Shown: positions 1-64,000 of the stretch, one piece after another
Numbering within the stretch: the stretch's first letter is position 1
Layout of the letters: the number at the start of each line of letters is the position of its first letter
From: Mobula hypostoma
Lineage: Eukaryota
Assembly (NCBI RefSeq): GCF_963921235.1
Contig: NC_086108.1
Span: 22,196,001-22,260,000, forward strand
DNA length: 64,000 nucleotides
Reading direction: 5' to 3'
The notes under the pieces: generated by a model
Database searches by the model: none
The model's input: only the letters and a program-made list of their open reading frames with translations
What the model was told of the DNA's origin: nothing
Program-made: the position numbers and the translations under genes

Positions 1-786
1 TCTCTGACTTGAGAAACTCTCCCCCACCAACAAGAGAAAGGGAGACTGTGCGTGATTCACCAAGTTATATCTCCTGTTTTCTCACACGATGCTTTAGTCG
101 GTGGCATGGGCATAGAATCAGCTCGTCCCTAGGGCCACAAAGCCTTGGAACCCCGAATACCTGCTTGTCTTCTAGGCCATGTCCTTGGGATATCAAAAAA
201 TGGCCAGTCATGGGTCCCCAGGAGCAGGTCCCCAAAAGCTTATTGTTAATACAGGAAGGTTGATGTGAAAAATAAAATGATGCTCTTCATGTTTCATCTT
301 CCATTTCTTGCTATTGTTTTAAATAAAACTCATATTTTGGACCATCACAGGAAACGCTTCTTAGTATTCGCTCTAAACTTGTCCTACTGCAAACCATTTC
401 CACAATTTTTAAGCTTTATAGCCATGCCCTTAGAATATCCTGTTGCTAATTAATGCACCATTATGAGCAAAGACAAGTGCTGCACGTGACATGTCAAAAC
501 CATTGAGATAAAAACCATTCCCATTTTGCTGTAACAAGCAATAAAATGTCCATTATGGAATTAAATAAAATGGTTGAAAGCTGATTGTCCTGCTTAATTC
601 CACTTTGATTGAAGTGGGAGCACTCTCATGGGTCCTTCCTTTGGGAAAAAGAGTGGAACATATGGAATATAGATCTAAAACTAACCCTATAAAATCCTTG
701 CAGACCCCTAACAGGCATAATGTCTTGCTAATTAGTTTGTGTTAAACCAAATCAAAGGCTTTTGCCAAGTCAATTAAAAAAAATTA

Positions 787-1145
787 GGATGAGAGGAAAC
801 ATGATAGAGGTACACAAAATATTAAGAGGAATAGATAGAGTGGACAGCCAACGCCTCTTCCCCAGGGCACCACTGCTCAGTACAAGAGGACGTGGTTTTA
901 AGGTAAGGGGTGGGAAGTTCAAGGGGGATATTAGAGGAAGGTTTTTTACTCAGAGAGTGGTTGGTGCATGGAATGCACTGCCTGAGTCAGTGGTGGAGGC
1001 AGATACACTCGTGAAGTTTAAGAGACTACAAGACAGGTATATGGAGGAATTTAAGGTGGGGGATTATATGGGAGGCAGGGTTTAAGGGTCGGCACAACAT
1101 TGTGGGCCAAAGGGCCTGTACAGTGCTGTACTATTCTATGTTCTA
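787..1145 (+). mobile_element. CR1 LINE 3' fragment (5'-truncated)
   Basis: ORF 762..1085 encodes the CR1 ORF2 C-terminus (RMRGNMIEVHKILRG...FFTQRVVGAWNALP). Ends in a CTATTCTATGTTCTA tail. Same family as the CR1 starting at 4082. Confidence 0.9.
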
Positions 1146-1541
1146 AACTGTGGTAATTTTTAAAATTCTTTTTAGACCCGGTTAAAAAATTATTTAAAAT
1201 AGCAATATCCTGATTGCTGCCAGGGGTTGCCATAAAGAAACTATTTTTGCTGTTCATTAGTTAAGATGATCTTGTCTTCATGTGAGAATTTCAGCCAAAG
1301 TTTTCAATGCATTAGACCTAATTGTTATTCAGTAACTCCAAGCAGGAATTTCAGCTTTTAGTATCCCATCTATCCACAAGGTACCTAGTCTTGTTTACTA
1401 ACTACAACAGACAAATACTAGAAATAGAACCTTAATGTAGTTGAGGTTCTGGTTCCAGTTCTTTGTGTGACTCAACAGTTATTTATCAAACCTGTATGCC
1501 TCCTATTAATGTTGGCTATGTGCCTTTTACCTGTAGATTTA

Positions 1542-2592
1542 GGCTACGTCCACACTACGCTGGATAATTTTGAAAACGAAGCTTTTTCTCTTCGTTTTGA
1601 CCCTCCATCCACACTAAAGCGGCGGTTTCATCCCCCGAAAACGGAGATTTTCAGAAACGGTCTCCAGAGTGAATAAATCTGAAAACACCTAATATCCTTT
1701 GTAGTGTGTACAGGGTAAACGGAGAGATTTAAAAACGCTGTCATGACAACACCACAACAACAATGCTTTTTCTGCTTCTGCTTGGTACTGCGCAAGCACT
1801 GCCGTACGGCTGTTATAACGCACAGTCGGTGTGAATGGCATGAGAGTTAAATTGTAAAGTGAGCTTTTTTGACTATTTAAAAACGCTGTCATGACGTGCC
1901 GGAACAGATAGCCGCAGCACGGCATTTCATTGTTTTCTTGAACACAACCCCCCACACAACCTAACAATTTCAGAACAGACGGCAACGAGACTGAAGCCAG
2001 AAGAGTTAGAAATGTACTCACCAAATACTTTGACTCATAGCTTACTGAATAAATAAGTATACTCACTTTGCCCTGTTTTCTGACCTTGCTTGTATGAAGG
2101 TGGTTTACCTATTTATGCAAGTACTTCTCTGACAATAGATGTGTAACAGCGTAATATAACATTGTATGGAAATACAAGATAACACTGATGCAGACGTTTG
2201 ATACATTTAACAAGGTGCTTTATTATTGCAACAGAGTTAGTCAGTTTTTCAATGTTCGTCATCAGCCGGGTCATACTGTCCATGAACTCCCTGTTGGTTG
2301 CCTCCATACGCTCCAGTATTTGTTTCTTTTCAGTTTTAAGTCCTCCTGCGTGAGAGCCAAGAGCAATTCCTTTGAAGTTTTTCTACTCTGTAACTGGACA
2401 AACGTGCACTAAGTATACCGTTTCCTCTTCGCTTGTTTTCTGTGGGTCCTGCGCGTGCCCAGTAGAGGAGATTCGCCCAAATATCCGTGTTAGTGTGGAC
2501 AGAGATATTTTGAAAAACGCTTAGTGTTATGCTTGTCGTTTTTACTCGAAACCGGCGTTTTCAAAATTATCAGGCGTAGTGTGGTCGTAGCC
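1542..2592. mobile_element. Non-autonomous PIF/Harbinger DNA transposon
   Basis: TIRs of about 37 bp: GGCTACGTCCACACTACGCTGGATAATTTTGAAAACG and CGTTTTCAAAATTATCAGGCGTAGTGTGGTCGTAGCC. Flanked by a 3-bp TTA TSD (1539-1541, 2593-2595), typical of Harbinger. Confidence 0.85.
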
Positions 2593-3729
2593 TTAGCTGG
2601 CATCTCTCTGGCTACTAACACATTAATATCTTTCCACTTTGCATACTATCCTATTCAGTTCTAATAACTTAACAATTTTCTCTTTAATCCAGACTGACAT
2701 CAACCAACCATTTTTCTATTAGCTCCATTCTTACTGTCATTCTCACTCAGTGCCTTATCTTCCAGTACTCTTGATAGTACACCACTGGGTGTCTCATGAC
2801 GGCTGAGACCTCTCAGAGATTAAAAAAACATTACATGTTGCACATTTAAACTCTCCTCAGCTATCTTATCGACAGCAGCCTGCATCAACATGACATTTCA
2901 TGGAATGAGAGACTGTAGTGGAATATTTATCAAACTTCTTTCATCCACTACACTGCATCCACTCTAATATCTGTATTGGGATGATGTTTTTCATTATGCT
3001 CACAATAACCACTAAAAGCCAAAAATCCTTTTGTTAGAACTTACAGAAGAGTGGGATATTATACTACAATCTCATTCACTCATATATCTGCTGTCACAGC
3101 ATTGCCATCTTGCTATCATTGCTCCCATTGTCACCATCACTAGGACAACTAATAGTATTCAAACCCCTTGCATCACTCAGACCAGCGGTCCCCAACCACC
3201 GGGCCGCGGACCGGTACTGGTCCACAAAGCATGCGCTACCGGGCCGTGAGGAAACGATATGAGTCAGCTGCACCTTTCCTCATTTCCGTCACCCATGTCA
3301 GCGCGGGAAGGAGATCAACTCCTCGAACTTGCAAATGACAGCGGGCTGAAAAATATGTTTGACATAACATCTCTGCCGGCATTCTGGATCAAAGTCAAGG
3401 CTAAATATCCTGAGATAGCCATGAAAGCACTTAAAATGTTGCTTCCATTTCCAACATATCTCTGCAATGAATGCAACGAAAACTAAATTGTGGAATAGAC
3501 TGGACATAAGGAACCCCCTTAGAGTATCGTTGTCTCCCGTTACTCCTCGATGGGACGGTCTTGTTGCATGGAATCAAGCCCAGGGCTCCCACTGATTCAG
3601 CGATATTGGTGTGTTGCAATGATTTTATACGTTCATACGGGGAAAATATGTGCTGTGTGTTTAATATCCAAATGTTACTTAAAATGTTATGATGCTATTG
3701 ACTTCTAAGTGACTTATATAACTATATAA

Positions 3730-3920
3730 CAATTACAGCACGGAAACAGGCGATCTCGGCCCTTCTAGTCCGCGCCGAACGCTACTCTCACCTAGTCCCA
3801 CTGACCTGCACTCTGCCCATAACCCTCCGTTCCTTTCCTGTCCATATACCTATCCAATTTTTCTTTAAATGATAATATCGAACCTGCCTCTACCACTTCT
3901 ACTGGAAGTTCGTTCAACAC
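3730..3920 (-). mobile_element. Short CR1-type 3' fragment inside the hAT element
   Basis: Minus-strand CR1-like tail (ACAGCACGGAAACAGGC...CCTGCCTCTACCACT) resembling other CR1 3' ends in the window. Confidence 0.55.
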
Positions 3921-4081
3921 TTACTTCAAGCTCCCCTGTCCTCCCCTGATAATTGTCTTATCACTATATTCGTGCAAGGAAAATATGCGCTGTGTGTTTA
4001 ATATTAAATTCGTTAGATAAGCCCTTTTAGAAACGAAATTGAGTGTATTAGCCTCTTAACCCCTATATTCCGGTCGTGATT

Positions 4082-7000
4082 AACATAGGACATAGAATAG
4101 TACAGCACAGTACAGGCCCTTCGGCCCACAATGTTGTGCCGACCCTCAAACCCTGCCTCCCATATAAGCCCCCACCTTAGATTCCTCCATATACCTGTCT
4201 AGTAGTCTCTTAAACTTCACTAGTGTATCTGCCTCTACCACTGACTCAGGCAGTGCATTCCACGCACCAACCACTCTCTGAGTAAGAAACCTGCCTCTAA
4301 TATCCCCCTTGAACTTCCCACCCCTGACCTTAAAGCCATGTCCTCTTGTATTGAGCAGTGGAGCCCTGGGGAAGAGGCGCTGGCTATCCACTCTATCTAT
4401 TCCTCTTATTATCTTGTACACATCTAACATGTCTCCTCTCATCCTCCTTCTCTCCAAAGAGTAAAGCCCTAGCTCACTTAATCTCTGATCATAATACATA
4501 CTTTCTAAACCAGGCAGCATCCTGGTAAATCTCCTCTGTACCCCTTCCAATGCTTCCACATCCTTCCTATAGTGAGGTGACCAGAACTGGACACAATACT
4601 CCAAGTGTGGCCTAACCAGAGTTTTATAGAGCTGCATCATTACATCACGACTCTTAAACTCTATCCCTCGACTTATGAAAGCTAACACCCCATAAGCTTT
4701 CTTAACTACCCTATCCACCTGTGAGGCAACTTTCAGGGATCTGTGGACATGTACCCCCAGATCCCTCTGCTCCTCCACACTACCAAGTATCCTGCCATTT
4801 AACATAAAGAGAAACATAGAAAATAGGTGCAGGAGTAGGCCATTCAGCCCTTTGAGCCTGCATCGCCATTTATTATGATCATGGCTGATCATCCAACTCA
4901 GAACCCCGCCCCAGCCTTCCCTCCATACCCCCTGATCCCCGTAGCCACAAGGGCCATATCTAACTCCCTCTTAAATATAGCCAATGAACTGGCCTCAACT
5001 GTTTCCTGTGGCAGAGAATTCCACAGATTCACCACTCTCTGTGTGAAGAAGTTTTTCCTAATCACGGTCCTAAAAGGCTTCCCCTCTATCCTCAAACAGT
5101 GGCCCCTCGTTCTGGACTTCCCCAACATCGGGAACAATCTTCCTGCATCTAGCCTGTCCAATCCCTTTAGGATCTTATACGTTTCAATCAGATCCCCCCT
5201 CAATCTTCTAAATTCCAACGAGTACAAGCCCAGTTCATCCAGTCTTTCTTCATATGAAAGTCCTGCCATCCCAGGAATCAATCTGGTGAACCTTCTTTGT
5301 ACTCCCTCTATGGCAAAGATGTCTTTCCTCAGATTAGGGGACCAAAACTGCACACAATACTCCAGGTGTGGTCTCACCAAGGCCTTGTACAACTGCAGTA
5401 GTACCTCCCTGCTCCTGTACTCGAATCCTCTCGCTATAAATGCCAGCATACCATTTGCCTTTTTCACTGCCTGCTGTACCTGCATGCCCACTTTCAATGA
5501 CTGGTGTATAATGACACCCAGGTCTCATTGCACCTCCCCTTTTCCTAATCGTCCACCATTCAGATAATAATCTGTTTTCCTATTTTTGCCACCAAAATGG
5601 ATAACTTCACATTTATCCACATTAAATTGCATCTGCCATGAATTTGCCCACTCACCCAACCTATCCAAGTCACCCTGCATCCTCTTAGCATCCTCCTCAC
5701 TGCTAACACTGCCACCCAGCTTCGTGTCATCCGCAAACTTGGAGATGCTGCATTTAATTCTCTCATCCAAGTCATTAATATATATTGTAAACAACTGGGG
5801 TCCCAGCACTGAGCCTTGCGGTACCCCACTAGTCACCACCTGCCATTCTGAAAAGGTCCCGTTTATTCCCACTCTTTGCTTCCTGTCTGCTAACCAATTC
5901 TCCACCCACACCAATACCTTACCCCCAATACCGTGTGCTTTAAGTTTGCACACTAATCTCCTGTGTGGGACCTTGTCAAAAGCCTTTTGAAAATCCAAAT
6001 ATACCACATCCACTGGTTCTCCCCTATCCACTCTACTAGTTACATCCTGAAAAAATTCTATGAGATTCGTCAGACATGATTTTCCTTTCACAAATCCATG
6101 CTGACTTTGTCCGATCATTTCACCGCTTTCCAAATGTGCTGTTATCACATCCTTGATAACTGACTCCAGCAGTTTCCCCACCACCGACGTTAGGCTAACC
6201 GGTCTATAATTCCCCGGTTTCTCTCTCCCTCCTTTTTTAAAAAGAGGGGTTACATTAGCCACCCTCCAATCCTCAGGAACTAGTCCAGAATCTAACGAGT
6301 TTTGAAAAATTATCACTAATGCATCCACTATTTCTTGGGCTACTTCCTTAAGCACTCTAGGATGCAGACCATCTGGCCCTGGGGATTGATCTGCCTTCAA
6401 TCCCTTCAATTTACCTAACACCACTTCCCTACTAACATGTATTTCGCTCAGTTCCTCCATCTCACTGGACCCTCTGTCCCTTACTATTTCTGGAAGATTA
6501 TTTATGTCCTCCTTAGTGAAGACAGAACCAAAGTAATTATTCAATTGGTCTGCCATGTCCTTGCTCCCCATAATCAATTCACCTGTTTCTGTCTGCAGGG
6601 GACCTACATTTGTCTTTACCAGTCTTTTCCTTTTTACATATCTATAAAAGCTTTTACAGTCCATTTTTATGTTCCCTGCCAGTTTTCTCTCATAATCTTT
6701 TTTCCCCTTCCTACAAATTTACTTTGTACTCTGCCTTGGAGTTTGTCCTTCCAAAGTGTACCACCTCACACTTCTCCGGGTTGAACTCCATCTGCCACTT
6801 CTCAGCCCACTTCTGCATCCTATCAATGTTTCTCTGCAATCTTTGACAATCCTCTACACTATCTACAACACCACCACCTTTGTGTCGTTTGCAAACTTGC
6901 CAACCCACCCTTCTACACCCACATCCAGGTCGTTAATAAAAATCACGAAAAGTAGAGGTCCCAGAACAGATCCTTGTAGGACACCACTAGTCACAATCCT

Positions 7001-10000
7001 CCAATCTGAATGTACTCCCTCCACCACCACCCTCTGCCTTTTGCAGGCAAGCCAATTCTGAATCCACCTGGCCAAACTTCCCTGGATCCCATGCCTTGTA
7101 ACTTTCTGAATAAGCCTACTGTGTGGAACTTTGTCAAATGCCTACTAAAATCCATATAGATCACATCCACTGCACTACCCTCATCTATATGCCTGGTCAC
7201 CTCCTCAAAGAACTCTGTCAGGCTTGTTAGACACGATCTGCCCTTCACAAAGCCATGCTGACTGTCCCTGATCAGACCATGATTCTCTAAATGCCTATAG
7301 ATCCTATCTCTAAGAATCTTTTCCAACAGTTTTCCCACCACAGACGTAAGGCTCACTGGTCTATAATTATCCGGACTATCCCTACTACCTTTTTTGAACA
7401 GGGGAACAACATTTGCCTCCCTCCAATCCTCCGGTACCATTCCCGTGGACAACGAGGACATAAAGATCCTAGCCAGAGGCTCAGCAATCTCTTCTCCCGC
7501 CTCGTGGAGCAGCCTGGGGAATATTCCGTCAGGCCCCGGGGACTTATCTGTACTAATGTATTTTAGCAACTCCAACACCTCCTCTCCCTTAATATCAGCA
7601 TGCTCCAGAACATCAACCTGACTCATATTGTCCTCACCATCATCAAGTTCCCTCTCATTGGTGAATACCGAAGGGAAGTATTCATTGAGGACCTCGCTCA
7701 CTTCCACAGCCTCCAGGCACATCTTCCCACCTTTATCTCTAACTGGTCCTACCTTCACTCCTGTCATCCTTTTTTACTTCACATAATTGAAGAATGCCTT
7801 GGGGTTTTCCTTTACCCTACTCGCCAAGGCCTTCTCATGCCCCCTTCTTGCTCTTCTCAGCCCCTTCTTAAGCTCCTTTCTTGCTTCCCTATATTCCTCA
7901 ATAGACCCATCTGATCCTTGCTTCCTAAACCTCATGTATGCTGCCTTCTTCCACCTGACTAGATTTTCCACCTCACTTGTCACCCATGGTTCCTTCACCC
8001 TACCATTCTTTATCTTCCTCACCGGGACAAATTTATCCCTTACATCCTGGAAGAGATCTCTAAACATTGACCACATGTCCATAGTACATTTCCCTGCAAA
8101 AACATCATCCCAATTCACACCTGCAAGTTCTAGCCTTATAGCCTCATAATTTGCCTTTCCCCAATTAAAAAATTTTCCTGCCCTCTTTGATTCTATTCTT
8201 TTCCATGATAATTATAAAGGCCAGGGAGCGGTGGTCACTGTCCCCCAGATACTCACCCACTGAGAGATCTGTCACCTGACCCGGTTCATTACCTAGTACT
8301 AGATCTCGTATGGCATTCCCCCTGGTCGGCCTGTCCACATACTGTGACAGGAATCCATCCTGGACACACATAACAAATTCTGCCCCATCTAAACCCTTGG
8401 AACTAATCAGGTGCCAATCAATATTAGGGAAGTTAAAGTCACCCATGATAACAACCCTGTTATTTTTGCACCTTTCCAAAATCTGCCTCCCAATCTGCTC
8501 CTCTGTATCTCTGCTGCTACCAGGGGGCCTATAGAATACCCCCAGCAGAGTAACTGCTCCCTTCCTGTTCCTGACTTCCACCCATATTGACTCAAAAGAG
8601 GATCCTGCTACATTACCCACCCTTTCTGTAGCTGTAATAGTATCCCTGACCAGTAATGCCACCCCTCCTCCCCTTTTTCCGCCCTCTCTATCCCTTTTAA
8701 AGCACTGAAATCCAGGAATATTGAGAATCCATTCCTGCCCTGGTGCCAGCCAAGTCTCTGTAATGGCCACTACATCATAATTCCATGTATGTATCCAAGC
8801 TCTCAGTTCATCACCTTTGTTCCTGATGCTTCTTGCATTGAGGTACACACATTTCAGCCCTTCTACCTTACTGTCTTTACACCGTTTATTCTGCTTCTCT
8901 TTCCTCAAAGCCTCTCTGTATGTTAGATCTGGCTTTACTCCATGCACTTCTTTCACTGCTCTATTGCTCTGGGTCCCATCCCCCTCGCAAATTAGTTTAA
9001 TTCCTCCCGAACCATGCTAGCAAACCTACCTGCAAGGATATTGCTCCCCCTCCAGTTCAGGTGCAACCCATCCAATCTGTACAGGTCCCACCTTCCCCAG
9101 AAGAAATCTCAATGATCTAAAAATCTAAAACCCTGCTCCCTGCACCAACTCCTCAGCCACACATTCAACTGCCATCTCCTCCAACTCTTACCATCTCTGT
9201 CACGTAGCACTGGCAGCAATCCTGAGAACGTCACCCTTGAGGTCCTGTTCTTCAGCCTTCTGCCTAATTCCCGAAACTCACACTTCAGGACCTCATTCCT
9301 CTTCCTGCCTATGTCGTTGGTCCCAACCTGTATCACGACTTCTGGTTGCTTTCCCTCTCGTACCAGGATGTCGTGCACCCGGTCAGAGACATCCCGGACC
9401 CTGGCACCCGGGAGGCAACAAACCATGTGGGTGTCCTTCTCACGTCCACAAAATCTCCTTTCTGCTCCCCTGACTATAGAGTCTCCAATGACGACAGCTC
9501 TCCTCTTCTCCGTCCCACCCTTCTGCACCACAGGTTCGGACTCAGTGCCGGAGGCCCTGCCACCGTGGCTCACACCTGGTCGGTCATCCCCGCCAACAGT
9601 ATCCAGGACGTTAAACTTATTATTCAGGGGAATGGCTACAGGGGTGCTCTGCACTACCTGTCTGCTCACCTTCGCTTTCCCCCCTCTGACTGTCACCCAA
9701 CGACCTGCTTCCGACAGCCTCGGTGTGACGACCTCCCTGTAGCTCTCATCTATGACTGCCTCATTCTCCCTTATGAGTCGAAGGTCATCCAGCTGCTGCT
9801 CCAGATTCCTTACACGGTCTTCCAGATCGCCCAGCCGTATGCACTTCTGGCAAATGTGACTCTGCGGGAGAGGGGCATTCCCCCAAGACTGCCACATCTC
9901 ACATGAGAGGCACATCACCGTCTCAGGGGACATTGTAAAAACTAACTGCGAGCTAGCTTGTCCTCCGCCTCTTCTCGTCGAAGCCTTTCGAGTCAAAGCC

Positions 10001-10299
10001 TCAAAGCTCCACTCCTTCACTGGCTGCTTTCCACTGGCCGCTTCGCTTGAGCTATCCCTCTATTTATCTGTTTGAGCTTTTCAAAATGTTTGGTCACCTG
10101 ACCTTGACTGCCCAATCAGCTGCTTTCTGCTGAGTCTGAGCTATTCAAATCTTGATTGTCTAATCAATGGCTTTCTGCTGATCTATTCAAATCTTGATTG
10201 ACTTGATTGCACAGACCAACTGCCAAAACTGCTAGAATCTCTCGAGTCAAAGCCTCAAAGCTCCACTCCTTCACTGGCCCACTCACGCTCTGGTCGCTT
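4082..10299 (-). mobile_element. Full-length CR1 LINE (ORF1 esterase; ORF2 APE-RT, disrupted)
   Basis: ORF1 9109..10020 has a CxxC...CxxC motif, a leucine zipper and SGNH esterase motifs (VVIGDSIVRG, GTND). ORF2 pieces: 8165..8956 (APE: LNARS, ITETW, GDFN, SDH), 7774..8118, 6991..7767 (KSPGPDG, YRPVSLT), 6863..7075, 6711..6908, 4146..4800. Tail at 4082. Confidence 0.95.
4802..6716 (-). mobile_element. 5'-truncated CR1 of a second family nested in the outer CR1 RT
   Basis: ORFs 5525..6664 (PQGSVLGP, FADD) and 4898..5497, with its own 3' tail at 4802. The outer ORF rejoins across it (AEYKVN|GRILGSVEEQ). Possible ATTTA TSD at 4797-4801 and 6717-6721. Confidence 0.92.
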
Positions 10300-10759
10300 C
10301 CCCCCCCCGAACAGAATCGCCAAAAACGATTTGTAGATAAAAATTGGCACGTATACTCATGCGCACTGGTGCCCGCGCAAGGCTTCATGGTCATTGTAGT
10401 CTTTCTCAGGGTAAAGACTGCTACTCTTGTCCGTTGGCAACCCTACACCCCCCCCCCCCCCCGCCGGGTCGGCCAGTCCACAAGAATATTGTCAATAATA
10501 AACCAGTCCGCAGTGCAAAACAGGTTGGGGACCCCTGACTCAGACCACTGAAACCATCTGAGATCTTAATATTCTCCTCTAAAAGTAAACTTAATCATTG
10601 AAACTATCTTTAGGCTGTTTCTCCAAAATATTGTCATTCAAATTCAGAATTAAAACTTAATTCTCAATCTAAAAGCAGTTTTAGTCTTATCCTCAACATA
10701 ATTATTTCCCTACCACTATCCTTAGTGTTCTTTACAAGGAGAGATAAGTAGTTAGCAGT

Positions 10760-11098
10760 ACCCCACCATTGAGGACATCTTCAAAAGCTGGTGTCTCAAG
10801 GAGAGGACAGCCATCATTATTTACCCTCACCATCCGAGACATGCCTTCTCATCAGGGAGGAGGTACAAGAGCCTGAAGATCCATAGTTAACATTTTAGGA
10901 ACAGTTTCTTCCCCTCTACAAACATATTTCTGAACAGTCTGTAAACCCATTCACAATATCTCGCTCTTCCTCTTTTGCAGTGTTTATTTTAGTTGTGATT
11001 TATTTTAATTTAGTATGCCTTCACTGTACTGCTGCCACAAAACAACAAATTTCACAACCAATGTCAGTGACAATAAACCTGATTTTGATTATGATTCT
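10760..11098 (+). mobile_element. Rex1/Babar-type LINE 3' remnant
   Basis: SGRRYKSLK-type coding remnant and an AATAAACCTGATT(T/C)TGATT tail shared with the longer Rex1 copies in the window. Confidence 0.7.
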
Positions 11099-11696
11099 AA
11101 AATTCTGTGGGTGAAAACAATGTGATCTTCAGTAGTGTCTGAGGTTCAAATCTGCTCGACATGGGTCTGTCTACAGTTGATGCATTTTTTACATGAATTC
11201 TCTGTGGAGACTACAACAGGAAAATTGTCTATTTGAAAACATAAACCAGAAATGACTGTCCCACCTAGGGAAACAAAAAGATATTTTTTTTAACATTTTG
11301 ATCATTCCATGCCCAGCTGCTTTTAAGGTACGTTTCCCTAGCTGACCAGAAGACTTATGAATGAAGTCTTTTTGGTATGTTAAAAAAAAATCTCATCTTG
11401 GCTTTGCTGCCAGTGTAGAATGTGCAGTAGAGACAAGGAGATTCTCTGGAGAGAAGCAGCCACTTTTACACTGTGTACAGGGACAAGGTCATCCTCTATT
11501 TCCCCCAAATCCTACTGCATTTCTGTTGGCTGAGTTGGGATCATTTTGTGCAATTATTAAATATCTTTGCTTTACAGTGGACTAGACCATTCATACAGCT
11601 TCATCTTTGTTGACCTGTAACAAATGGGAAAGCAAGCAAACTTCACCTTTGGTGCTTTCTGTTTGGTTGTGTAACACCACCTGATTTCTCTTCCAG

Positions 11697-11899
11697 TATG
11701 AGCAGGAGATCACGAAGCTGAAGGATCGGTTGAAGGTGTCGAGTCGCAGGCTCGAGGAGTATGAGCGGCGCCTGCTTGCCCAGGAGCAACAGATGCAGAA
11801 GCTCTTGCTTGAGTACAAGTCTAGGTTGGAGGACAGTGAGGAGAGACTGCGTCGGCAGCAGGAAGAGAAGGACAGCCAGATGAAAACAATCATCAGCAG
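11697..11899 (+). CDS. RASAL2: RAS protein activator-like 2, third-last coding exon (coiled coil)
   Basis: ttccag acceptor and AG|gtcagc donor. Encodes [67 protein letters not shown](R), nearly identical to the RASAL2 C-terminal coiled coil as I recall it. Confidence 0.95.
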
Positions 11900-12119
11900 G
11901 TCAGCTACACTGCAGGTTGTCGGAGTAGTGAGTACTTACATCGAACATAGCACAGGGCAATGATATCTATATCAAACACAACGTTAAGTTGAACTAAATC
12001 TCTGAAGCATATTTAAAGCACTTAATTCCCTATCACCTATATTGATCTGCTGTAAGTTAAGGTGCCAAATCAACAGAGAGTATTGTGTAAACAACAAACA
12101 TCCCACTTTTTTTCATAGG

Positions 12120-12420
12120 GAAGCACAATAGCATAGCTAGAGGAGCTGCTGCCTCCCAAAATGAGAGGCATAGACTCAATCCTGGCCTTGGGTGCTGTCT
12201 GTGGCATTTGTACATTCTCCTTGTGACTGCTCCAGTTCCCTCCCACATCCCAAAGACTTGCAGGTTGGTCAGCTAATTGGCCACTCTAGGTTGCCCCTCC
12301 CTTGTGGTTGAGTGATAAAATCTAAGGGAGTTCATGGAAATATGGAGAGAATAAAATAGGATTAGTGCAGATGGGAACTTGCTTGATGCCGCAGACTCAG
12401 TGGGTTGGAGGACCTATACA
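12120..12420 (+). mobile_element. tRNA-derived SINE (V-SINE/HE1-like), degraded
   Basis: V-domain-like motifs GCTGTCTGTGG..TTTGTACATTCTCC and CTCCCACATCCCAAAGAC. Confidence 0.65.
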
Positions 12421-12719
12421 TAACAAGACTGTTATGTTTTAACAAGAGCACAGCAACTACCAGCAAAATATTAACAATAAGCAAATTGTCTGAAAGTTTA
12501 GGAGTTCAGTTATTAGGTCTGTCAGTGCTTGTGTTTGAGTGGCATAATTTCATTCTGAGAGATCCATTCATTACGCTTTCTCACCATTTTCAAGTGAATA
12601 TTGCCGCAAGTGAAGTTGGAACCTGTTTAAATCATATCAGAATAGGTTACATTTGTGAGCCATATCCTTGGATTGCTAGTAACTTTGGGAAAACTCACCA
12701 ATCTCTGTTATATATAAGT

Positions 12720-13100
12720 ACACATGAGGATACAAGAAACAGCAGGAATGGGCCTCAGCAATAGATTTTGGCCACTTAGAACCACTTTCCTTCACTAACC
12801 CGATATCTTTGATTTCCTTAATATCAAAATCTGTTTTTCTATTTTGAATACGATCAACTACTGAGCCCAACAGACCACTTGGGTAAAAAATTCCAGATTC
12901 ATTTTTTTCTGGGTGGAATATTTTTGTAATCATGTTAGTCCTGAAGAGCCATCTCCCTAAGTTTCCACTGTTACTCTAGTTTTAGACACACGAGCAAGTG
13001 AAGCACCATCGCTATATCTAGACTGTCAAGCCATGTAAGAATGAGATCACCTCTCATTTCCCTAAACTCCGGAGTGCATAAGCCAAATTTTCTTAAGAGC
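12720..13100 (-). mobile_element. Old CR1 3' fragment
   Basis: Degenerate similarity to the adjacent CR1 3' end (AAGAAACAGCAGG...TTCCAGATTCA...GAGATCACCTCTCATT). Confidence 0.55.
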
Positions 13101-13144
13101 AGTAACATTCAATTTAAGTCTTTAACTGCCACTATGGATTTTAA

Positions 13145-15930
13145 GAACATAACATAAGAAATAGGACCAGGAGTAGGTCAGGCGGCCCATCGAGTCTGCC
13201 CCACCATTCAATAAGATCGTGGCTGATCTGTCTGTAAACTCAGCTCAATCTACTTGCCTTTTCCCCATAACCCTTAATTCCCTTACGATGTAAAAACCTA
13301 TCTAACTGTTTTTTAAATATATTTAGTGAAGAAGCCTCAACTGCTTCCCTGGGCAAAGAATTCCACAGATTCACCACTCCCTTGGAAAAAGATTTAATCC
13401 TCATCTCCACCTAAATCTTCTCCCCTGAATCTTGAGGCAATGTCCCCGAGTTCGAGTCTCACCTACCAATGGAAAGAACTTTCCTACTTCTATCTTATCT
13501 ATCCCTTTTAAAATTTTGTATGTTTCTATAAGATCTCCTCTCATTCTTCTGAACTCCAGAGACTATAGTACCAGGCGATGCAATCGCTCCTCATAGGTTA
13601 ACCTCTTCATCCCTGGAATCAACCTGGTGAACCTCCTCTGCACTGCCCCCAAAGCCAGTATATCCTTCCTCAAGTATGGAGACCAGAACTGCACACAGTA
13701 CTCCAGGTGCGGCCTCACCAGTACCCTGTATAGTTGCAGCATGACCTCCCTGCTCTTGAATTCAATCCCTCTAGCATGAAGGCCAACATTCATTCTTAAT
13801 AACCAGTTGTACCTGCAAGCCAACTTTTTGCGATTCATGAACAAGCACTCCCAAGTCCCTCTGAACAACAGCATGCTGCAATCTTTCACCATTTAAATAA
13901 TAATTTGCTCTTCTATTATTCCTTCCAAAGTGGATAATCTTGCGTTTACCAACGTTGTATTCCATCTGCCAGACCTTGGCCCACTCACTTGACCTATCTA
14001 TATACCTCTGCAGACTCTCCACATCCTCTGTACAATATGCTTTTCCACGCAGTTTAGTATCATCAGCAAATTTTGCTATGCTGCACTCAGTCTCCTCTTC
14101 CAAATCATCAGTGTAAATGGTAAACAGCTGCGGGCCCAGCACCAACCCCTACAGCACCCCATTCACCACTGACTGCCAACCAGAGAAACACCCATTTATA
14201 CCAACTCTCTGCCTTCTGTTGGTTAACCAGTCCACTATCCATGCCAATACACTTCCTCCGACTCCATGCATCTGTATCTTATTTATAAGTCTCTTGTCGA
14301 ACGCCTTCTGGAAATCCAAGTATACGACATCCACCTGTTCCCCTCTATCCACTGCACTCATTATGTCCTCACTGAACTCCAATAAGTTTGTCAAACAGGA
14401 CCTGCCCTTTCTGAATCCATGCTGTGTCTGTCTAATGGAACCACTCCTTTCTAAATGTTTCGCTATTTCTTCCTTAATGACAGCTTCAAGCATTTTCCCG
14501 ACTACAGACGTTAAGCTAACTGGCCTATAGTTGCCCATCTTTTGCCTACAACCTTTTTTAAAAAGTGGCATGACATTTGCTGTCTTCCAATCCGCCGGGA
14601 CCTGCCCAGAGTCTAGAGAATTTTGATAAATAATTACCAACGCATCTACTGTAACCTCCGCCAATTCCTTCAGCACCCGGGGATGCATCCCATTGGGACC
14701 AGGGGACTTATCTACCTTCAGGTCCTCTAGTTTGCTCATCACTATCTCTTTCATGACAGTGATTCATTGGAGGTCCTCACCTCCCATTTCGTCCATAACA
14801 TCCTTCTTTGGCATATTAGACATGTCCTCCACCGTGAAGACCGACACAAAATAGTTGTTCAATGCCTCAGCCATTTCCTTATCACCCAATATCAATTTCC
14901 CCTTCCTGCCTCCAAGGGACCTACGTTGACGTTAGCCACCCTCTTCCGCTCTATATAAAAACCTTTGCTATCTGTTTTTATATTTTGTGCTAATTTACTT
15001 TCATTCTCTGTCTTCCCTTTCTTTATTTCTTGTTTAGTTCTCTGTTGCTTTTTAAGGTTTCCCAATCCCCCAGTCTCCCACTATTCTTTGCGACTTTGTA
15101 CACATGAGCTTTTAATTTGATACTATCTTTTATTTCCTTAGTTATCCAAGGCTGGCTCTCCCCACACTTACTGTCCTTACTTTTGACTGGAATATACTTT
15201 TGTTGAGCACTGTGAAAAATCTCTTTGAAAGTATTCCACTGTTCCTCAGCTGTTCTACCAAATAGCCTGTGCTCCCAATCGACATTTGCCAACTCCTCCC
15301 TCATCCCGTTGTAGTCTCCCTTGTTCATGCATAATACATTAGTTTTACAAATGTAGATCTAACTATTTCATTCTCCATCTGAATGCGAAATTTGATCATA
15401 CTATGATCACTCTTTCCAAGAAGATCCCTGACTACAAGATCGTTAATCTTACCTGTCTCATTGCACAGGACTAGATCTAAAATAGTATTTTCCCTTGTAG
15501 GTTCACTGACATGCTGCTCAAGAAAGCCATCACGGATGCATTCTATGAAGTCCTCCTCAAGACTTCCTTGATCAACTTGATTCACCCAATCTATGTGGAA
15601 GTTAAAATCCCCCATGACAACTGCCGTTCCGCTCTTACAAGCCTCAGTAATTTCTTGGTTAATCGCCCCTGCAATATTTTTATTAGGTGGCCTATAGACA
15701 ACACCCACCAGTGATTTTGTTCCTCTACTATTCTTAACTTCTACCCAGATGGACTCAACATTCTGCTCCGTAGATCTTATATCATGTCTCACAATTGCCC
15801 TGATCTCCTCTCTAATCAAGAGCACCACCACCACCACCACCTCCTCTGCCTTCCTGCCTATCTTTCTGTATTACCTGATACCCTTGGATATTTAATTCCC
15901 AGTCATCTCCACCTTGCAACCAGGTTTCTG
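13145..15930 (-). mobile_element. CR1 LINE, 5'-truncated, frameshifted
   Basis: ORF pieces 15325..15840 (APE: YRPP, GDFN, SDH), 14149..14754 (RT), 13771..14145 (FADD) and 13563..13892 (VRPHLEYCVQFWSP). AAGAACATAACATAAGAAATAGG tail. Confidence 0.92.
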
Positions 15931-17448
15931 TGTTTACATTTTTCACATTTAAAAATGTGTTTCTATGTCAACAGTCTAGGACTTCAATTACTATACTGTC
16001 ATAGCCATAAGAGGAAAGGCCGTTCTTATTAGATTACCAGATTTTATTTTGTATGGTCATAGTGAGGAAAAGACTATGAAATTCTTAAATGCAACTTGGA
16101 TATGACAATGAGAGCTTTCAAAACCACATAGGTATGTTCCTGCATCTTCTTAAATTCATGGCCCCAGGAGGCTTCAAGGAATGTAAACCAGAAATAGCAT
16201 CAGAACTATTATAGGTATCCATGGTTGTGTGAAATGTCCCGATGCCATAAATTTTAAGACTTAAGAAACAACCAGGCTTGAACCAACGTGGTAACTAATT
16301 AATGCATTGTTCTCCCAAACCACAAGAAAGTACCCCTTGATCATTCCAACCCCTATCTACAGGCTCTTAAAATGTCTTTTTTTGTCATCTCCCTCGAAAT
16401 CTTAGCAACTTTTCCTGTTGTAGGCAATCCATGCTCTTCAAGTCCTGCAAAACTTTCTGAATCTGGTCTCTTCTGCATACCAAACCATCCTATATTCGAT
16501 CCACACAATGACATCATAATTGGTGACATATTTTCTGCTGTAAGCCCCCTTTCTCTGAAATACTGTCATATGGACTGTCTTGGGTCATTTGTTCTACGCT
16601 TAAAGACATAACATAAATACAAGTTGTGTGAGCATCACTAGATCTAAGGTATACACCAGACTGACCAATTAATTTTGTAATAATTCCTGCTTTATCACTA
16701 CATGTTTAGGCTGATTGTTGCTGCATGGTAGGTTGTGAAATATTTCTGTTTAGTGTAAAAACTATATAGTGTCCAGTCAGTGGAAAAATGTCGCCCATTG
16801 ACGTCAGTACCTTGAAAGTTAGAAACTAGCAGCATTATTGATCATAGAGTCATAGAAAAGTACAGCACGGAATCAACCCTTCGACATACGCTGGTGATAT
16901 TAAACCTGATTCTGATTCTAGGCCACGCCGAACCATTTAAACTACCTACTCCCATTGACCTGCACTGGGACCACAACCCATAGAGCATAAGCAATAAGCA
17001 ATAAACTGAAAAATGTGTCAATTAGAAGACTAAGGACATCAAGTACCTATTCTGCACAGCATTCATTTGCCGCTATTAAATTGTCTTGTGACTGAATGGG
17101 AAATAGCACAACAGCTGCATACAACATGGTGTACAAATGTGAATTCCAAATTTTTCATGGGTTAGCCTATCAGTTTAGGCTTCTATTAGATGTTGAAACT
17201 AAGTTCCAAAATTCAACTATGCTAGATATGAAGTCTGAACCATTGCAGTACAGGGAGAAGGAATTAGAGCAACAAATCAATGCTGGGCATCGCACCAACT
17301 GCCAGATCAGAGCAGCAGGAATAAGAACTGATGAATGGTGTTTGGTTGCTGGATCTGGATAACCTGCATGACTGAAGGAGCTTAAGGGTAAATAAAAAAA
17401 AAGATGAACTTGGACTGAAAGAGATTTAGATGTCATCCCTGGTGAAAC

Positions 17449-18303
17449 TGTTACGTACCCCGTAACTGGGTTGCCAAACCAGCAGAAATGGATCACTCAG
17501 TTGGAGTCTGGAGTACTAGAACTAAGAAAGTTTTATTAAAGAAACAAGCAACACAGTAATCGAAAGGATAATAAATGCAACAGTTCAGTGATGATAAACA
17601 CACATGTGCACAGCATTAAGATAACAGCATCAATCAAGCTCTATCGTTGTCTAGGGGTAAATGACCAATTTCAAAATGACTCAAAGTTCAGTCCAGTTAG
17701 TAGTCCAGTTCGCAGTAATCGTGCCATGGCGATGGACAAGGTGGGGGAAGAGAGACATAGAATAGGAACAACTCATCATTCAGCACAGCTTCACTCACAG
17801 ACCAGCGAGATTGCTCACGAGCAACTTTTGGGCGGGTCCTTGGTGATGTCACCTGAGGTCACCGACTGTGACCCCTCCTCCAGATGCGGTCGATCCTCTG
17901 CAGTGAACCCAGCACCCAGGCAAGGGCGGACACACACCGGGTTCCCGCTGATCGTACCTTTCCACCCTGGTCGTTGTCTGGTACTTCTCACCCACTCGTG
18001 AGAAGCGTACCGCTTCCAGGGTCTCGTTACCTCGGGTGGCGTGTGTCGTCTTAGCGAACCTGTCCCTTTTTATCCCCCTGCTGGGGTATCGCCTGTCCAT
18101 CACTTCAAACAGTTCAGGGTTCAAAGGGGGGAGCCGCTCCAGACAGCTCTCCCTCCCACATCCCTTCATTACACATCTCCAGACGCTGCTCCATTGTTCC
18201 TTATCTCTCCTTCCCCTGAGGGCAGGTGGCAGACCAACTGCTGATGCCACTGATGCTAGCCCAGGCCAGCAAACATCTTAACTTTATGTGTATTCTCGTC
18301 ACA
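17449..18303 (-). mobile_element. Solo LTR (855 bp; Gypsy- or ERV-like)
   Basis: TGTTACG...CGTCACA inverted termini with a 4-bp AAAC TSD (17445-17448, 18304-18307). Minus-strand AATAAA near 17532 gives the orientation. GC/CpG richer than the flanks. Confidence 0.85.
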
Positions 18304-18379
18304 AAACATAAACTGCTCTTGGTGTCTTATGTGCACTTCTAACAATTATAACACATTGCTTATCTTCTCTGGTTTGTAG

Positions 18380-18467
18380 ACTCATGGCAGTGGAAGAAGA
18401 ACTGAGGAAAGATCACTCAGAAATGCAGGCGGTAATTGATGCCAAACAGAAGATTATTGAAGCCCAA
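18380..18467 (+). CDS. RASAL2: RASAL2 penultimate coding exon
   Basis: ttgtag acceptor and CAA|gtgagt donor. The phase-2 join restores R, then [29 protein letters not shown]. Confidence 0.95.
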
Positions 18468-20059
18468 GTGAGTATACTTCAGTGTTCAGTCAAATGCTTT
18501 TTATTGTGAACATTGCAATGATCACATTTCATTTTGATTCACAATGTCTACAATATGACCGCTGAATGTACTTATTTTTTTATCAGTTGTGGGAATAATG
18601 AGAAGTCTAAAGGGAATGTAGAACACTTGTTCCTGAAAGTTAATGAATAAGGAATAAAAAGACTACCATGTGAGGGGTAATGCTATGTAGTGCAGAGAGA
18701 ATCCTAGGGGTGAGATTAAGTTAATTACACAGAGAAGAAAAGTGCTTAATTGAGAATTATAATGAAACCCATGATAACCACACAAGCTTGGAAGCTGCTG
18801 GGAGTTGCTGCTGTGAAGTCAGCAGAAGTTGACTACAGGAAGAAACAAAGTACAATTGGGGATAAATTTATCTTGAGTCATTTACACAAAACACGTACTC
18901 AATTCTGCAAATTCAATTCCTTCAGCTGGTATAATATCCCAAGTTACTGATGGCACAGATATGTGGGTGGATGCTCATCTCAAAGTCAGGTATGACACTG
19001 AATTAATGAAGTGTCTCTTTCAGCCTCTGTTACTAGGAAGAAAGAATGGAGTTGTAACCTGGATCAATGTCGGTATCCTCAGTCTTCCTTAGGTTTAACC
19101 AGATGTCATCATTAAACTTCGACCAGGCAAACCGCGATGTACAATTGCTATCTATGGCTTGTTCTTGGAATGCAGGAGTCCTTCATTATATTTTGAAAAT
19201 AAAATAGCCTATAATAAAAGGGGCTCAGAAGATGAGCATTACGAGTAATTCAGAGGTTTACATAAATATACCAGGACAAGAAAAGGCTATGACTTGGTTT
19301 CAGCTTAGTTGTTGGACACTGCAGCTCACACCCTCCGCACTCCTCATATCAACTAGTTCTGAAATTACTGTGAGATTCTTTTCCAAGCACTTGCAGAAGC
19401 TGGCACCGATTATTACTGCTATCTGTCTAGTCATCTTCATCATATAGTCACTTTTCTTTAAGACATTTAGGAGTATTATTTATAACTTTCTTAATTTGTT
19501 CTAGTGTTACCTCATTGCAAGATTTTTGTGATTTATTAGTGTCTCAATTTTTGAATGGATTCTCATTTCAGTAAGAAGTGTTCAGTGTTAAGCTTGTGCA
19601 TGTTGATTTTTAGTCAGTATTGTGGTTAAATTGATCTTCATGTGTGTTTTTAATGTGTTTTTTCATTGTTTTGAGAATTATCACTGGCGAAAGCTAACTT
19701 TATTGCTCATTTGTTACATTTTTCAACAACTAGTTTCATATTCATGCTGTGGAAAGAACAAAAGATAACTATAATCCAGGGACACCAGCACCATCTACAA
19801 AACAAAAAGAATAGGCAAATGGTAACATAGCAACAAATCCAAATTAAACCAAGAACTTCCTTTTCATTGCTTATTTAACTGTTCAGTGAAATATTGATTA
19901 AGTAAGTCAAATAATTACTGAAATATTTTGCATGTGTTGAACGGTGGATGAGAGCAAAGGAAGGAATATTTTGTGCCATTCACAAACTTTTCCTTCACTG
20001 GAAATCGGTCTGAGCAGTTGAAATTTCCACATTATTGATTAATGGTTAGCCTTGAATAA

Positions 20060-21900
20060 TATTCCATGATAGCAAGGCAAGAAAGAGGACGATAGTCCAA
20101 TTGAATGCATGGTTAAGGAACTGCTGCAGAGGAGAGGACTTCAGCTATATGGAATATTGGTTTCTTTTTCGGAGCAGGTGGGACAACAATATCCTTACAT
20201 GGGGGTTTGTAAATGCTACCCAGGATGGGTTAAACAAGTGTGAAAGAGGTATAGGAACCAGAATTGTAGGTCTGTAGTGGAATGTAGAGGTTAAGTCAAG
20301 TAAGTCTGATAGGAAGTACAGGCAGAGCCAGGTTTATGAACTGTGGGGCTGATAGAGCCTAACTGTATTTGTATTAATGCAAGGCAGAGCCAGGATTAAT
20401 GCATGGAACTACAATGTCGTAGCTATTATAGAGACTTGGCTAAGAGAAAGGCAGGATTGTCAGCACATGATCCAAAGTTGATTCAGATGAGATGTAAATG
20501 GATGTATCAGAGGGGGGAGGTTGCAGTACTGATCAGGGAGATTGTCAGTGGTAGTTAAAGGTATCTGGGAGGGCTCATCCAGTGAGGCTACATGGATAGG
20601 TTTTAGGAATAAGAAAGGTGTAATCATCCTGAAGGATTATACTATAGTTCTCCCAGTATTCAGCAGGAGATAGAACAGATATGTAGGCAGATTATGGTAG
20701 GAGATTTATTGGAGAAAATTCTTAGGGGATAGGTTTTACCTGCATTTGGAAAGATACAGTCTTAATGGGGACAGTCAGCATGGCTCTGTGCAGGGACGGT
20801 CATGTCTTAGAAACTTGATTATCAAGTTTTATGAGGAGGTTAGGGCAGTGGATATTCTCTGTCTGGACTTTAGTAAAGCTTTTGACAAGCAGTGAGATCA
20901 AGAAGATTATGGCATATGGAATTCATGGTGACTTGGTAGATTGGATTCAAAATGGGTTGACCATAGAAATCAGAGGATAGTGATGAAGGGTGTTATTCTG
21001 ACTGAAGGTCTATGACCAGTGATGTTCTGAAGGGATTAGTGCTGGGAACTCTGTTATTTGTGATATAAGTGATTGGGATTAAAATGTAGGTAGGCCATTT
21101 GTAGAGGACACAGACATTGATGGGATTGTGGGTTGTGAGGAAGGTTGTCCAAGGACACAAAAAATATCAATCATTAGGAAATGTGGGTGAAGAAATAGCA
21201 GATGGAGTTTAATCTGGCCAAGTATGGAATGTTAGAGAAAAGTGTACGAGAAACAACAGGACTTCAGATGCGACATGCAGAGGTTTCTTGGAATGCAAAA
21301 CATTGCTCCCTAAAGGTGGTGACACAAGTAGCAAGGGTGGTAAAGAAGGTGCTTGTCTTCATCAGTTGGGGCATTGAGTATTACAGTAGGGAAGGCACGT
21401 TGCAATTGTATAAAACTTGGATTAGGCTATATTTGGCATATTATGTACAGTTCTGGTCACCCCATCACAAAAATGATGTAGGAGCTTTGGCGAGGGTGCA
21501 AAAGAGGTTCACTAGGATGTTGCCTGTTTGAGAGTATTAGTAATAAGGACAAGGTGGACAAATTTTTATTGCTTTCACTGGAGCATCAGAGGCTGAGGGG
21601 TGACCTGATAAAAATATAGAAGACAGAACTGTGTTTTCCCCAGGATGAAATGGTCAAATATCAGGGAGCATAGCTTTAAGGTGAGACAGAGAAAGTTTAA
21701 AGGAGATTACAAGGCAAGTTGTTTTTTTTTGCACAGAGAGGGGTAGATGCTGGGAATATACTGCCAGGGGAGGTAATGGAAACAGATATGAGAACAATGT
21801 TTAAGAAGCATTTAGATAGGCACGTGAACATTCAAGGAATGGGAGGACATAGACCATGTATATGGAATGAGTTTAATTTGGCATCATGTCAGCACAGACA
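20060..21900 (+). mobile_element. Heavily decayed CR1 (ORF1 end, APE and RT remnants with deletions)
   Basis: Remnants include GACAGTCAGCATGG, GACTTTAGTAAAGCTTTTGACAAG and ORF 21202..21531 (YYVQFWSPHHKNDV..RVQKRFTRMLP). Confidence 0.8.
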
Positions 21901-21974
21901 TCATTTATGTTCTAATTGGATTGGCAAGCTTGTATCTTTCTGCTGTTTTCTTTTATAATAGTCTTTCCTCTGAA

Positions 21975-22825
21975 TACAAGAATACTAGAAAATAGGAGCA
22001 AGAGTGGGCAATCAGGCCCTTTAAGTGTGTCCCATCATTTAAAATGATCAGGGTTGATCAATGGTGGCCTTCACTCCTCATCTATATCATTTCTCCACTG
22101 CATATATACCTCAACCTATCAAATATTTATTCACTCCCAATTTAAATTTGTCTGATGATTCAACTTCTGCCACCCACCAGGGCAAAGAATTCCAGAAATT
22201 AACCACCATCTGAAAGAAGGAATTTCTGTGAACCTCAGTTCTTAATGAGCAACCTTTTATTTTGTAGCTAATTCAAGACTCTCCCGCTAGTGGAAATGTC
22301 CCAACATCTGCTCCGTCAAGCCTCCTTAGGATCGTCATATTATATGTTTGAGTCGGGTCATCCCTTATTGTTATGAACTCCAAGGAATACAGACACAATT
22401 ATTGAGTTTTTCTTGGTAGAACAACCCCCTCATCCCGGTAATTAGCCTTGTGAATCACATTCATATTGTCTCCGATGTTTCTATGTCCTTTTTCAGGTTA
22501 GGGGAACAAAACAGTGCACAGTATTCTAAATGATGCCTCACCAACACTGTACAATTACAATACAACCTCACTGTTCTTAAATTCCAACGCCTTTACAACG
22601 AAGGACAAAATACCTCCTGCCTTCTTAAATATTGTTGAATCTGTCTAATAGTTTTTTGTGATTCATTTAATATAACATCTAGATCCCTCTGTACTTCACT
22701 CACTTTCATCTTCTCTACCTTTAGCTAATAATCTTTGTTGATTTCTCTTACTGAAGTTACTAGTAACCTTAAACTTACCCACATTAAACTCCATTTGCCA
22801 GTCATTGGCCAATCACTCCAACTAT
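21975..22825 (-). mobile_element. Decayed CR1 3' portion
   Basis: AGAAAATAGGAGCAAGAGTGGGC tail and GGGCAAAGAATTCCAGA / GCACAGTATTCTAAATG motifs matching other minus-strand CR1 copies. Confidence 0.7.
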
Positions 22826-22869
22826 CTGTTTCTGCTTCTGTCCTGTCCTCGCTCTTGTCATTTTCAGCC

Positions 22870-23155
22870 CTTATTTATTTATTTTTATTGATCTACAGCG
22901 TGGAATAGGCCCTTTCGGCCCTTCAAGCCGCGCCACCCAGCAACCCCCAATTTAAACCTTTCTAAGTGCAGGACAATTTACAATGACTAATTAACCTACC
23001 AACCAGTGTGTCTTTGGACTGTGGGAGAAAACTGGAGCATCTGGAGGAAACCCACACATTCCACAGGGAGGACATGTAGGCTCCTTACAGACAGCAGTGC
23101 AGATCGAACCCAGGTCACTGGCACTGTAAAGTGCTGTGCTATCCACAGCACTAAC
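22870..23155 (-). mobile_element. V-SINE-like SINE
   Basis: (TTTA)n tail followed by TCTTTGGACTGTGGGAG...GAGGAAACCCAC, the reverse complement of the V-domain. Confidence 0.75.
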
Positions 23156-25409
23156 ATAATTATTCCCTGTTCCCTCTAATTTCTCTTACCATTCTATCTT
23201 ATATTTTTCTTTTGTTCTCTGCTCTTCCACAAATTTTCTTTCTCCCAAAATCTCTTCCAGTTGCTCACCACCCCATTAGATGTTCTTCCCAGTGGCCCAG
23301 CTGAGAACTGCAATGTCACTTTTGGTGAGGTCACTGGTTGGGAGGTAATTCGATCAACATTGAAACACTTCCACATCCATCCTGCTTTAATTTTTTGAAT
23401 AATTAATATCTACCTTGACATGACCTTTGGCTAACATCATCGATTGTTTGGTCACCTTGTGTGTAATAATGTGCTTTATTCCCTCATTTGTGTAATCATC
23501 ACAAAGATGCTGTTTCTTCAGAAAGTAGCTACGCTTGCCAAATATTGCCCATGACATGTTCACTGTATTGATTACAGGTCAATTGTGAGGATGGGATGAG
23601 CATAACAGGCAAGTAAGATTCTGTTTTCTAGCAAAGAAGTTCACAGAGATGAGAAAACCCCACTGGTCCTTTCCTTCTCCAGCTACCATTGTATGGACTT
23701 GTCATTGCACGTTCTGCCTGTGTATATTATTTTCCTCACTGCATATATCAACACCATATATTCTTTTTTGAAAAAGAGCAATGGCAAGATCAGAGAAATT
23801 TCGAAGATGTAAATGAAGCATCACAATGCAAGTATGTGGTTCACTCATGACTACCAAACATGGTGTAACTCCATACGATTATGGTGAACACACAAAGGAT
23901 CTGAAAGGAACACATCCAAATTTTCCATTCTCTTTAACCTGTTTTCCCTCCATCTACAGATACCCTTGGCATTGATAACTCTTTGGTCAAATGGCCATTT
24001 GACATGCAGAGCTTGAAATGTGATTGCCACACAGTTCAGTTGTGGGAGATCATGAATGCCAAGGATAATTCTTTCAAGTAGACTCTCTTAATAGCCATGG
24101 GAAATGGGCCATGGGTGAGATCAATCAACAAAGGATTAGGCACCAAAGCCAGAATCCTTATAGCCTATATAAATTATTAACAGATAATGAAATGTACTGG
24201 GCCACCACACCAGTCAGGAGTCCTCCTAATTTCCAAGAGAATGTTCAAGTTCATAATCGGTTCAACAAAGCATCGTCTAAAAGATTATCATCAGAAAGCT
24301 CTAAGTTTCAAACTTTAAGTTGGTTCTTGGTTGATCTCAACTAGAGTGAAGTTAAAACACCATATTCCTCCTTTGTGCCCTTGGTTTGTGGATGTTATAA
24401 TCAGCCATTGCACTAGCTCCCAGTGGCTATCCAGTGAGAGATACTGGAAATAATTAGCTCTCATTTTCCTTGATCAAATAGCTCATCAGCATTGTCTGCA
24501 CAATACCTAAAGGGATGAATAATGAAGCTTCAAGCTTACAAGCTGATGTTCTGTCAAATGCATAATTTTATTGGAATGCCAGATATTTCGATGAATTATC
24601 TGAAACTCTGACTCTTTTCTAAAAAATATATAGAGAAGTTCATCATTTGACATAGTGATACCAGCCAAGAACATTTTTTTTCCTCTAGGAAGTGAAAGGA
24701 GCACATACTGTATAATGGAGATGAAATATTGAACTAATAGCATGCAATTTACACTCAGGGAGAGCATCACTTTTGTTTTTTTACAATTTTTGGTTCATTC
24801 TACTCATCTTCACTTACTGCCTTCGAAATTTGCATCATCTCACTTTCCCTGCCACCCAGTCATCAGAATGCTTGTGAAATCGTAACACCTTCTGTATAAA
24901 TTCAACTGGTCCCAGAAGTGGAAATTCAGTTCTTCAACGTGCTCCAATGCAAATAAAAATCTCTGTTAATATAGCCAGATGAATTCAGAGCATAAGAAAA
25001 GCACTCACCTTTATTATGTTTGAGAATTGTGCAAAATGTGCATGTTATGGAGGTGATATGTGAAACATCTGTAGGTGACGAAGCCAATGCCTTTACAGTA
25101 GATGGTGCTTATGCTGGGGTCTGCATTGCATCTTGTAATAAAGAACTTAAGCAACGGAAGAAAAAATGCCTGAGCCATTGCAATAGTCTGTACTTTGGAG
25201 GAAGTTGGATCGGAGGATTTTCTTCAGGTCTTTGTCCACTTCCTTTCTCCTTTATCTGTGTTGTGTCTTTTCTTTGCTGATAATCTCAATGAATGGTATG
25301 GATATTTGTTTCATTTTTATACTATTAAAAATCACCCAAACACTGCTGCCAGAGAAATTCAGCTCATTCCCAGCTCTCAGTACTTGACCTGCTTTCGCTT
25401 TTCTCTCAG

Positions 25410-25574
25410 GAGAAACGAATCGTCACCCTGGATTCTGCCAACTCTCGGCTGATGAATGCTCTAACACAGGTCAAGGAACGTTACAGCATGCAAACTCGCA
25501 ATGGGATCTCTCCCACCAACCCCACCAAGCTGTCAATAACAGAGAACGGGGAGTTCAAGAACAGCAGCTGTTGA
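25410..25574 (+). CDS. RASAL2: RASAL2 terminal coding exon
   Basis: ttctctcag acceptor. Encodes EKRIVTLDSANSRLMNALTQVKERYSMQTRNGISPTNPTKLSITENGEFKNSSC*. The ending matches RASAL2 rather than DAB2IP or SYNGAP1. Confidence 0.95.
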   Translation, partial: EKRIVTLDSANSRLMNALTQVKERYSMQTRNGISPTNPTKLSITENGEFKNSSC

Positions 25575-26810
25575 GGGAGAATCTAGATGTTTCTCGGCAG
25601 ACTCACATGGATTTAGCTTTCTGAATTCACTCCTGATTTATTCACAGGTGCTGCTAAGACTGTTTTATAATGCTTTGGATTGTAAAAGATTATTCATGGG
25701 GACAATGCCTAATATCATCATGTGCAGTCTGCGGAAGTCTTACTCCACTGTGGAAACTGTATGAAACCTGTACAGAAATGAAATGTAAGACTGTATTGGG
25801 GTAAATAATTTTAGAATTTAAAGTAACTTTTTTTCTAATTATTTCTGTCAGACTTCCTACTCTGCAAGAAGTTCCAAAGAAACAGTAGAGAATGGAACAA
25901 TTATTTCACAAGCAGTGGAATTTTCAAGTGTTGTGTATTTTCAAGTTTAAATATTCTGGCTTAGAGGGTGTACATATCTAACTAAGAAGCACATAGAAAG
26001 AATTTAGTCTGTTTAAAAAAAGAGAGAGATTACAGTATGTGAAGTGTCTGCTTCTTTAATTAACACACTACATTGGTTACTTGCAGGGTAAAATACCCCA
26101 TGTTAAATATGTTAAAACTAAGATATTTTACGAGTTTTTTGGCAGGAAAATCTGTCATGAACAAAGACAAGTTGTATATCACAATACCTTAGAAATAATT
26201 CTGTTTTTGAAATCAAACTTTATCACATTGAAAAGTGTTCAAGAATGCAACCATAGGAAGAAATATTTCAAAATTACTTCTTTTAGAAAACTGTATAAAG
26301 TAAAATGCTGCCGTGTGTGTGTGTGTGTGTGTGTGTGAGGAGAGAGAGAGAGATACATGATGATGATAATGACCATTTTCTGTGGTTCTACAAAACAAAG
26401 TGATTTGGGGAATGATGGTTCTGCCATAATGGATAAAGGGAACGGTAATAATGCAGAGCATGATTTGCAAGCACGCTTTACTTTCTAAAGTCAATTCATT
26501 TTCCAAATGAATCTCCTTAGTTTTTTTAACTCAATGCATCTAACTTTATTAGAATAATGTTTTGCCAAATTTGTATCTAACTAACCAATTTGAATGTCTC
26601 GTGGAGCTGTTCTGCAAGAATGTTGAAGCTAGAAAGTTTTCCCTTCCCTCCAATCAACTGCTGGTAGATTTCTGGCAGTTACTGCTGCTGTTTTTGTTTA
26701 TTGAAGATGTGAAGAGTGTGAGTTTAATCTTAAATTGTTGGCTCACTTTTGATGAGAACTGTTGCAATGAGACAAAGAAAATAAAATACTGTTCAATTTT
26801 TTTTTCTTTT
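25575..26810 (+). other. RASAL2: RASAL2 3' UTR (end uncertain); candidate poly(A) signal AATAAA 26780-26785
   Basis: AT-rich and free of recognisable TEs after the stop codon. AATAAA is followed by a T-rich tract. Confidence 0.5.
26313..26352. repeat. Compound (GT)n(GA)n microsatellite
   Basis: Seen directly. Confidence 0.95.
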
Positions 26811-27169
26811 AATATCTGTAGCTTTTCTGCATACAATCTTGCATGCTGATTTGAAAGGAAACAGCATTAAAAGATATGGCAGGGCATCTTTTTATCAGGA
26901 AAATTAAACAAAAGCTGGATGAGATCCAAAACACTGATCAGATTATCTTTAACTCAACTTTGATTCTGTCACAGCCAGTCAGTACAAGTATCTCCTGCAA
27001 CTGTTCTGCGGGTAATGTTTAAGATGAAATGTTGCACTTGACTACTGGTAGACTTCTTGTAGTTCCTGGGGCTTATTTTAAAGAGTCTAAAAGTACTTGA
27101 ACTTTGTAGTCACTTATTAAAATTGGATCTCCCTCCCTCCCTTATGATGGTAAAAGACTCTAGGGAAAA

Positions 27170-29090
27170 AGAGGGTCCAAGCATAACTGATCAAGAAGTT
27201 AATGATGGTGTTAGGGTAAAAAGAAGTCTTTTGTTGTGAAGAATTAGGGGAACTTTAGAGACAAAATATGGCCAAAAAATTGATAAAAAGAGAAAAAGGC
27301 TGAGAGTCAATTACCAAGCAATGGACTGTGAGAGCTTTAAATATGTCAAGAAGAAAGGAATAACAGAAGTAAATGTTGGTTCCACTGAAGATAAGACAGG
27401 GAAATTATTGAAATGCAAACAGTTTGCATCTGTCTTCACAACTGGAAGAAATTAAAAATAGCAGGAACAAGGGAGGCAAGAACTTGGGATTATTACTATA
27501 ACAATATATACTCAGTAAATAGATGAGAATAAGTACTTCCGTATCTCCTGAAAAGATGATAATGGATTGGAAACAAAATGTGGCAAGGGAGAGAAGCTTG
27601 AGAGCAACAGGCCAAGACAGCTAAATATCTTTTTTAGAAAATGCTCAATTTCCTTATGAAAGGTAGATCACGTGATACATTTGGGAATTCTGTAAGTATT
27701 TGGATTTTCAGAATGTGTTTGACAAGGTGCCACACAACCAGTTGGTACACAAGATAAACTGCTGATGGTGTTAAGGGAGGTGGATCAGGATGGACTGAAG
27801 AATGATTATTGTATAGAAAATAGAGAGGTGGAATAAACAGGTCTTTTTCATCCAGAAATTTGTAACTCGTGGAATATCTCAAGGATCAGTTCTTGGTCCT
27901 CAGTGATATATGATTTATTTCAGAGACCTGGATGGAAGAGATAGCAGAGTGCAAAGTGTCCAAGTTTGCTGGACGTGGATGGAGGGCATGTTTTATACTC
28001 TGCAACTGGACGTACTGTAGGTAGGTTAAGTGAGTGATCAGTATTGTAGCAAATGGAGTTTAACATAGGAAAATGTGAGATCATGCATTGTGTTAAGAGA
28101 TATCAAAAGGTAAAGTATTACATACATAGATTTCTACCAGTGGAAGAATGTCAAGTGAAGAGACAGTTACAAGATTAGAGGCTGGTCATTTCAAACTGAG
28201 GTGTATTGGAACTTCTACTCATAGGTGGGAAATCGCCTGAATTCTCTACCCTGGAGGGTTTTGGAAGCTGGATCACTGAAGGTACTTGAAGAGGAGATAG
28301 GTATGCTTTTGAAAGATTGGTGAATTGAGGACTGAACTAGCACAGAAGACAAGATGAAGCCATGATCATGTAGAGTGGCGGGAGGACTTTGAGGACCTAC
28401 TCCTGACCATCCATATAAAATGGTAGGGACATACACCTGCCCTGTTGCCTTATGCACAGAGTTAATATGCAGGTGAAGCAAATAATTTGGCATGTTGACT
28501 TTTATTGAAAGAAGAATGGAGTATGAATGAATACTCTTACATCTGCAGGGCTTTGTTGAGACTACATGTAAAGTGCTGGAGTCTTGGTCTCCTTATTTAA
28601 GAATATATTTGCTTAAGGAGCAGTGCAGAAAAGGATCACTACATTAATTACTGGGATGAAGAATTCATCTTAATAGGATTAATTAAACCATCTGCATTGG
28701 ATTTAGTGGATTAAGAGGTGATTTTATTGATTCTGATGAGGATGTTGGCAGTGGTTGCTGTGTGGCTGCTTCTCCCCTCTCCCTCCCACCCCATATGGGA
28801 GAATGCAGAACTCATGGGCATAACTTCAGGATATACATACTCAAGACTGAGATGAGAGGGATTTTCTTTTCTCTCTGATGGATATAGATTCTTGAAATGC
28901 TCTTCCCCAGAGAACTCTGGATGCTGAGTCATCTGCTGTATTGAAGGATCAGGGGGAGTTTTGGATAGCATCAAATCAAGCATTGTTTGGATTATGGAGA
29001 GGAAAGTGAAGTTCACGTGAAGAGATCAATTATGTTTTTGTTTGGGAGAGTAGATTTGAGGGACAATATAGTATATTCTTGTTCCATTTC
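27170..29090 (+). mobile_element. Two adjacent, heavily decayed CR1 fragments
   Basis: RT remnants (TTTGACAAGGTGCCACAC, CAAGGATCAGTTCTTGGTCC, CCAAGTTTGCTG) and two 3' ends near 28410 and 29090. Confidence 0.65.
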
Positions 29091-30839
29091 TTATTTATCA
29101 ACTACCAGCTGATGCAGGGTTTCAACCTGAAATGTTAGTAATTTATCCCCCCACCCCACCACTAACACCACTTCTCAACTTCTGGACCCACTGAGTTCTT
29201 CCAGGAGACTGTTAGTTGCTAGTTGACTCAAATCCGTCATTTGTAATAGCTCAGGAAACCAATTCGTTTAGATGCATTTAAGGATGGGTAAAAAATGCTG
29301 GCTTGGTAACATGAATGAATTGAAAAAATGGATGCAAGCAATCAGAGATGTTAAAGAGATATCCCAAAGGAACACCTAATTGAAGGCCCATCACAGGAGC
29401 TACCTGGCCTCGACTAGCACAGAAGGTAACTTGCATAAACTGCATATGTGGTTAACCACTTGACAAATGTAAAATGAAAGAATTACTCAACCATGAGTGT
29501 GCTTTGAACCTGGCAACTGTTGAACAGGAGATACCAGCATCGTCCACCTCACAACAGTCCATGTCAAATTGATTGCGAGTCTCAATGTTCAGTTTAGAAC
29601 ATTTGGTCAGTTGCTTTGCATATGCCATTTGATTAAAGGTCTGCTTTGAGATGATATGATTCTGCTGCTCAGCTGAAGCAGTATTTAAATCAACTGTATC
29701 ACAGAACAACTTGAGAATTATTGTTCATTTTTTGTCTCTTGAGGAATTCTTGAATGGCAGGAGCTGATGAAATTTTTGGCTATTGTTCGGAAAACACATT
29801 AAATTTGTTTGTTTTGTAACATGACATGAAGGTTCAAAGACATTCTCAAATGATTTTGTATCAGTGGAAATTGCATTGTATTGCAATCTGCGTCTTTAAC
29901 GCTCTAACAGAAAAGCACTATTGTTTATGTAGTCAGAGTAAAACACTGAAATAAAGCCTTCAATGCTGGTAATGCAATATTACCTATATTTGTAAAATGT
30001 GGCTTAAGTGTTTGCTGTCTGATCTTATGTTTGTTACCCTATTTTTAATAATAAGCTTTTTTTCAGAAAGAGAAGGATGACAAAACGGTTCACATCCTGT
30101 TCAGTAAGTGCATTCAAACAATGCTACTAAGATCAGCACACCACATAAACCTCAGATTGTAGGAGGTGAAAGACCTTTTGTTTTCAGGATGACATGGCTA
30201 TTTTCTGAGTCACCAGAGTGAAATTACTTTTGTCTCCATTTTTGTTGCATTGCAGAGCAATAGAATAGTCAGATTTTGTTGAAAGGAGCAGATTGGTAAC
30301 AACAGGGAGCTCTGCTTGTTGGCTTTCTCTGAACTGAATTGAAGACCAAAGCAACAAAATGAATTTTAATCTAAATGCTAGATTATTGAGGTTATTGGGT
30401 TTTTGTAAAAATAAATCTGTATTTCCAAACAAAATAGAAATGAATGTTCCTCACCTTATTCTGCAAAAATATAATTACAAGCCTCTTGATGAAAGAAAAA
30501 TAATGTAGGAAGGATATTTCAATAAAAGATAAATCAACTCATTTTCAGAAACATTCTTGAGAATTTTTGTGAAATCTGATCAAACACAATAGTGAAATCC
30601 GAAACTGTGCCATGTACATGTAGAATGTAAAAAGAGAAACTGCTGGAAATACTCGATAGGTTAGACTGCATCTGAGAGAAGAAAAATGGAGCTAATGTTT
30701 TTTCAGCATTTGCTGTATTTTTAAAATCTAAGAATGAAACAAGTTTCTGTGGGGAGAAATTAAGGATCTTGAGGCTGCATAAAATTAGCACAAAGTAAAT
30801 TTCTGATTATGGTTATTGAATCATATACAAATCAATATT

Positions 30840-32310
30840 CACCAATCTTCAAAACCTGGGCCTCTGTACCTCCCTCTGCAACTGGATCCTCAACTTCTTT
30901 TTCAGGAGACCACAATCAGTGTGGATTGGTAATAATATCTTCTCCTCACTGACTATCAACACAAGAATGGGTGCTTAACCCACTCTCCCTACACTCGTGA
31001 CTGTATGGCTAAGGGACAGCTGAAACACCATTTATAAATTTACAGATGACACTACTCAAATCTCAGATGGCAATCGGGCAAAGTGCAAGAGTGAGAGAGT
31101 TCTGCTAGTAGAGGGGTGTTGCAACCACAATTTAGTATCAGCATCAGCAAAACCAAGAAACTTTGGACTTCAAGAAGGGGAATTTGAGACAATGTGCACC
31201 AATCTTCACTGCTCAGGTCCTAATGTGAGGCACGATCTACTGTTTGAACAATTTAAATGCCGGCCCAGATAGACTGGAAAGGTATGGTGTCAGGACCGGA
31301 GGTGAGGGTCGGGCTGATTTTGCTTGCTTTCCTGTGATGTTCACTCCTCTCTCCATGACACTGAGGCTGTGAGACTGGCTGGCTGCTGTGCTTGGTGTCT
31401 GCGAGCTTCGCAGCGATTTGTCCTACTAATATGACCAACTGAGACCGAGGTTTGGGCCCACTCCAGGGATTCAGATCTAAGGACTCAGTTTGGTTCAGAA
31501 TGCTGTTGCTCGCTTCTATTGATTGCATGATTTGTGTTTTTTTCACTTTCTGTGCATCAGATGTTGCTCTTTATTTTATTTTAATTGGGTTCTTTAGAGT
31601 TTCTTGCTTTGTGGTTGCTTGTCAGCAGAGAAATCTTAAGGTTGTATAATTTATAGTCTTTGATAATAAATGTACTTTGAATCTTTGAAGGGTCAATGCT
31701 GGAAAGGGTGAGCTGCCTCGAGTTCCTGGGCCTGGGCATCAACATCTCAGAGGAGCTGTTCTGGCCCCAGCACATTGATGCAATTATAAAGAAGGCATAC
31801 CACCAGCTATATTTCACTGGGAGTTTGAGGAGGTTGTTATGTCACCAAAGATTCTTGCAAATTTCTATAGCTGTATGGTGGAGAGCACTCTGACCATCTG
31901 GTGTGGAGGCTCCAATGCAGAGGATCACAAGAGGCTGCAGTGGGTTGGAGACTCAGACAGCTCCATTATGGGCACAACCCTCCCCACCATCCAGAACTTG
32001 CCTTAAGAAGGAAGCATCCATTATCAAGGGCCTTCACCATTTGGAACATGTCCTCTTCTCATTACTACCATTGGAAAGAGGTATAGGAACCTGAAGATCC
32101 ACACTCAACACACATTTAGGAAAAGCTTCTTCCTCTCTGCCATCAGATTTCTGAAGTCCACAAATTCATGAACATTATTATTCCTTTTCTGCCTATTTTT
32201 TAAAATGTTGTAATTTATAATTTTTTTTATATCTTCGCACTGTACTGCTGGTGCTAAACAACAAATTTCAAGTCAATGATAATAAACCTGATTCTGATTC
32301 TGATTCTGGT
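30840..32310 (+). mobile_element. Decayed Rex1/Babar LINE with an internal insertion (about 31210-31690)
   Basis: CTCTGCAACTGGATCCTC and AAATTTACAGATGAC RT remnants, ORF 31696..31893 (FLGLGINISEELFWPQHIDAIIKKA), and an AATAAACCTGATTCTGATTCTGATTCT tail. Confidence 0.8.
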
Positions 32311-32764
32311 CTACTCCAGAGGGAAATGTGAATGTAAATTCTGCACCCCTTTGTGCGCAGGAGTAAGTTCACCTGGAGTAATGGCCCATCTGCTAGTGTT
32401 CACATGGGAAATGGAAAGGAAGAAAAATAATTAATATTTTAAAAATCTCAAATTTTATGCTGAAATCCCCAACCTGGTGAATTACAGTGAATCAGATCTT
32501 TGAAGCACTGTACGATTCTGACAATTGGAGATCAATGTGTGAAGCCGTACACTTCCAACCTAAGAAAATGGATAAGTTCACTTTCTAAATGCCAAGAAAC
32601 TAGGGACAACAAGAAAGCAGTGAGATTCAGAAGTCCACATTATAAAACCCCAAATAAAGCAAGACAGGAACAAATATCAGCAGAAAAACTAATGCTAAGT
32701 TAGCCTTTATCTCAACAGGCAGAATATGGCTAACTAATGGCATAGAAATTGAAATGCTCTGCCA

Positions 32765-33060
32765 ATGTGTGGCACAATCGCACAACTGGCAGAGCTGCTG
32801 CCTCTCAGCTCTAGAGACCTGGCTCAATCGAGTCTATGGAGTCTGCACGTTCTCCCTGTAACCGTATCTGTTTCCTCTGGGTGCTCCAGTTTCTGCCTAG
32901 TTGCTGGATTAATAGGCTACTGTAAATTGCCCCAAGTGTGCAGGTAAGTCATAGAATCTGATGGGAATACAGGGATAGATTAGTGTAAATGTGTGTCTGA
33001 GGCTTGGCACGGACTTGGTGGTCTAACAGACTTGTTTTCACACTGTATTTGTTCAGTTCT
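32765..33060 (+). mobile_element. V-SINE-like SINE
   Basis: GAGCTGCTGCCTCTCAGCTC...GGAGTCTGCACGTTCTCCCTG...GTAAATTGCCC. Confidence 0.75.
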
Positions 33061-33274
33061 ATGCAATGCATTTCAGAAACAATGTACTTTGGAGGTGCTG
33101 CACCCCAGATTCACCAAAATCATTTGAGGATTTAGAGGGTTATTAATAGAAGCAATTGTATTCACTTAACCTGATTAAAGTGTTTCAGATGGTTAGAAAT
33201 TTTGCCAGAATAAATGGAAATAATCCCTCTTTAATGATAGACAAAAAACAAGGGGAGATCAATTTCAAGCACCT

Positions 33275-34065
33275 GCAAGTTTGCAGATGATGCCGGTGTA
33301 GTGGACTGTATCACAAAAAATGGTGGATCTGAGTACAGGAAGGAGATAGGGCGCTAGTGCTATGCAGAACACCTTTCCCTCAATGTCAATGAAACAAAAG
33401 GGCCGATCGTTGACTTCACAAAGGGGGTATTCATTGCACATACTCTTGCTTACATCAATGTTGCTGAGGTTGAGAGAGTTGAAAGTTCGTATGAGTGAAC
33501 TGCACCAATGGCCTGTACTGGTCCAACTATGTAAATTCCATGGTCAAGAAACCTCACCAGCTGTACTGCTTCTGCAGAAGGCGAAATCAATTTGGCATAT
33601 CACAATTGACACCCCTAGTTTTTATCAATGCATCACAGAAAGCAACCTTTCTAGATGCATTATGGCTTGGTAGGGCAACTTGTCTGCCATGACCACAAGG
33701 AACTGCAGAAGTTGTGTTCATAACTCAGCAGTTCAGAGAAACCAGCCTCCCTCCATGGACTCAATCTACACCTCTTGCTGCCTCAGTAAAGCAGCCGCCA
33801 CAATCAAAGCCCCCACTCATCTTGGACATTCTCTCTTCTATCCCTTGCATCAAGTAGAAGATACAGAAGTCTGAAAGCACATATCACCAAGCTCAAGGAC
33901 AGATTCTACCTTGCTAGGAGACTACTCAGTGGTTATCTTATACGATAAAACGGACATGACTTCACAAGCTACTTCTTTATGACCTTGTTCTTTATTGTCC
34001 TACCTGTGCTGCGCTTTCTCTAGCTGTTACACTTTATTCTGCATTCTGTTATTGTTTTACCTTGT
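33275..34065 (+). mobile_element. Decayed Rex1/Babar LINE 3' half
   Basis: AAGTTTGCAGATGA (FADD) start and FYQCITESNLSRCIMAW remnant. Confidence 0.7.
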
Positions 34066-35774
34066 TCAAGGTAAATATATTATCAAAGTACATATATGTC
34101 ACCATGTATAACCCTGAGATTTATTTTCTTGTGGGCATTCTCAAATCGATAATAGAATAATAACCATAATAGAATTAATGGGCATTCAAGCAAAGTGCAA
34201 AAGACAACAACTGCAAATACAAAAAGAAAGGCTTAAGAATAATAATATATAAACAATAAATACTGAGAAAACATGAGATGAAGAGTCCTTGAAAGTGAGT
34301 CCATAGGTTGGGAAGCATTTCAATGATGGGGTAAGTGAAGTTAAACTCCTTTGTTCCTGAATCTTGTGGTGTGAGAATTTCTAACCAACTTCAGTCAATG
34401 AAGTTGACAAAAAATTGACACTTCAGCTCTAAAATCACAATCAAAAGTTTTCATGTGGAAGTCTCGATATTTTTCAACTGGGGAGTTAGGCTAGACTGAA
34501 GTTACAAACTGTAAGCTTTTATGAGCTACTCTTAAAAAGAAATTCATCAGAAACTCCATTATTATTTTGCCCAAAGGGTTGAAAAGGTTATACTTTGTAC
34601 AGTTCACATCTGGTTTATGTGGATAAAACCACTTGTTGACCCAAAACATACTTGCATCTCATTGAAGAGTATAGTGTTCATCCCATTTGACATGGAACAG
34701 AAGGACTACAGGTTAATATGGTCAACTCTAATGACTGCAGTACAGAGTTAAATCTGTAAAGATCTCTTTATACTGTCATCAAGTTTTCAAAAGACTTTAT
34801 ACACAAAATGCACATTCTGGATCATCCAGGCAGATGTAGTTGGTAATGTTGAATCCCTGGAAACTAGTTTACAAATCCAAAAAATGTGGCAGAAGATATA
34901 TTGAAAGTGCTTTGGAAAAGTATACAAATTCCATCTTGGGTCATTTTACTTGGATGCCTCATAGTCTTGGGAATCCTTTCCATGGACCACAGCCAAATAA
35001 CAGTCAGTTCACAGCTTCAGCTCTCTGGACATCGAAGCCCGATAGTCAAAACCCTGAGTCTACAAACTCTTGAGAGTCCACTGGGGGAGTCAGAAGCCCA
35101 TTGTCTGCAAGTACACTGAAGGCCAAAGGCCTCGAGGCTGTCTTGTGGTTGGAGAACTGTGTATGTGTGTGGGTATATGAATGGATGGGTTTTGCTGGTG
35201 GTGTGTTGATGTGTTCTGTGTTGTTCTGCCGGCCATTGTGGGCATGTGTTGTTGGTTCAAAGTTTGAAGTACATTTATTATGGAAGTATGTATACTATAT
35301 ACAACCTTGAGATTCATTTCCTTACAGGCAGACAAAAAATTAAAAAACCCAATGGAGCCCATTTTTAAAAAAGACCATCAAACACCCAAAGTGCAGAGAG
35401 AAAAAAAATCATGTAAACAACAAAAGCAAGCAAATTTAATTCAGAACTGATGTTCCTGAAAGTGAGTTCACAGCCATGGAGCCAGTCATCACTGCAGCCG
35501 ATTCAGGAGTTCATTAGTTGTAGGCCACAGCCTCAGTTCATCGCAGAGACAAATCAGCCCATCCCTCGTCACGCTGACCTTTTCGATTTGGCCCAGTGCT
35601 AAGATCGGCCAAATCTTAGTCCATTCCTTGCTCCCGGACCTGGGTCCTGACACCAATACGCTCAGGTACCAGAATGTGTGGCCAAACTTGTGGGCTACCC
35701 ACAGTATATCCCTAGGTTCCTTACATTGCAAACAACACATTTGACTGTATGTTTCAATGTACATGTGATAAATA

Positions 35775-37470
35775 AATGAATCTCCATAATCAGAGAAACA
35801 GCAACACAGGGACAAAATCTGGTCACATCTCTCCAACAATGACACACAGCATATGGGAAGGACCACACACCAGCACAGACTTCCAGAGGAAACGCAACAG
35901 TACAGAAAACATTGCCGCCTCACTCCTGGACAAGCTAAATATTTTTTATGCTCGATTTCAGATTGATAGGACTGAACCCCCGGGAACAGCCGCTGACGAG
36001 TCCTGCACCTTGGTCATCTCTGAGGGTGAGCTACATAGAACATTCCAACATGTCGACAGCCGCAAGGCATCGGGGTCAGATGGCAACCCAGGGCGGGTCC
36101 TCAAAGTGTCTGCTGAACAGCTGGCTGGCGTGTTTACGGACATATTTGGTATCTCCCTCTCCCAGTATGTAGTACCCTCCTGTTTGAAATCATCCATCAT
36201 TGTCCCTGTGCCTAAGAAAACTAAGGTAGCATGCCTGCGCGATTGGCGCCCTGTCGCACTCACCTCAATTATAAGCAAATTCTTTGAGAGGCTGGTTAAA
36301 GACTACATCTGAAGCATGCTACCACCCACACTGGATCCCCTACAATTTGCCTACTGACGGAAACAGTCTACCGATAATTCCATAGCCACAGCACTACATA
36401 CTGTCCTCACTCACCTGGAGAAGAAGGATGCATATGTTAGAATGCTGTTCCTAGACTACATTTCGGCATTCAACACCATAATTCCCTCCAGATTTGACAG
36501 GAAGCTCAGAGACCTCAGCCTGCACCCCACCTTGTGCAGCTGGATCCTATCGGATCGCTGACAGGTGGTAAGGATGGGCTCTCTCACCTCTGACCCTCAA
36601 CACAGGTGCCCCCCAGGGATGTGTCCCAAGTCCCCTCCTCTACTCCCTTCACACCCATGAATGTGCTGCCACACATAGCTCCAATATGCTGACCAAATTC
36701 ACAGATGATATAACTTTGATCAGCCTTATTTCTAGCGGTAATGAGACAGACTACAGAGGAGAGGATGACACTTCTGACACAGTGGTGCCAGGACAACAAC
36801 CTCCTCCTCAATGTCCAAAAAACAAAAGAGCTGATTGTGGACTACAGGAGGAATGGAGACAAGCTCGGTCCGATCAATATCAATGGCTCCGCCGTTGAGA
36901 AGGTAAGTAGTTTCAAGTTCCTTGGTATACACACCACTGATGACCTCACCTGGACTGTACACCTCGGATTTGTAGCAAAAAAAAAGCACAACAGCATTTC
37001 CTCCACCTCAGGAGACTGAAGAAGTTCAGCATAGGCCCCCAAATCCTCAAGACCTTCTACAGGGGCACCATTGAGAACATACTGACTGACTTGTATCACC
37101 GCCTGGTACGGGAACTGCACCAACCTCGATCGCTGGGCACTGCAGAGAGTGGTATGGACAGCCTAGCACATCTGTGGATGTGAACTTCTTTCCACTGAGG
37201 ACATTTATAGCAGCAGGTGTAGAAAGAAGGCCTGGAAGATTATCAAGGACACCAGTCACCCCAACTATAAACTGTTTCAGCTGCTTCCATCTGGCAAATG
37301 CTACCACACCATGAAAGCCAGGACCAACAGGCTACAGGACAGCTTCTTTTCTGCAAGCCATTAGACTTAAATTCACATCTGTACATTGCAATGGAGTCAT
37401 AATGCAAAGATTTTTACTCCCTCACATTGTGAGATGGATGTAAGTTTAAATAAATTCTGAATTCTAAATT
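35775..37470 (+). mobile_element. Rex1/Babar LINE RT, 5'-truncated, frameshifted
   Basis: ORF 35776..36312 (PVPKK..DWRPVALTSIISKFFERLV), GAPQGC, 36741..37019 (WCQDNNLLLNVQKTKELIVDYR) and an AATAAATTCTGAATTCT tail. Confidence 0.9.
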
Positions 37471-37471
37471 C

Positions 37472-37870
37472 TAACACACACAAAATGCTGGAGGAACTCA
37501 GCAGGTCGGGCAGCATCTATGGAGAGGAACTAGCAGTCGATGTTTTGGGGTGAGACCCTTCAACAGGCCTGTAAAGGAAGGGAGAAGAAGCCAGAATAAA
37601 AAGGTGGTGTACAAGCTGATAGGTGATGGGTGAAGCCAGGTGAGGGGGAAAATAGATGGGTGGGTGGATGAATTGAGAAGCTGAGAGTTGATAGGTGGTA
37701 AAAGTAAAGGGCTGGAGAAGATGGAATCTGATAGGAAAGGAGAGTGGACCATGAGAGAAAGGGAAAGAGAAGGGGCGCTAGAGAGAGATGATAAGCAGGT
37801 AAAGTGTAGAGAAAAGTTAAAAGGGGAGCCAGAATGGGGGAAAAGAGAAGGGAGAGGGGGGATGAACTGG
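37472..37870 (-). mobile_element. Penelope-like terminal repeat fragment
   Basis: ACACACAAAATGCTGGAGGAACTCAGCAGG start followed by a purine-rich body. Homologous to 45700-46320 and to the end of the Penelope at 52480. Confidence 0.7.
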
Positions 37871-38624
37871 TGACCTGCCAGCTTGTACTCCACAACCCTG
37901 CATTTTGTGATCAGCATGGACAAGGTGGGCGAGAAGTGTCTGCTTCTGTGCTATAGTACTCCCAGGCACCTAGGTTCCTCCTGATAACCAACCCTCAGGA
38001 TCATACATGTTTCAATAAGATCACTGCTCTTTCTTCTGCAGTTTGTAGGTGTTACACATTTCAGCCCCAGCACACTAGGAATTAACCTTACAATACTTGT
38101 GAGATTTCCAGAAAAACGGAGAAAGCATTTCTGAAGCCTCCTTGAAAAAGTGGAACATCAAAACTACCTGGCTGGTTGGTGTCCCTACTCCAAAAGACAC
38201 TCAGTCTGGAGAAGTAAATGGAAAAATGCTGAATGCCTTCAATTTCTCCAAGGAGAGCCTACAGAAACCAGCTTCAAACAACAGAATAAGCAGAAGGTGT
38301 GTTCAGCTCAAATTACTGGTCCTGTTTGACACCACTTGTCCCACATTTAGCACAGTCTGCAGATCTGGTACAGAGCTCCCTGATGTCAGTGGACAGCAAA
38401 AGCCTGGCTGTGCTGGTATTTTGGAGCTACCCTGGGTGGGAAGGGGGGTGGTTATGGGACATAGAGGGTCAAGATAGAGTTGTGAAATCTTAGATGGGCT
38501 TCAGGAGGTAGAGTGGGGAGGTGCAAGGGTTGATGGTACATTTAACCCATCAAGGAGCAAAGTCAAGTGATACTGGGACCCAGTGACTGCAAGGTCAAGT
38601 GATACTGGGACCCAGTAGTCAATG

Positions 38625-39000
38625 AATGAAGTCTTGAGGGATGTCTCAAAAAAAAACCTAGATGGAGTGGATGTGGAGGAGATATTTCTTATGGTGCGGG
38701 AGCCTAGGGCCAGAAGACATAGCCTCAGAATAGAGGGACATATACTTAGAACAGAAATGAGAAGGGATTTTTTTAGCTCGAGGGTGCTGAATCTGTGGAA
38801 CTCATTGCCACTGGTGACTGTGGAGGCCAGATCGTTGGGTGTGTTTAAAGCAGATTAAATAGGGTGTGAAAGGTTACAGAGAGAAAGCAGAAGAATGGGG
38901 GGGGCGGGGGAATGAATTAGCCATGATGAATTGGAGAAGTAGATTTGATGGGCCAAAATGGCCTAATTCTGCTGCTATCACTTTTGGTCTTATGGTCTCA
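38625..39000 (+). mobile_element. CR1 3' fragment
   Basis: ORF 38622..38858 (RTEMRRDFFSSRVLNLWNSLP) and a TTATGGTCT tail. Confidence 0.8.
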
Positions 39001-39551
39001 GTGGAGGAGAGGTTGTGGGAGGGAAGTTCAGATGGAGGCTAGTGATGGAAGTGTGAAGTGGTAATCTCGAAGGTGGTCACAGAGACCTTGAGTTATGCAG
39101 GGTAAGGGAGCAGGAGGAGGCCAAAGAGGTGGGAAAGTGGAGGGACTGAAGATGGAGAGGGTGAGAGAGCTCTTGAGGTGGGGAAATAACTTGATTTCCC
39201 TGTGGCTGGGCAAACTAAAATAAAAGGACATTAGTTAAAATTGAGAGGTTTAGAGATAATCTGAGAGGAATTTTTCCTCACAGAGAATGATTGGAGCCCA
39301 AAGTACTCTGTCTGAGGTGGTGGAGGCAGATACTCTCACAACATTTAAGAGGCAACTAAAGAGAAACTTGAATTGCTAAATCTCAAGAAAACACCAATAC
39401 AGACAAACTGGCAGGCCTCAATTATCTCCAGTAACATTTGGTTGGTTAATTAAACAGGTTTGTAGGTTGGTGCTTAGGATGCACCCGTCTCACAGCCACC
39501 CACCCCACCTCTTGTCGATGCAAGATGAATGCTGCATGGAGAAAGGCTCTT

Positions 39552-42500
39552 TTCTTTCTTTTTCAATCTTTTTATTAATTTCGAAGTATAGAAACAAAAC
39601 ATAGCAATAATACAAATAGTAGGAGAAATATTGTTACACTTAGGAAAAGTAATTGTAAAATCAAATAGTGTAAGTTAACAAAGCTCCCAATCATGTAGAA
39701 CTTACAACGGATAATACAAATCAAAAAAAAAACTGAAAAAAAATCATGAAAAAGAAAAAAAAACAAAACCAAAAAAAAAAACCCCATCCCCAAAGAAAAA
39801 CAGAATTAATCAACTAAACTAAAAGACTTGGGCAAAACTAACAATTTAAAAATGGAAAAGAAGAAGACCTCAGCATCGACGACTCCATTCCCCTCCAACA
39901 ACAGTACAGAGAGATAAAACAAGTTTGGAAATGATCAAATTACATCAAGTGAAAATGCTGAATGAATGGCCTCCCAAGTTTTTTCAAACTTAATGGAGGG
40001 GTCATAAACTGCACTTCTAACTTTCTCCAAATTCAAACACAACATAGTATGTGAAAACCAATGAAATACCTTAGGAGGGTTAATCTCTTTCCAATTCAAC
40101 AAAATGGACCTTCTAGCCATTAAAGTAAGAAATGCAATCATCTTTTGTGATGAAGAGGTTAAATTATTTAAGTCTATCATTGGTAGTCCAAAGATAGCAG
40201 TAATTGGATGAGGTTGTAAGTCTATGTTTAGGACCGTTGAAATAATATCAAAAATATCTTTCCAATATTTCTCCAATAAGGGACATAACCAAAACATGTG
40301 GGTTAAAGAAGCTATCTCGCAATGACATCTGTCACATATTGGATTAATATAAGAGTAATAACGAGATAGTTTACCTTTGGACATATGAGGCCTGTGCACT
40401 ACTTTAAACTGTATCAACCTATGCTTAGCACATACAGAGGATGAATTCACCAACTGAATAATTTTTTCCCATTTCTCAGTCGGTATATTAATCTCAAGTT
40501 CTCTTTCCCAGTCAGCTTTAATTTTATTAGAAGCATCAGGACATAAATTCACAATTATATTATATATAATTGCTACTACACTTTTCTGAGAGAGATTTAA
40601 ATCTAAGATTTTTTCCAAAATGTCCATTGGATATGGGTGTGGAAAATTAGGGGAAACAGTAATTAAAAAGTTTCTAATCTGTAAATATCTAAAAAAGTGA
40701 GATCTGGGTAAATTGTATTTATTAGAGAGTTGATCAAAAGACATAAAACGATTATCCAAAAATAAATCGCGAAAAGATATTATACCTTTGGTTTTCCAAT
40801 CAAAGTAAGCTTGATCCATCGTGGAAGGTTGAAAAAGAAAATTTGATATAATGGGACTTGCTAGAATAAATTGATTAAACCCAAAAAATCTTCGGAATTG
40901 AAACCATATACGTAAAGTATGCTTAACTATTGGGTTATTCATTTGTTTATATAATTTAAAAGAAGTAAAAGGAAGTGAAGTTCCTAAACCCGAACCCAAG
41001 GAAAACCCTTGTAATGAATTAGATTCAAGATTTACCCAATGAAGGTTTAAAGATACGTCCAAATCTCGTAACCAAAATTTTAAATATCGAATATTAATTG
41101 CCCAGTAATAAAATCTAAAATTCGGGAGGGCAAGCCCCCCCTCCTTTTTAAGATTTCTGTAGATACCTTTTTCCCAACCTAGGATTTTTATTCTGCCAAA
41201 TATATGAGGAAATTTTTGAATCTACGTGATCAAAAAAAGATTTTGGGATGAAAATTGGAACCGATTGGAATATATACAAAAATTTGGGCAAAATGATCAT
41301 CTTAATAGCATTAATCCGACCAATCAAAGACAAAGAGATTGGTGACCATTTGGTAAATAAAAGTTTAATCTGATCAATTAAAGGTAAAAAATTAGCTTTA
41401 AATAAATCTTTATTTTTTTTGTAATTGTTATCCCTAAATATATAAATGAATCAGTAACCAATTTAAATGGTAAACGTCCATAAGTAGGTACATGCTTATT
41501 TAAAGGGAATAATTCACTCTTATTAAGATTCAATTTGTAACCAGAGAAGTTACTAAATTGAGCTAACAGGTCTAAGATAGCAGGAGTTGACTTCTCCGGG
41601 TTAGAGGTGTATAACAACAAATCATCTGCATATAATAATTTATGTATTTCGTTTCCACGGGTAATCCCAACAATATTTGGCGAGTCACGAATAGCAATTG
41701 CTAAAGGTTCAACAGCAATATTGAATAGTAAAGGACTAAGAGGGCAACCTTGCCTAGTGCCACGAAAAAGACGAAAAAAAGGAGATCTATAATTATTTGT
41801 ACAAACCGAGGCTACCGGGGAGTAATATAACAATTTAATCCAAGATATAAATGTCAAATTAAAATTAAATTTCTCAAGAACATTAAATAAATAAGGCCAT
41901 TCAACTCTGTCAAAGGCTTTCTCAGCATCTAAAGAGATAATACATTCCAGGGTAGTAAATGAGGGGGTATAAACAATATTCATTAACCTCCTAATATTAA
42001 AGGATGAATAGCGATTTTTAATAAATCCGGTTTGATCCATAGAAATAATTTGAGGTAACACCTTCTCCAACCTAGTTGCTAGAATTTTTGAAAAAATTTT
42101 AGAGTCTACATTCAGAAGAGATATCAGTCTGTATGATGCACAATCAGTAGGATCTTTATTCTTTTTAAGAATTAAGGAAATAGAGGCTTCGTCAAACGAT
42201 TGTGGTAATTTACCTAAACTGATTGCTTCCTTGAATATTCTAGACAACTTAGAAGAAAGAATGGAGGAAAAAAATGTTTAAAATTCCACTGTAAACCCAT
42301 CCAGACCGGGTGCTTTACCGGAACTCAATGATGAGATTGCAGTAATTATTTCTTCCTCTGAAATGGAAATTTCTAATGATAGGGACTCTTCGGTTGATAA
42401 TTTCGGAAAACTAAATTTACCTAAAAAAATCATGCATGAAATTAGAATCATGAGGAAAATCAGAGTGATATAGAGAGGTATAAAATTCTTGAAAGGTTTG

Positions 42501-45500
42501 ATTTATCCCAACATGATCAACTGTGAAAGTATCATCCTGTTTGCGAATCTTAGTAATTTGACGTTTAACCGAATCAAATTTCAATTGGTTGGCCAGTAAT
42601 TTACCCGATTTATCGCTATGAATATAAAAATCACTTCTAGTTGATTTTCGATCGAGGATGTTAATTGGAGTTCAACTCTGTGTTTGTACAGCTCCTTACT
42701 GAGAGAAATAGCATATTTTTTATTGACTTCTTTAATCTTATCAACCAACAAAAGTATTTCATTATTAACACATCTTTTCAAACCGGCCGAATAAGAAATA
42801 ATCTGACCACGGATATAAGCTTTAAAGGCGTCCCAAACAGTTCCATTGGAAACTTCTTCCGTAGTATTAGTTGAAAAGAAGAAATCAATCTGCTCCTTTA
42901 TAAATTTGACAAAGTCCTGATCTTGAAGCAAAATAGGGTTAAATCGCCATTGTCTGCTAGTACAAGAGGTGTCCATTAACTTGATGGAAAGTTTCATTGG
43001 AGCATGTTCTGAAATAACAATACTGTCATAATTACAATCAACTACATATGAAATCAAACAAGAGTCAATCAAGAAATAATCAATTTGAGAAAAAGAACGA
43101 TGAACATGTGAAAAAAAGGAGAATTCCTTATCATTTGGATGTAGAAATCTCCAAATTTCTGAAATTCCAGAATCCAACATAAAAGAGTTAATAATAGTAG
43201 CCGACTTAATCGGTAAAGCCGGACTAGCTATGGATCTGTCCAACATGGGATTCAAACATAAATTAAAATCACCGCCCATTATCAACATATACTCGTTCAA
43301 ATTAGGAAAGGAAGTGAATAAGTGTTTAAAAAATTCAGGATAATCCACATTCGGAGCGTAAACATTAACCATAGCGACCTTTTTATTAAAAAGTACCCCA
43401 GTAATTAACAGAAATCTGCCATTAGGATCTGAAATAATGTCTTGATGAATAAATGTAATTGAAGGATCAATAAAAATTGAAACGCCTTTAATTTTGGCCT
43501 GAGCATTTGAGCGGTATTGTTCTTCCTTCCAAAACTTAAAGAAGCGTTGATTGTCCTCTTTCCTTACATGAGTCTCTTGTGCAAAAATAATATGAGCATT
43601 CAGTCTTTGGAACACTTTGAAAACCTTTTTCCGTTTTATTGGATGATTTAAACCATTTGTATTCCAAGAGACAAAATTAATAGTATGAGCCATAATTGAA
43701 AATTAACCCTTTGGTGAGTAAGGGGTTAACCATAATGTGAGCTCATGAAATCGGAAGAGGAATACATAATTAGAGAGGAACCGGAAATCTCGACACTGCG
43801 GACATCTTTGTAGTTCTGAATCAGCCCAATAGAAAAAATTAAAAAGAAAAAGACTATCCCCTCCCCCAACCCCAAGAACCCCAAACTAAGCCAAAAAAGG
43901 CTGAAGAAAGCTCTAACTAAAACTAATTCTAACCCCATTTCTGCAGGGGGCAACTCCAAAAATATATGTTAAATAGGTGACCTCCCAGAGACTAATATAT
44001 GTAAAAAATAACCAGTATAATAATTAGTCTACATAGTAAAAATTACTAAAATATATAAAATAAAAAACTTAGTCAATACGTATAATTAGTTAAAGGCGAG
44101 TAAATAAAAAATCACTTCCAAAAGGAAAAAAAGGATTATGGGAAGAAGAAGCATAAGAACATGGCGTCTCAAAAAAAAACAAAGGAGGTTATACAAAAAG
44201 AAATACAAGTCGCCATTTTAATTATGCAAGAACCAAAAATAGGAAACATATAACTAAAAGTGATCGTCGGATCAGATCATTAATGATACCAAAAAAGGAA
44301 AAGTAAAAACAAAAGGTTAACTAAAGGAGAATGATGTTATTCACAGGAGATAAGTATTCTATATAAGTTATAGAATAACAACTATAGTAATAAACAAAGA
44401 ACAAAAATCTTGGACTTATAAAAAAACCTTCATCACACGGTAGTAAAAGGTTTATTTTAAAGAAACACCAGAAAGGAAAAAAAAAATTGGTGCTGGAAGC
44501 ACCCGACACAGATCAAGAGAGGGTGTCTGTATCAGATGGGAAGTTATCATCCAAAAAACTTCGAGCGGCAGTTGTAGAGTGGAAAACACGACGATTTCCA
44601 TCGGGAAGAGAAATTCTGAGACGTGCAGGATACAATAGTGCCGGTTTGAGATTTTTTTGATAGCATTCCGACATTAGAAGTTTAAAAGTCAGTCGTTCCT
44701 TCATCACTTCAGGACTGTAATCTTGAACTATCCTGAAGGAATGCTGGTGATACTTGATCATCCCTTGTCGACGAGCGGTCTGGAGAAGCTATTCTTTAAC
44801 ATTGACATAATGGAAACGAAGAATAACTGGTCTGGGTTTGGAAACAGCCGCTGCCAACTTTATCCACAGTATACGATGGGCGCGGTCGAGTAATGGAGGA
44901 TCGTTGGGAAAAACTGAACCGAACGAATCCTTTAAAAGTTGAGCAAAGAATATTGCAGGGTCTCCAACCTCAACATCCTCGGGTAAGCCAATTAAACGTA
45001 AGTTTTGTCTTCTCGATCGATTCTCAAGATCAATAACTTTGGATTTAAGTTGTTGAAGTTGTTTAGTAGTCGAAGCTAGATTCTTCTCTAAAATCTCAAT
45101 TTTTGTGTCCATCTTCTGAGATTTAGTATCCAGTTCAGAAATTTTTGCATCGTGTTTTTGAACATCAGAATCCAGGGATTTCAAAGAATCCATGATTGAT
45201 TTTAAATCTTCATTGAGGCTTTGACGATGTTGTTCAAATTGAGCAGTTAAACTTTCAGATAGTTTTATCCGATGCTGCTCAAACATTTCCTTCATAACTT
45301 CGTAAGTTAATTCCGTTTGTTTGTTTGGAATCGCCTTTCTTCTTTCTTCCGTTCCCATCGGCGTCTTTCCCATCTTTAGTTCTAGATCTCGTACTCATTT
45401 CTCTAAGCTCGAAAGTTACAGTTGACAAAAGGAAATCAGTTAATCAGTAAATCAAGAAGATAAAGTAAATCTGGTGTACTTAAAGTTGATTAGATCAAGG

Positions 45501-45583
45501 AGATCATAGGTTAAAAAAAGGATAACGGGAGTGGAGCGAAGCCAAAGAGACGACCTCACTCCATGAGCGCTCCCTGCAGAATC
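39552..45583 (-). mobile_element. Full-length L1-clade LINE (about 6.0 kb), inactivated
   Basis: 17-bp TSD CATGGAGAAAGGCTCTT (39535-39551, 45584-45600). ORF1 44513-45373 (coiled coil, DLENRSRRQNLRLIGLPE) has one in-frame stop at 44789. ORF2 has APE 42581..43693, RT 41378..42247 (RQGCPLSP, YADD) and a CCHC motif (CDRC..HMFWLC). AATAAA and A-rich tail on the minus strand. Confidence 0.95.
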
Positions 45584-45699
45584 CATGGAGAAAGGCTCTT
45601 GTCGTCTCTACTTCCCTTTTGAATGGCATCGCCGGAACCATTTTAAACGTGGTTATAAATCTGTAGACTTGTTGCTGAACTGCCCCTTTGGCCTATGAA

Positions 45700-46330
45700 A
45701 GTAAACACAAGAAATTCTGCAGATGCTGCAAATCCAAACGAAGTCTTCAGGTCAGGCAGCATCTATGGAAATGAACCACCAGTCGACATTTTGGGCCGAG
45801 ACCTTTCTTCAGGCCTCGAAAGGAAGGGGGAAGGCGCTAGGATTAAAAGGTGGACGGAGGACCTGGTTGTGGGGGGGGGGGGGGTTGCTAGAAACTGAAG
45901 CCAGGTGGGTGGGAAAGGTAAAGGGCTGGAGAGGAAGCAATCTGATAGGTGAGGAGAGTGGGCCATAGGAGAAAAGGAAGGAGCAGAGAGCCCAGGGCGA
46001 GGTGATAGGCAGATGAGAAGTAAGAGGTCAGAGTGGGGAATAGAAGAGGGAAGGGAAAAAAATTACCCGAAGGAGAAATCGATATTCGTGCCATCAGGGT
46101 GGAGGCTACCCAGGTGGAATATAGGATTTTGCTCGTCCACCCTGAGGGTGGCTTCAGCTTGGCGCAAGAGGATGCCATGGGCTGACTGTCGGAATGGGTT
46201 ACACACACAAAATGCTGGAGGAACTCAGCAGGCCGGGCAGCATTTATGAAAAAGAGTACAGTTGACGTTTCGGGATGAGACCCTTCAGCAGGAACGGGAA
46301 TCGGAATTAAGTATTCGACCTCCAGGAAGT
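45700..46330 (-). mobile_element. Penelope-like fragments (two nested or adjacent pieces)
   Basis: AATTCTGCAGATGCTG and CACAAAATGCTGGAGGAACTCAGCAGG termini. The CCATCAGG.TGGAGGCTACC motif is shared with the Penelope at 52480-54960. Confidence 0.7.
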
Positions 46331-46429
46331 TCCGCTTTTGGCAGGTGGATGAAAGTTTTGTTTTTTCCTTTACATGTTTGTAAGAGTTGTGCAAATCCAT
46401 GTAACTAGCCCAGTGTAATAGACATTGCA

Positions 46430-47030
46430 CCTGAGGCCAGGGTTTGTTTGCCCCACAGTGCGGTTCACAGGAAGTGCTCTTTGCCCCGCAGTTCGCCTCA
46501 ACACTAGTCCCTGCAGCGTTCCCACTGACAAAGTCGTCGGGTTGGCAATTGGCGGTGAATGTCCTACCATCGCGGTTGTTTGCAGGCGGCTCCAGGCTCG
46601 GGAAAAGCGGAGATGAAATGAGTGATTTCTGGAAGGGTTGAGGAAGCTCCTGTTGAAAAATGGACGAATGGAATAGAAGTGAAGGCCGGCAGACGCGAGG
46701 TGAGGTGATCTGTGAGTGTTGTGCTGCTTTGAGTGAGTTGTCCAGGAGAAGACTAGTTTGGTTAAGGGAGTTCCCAAGTGTTGGGGAGTTAGTATTGTTA
46801 AAATAAATTATGTAGTTATGTTGGAAACCCTGCGGGACGAATTTTTGCATGGGTGTTATTTCAGGTGTGACGGTGAAGGGAAATGAAGTGATCCCCTGTC
46901 GGGACCCATAAGTTTCTCAAGAGTTTATAAAGCTCTCAGAGTTGAACAAGTGCCCTCACCGCCCGCTCTACATACCGGCCAAGGTGCCTCCCCGTTACAA
47001 TGTCCGCAATTTATCGATCGTTACGACTAG
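46430..47030 (+). promoter_or_regulatory. CpG-rich candidate promoter / first-exon region
   Basis: Local CpG enrichment in sequence I do not recognise as a repeat, against a CpG-poor background. Contains a Kozak-context ATG and splice donors. Confidence 0.5.
46660..46699 (+). CDS. Candidate first coding exon of an unidentified gene (MDEWNRSEGRQTR, phase 1)
   Basis: aaaATGG Kozak context with an upstream in-frame TGA. The GAG|gtgagg donor is phase 1, compatible with the downstream phase 1-1 exons. Confidence 0.45.
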
Positions 47031-49359
47031 TGAAAGTAAAACGACCTATAATATAAGAAACTGATAACATTTGTTTTGTACAGTTGCCCTGATTGAATGT
47101 GGAAAATAGATGTTTATTGCGGAATTAATGCTTCTGAATGCAGTGGGCTGATTAACTAGTCAGCACAAGCATTTGGTTTGCACATTCCTGTTTTTTCCCT
47201 GAATTACGTGGCATGGATGATACATAGTATCCAGTATTAGCTGCCTTATGTAGAAGAGTTACTGCTCTTTTAGCTAAACGTAAACTTATAAATACATACA
47301 ACATAGAAGAATGCCAGTCACCCTCTGAGTTTGTTGAAAAAATAGTCATGCTCCCACACTATTTATGTTAGTCTGTAAATTCCTCGACCAGAACTACTAT
47401 TTAATTCACATATTAAATTGACCAATGGATTATTAATCATCACTTTTAAAGGTGGGATGTTCCTGATTACAAGAAACTTGGAGGAGGTGTTTGCAGAAAA
47501 TCTCTTCATCTACCCTCTTTGACAATGATTTGAAGTTATTGGTTTGCCACAGTTCCCCTGGAGAAATAATTTTTCTCTGTTGGAAAATCTCATAAACTTC
47601 TGCCTCAGGACTCTTTTCCATAGATGCCGCCTGGCCTGCTGAGTTCCTCCAGCATTTTGTGCAAGGGTTGCTTGGATTTACAGCATTGCAGATTTTCTTT
47701 CATTGCAGATTTTTTCTATTTGCCTCAGGACTAGTTGTTCTTACTTTTTCAAACTCCTTGTAACAGATGTTCTTCATTCCCAGTGAACTGGCTTTCCAAG
47801 TCTGAAGCGTCTTTCTTGGTGTGCTGTCCAGAGGGATTTACAAAGTTCTGACCTGATTGTTGTGTTTTTTATAGTTTATTCCTACGTCTATAAATTCAAG
47901 TTTTCAATTTGTTTTATCACCTTTAAGGATAGATTAATGTACACAATAGGGAAGATCTGAAGTGAGGTGACTGTAAGGACTTGGGTGTCTGACTGAAGCA
48001 AATCGGGTAGGCAATACGGTATAAGGTGTATGTACAGAGCCACAACACGTTACTGCAGATTATCAGCAAAATTAGCACAATTTCTACTTCTGTTGTCTCC
48101 GTTCACCAAGAGTTTTTCAGAATTATGTCATTTATAATATACTAACTTTCCATTACTAATTCTCCCAAAGGGCACCGTGCCACATTACTCTGCATTGAAT
48201 TGCATCTCTTTTAACTCAGCACCTTGGTGTTGTCAGTATTGCCAGCATTTATATGTCCTTTTCTAATATTTTTAAGAAGCCGGTTGTGAGCTGTCTGTTG
48301 AAATGCATTAACTTTCCTGGTTAAGGCGTGCTCACAGTGTTGGGGAGGAAGTTCTGGGCATTATGCGCAGTGACAAAGAAGGATATTTTAAAGTCAGGGT
48401 GGTGAGTGAAATGGAATGGAGCCTGTATGTCATTGAGGAAGCAGCACAAAATGATTTTGGGTTGTGCCTGGGTTACTGCCTTGGAGATCCGTAGCAGTGT
48501 TGTCCTCGGACAAGAGTGGCAAGTTTGAGAGCAAATGCCCAAACTGACAATATGCTTTTAAAAATTCTCCTACGTACTTTGATTCTACATATGTAAATTC
48601 TCCTGGTAACTTTGACCAGGGTTATCATTAATTAATGAATTAGTAACAATAATTATGTAACTTTTTAAGAAGAAAGGATGATCCCTGTTACTTATTTGCC
48701 TGTATTCATTGTTTTACTATTAATAAAATGTAACAGAGACAGATTAAGTAAATGAAACATTTTAGAAAACCTGTTCAAAGATGAATATCTAGTGTGCACT
48801 CACAAACAACAGAAGAAAAAATATAAGCAGAGCAAAGCCAATACCAAGAGGCCCAACCATTTACTGTCCAAATCTTGATGTGTACACCAGGTGTGCAAGG
48901 GTTTCAAAGCATATTATCCAATGTCATGTGTTCTCACGACTGTCTAGCTTGCCTGAGACATTTCCTGTGAAAACATTTCCTGTAAAAATTGATTTGTTAG
49001 TAAAGATTATTATTATGTATCTTTTTATTCTGGGTGCAGTTAATGAATCAAGGGGTGGCACTGTAAGCCGTGCGCCAACATAATTTTTGTGTGTGCCAGG
49101 GGTTCATTGTCCTTAGATGTGATAGTTAAGCTCTAGCAATCACAACCAGCTTCCTCTGTGCAAACATTTGCTCATTTTCTCCTTAAGCCAATAAGAAACT
49201 TTTTCTTAATTTCTACCTCTTTGCTAATTTTTCGTATATCATCTGTAATTATTGCACCCACACCAGCTCATTTTTAACAGTTGAAAATACTTACCAAAAA
49301 TTGACCCTGTGGAAAGCCACTGCCAGTTATGCTCTGGTCTAAACAGAAATCCATCCACA

Positions 49360-50640
49360 ACCATACTATCGCCCGGTAGCACTCTCATTGATGGTCATGA
49401 GATGCTTTGGGAGGTTGGTCATGACTACAATGAACTCCTGCCTTTGCAAGGACCTTGACCCATTGCAATTTGCCTATTGCCACAATAGGTCTATAGCAGA
49501 CACAATCTCAATGGCCCTTCATATGGCCTTAGGTCACCTGGACAATACAAACAACTGTGTCAGGATGCTGTTCATTAACTGTAGCTCAGTGTTTAACATC
49601 ATCATTCCTACAGTCCTGATTGATAAGTTTATAGAATCTGGGCCTCTTGTGCCTCCCTCTGCAATTGGATTCTCGACTTCCTAACCGTATGACTACAGTT
49701 TGTGCGGATTGATGATGATATCTCTTCCTTGCTGACGATCAACACTGGCGCGCCTCAGGGGTGTGTGCTTAGCCCATTGCTCTACTCTCTGTATACACAT
49801 GACTGTGTGGCTTGGTATAGCTCAAATACCATCTATAAATTTGCTGACAATACAACCATTGTTGGTAGAGTCTCAGATGGAGATGAGAGGGCGTACAGGA
49901 GCGAGATATACCAGCTCGTTGAGTGGTGTCACAGCAACAACCTTGCACTCAGCATCAGTAAGACCAAAGAGATGATTGTGGACTTCTGAAAGTGTAAGAC
50001 GAAGGAACACATACCAATCTTCATAGTGATCAGAAATGGAGAGAGTGAGCGATTTCAAATTCCTGGGTGTCAATATCACTGAGGATCTAACCTGGTCCCA
50101 ACATAGTGATGCAGCTGTAAAGAAGGCAAGATAGCAGTGTGCGGAGATTTGGTTTGTCACCTAAAACACTGAAAAACTTCTATAGATGTACTTTGGAGAG
50201 CATTCTGACAGGCTGCATCACTGTCTGGTATGGATGGGTGCTACTGCACAGGACCGAAGGAAGCTACAGAAAGTTATAAAATTAGTCTGCTCCATCTTGG
50301 GTAGTAGTATCCAAGACATCGCCAAGGAGTGGTGCCTCAAAAAGGCAAAGTCTATTATTAAAGACCCCCATCACCTAGGGCATGCCCTCTTATGGTTACA
50401 GTCGGGAAGGAGGTACAGAAGCCTGAAGGCACACACTCAGCGATTCAGGAACAGCTTCTTCCCCTCTGCCATCTGATTCCTAAATAGACATTGAACCCGT
50501 GAACACTACCTGACTACCTATTTGTATAATATATATTACTTCTGTTTTTGCACTATTTAATATACATATATATACTTACTGTAATTTGATTTACTTTTTC
50601 TTTCTATATTATCATATATTGCATTGCATTGCTCCTGCTA
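49360..50640 (+). mobile_element. Rex1/Babar LINE RT and 3' end
   Basis: ORFs 49388..49684 (LDPLQFAY), 49702..49989 (TGAPQGCVLSPLLYSLYTHDC, KFAD) and 50186..50476 (SGRRYRSLKAHTQRFRNSFFPSAI). Confidence 0.9.
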
Positions 50641-50644
50641 CTTT

Positions 50645-50663
50645 CTATATGTATGTGTGTGTG

Positions 50664-50718
<55 letters not shown>

Positions 50719-50731
50719 TTGTGTGTATATA
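50645..50731. repeat. Compound (TG)n(TA)n(TG)n microsatellite
   Basis: Seen directly. Confidence 0.95.
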
Positions 50732-51156
50732 GCTAGGGTGCCTGTACTGTATTTGTCAACATGGAATGGAGAGCGAGTTTGAGAGTCTGGCGGATGTTGG
50801 GAATGCTGAGGGTGGAGTGCCATGGGAAGGGTGTGGAACAGGTGGAAGAGAGGAAGTGCCAGGGGTAGGGGGTGGTGTGGGTGCAGACGCACCCAGCCCT
50901 AAGACACCAGGCAAAGTCAATTGATTACAGACAATTAGTTTACTGATCATTGCAGAATGTCTGGTATTTTCCTGCTCTCTCCCCTCTCCCCTCTCCCTTC
51001 CCCCTTTCCCAACCATGTTTCCCCTCTTCCTGCCCCCTTCCCATTCTCAGACCACAATAAAGACCCACATCAGAATCACGTTTATCATCACTCACATTGG
51101 TCATGAAGTTTGTTTTTTTTTGTGGCAGCAGTACAGTGCAATATATAAAATTACTA

Positions 51157-51224
51157 CAGTACCATGCAGCAGTCTCAGGCACCCTGTCTATACATAATGT
51201 GTCTTAAGATTTTGGACAGTACTG
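51157..51224. mobile_element. Small palindromic Tc1/mariner-type MITE
   Basis: TA-flanked imperfect inverted repeat CAGTACCATGCAGCAGTCTCAGGCAC...GTGTCTTAAGATTTTGGACAGTACTG. Confidence 0.5.
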
Positions 51225-51569
51225 TATGCTTTTTTTGAAGTGGATGCATGTATCCCCTGCCTTTCCTTTTCAGTTGCTTCATCATAGAGTTATGTCTCTT
51301 GTCAGAAATAGTTTACCTTTGACAAATATTTTCCTAATAACTCATGCTTTTCCAACTACAAAGGTGATTGGCGAAACAAAAAAATAAAGAAGAATGTTCT
51401 TACAGTGAATAGTTAAGTCTGCGATTCACTACATGGTGGTAGGGAAGCTGGATTCAATTGTGGTATATTGATAGGAAATATGATGTGGAGCAAGGGCACT
51501 GGGTGGGAGAGTGTGTTAAGATGACTTGTTTTTTGCAAAGAGCTGGTGAGACTCAACAGGCTGAATGGA

Positions 51570-51910
51570 ATCATAGAGAAGTACAGCACAGAAACAGACC
51601 CTTCTGCCCGTCCAATCCATGCTGAACCATTTAAACTGCGTCCTCCCATTGACTTGCACCAGGACCACAGCCCTCCAAACCCCTACCATCCATGTACCTA
51701 CCCAAACTTCCCTTAAGTGTTGAAATCGAGCTCACATGCACCACCTGCATGGCAGCTCGTCCCACACGCTCATGGTCCTTGAGTGAAGAAGTTTCCCCTT
51801 ATGTGCCCCTTAAACTTTTCACTTTTCACCTTTAACCCATGACTTCTAGTTGTCTTCCCACCCAACATGGAAAAAGCCTGCTTGCATTTACCCTAACTAT
51901 ACCCCACATA
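51570..51910 (-). mobile_element. CR1-type 3' fragment
   Basis: CATAGAGAAGTACAGCACAGAAACAG tail and TTAAACTTTTCACTTTTCACCTTTAACCCATG coding remnant. Confidence 0.7.
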
Positions 51911-52479
51911 ATGGGCTAACATTAGCACTTCAATTTTTTAATAGAACAATTGAAGATTTTTGACTCTGAGCCTGCATCGTAGCTATTATAATTCTCTCCT
52001 GTACTTTGTTTTCCTGGTCAACAGAACCTTACTCCTGCTATTTATCATAAGATACACTTCACTCATCTACTTATTCCTTGTGTAAGCCAATACTTTTGCT
52101 TCTACTTTTATTATTTTTCTTTTACTGTTTTGCCCTTTTCTAAATGACCAAGTCAGCTCCTTTTTCGGTCACCATGATGAGCTGCTCCTCGGCCGTGTAA
52201 TTTATCCACCAGTGATTTGGTTCTGATTCCAAAATTAGTTCAAACTGAACATCTATCTTTAGTTTGGGCTTTGCTATTTGTAGGAGGAAATCCCTTCCCA
52301 ATAATGATGGCTACATTTATTTTATCAATTTGAACTTTGCTTTTTGTCTCACGTATGCTGAACTTGTGATCGGTATTTATTGTAGCTGCCCTCCATTGAC
52401 TGCTTCCCTTTGAGATTACAGCAACAAGTTTATCCAGACTGCTCTTGTGGCATGTAGCAGCCTTGTGACCAAGACTTGA

Positions 52480-54960
52480 ATTTTTGGTCCAAGACCCTTC
52501 TTCAGCACTCCGAAGTAAGGGGGAAAGAAACAGATAAAATGGTGGGGGAGAGGAAGGAGGACTAGCCAGAAGGTGATTGGCAAAGCTGGGTGGGTGGGAA
52601 AGGTAAAGGGCTGCAGAGGAAGGAATCTGATAGGAGAGAAGAGTGGACCATAGGAGGAAGCAGGGGTACCAGGGGGAGCTGATAGGCAGGTGAAGAGAAG
52701 AGATAAGAGGCCACAGTGGGGAATAGAAGAACTGGAAAAGGTGGAGGGAAAAATTACTGGAAGGAGAAATGGATGTTCCTGCCATCAGGATGGAGGCTAC
52801 CTAGACGGAATATGAGGAGTTGCTGCTCTACCCCAAGAGTGGCCTCATCATGACAGAAGAGGAGACAATGGACCAACACTTTCAAAACAGGAATTGGAAT
52901 AGGGATTAAAATAGTTGGCCATCAGAAAATTCGGCTTTTGGCAGACGGAGCTGAGGTGCTGGACAAAGGCCTCGCCCAATTATGTTGGGTCTCACCAATG
53001 CAGAGGGAGCCACATCGGGAGCACTGGACACAATAGGCGACCCCAGCAGATTCACAGGAGAAGTGTTGCCTCACCTGGAAGGACTGTTTGGGGCCCTGAA
53101 TGGAGGTGAGGGAGGAGGTGAATGGGCAGGTATAGTATTTCTCTTGCTTTCCATGTCAGGACAGAGATTAGTGGGGAGGGATGAATGACAAGGGAATCAC
53201 AGAGGGAGCAATACCTGCAGAAAGCAGAGAGTGGAGGGGAGGTTTGATGGTAGCAACCTGTTAAAGATGGCAGGGGTTGCAGAGAATGATGTGTTGGATG
53301 CGGAGCCTCACAAAGTAGGTAAGGATGAGAGGAACTGTTAAGGTGGTGGGAAAATGTGGTGAGCGCAGATGTCTGGGAAATGGAGGAGATGCGGGTGAGA
53401 GCAGCGTCAACGTGGAGGGAGGTAAACCCCGTTCTTTGAAGAAGGAGGACATCTCTGATGTCCTGGGAGGGAAAGCCCCATCCTGGGAACAGATGCAGCA
53501 GAGAAAAAGGAACTGAGAAAAGGGAATAGGATTTTTACAGGAGACAGTGTGGGAAAAGGTATAGTCAAGATAGCTATGGGAATCGTTAGGGTTATAGAAG
53601 ATGTCAGTAGACATTTTGTCTCCAGAGATGGAGATGGAGTGATCGAAGAAAGGAGGTGTCAGAAATGGACCAAGTGAATTTCAGGGCAGGGTGGGTGGGA
53701 GGCAAAGTTGATGAAATTGATGAGCTCAGCATGGGTGCATGAAGCAGCACCAATGCAGTCATCAATGTCATGGAGTGGGAGGAGCCAAAGGAGAAATTAT
53801 TGAGCATGAGGACCAGCTGTGGCAGACGGAGGAAGGTGGTGGTGGAGGGGAACTGGTTGGGTTCTTTGTTGGGAAAGAAGTGGAGGACTTTAAGGCCTTC
53901 CTGATGGCGATTAGAAGTGTATAGGGACTGGATGTCCATGGTGAAAATGAGGCGGTCATGGCCAGGGAATTGAACGTTGTCGAGGAGATTGAGAGTTTGT
54001 GAAGTGTTGCGGATGTAGGTGAGATAGAATGAAGTTGGTGCAATTCCAGTGGAGCAGGAGTAGGCAGAGACAATGGGCCTACCTGGTCAGTCAGGTTGTG
54101 GATCTTGGGTAGGAGGTAGAAACGAGCAGTGCCGGATAAGGGAACGATAAGTTTGATGGCAATGGATGGGAGTTCTCCAGAGTTGATGTGCTTAGTGATG
54201 GTATTGGAGACAATTTTCTGATGAAAATTGGGGTGGGTCCTTTTCAAGGAGTAAGCAAGAGGAGGTGTCTGAGAGTTACTGCCTGGCCTCAGCAAGGTAG
54301 AGGTCAGTCTGCCAGACTACAACGGCACCCCCTTTGTCTGCAGATTTGATGGAGGGCAGTGTGTTCTGAGGGGGAGAGAGGAGTGCTGAAGTCCAGTCGG
54401 TTGATGTCGGCAATTTGAGATGAAAAGATCCAGAGCGGGGTGTCCAAGAAGGGAAGGAGAATTGAAGACGGGGGAAGGGGTCATCGGTGTGGGGTGGTGA
54501 ATCCTTGTCAAAGATGTGGGCTCGGAGACAGAGATCGCGGAAGAAGAGCTTGGTGTCGTGGCAGGTGTGGTACTCACTGAGGCGTGGGCGAAGGAGGATG
54601 AAGGTAAGACTCTTGCTGAGAACAGAACATTCCACCTCAGAAAGGGGAGGGTCAGAGGGAATGGTGAAGACACGGCAGGTATTAGAGCTGGGATTAAAGG
54701 GAGGAGGAGAGTTGGCTTCAGAGGAGGGGGAGGGTTGGGGTGTCCGAGGAAGATGGAGGCTCTGAGAATCTAAGAGGTGACAGGGGAGCCTGAGAGACCC
54801 GGGGTGGGAGAGTGGCAGTGGGGGAAGGGAAGCCTGGGGCCCAGCAGCAGCAAGGAAGTTCTTGGCCTTGAACTGGTGGTGGCCGAGGTCCAGACTGGAG
54901 CCAGAGGCTAGAGGCCATGTAATTTGTGGTGTGAAGGCATCCGGGGTTGTTGGAACCAGA
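52480..54960 (-). mobile_element. Decayed Penelope-like retroelement (RT + GIY-YIG endonuclease)
   Basis: Fragments IKSADKGGAVVVW, ARFYLLPKIH, MDIQSLYTS and TDIFYNPNDSHSYLDY..SH. GIY-YIG-like AYCVQCSRCGSLCIGET near 52985-53040. Confidence 0.88.
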
Positions 54961-54991
54961 TCTGACCCATGCAGTCATGGGAAGAATGTGC

Positions 54992-55311
54992 AAGCTCCAC
55001 CCAGACAGCAGTGAGCTGCGAGGTAGTGTGTCTGTCTGTCTGTCTGTCCCTCCCTTCCTAAGCTCCATCCAGACAGCAGTGAGCTGCGAGGTTGTGTGTC
55101 TGTCTGTCTGTCTGTCCCTCCCTTCCTAAGCTCCATCCAGACAGCAGTGAGCTGCGAGGTTGTGTGTGTGTGTGTGTGTGTGTGTCTGTCTGTCTGTCTG
55201 TCTCTCCCTCCCTTCCCCCCTCCCTTCCCAAGCTCCACCCAGACAGCAGTGAGCTGCGAGGTAGTGTGTGTGTGTGTGTGTCTGTCTGTCTGTGTCTCTC
55301 CCTCCCCCCCC
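54992..55311. repeat. Four-copy minisatellite (AAGCTCCAYCCAGACAGCAGTGAGCTGCGAGGT plus variable TG/TCTG/CCCT microsatellite)
   Basis: Units start at 54992, 55060, 55128 and 55230 (spacing 68, 68 and 102 bp). Confidence 0.95.
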
Positions 55312-55805
55312 AATCATTCAGTCTTGCTCTTGCTGCTTTCACACTGTTTATCATAACAAAGTGTAAAATATCCTCTTAGAGCCAATCAATGAGGCAACAT
55401 GATCACAAACATCTCATGCATGTAATATTTTTCTGTTAAGAAAACTAGTGTCATTAATTTGGAGTCACTTTTCCAACAGAAGCACATCTTCCCTATTGGA
55501 GAGTGTGGAAAAATATATTTTTCCAAGGTCAAAATCAATCCAATTTCAAAAGAGTCCTTCCTCATTCCCAACCTTTACCACCTAAAAGACGAGGTTTGCA
55601 ATTGCATGGGAGAACCAAATGACAAATTGCTCCAACTTGGAAATAAATCTTAGTTATACCCACTGCAGCGGTTAAAGAAAGGCAGCCCATATCCTGTGAG
55701 TAAAACAACATTTAAAGGTACATTGTCCTATTGTAATGAAGAGAATTATTTTGCTTAGTAACTTTTTGTATGAATTAAAGTTAATTAATATTGTCTTTAT
55801 TTCAG

Positions 55806-55880
55806 AAAGCCCAAATGAAGAGTGTGGATACAACCAGAGGCCAGGAGAAATCTCGCAGGTGGAGCCCACTTCTGAGAATG
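55806..55880 (+). CDS. Symmetric phase 1-1 exon (75 nt) of the unidentified gene
   Basis: tctttatttcag acceptor and ATG|gtaaag donor. Open frame (E)SPNEECGYNQRPGEISQVEPTSEN. The donor flank gtaaagtggtgag resembles gtaaaatggagag of the repeat exons. Confidence 0.65.
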
Positions 55881-56291
55881 GTAAAGTGGTGAGATGTGTG
55901 TTTGTGAGGAACACGGTCCCAGTTGAACAGAATGGATGTTGGACCTGTCGTGTTTCAAGCTGTAAAGCAAAACTAAACACAAATACAAAGGCAGTAGTAA
56001 CTGAAACATTAGAACATGCAGTGATATAAGTGGTGTAGAAGGAATTAAGTAGATTTGAATTGCTAGTTAATGGTGTGTATGAATTGTATATTATTTTATA
56101 CACAGTGCCTTGAAAAACTGGTCAGCCCCCAACCCTTTGTTCATGTCATTTTTTAAAATTTTATTTTATTTTATTGAGATGCAGCGTGAAGTCAGCCCTT
56201 CCGGCCCTTCGAGGCGCACCGCCCAGCAACTCCCGATTTAACCCTCATCTCATCTCGGGACAGTTTACAATCACCAATTCATCGACTAACC

Positions 56292-58748
56292 TGTTGGCCA
56301 TGGTGGATTTCTGTGTACATACATCTATTGATGCTTCTGGACACATCTTCAGTGATGTTCCTGGAATCATCGGGTGTTTTGGGTCTTTCAACAGCATACA
56401 ACCTCCTCCAGGTGACCCAGCCGGGGCTGATCAGACCCCAGCTTGTGTCCAGATGGCTAGCTACTTATGACTCCATGGCTCCCTTCTTTTGAGCCACAGC
56501 CATCTTGAGGCCCTCTCTGCCGCATCGGTGGTACTGCGGATGGCTCTCCTCTTCCTCTCTCCCTCGATGCCCAAAATGCTGAAGGCTCTAACTAAAGAAC
56601 GGGCTATGAATCCCCTACAACCAACCTCCACTGGGAGACACCTCGCACGCCATCCAGCCTGCTGACAGTTGCTGACCAGTCCTGCGTATTTGGAGAGCTT
56701 CCTTTCAAAGGCCTCTTCCAAGCTATCTTCCCATGGGACTGTCAGCTCCAGCAGCACCACTTGCTGAGTTGACTCAGCCACTAGGGCAATGGTCACAGGG
56801 TGGTGGCTGCGATATGGTTGGGGAACTTCAGCTGCCCATCGAGGTCCACCAACAGCTGCCAGTCCCTTGCAGAGGTCAGAATGCCTGCAGATGTTCTTTT
56901 GGCAGGTATTGGTTGCTCCCCAGCTCTGACAAAGGCAATGGTCTGCTTGGAGGGTCGGGACCACTTCGCCCACTCAACGCCTACACTCACGGCTTCAGCG
57001 ATGGTTTTCAGGTCCTGATCATGCCTCCACCTGTACCGTCCCTCACCAAGTGCCCTTGCACAGCCGCTGAGGATGTGCTCCCGGGTTCCTCGCTTGGAGC
57101 ACAGTGGGCACGCAGATGACTCTGCCTTGCCCCATGTGTGCAGGTTTGATGGGCTTGGAAGCACATTGTACACTGCCTGGATGAGAAATTGGATGCGGTG
57201 TGGTTCGGCTTTCCAAAGATCAGCCCAGGTCACTTCCTCTCAACCGCATTCTCCCATCTTGTCCAAGCTCCCTGTTGCTTCATTCCCACCGCCTTGCAGG
57301 CTCTCATCTTCTCTACTACTGCTCTCACCTCCTCCTGAACTAGACGACGCCTTTCCTTCCCTCTGGTGTCCATTTGGGGAGTTGGAAAGGATCCTAGCCC
57401 AGCTCGGCCTCGTGTGACCACTCCCACCAGCCTCCTGTGACGTAGCCTCGCCTCTGTCTCCTGAACAGCTTCCTCTGCCCTCCACTTCCTGCCAGTACTT
57501 ACTTGGATTCCTGCTCTAGCCACCTTCGGGTCACTTGAGTCCCTATACTGTAGCACTTCTCTGGCTCTTGTTACCTTGAATTCTTCCTCCAAGGATTTGA
57601 AGGGCAGTTGCAGTGTGTTGTGGTGTCCATAGAGTGCAATGCTGCTCAGGCTCTTTGGCAGCCCCAGCCATCTCCTGAGGTGGTTGCTAACCCTCCTCTC
57701 TAAGGTTTCGACTGTCGAGATCAGAACTGCATAGACGAGGAGGGGCCACAGGATTGTGGGAAGAATGCCATGCTGATACACCCAGGCTTTAAACTTCCCA
57801 GGTAGGCCAGACTTGTCCACAGATTTCAGCCAGCCATCCAACTCGGTGCAGGTTGCCTGAATGGATATTGTGTCCCTTAAAGAGCTGTCAAAACTTTGCC
57901 TAAGCTCTTGACTGGCTTTTCTGTGATGGTTGGGATGGCTGTGCCTGCGATGCTGAACCGGAACTTGATTTAAAATAGGGAAGACGAATGAAGGACGGTG
58001 AAGCAGACAGACCAATTGCCTTTGTTCTTGCCATGAGGGAGAAGATGGAGGCTGCCATTTTATGAAGATACTGTATACCCCATTTTGTGAATCATTCGCT
58101 TGGCTTGATCAGTGTTTTAAAGTTGACACAATGGTGCCTCAAGTAATCTGCTGAACGAGGGATCATTTCCAAATAAGAAGTTACTTGTGAGGTGTTCTTT
58201 GGTTGGATATAACATGCAAGTTTTTGACTGTTAGGGTCTGAACCTGTGTTGTGTGATTCAAGCTGGTTGCTGAGTGAGAACAGAGAGCCGTACATTACCG
58301 ATTGTCACTTGCTGGGAAGAGGGCAATAGGTGGATGTAGGCTGGGAACAAGAGGCAATAAAAAGGTGTTAAAGGTCAGACATGTGACTTATAGCCAATGA
58401 CATTGGAATATAACATTTGAATTGGTAAGGAATAATATAGAAGTGGACACTTTGATTGTGCTATCAGCGATAACTCTCTCCAGAGACCCACAATCGCAAG
58501 GAAGAACCCCCACGCCAGGGGCTGGGAGAAGAAGGATCGGTCATCTCCCAGTTCTGTGCTGTAAATTGGAGAAGTGGTCTGAGTGAGTACTGGTACAAAG
58601 GGCACAGTAGAAGTCATGATCTCAGTTGTGGCCTGGGCTCAACATAGTTACGTTGTTGTTTGTGCAGAGACAATAAAGTGCGAGTTTTAATTAATTACGA
58701 GTTACGTAGTGAGTTTCTTAATCTAGTTCTGTCGATGAACAGTCAGCA
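56292..58748 (+). mobile_element. Probable solo LTR (about 800 bp once the Hero insert is removed)
   Basis: TGTTGGC...GTCAGCA termini, near-perfect 4-bp TSD AACC/AACT, and AATAAA about 70 nt before the right end. Confidence 0.6.
56311..57966 (-). mobile_element. Hero-like (R2-group, RLE endonuclease) non-LTR retrotransposon, 5'-truncated
   Basis: RT thumb (SGLPGKFKAWVYQHGILP), CCHC knuckle CPLC..EHILSGC, RWRHD and RLE motif VVLLELTVPWE...PVEVGCRG. Possible GATTT TSD. Confidence 0.88.
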
Positions 58749-58850
58749 AACTGGTATGTCTTTGGACTGTGGGAGGAGATCCACACGGTCATGGGGAGAA
58801 CGTACGTTCCTTACAGGCAGCGGCGGGAAAGCGTTGTGCTGGCGTCCCAC

Positions 58851-59280
58851 CTGTGTACATACATCTATTGATGCTTCTGGACACATCTTCAGTGATGTTC
58901 CTGGAATCATCGGGTGTTTCGGGTCTTTCAACATCATACAACCTCCTCCAGGTGACCCAGTTGGGGCTGATCAGACCCCAGCTTGTGTCCAGATGGCTAG
59001 CTACTTATGACTCCATGGCTCCCCTCTTTTGAGCCACAGCCATCTTGAGGCCCTCTCTGCCGCATCGGTGGTACTGCGGATGGCTCTCCTCTTCCTCTCT
59101 CCCTCGATGCCCAAAATGCTGAAGGCTCTAACTAAGGAACGGGCTACGAATCCCCTACAACCAACCTCCACTGGGAGACACCTCGCTCTCCATCCAGCCT
59201 GCTGACAGTTGCTGACCAGTCCTGCGTACTTGGAGAGCTTCCTTTCAAAGGCCTCTTCCAAGCTATCTTCCCATGGGACT
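58851..59280 (-). mobile_element. Second, shorter Hero-like copy (3' 430 bp)
   Basis: Near-identical to 56311-56740, with the same 3' terminus. Confidence 0.9.
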
Positions 59281-60259
59281 AGGAGTATTTCACCCAAGGA
59301 TTTTGATCAATTTCACTGTGAATTTTTAATTGTGCATCACATGCTCTTTTTTTCACAGTAGAGCCCAAAAAATTGGAGAATTGTACAACATGAAAACTAA
59401 AAATTCAAAAACTGAAATATTGGCAGTTCAAAGGTATTCACCCCCCCTTTGCTCAGTATTTAGTTGAACCACCTCTCACTGCTGTTACAGCCCGTAGTCT
59501 TTTGGATCAGCCTCTACCAACTTTGTACAGCGTAATGGAGCAAGATTTGCCCATACCTTCTTCTACCAACTTTGTACAGCGTGATGGAGCAAGATTTGCC
59601 CATACCTTCTTGAAAAACTGCCCAGGCTGTGCCAGGTTAGTTAGGGAGTGGCAGTGGACAGCAGTCTTGCGGTCTTGCCAGAGATATTCAATTGGGTTAA
59701 AGTCAGGACTCTGACTGGGCCACTCAAGGACATCAATTTTTTTCACTTGAAGCCCTCCATGGTCGCTCTGGCAGTGTGCTTTGGGTCGCTGTCCTGCTGA
59801 AAGACCAACTTCCTCCCCAGTTTAAGCTTTCTGGCAGCGTTCATCTTCCCATGAATCTTGAGCAGATTTCCAATTCCTGCTGCCGTAAAGCATACTTTAC
59901 AGTAGGGATGGTGTTACCTGGCTGATGCACGCTGTTAATTTATGCCACATTTACTGTTTAGTGTTGAGGCCAAAAAATTTCGCTTCGGTCTCATCTGACT
60001 ACAAGATCTGTTTCCACATCTTTACAGTGTCTTCTAAGTGACACTTTGCAAAGTCTTTAAGGACAAGGATCTGCTCTTTGTTTTTTTTTTAAACCAAGGC
60101 TTCTTCCTTGCCACTCTTTCATAAATCCCCTTTTTGTGCAAGAGCTTAAAGATTGTGGATCCATAAACTTCATCTCGAGTTGCCGCCGCTGACTTCCGCA
60201 GTTCACTCAGAGTTGGCATCACAGTGGCCCCTGTTCCAGAATCGCTGAGTGTGTGCAGC

Positions 60260-60574
60260 CACCCAGGGCGTGCCCTCTTCTCACTGTTACCGTCAGGAAG
60301 GAGGTACAGAAGCCTGAAGGCACACACTCAGCGATTCAGGAACAGCTTCTTCCCCGCTGCCATATGATTCCTAAATGGGTATTGAACCCATTAACACCAC
60401 ATCACTTCTTTATTATTTCTGTTTTGCACTATTTTTAATCTAACTATTTAATATACATACATATTAACATTTATTTTGTTTCTTTCTACATTATCATGCA
60501 TTGCATTGTCCTGCTGCTGCAACATTAACACATTTCATGACACATGCTGGTGGTAATAAACCTGCCTCTGATTC
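60260..60574 (+). mobile_element. Rex1/Babar 3' tail fragment
   Basis: CAGGAAGGAGGTACAGAAGCCTGAAGGCACACACTCAGCGATTCAGGAACAGC matches 50403-50455. Ends AATAAACCTGCCTCTGATTC. Confidence 0.85.
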
Positions 60575-60591
60575 TTTCTTTCCCCCATTAG

Positions 60592-60699
60592 AACCTATCA
60601 ATGAGAATGGGAGATGTAACAGTTTACCAATGAGGGATACACAAGACGCGGAGTGTTCCAAAGATCCAAAAGAGCTTCAAGTCGGAGCAGATAATGAAG
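60592..60699 (+). CDS. Repeat exon A (108 nt, phase 1-1) of the unidentified gene
   Basis: cccccattag acceptor and AAG|gtaaaa donor. Encodes (E)PINENGRCNSLPMRDTQDAECSKDPKELQVGADNE. Confidence 0.75.
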
Positions 60700-61757
60700 G
60701 TAAAATGGAGAGGAGTTGCACGGCATTCCCTGTGTTGGGTCTCTTGTCTATTCAGTTCTCATTTAATCAAAAATACTGCAGTATGGAGTATGTGCTTTCC
60801 GATTCCTCACCAGATGCCATGCAGAATTCTCAGCAGAAGAATGGTGCCCTATGTTTAATTCTGAAGTTCATGTCAATCTCATTTGAAACCCAAAGTTTGG
60901 GAGAGCAGGGAGAACATTCTCATCCCTTTTTACATCATCAAGCACAATTCTTTACAGTATTTATACTTACAGATGCCTGCTTTTACAGTATTACCTCGAT
61001 GGAAGCACTCAACAATAAAGTTGTAGACCTCATACTTGCTTCAGTGCGATTCTCTGATCCTAGCTGCAAACTGCATCTGCTAAACCATCATAAGTCTAGC
61101 CAGCAATTCTGCAAGTGAGATAATGCACATCCTGTTTAATCACTTAATATACAAACTCCAGTCAACATTAAATGACTTTATGATTGTAGATGGTGAAAGC
61201 GAGCTTACTGCTTGTCTGCCTGCCGTCTTTGATTCATTTATCTTTCTGGTTAATCAAATATGAACATCACAGATGCCTGTCCCCAGGCAATTTGATTCAC
61301 TGCATGTGATGTCAAGAATCAGCAAGGAGCATGAAGGATAGGGGTTCAGACATCACTCCAGTCTTACCTGTGAAGACCTGTGCCTCTAGAAAGCTGTTCC
61401 AGTACGGTTGCAACACTGTCATTGTGGAAAATTGTCTGGTATGTCCTGTTCACAAAGTGCTGGATTTACTCAACTCAGCTAATTACCATTCCTTCAGTCT
61501 GTTCTCAAACCCCAGCAGTCTGATGGAAGGTGGTGTTGACAGTGTTTCAAGAGCCAGCTACTCACTAGTAACCTGTTGTACACCAGGCCTCATCACAGCT
61601 TTACCAAGAACACTGTCTTTTTTTTTTAACAAAGATTTCAACTTTCACTAAGCTTTTTCATCATTGCAAGTGTTTTTTTCCCATCTTTTGAATAAGCTTT
61701 CTCTCTATTTGGAATGATCACTGATGATTCTTATCTGTATTCCACCAGTTTCCTCAG

Positions 61758-61865
61758 AACCTCTAAATGGTAAAGAGAGATCTGATGAGAAGCCATTGAT
61801 TGATGAACAAGATTCAGAAAGTTCCGAGAATCCAAAGGAATTTGAAGTTGACGAGGATAATGAAG
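61758..61865 (+). CDS. Repeat exon B (108 nt, phase 1-1) of the unidentified gene
   Basis: tttcctcag acceptor and AAG|gtaaga donor. Encodes (E)PLNGKERSDEKPLIDEQDSESSENPKEFEVDEDNE. Not called in this frame by the ORF track. Confidence 0.78.
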
Positions 61866-62574
61866 GTAAGATGGAGAGGAGCTGCAGGGCCAGTCTTTGA
61901 GCTTTATTCCCTGTGCTCACATCTCCCATACCCCCATCTCTCACATACTCAGAAATACACTGGGATGCTTTCTCATTCCTCACCAGGAGTTCCACTTTGA
62001 AGAATGTAGACATGTTCGATGCTGAGATCTCTGTCAATCTCATTTTAAGACTGTGGATAGGAAGAGCAGGGAGGATATTCTCACCTTTTTTTTCGCTGCC
62101 TTGCATTACCAAGCAATCTGCATACTGCTATCTGGTTGAAAGTTACCTTTGATTAAAGTAATCATAACGTATTACAGATGGGGAAATAATGAGAAAGCTT
62201 TAGCTGAAGATGATAGAAATTTTGGTTACGCCCCTGAATGTAAGTAAAGCCAGTTAATTGGTTGATATCTGGTTCAGGACTGTGCTCTGTTATTTTCCAT
62301 GAAGTTCAGCTATTTGGTAGAACATTTAATTGGCTTCAGAATAGCATCAATACTCTTTATAGACACTGCTTTTCTGCTGAGTTGTACAAGATTAACATAC
62401 AAATTAGTGAAACAGTTTTGAACAGAGGTGGGAACTAATTCATATTGCTGCTCTTTTTCTCAGTGGATTCCTGTGCTTGATTTACTAGTTGTCCAGCTGG
62501 TTGCATCTTCCTATTATACAAGTCAAGCCCTGTTTTGTGTTTATGTCTAGTTGCCAATAAATCTCCAGACAATT

Positions 62575-62950
62575 TTCTTCTCCGTTCCCCATTTTGGCTC
62601 CCCTCGTACCCCTTCCTTTCCAGCCGCTCATCACCTCCGCCCCCCCGGTGCCACCACTCCTTCCGTTTCTCCCATGGCTTACCCTCCCCTCCTATCATTT
62701 TCCATCTTCAGTCTTTCACCTTTCCCACCTCTCACCTCACCCACCCACTTTCCCCCTTGGCTGGCTTCACCTATCACCTTCTAGCTTGTACTCCTTTCTC
62801 TTCCCCCACCTTCTTATTCTGGCTTCTGTCCCCTTCCTTTCCAGTCCTGAGGCAGGGTCTCGGCCGAAACGCCGAATGGTTATTTCCCTCCATGAGTTCT
62901 TCCATTATTTTGTGTGGGTTGCTCTGGATTTCCAGCATCTGCAGAATCTT
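62575..62950 (+). mobile_element. Penelope-like terminal fragment
   Basis: Pyrimidine-rich body ending AGGGTCTCGGCCGAAACG...GATTTCCAGCATCTGCAG, the reverse complement of the 45700 and 37472 repeats. Confidence 0.7.
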
Positions 62951-63120
62951 TTGAGTTCTTGAAAGGATCTTGATTAGAGTTCAGTCAGCAATCATGTTTA
63001 TGCAAAGATTTTATATTTGCAGAGAATGTTCATTGTTATGAGTTGGCACCATTTTGATTAATAACATGTCTGTATTTGGAACTGTGCTAATCATTCTTAG
63101 TTTTATTTCTGTTTCCCTAG

Positions 63121-63225
63121 AACCCATGAATGAAAAATGGAGACAAGATGAGATACCGACAAATGCGCAAGACTTGAATTGCTCCAAGGATCCAAAAGAA
63201 ATTGACATTGAAGAAGAGAATAAAG
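63121..63225 (+). CDS. Repeat exon C (105 nt, phase 1-1) of the unidentified gene
   Basis: gtttccctag acceptor and AAG|gtaaaa donor. Encodes (E)PMNEKWRQDEIPTNAQDLNCSKDPKEIDIEEENK. Confidence 0.78.
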
Positions 63226-64000
63226 GTAAAATGGAAAGAGCAGGGTTGCTTAATTGCCTGTGTTGGGCCTGATACACTGCTCCCACCACACGCACATGCC
63301 TATCTGTTGTATAATCAAAAATACTCTATTATGGAGTTTGTACTTTGTCATTCCTTACCAGATGCCTGTTCAGTTCTCAACAAAACCCTGCAGAGACACA
63401 TTAAACATTGAGAACTCTTTCAATCTAATTTGAAACCCGAGGTTTTGGAGAATGGGAAGGAAATTTTCTCCCTACGCTTTGCCTTCCTACATGACCAAGT
63501 ATACTTAAAGTTCTGTCTGTTTTTATCTGTGACCAGATTCTATACCATGTTCCCAATATAAATTCCCAATGCGGACACACAGTTTACAGTTAAATCTCTA
63601 AAGTATTCATAGTATATTAAAGAACGGCAAATATTAAATGTGTTTGAGCAGGATAGTGAAAGCCTTTTGTCACTGTGACCTATCTATGGGCTCTAATATT
63701 GATTATCGTGCAGTTCTGTGATTAAGAGCAAGTTTCAGAAAGGCATCAGTATTGTTTATGGGATTATATCATCACTGATAAGTGACAGATTTATCATACT
63801 CAACTATTTAAAGTATGTTGAATGGAATTCGGATTGATTTCCAATCACCTGCTCTTATTCCAGATAGGTTCCTGGGCCTTGTTCATCAAGCTGCTGACAA
63901 ATTGCATCATCGAAGTTTAAATTTTGCTTCCATGTCCAGGGAACCACAGAACTGTAGACGGCTTTCGATTCAGCTGATAGTTCTGTTTATTTGATAACCA

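Follow-up and report, generated by a model that had tools for sequence, protein, structure and literature searches.

What gene carries the three homologous exons near the end of the window, the stretch of 64,000 nucleotides of Mobula hypostoma analysed here (contig NC_086108.1, positions 22,196,001 to 22,260,000), and is that gene still adding copies of them? A sequence-only reading had described the gene as unidentified and as growing by tandem duplication of symmetric exons that encode an acidic repeat. The first claim fails, because RefSeq model P0233 has exactly these exons: the gene is already known, annotated as a membrane protein of the LAP1/LULL1 (TOR1AIP) family, and the repeat exons form the acidic, predicted-disordered N-terminal tail, or front half, of a predicted single-pass TOR1AIP-family protein. 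The TOR1AIP/LAP1-like identity that the reading had offered as a weak guess proved correct, with a LAP1_C domain in the terminal exon, and its denial of any resemblance to the RALGPS2 N-terminus stands, none of the 44 RasGEF matches among the scored candidates lying in the window.

The repeat-bearing gene, A, is the first of three head-to-tail TOR1AIP paralogues (A, B and C), and the gene upstream of it carries a DAB2P_C domain. Its exon chain consists of seven tail exons and a terminal exon encoding the transmembrane segment and LAP1_C; exons 6 and 7 and the terminal exon lie past the window end, where the proposed extension beyond 64000 found two further repeat exons and the terminal one. 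Positions past 64000 continue the window numbering, and adding 22196000 converts positions to contig coordinates. The features are:

46660-46699, + strand: exon 1, the first coding exon, with the ATG, 13 codons and a phase-1 donor; the mapping of P0233 starts here
55806-55880, + strand: exon 2, 75 nt, phase 1-1
60592-60699, + strand: exon 3, repeat unit 1, 108 nt, phase 1-1; 23/36 identical to sawfish unit 1
60700-63500, + strand: homologous intron segments, about 250 nt behind each repeat exon, which mark genomic tandem duplication
61749-61865, + strand: exon 4, repeat unit 2; 23/34 identical to sawfish unit 2
63121-63225, + strand: exon 5, repeat unit 3, 105 nt; 28/35 identical to sawfish unit 3
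63226-64000, + strand: intron 5, which runs off the window end
65339-65443, + strand: exon 6, repeat unit 4 (nhmmer E 8e-18)
67249-67347, + strand: exon 7, the diverged repeat unit 5 (E 0.018, backed by protein alignment)
68870-69642, + strand: terminal exon, with transmembrane segment, LAP1_C and stop
69801, + strand: AATAAA downstream of the A terminal exon
105763-158157, + strand: paralogue B
174448-203303, + strand: paralogue C

All junctions rest on the genome sequence and on database models, and the junction between exon 7 and the terminal exon (67347>68870) is a putative one drawn from orthologues. The spliced frame comprises 473 aa without stops. Around exon 1 the observed/expected CpG ratio is 0.75-0.88 against a background median of 0.27, and the 75-nt exon at 55806-55880, missing from Hemitrygon model P0267, is a genuine phase 1-1 exon of the gene, as had been proposed. 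The three repeat exons first read from the letters (60592-60699, 61758-61865 and 63121-63225; 108, 108 and 105 nt, starting after ag with AACC and ending in AAG before gtaaRatgg) are open solely in the phase 1-1 frame. The boundaries of the middle one hold, but its annotated start is a second, in-frame acceptor at 61749, which lengthens exon 4 from 108 to 117 nt, adds VSS and is used in 5/5 stingray/devil-ray models. Alone among the database models, P0233 has exactly these exons; it holds exons 1-7 letter for letter but ends in paralogue B's domain, and for this lineage the protein collection yielded no 473-aa product that closes with A's own terminal exon.

The terminal exon matches PF05609 LAP1_C at 262.5 bits (cut-off 26.8) over profile positions 7-232 of 233, and it aligns with the domains of LAP1 (4TVS; E 4e-64, 219.6 bits) and LULL1 (5J1S; E 3e-60, 206.8 bits) with the key residues in register. 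R451, within SGLWSRI, is the putative arginine finger, aligned with 4TVS position 211, that is LAP1 R563 (LULL1 R449); C312, C384 and C470 correspond to LAP1 C424, C496 and C582, and AIIHHF is a degenerate Walker B, the roles of the arginine finger and related residues being those given in the available text of PMC4358337. The sawfish orthologue P0001, with an 89% identical domain and the same repeats, has a predicted AAA+-like fold (Foldseek 5J1S_B E 1e-21, 4TVS_A E 3e-20, rmsd 2.3 A), and its pLDDT is below 50 across nearly all of residues 1-222. Ahead of the single hydrophobic segment (about 222-240, hydropathy peak 2.26) the N-terminal tail falls below the Uversky boundary, with D+E at 0.27 and a net charge of -0.14 per residue, and the coding, modular, acidic and disordered tail read from the window is thereby borne out.

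With these features, and with five PF06309 matches marking torsin genes in the genome, A is probably an ER torsin activator of the TOR1AIP family. In the ER lumen its domain would likely use the conserved arginine to activate torsin ATPases, as family knowledge suggests, and the acidic tail, from its LULL1-like charge, would likely serve as a length-tolerant cytosolic spacer. A type II topology, torsin activation and an ER rather than inner-nuclear-membrane location would all follow by analogy, the membrane orientation being taken from knowledge of the family.

The second claim, that the array is growing, also fails. Each of the five units, three of them in the window as first counted and two past its end, best matches a different sawfish unit, in identical order; the sawfish orthologue thus carries the same repeats copy for copy, and the array is old here. 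Comparison shows that the units arose when a phase 1-1 exon was duplicated in tandem in the genome together with its intron, at a time preceding the sawfish split, and that the arrays of sharks are younger and expanded separately. Pairwise identity among the three window exons is 0.66-0.68 (z 9.8-12.4 against shuffles), and the introns behind them are homologous, as had been noticed (z 12.5-14.1). Among the 345 candidates in a search with the tail peptide, three matched, and each of them is a batoid TOR1AIP model. Dispersed-repeat origin was rejected, a whole-genome DNA search giving four matches, all inside the three known copies, although the absence of other matches is weak evidence by the tool's own warning. 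The suggested kinship of exon 55806-55880 with the repeats gave z 0.6-2.6, and on the repeat profile that exon scores 1.7 bits (its sawfish copy 7.5) against shuffle maxima of up to 3.5. One sawfish 34-aa exon and two short insertions have no counterpart here: the sawfish peptide gave no convincing + strand tblastn match to a remnant of the exon (best E 2.3), and two microexon candidates, of 9 and 12 nt, were rejected, as they do not encode the sawfish residues.

The proposed comparison of exon with intron divergence gave a divided answer: the frame is kept far above neutral expectation, but exon identity is not above that of introns (0.66-0.70). In neutral simulations at the observed divergence all three copies stayed intact in 0.05-0.08% of 4000 runs, and while the introns show 15 gaps in 621 columns, no gap in the three exons breaks the frame. 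Amino-acid-level selection among the copies is modest, with a pN/pS of 0.49 that is reached in 2.4-7.1% of neutral runs; the NG86 omega of 0.30 is not relied on as it stands, since under neutrality transition bias pushes omega down, and saturated dN/dS pairs with units 4 and 5 were left out. All introns mapped in the three-gene cluster are phase 1, so that gain, loss or skipping of an exon should leave the frame intact, and because the frame would survive any such event, selection appears to act mainly on frame and acidity and weakly on sequence. The independent skipping of cassettes that had been predicted has indirect support in exon-sized in-frame deletions in annotated isoforms of 6/8 species compared, but all five units are kept in 5/5 stingray/devil-ray models.

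The possibility that survives best beside the spacer, though an unlikely one, is that the repeats act as an array of short motifs for binding or phosphorylation (around S-K/E-D/N-P-K-E), the number of copies setting how avidly a cytosolic partner is bound. A C/S-S-x-x-P-K-E core is repeated across units 1-3 and reappears in the sawfish copies, orthologous ray and sawfish units are 52-80% identical, pN/pS lies under the neutral median, and symmetric disordered exons that carry repeated motifs are a pattern described in the available text of PMC3632108. However, a repeat profile built from the ray, which finds units in 5/5 batoid A-tail proteins, is weak in two sharks (8.7-11.3 bits) and finds none in seven other shark A-tail proteins or in chimaera protein P0130, all of which are still acidic, as is every A-tail protein compared; nor does any Pfam family match in the 5/5 repeat or tail exon peptides scanned.

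The structure of P0233 raises a slightly less probable alternative, in which the acidic tail is a shared module and read-through regularly skips A's terminal exon and B's first exon, placing the A tail in frame before B's neutral tail and domain in a chimera of 750-1300 aa that would be rerouted from nuclear envelope to ER. The 20 exons of P0233 match the genome letter by letter and include the join 67347>110493. This A>B join stands in RefSeq models of 6/19 elasmobranch species (two Mobula, Hypanus, Hemitrygon, Carcharodon and Scyliorhinus torazame), none of which yielded a full-length A-domain protein, and models of two more, Stegostoma and Narcine, have a B>C join. A could also be hidden if the annotation discards short isoforms as a rule, although P0304, at 0.55 of its longest isoform, is a counter-example. 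Against regular read-through, the pattern most often seen in conjoined genes is splicing from the penultimate to the second exon, which occurred in 8/10 arbitrary close gene pairs, by the available text of Prakash et al. 2010 (PMC2953495), and uniform phase 1 puts any read-through leak in frame. Annotated proteins with an A-type tail and A's own domain exist in 13 elasmobranch species, A's terminal exon is intact with AATAAA downstream, and A's branch (0.09) is no longer than C's (0.11). Paralogue B, moreover, has its own CpG-rich first exon, at which 4/4 full-length Logan-assembled skate B proteins examined start, and the donor exon of the join varies in sharks. Since the P0233 chimera hides an intact terminal exon of A, the current annotation probably merges two genes. 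The same observations (three head-to-tail paralogues, all-phase-1 introns, A>B in six species and B>C in two) would fit a bolder and still more doubtful idea, that the shark and ray TOR1AIP cluster is a combinatorial cassette in which regulated read-through swaps the acidic ER tail onto a nuclear-envelope paralogue's luminal domain, one locus redistributing torsin activation between ER and nuclear envelope. If abundant and regulated, the read-through product would be a conserved mechanism of domain swapping between paralogues.

It is improbable, finally, that A works at the inner nuclear membrane as a LAP1-like activator, with a tail for binding lamins or chromatin. The domain scores slightly better against LAP1 than LULL1, and the mammalian TOR1AIP1 N-terminus is likewise many-exon and alternatively spliced, as the available text of PMC4252041 has it. 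The tail, however, is strongly acidic, with two KK pairs only and no RVxF-type motif, and PF20443 LAP1_N finds nothing at E<=0.1 in either P0233 or P0001 where the primate LAP1 control P0232 gives 242 bits, the reach of this profile being short, because many bird LAP1 rows also have no listed match. Net tail charge per residue is -0.09 to -0.18 in 9/9 A-type proteins, at tail lengths of 181-456 aa (P0122: 864 aa), and -0.08 to -0.14 in 12/12 tetrapod TOR1AIP2-labelled proteins, all being at or below -0.08 on an acidic-tail criterion that is our own measure; neutral, LAP1-charged tails (-0.04 to +0.05) belong to 9 B, 9 C and 14 TOR1AIP1-labelled proteins. The charge of the A tail stays constant while its length ranges from about 180 to about 860 aa. 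As for the reading that the repeats are non-coding duplicated DNA with frames open by chance, the alike identity of exons and introns would suit it, but it is effectively refuted by the neutral survival of 0.0005-0.0008, by the absence of frame-breaking gaps and by annotated orthologues that hold the same peptides.

The domain tree, unrooted, of 30 rows, without a mammalian LULL1 row and with gene conversion not excluded, rejects A as exclusive sister of either tetrapod TOR1AIP2 (AU p 3e-71) or TOR1AIP1 (AU p 1.4e-7), and in it the A, B and C domains are placed apart from those of tetrapod LAP1 and LULL1. Compared with tetrapod tails, none of the A, B or C tails scores clearly above shuffles. 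With the sister grouping to TOR1AIP2 rejected and no tail homology detected, it is by tail charge alone that A is called LULL1-like. Cartilaginous fish have three predicted torsin activators whose domains stand apart from those of tetrapod LAP1 and LULL1 and whose tails show the same split into acidic and neutral. This recurrence of the split despite the separate domain grouping points to the charge of the tail, and not its sequence, as what sends an activator to the ER or to the nuclear envelope, and the length series of A tails is a natural one for testing charge sorting. The gene overall is mostly ordinary and its repeats are old; RefSeq already contains both, and the enlargement of disordered regions through duplicated symmetric exons is a described process.

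The closest known counterparts are the batoid RefSeq models named torsin-1A-interacting protein 2-like (sawfish P0001/P0249, and P0233), which are the same gene with units in the same order. Gene A shares with LULL1/TOR1AIP2 (5J1S chain B), placed in the peripheral ER by the available text of PMC7175109, a single transmembrane segment, a luminal LAP1_C, the arginine finger and cysteines, hhhhHH at the Walker B position, an acidic N-terminal tail and a similar size; it differs in that it is not the exclusive orthologue by the domain tree and that its tail, without detectable homology, is made of exon-sized repeats. Ray A also sits in a head-to-tail array of three genes, whereas human TOR1AIP1 and TOR1AIP2 are divergent neighbours, according to the accessible part of 10.1101/2025.11.07.687155. 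With LAP1/TOR1AIP1 (4TVS) it has in common the domain and catalytic arginine, and many small N-terminal exons, skipping and a tandem 3' splice site (available text of PMC4252041), but the LAP1 tail is neutral and has lamin- and chromatin-binding regions, as far as the available text of PMC7773337 describes it, and A has no LAP1_N match and its clade with TOR1AIP1 is rejected. No papers on TOR1AIP genes of cartilaginous fish were found in the open-licence literature, and "TOR1AIP" has 0 occurrences in the main text of Schad et al. 2013 (PMC3632108). The proteins treated in the available portion of that paper are alike in symmetric exons, disorder and internal tandem duplication, whereas here the uniform phase spans three neighbouring paralogues. 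Set beside the conjoined genes of Prakash et al. 2010, the partners here, known from database models, are distinguished as paralogues with interchangeable C-terminal domains.

The three homologous exons picked out in the sequence-only reading lie at 60592-60699, 61758-61865 and 63121-63225, with AG/GT ends, lengths of 108, 108 and 105 nt and one open frame, hence phase 1-1, and an alignment of the three copies shows them to be 66-68% identical to one another. The homology claimed for the downstream introns was borne out over the first 250 nt after the exons (z 12-14), and a genome-wide DNA search returned four matches, all inside the array, and thus no sign of a dispersed repeat. Extension past 64000, for which 200 kb downstream of the window was added with window numbering carried on, located two more units and then the C-terminal domain exon. 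The eight exons of this gene (gene A, with units 1-5 as exons 3-7), the ATG exon and the 75-nt exon included, encode 473 aa without a stop. The exons adding to the array are:

46660-46699, + strand, first coding exon (ATG), part of the eight-exon open frame
65339-65443, + strand, repeat unit 4 (unit profile, E 8e-18)
67249-67347, + strand, repeat unit 5, weak (unit profile, E 0.018)
68870-69642, + strand, terminal exon of 773 nt, with a hydrophobic segment and the LAP1_C domain (262.5 bits)

The gene A domain aligns with human LAP1 (4TVS; E 4e-64) and LULL1 (5J1S; E 3e-60), vindicating a weak guess at a TOR1AIP/LAP1-like gene, and the same alignments show that the arginine finger is kept, as are three cysteines conserved in the family (for their roles, see PMC4358337). 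The predicted structure of the sawfish orthologue has the same domain fold and an unstructured N-terminus. The gene is not, as had been supposed, unidentified: the RefSeq model P0233 opens with the 216 residues of exons 1-7, exactly matched, and takes a second acceptor 9 nt upstream of 61758. The top protein matches, among the best 120 of 356 and a second set of 112 longer ones, come from batoids, bear the name "torsin-1A-interacting protein 2-like" and contain these repeats too. The array is a real feature in an annotated gene of a known family, one on whose members in cartilaginous fish the open-licence literature yielded nothing.

Three LAP1_C matches were found in the genome among 18 candidates scored, all on the + strand within 134 kb, corresponding to paralogues A, B and C. 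Introns are in phase 1 throughout P0233 (19/19), gene A (7/7) and gene C (7/7), as is the first-exon donor of B; phase 1 makes up about one third of human introns, according to PMC3632108. In an unrooted 62-row domain tree, with rows other than mammalian LULL1 and invertebrates, A, B and C each form one clade spanning sharks and rays, and together (95/93) stand apart from tetrapod TOR1AIP1 and TOR1AIP2 (96/99), a shape that gene conversion could also yield. Groupings of A with TOR1AIP2 and of A with TOR1AIP1 were both rejected by AU tests on 30 of the 62 rows, the 32 left out including the long Scleropages branch. Paralogue B (L008-L009, 143901-148031, + strand) has a repeat set of its own, four phase 1-1 exons of 90 nt that are homologous to one another at 58-77% identity, with intron homology in the last pair only (z 3.9). 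The domain of B (L010, 157379-158157) has evolved faster in stingrays and devil rays, where its identity to sawfish is 72% and that of the A and C domains 89% and 91%, and keeps the arginine finger.

The array had been described as growing by duplication, a view that comparison with sawfish does not sustain. Units 1-5 each best match a different sawfish unit, in the same order (23/36, 23/34, 28/35, 27/35 and 17/33 identical), so the duplications are older than the split from sawfish, and because one sawfish exon has no counterpart in the Mobula genome, the array is stable or shrinking in Mobula. That split dates back well over 100 million years. Shark orthologues have younger arrays of near-identical copies, with tails of up to 864 aa, barely or not recognised by the ray repeat profile. 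With all introns in one phase, units could be added, lost or skipped without disturbing the tail's frame; exon-sized in-frame deletions occur in A tails of 6/8 species (32 isoform comparisons, among which near-identical shark repeats may produce false junctions), and all five units are kept in 5/5 stingray and devil-ray models. All three copies stayed intact in 0.05-0.08% of 4000 neutral simulations, a share uncorrected for the exons having been picked out for their intactness, and pN/pS among copies was 0.49, a value reached in 2.4-7.1% of neutral simulations; exon copies were no more alike than intron copies. These comparisons point to clear selection on frame and splice sites and to modest selection on residues.

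In P0233, exon 7 is followed directly by the second exon of B at 110493, so that the terminal exon of A and the first exon of B are both left out. Among the matches listed, 19 elasmobranch species have an A-type tail, 6 with this A>B join and 13 with separate A models; three further species, Mustelus, Heterodontus and Scyliorhinus canicula, have no A protein among those matches. RefSeq models as a rule rest on RNA-seq junctions, and an isoform that is short may be left out, which would explain the absence of A's own product from models, although one isoform of 0.55 length was kept elsewhere and the dropping is thus no strict rule. In our reading, the A>B models probably reflect read-through at a low level to which annotation has given prominence: A has an intact terminal exon, as conserved as C's and followed by AATAAA, B's own CpG-rich start is used by 4/4 full-length Logan-assembled skate proteins, and a penultimate-to-second-exon join is the commonest conjoined-gene pattern (PMC2953495; PMC5431906 adds little). 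Regulated swapping of tails between paralogues, with the A>B chimera as its product, would seem decidedly improbable beside such read-through. A B>C join occurs in models of two species, Narcine (P0296) and Stegostoma (P0148/P0282); the Narcine model retains few B exons, no Narcine B-domain protein is among the matches listed, and in this species the terminal exon of B may have been lost or may lack annotation.

Upstream, three 3' exons matching DAB2P_C (PF12004; 11685-25621, + strand) belong to a gene ending near 25571 that is, judging by its sequence, a RasGAP of RASAL2/DAB2IP/SynGAP type, presumably RASAL2 from synteny; human RASAL2 is not known to be adjacent to TOR1AIP1/2. An L1-type retrotransposon (39938-45394, - strand) with an ORF1-like coiled coil, endonuclease (PF03372) and RT (PF00078), its coding sequence broken up over several frames, lies upstream of gene A, some 1.2 kb from the first exon. 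Intron 1 holds a 68-bp tandem repeat of 2.8 copies with GT/CTGT microsatellites (54992-55257), and intron 2 a minus-strand non-LTR retrotransposon fragment with a weak zf-RVT match (56311-59280) and a partial second copy, 98% identical, 2540 nt downstream.

Tail charge separates the family without overlap, in rows hand-picked from the matches and with TOR1AIP1/2 labels taken from the source databases: tails are acidic in A (8 elasmobranchs and 1 chimaera) and in TOR1AIP2-labelled proteins (12), and near-neutral in B (9), C (9) and TOR1AIP1-labelled proteins (14). Some tetrapod proteins of TOR1AIP2 type, P0195 (Pogoniulus) and P0178 (Ambystoma), have expanded, near-identical acidic tail repeats whose sequence shows no relation to that of the ray unit, apparently independent expansions. 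The gene A tail has no basic clusters and no LAP1_N match. Its length and acidity would be expected to work against binding to chromatin and against entry into the inner membrane. Both LAP1, at the inner nuclear membrane, and LULL1, in the ER, supply an arginine that completes the torsin active site, according to PMC7175109, PMC7773337 and 10.1101/2025.11.07.687155. The role most likely to fall to gene A would be that of LULL1, as a putative ER torsin activator.
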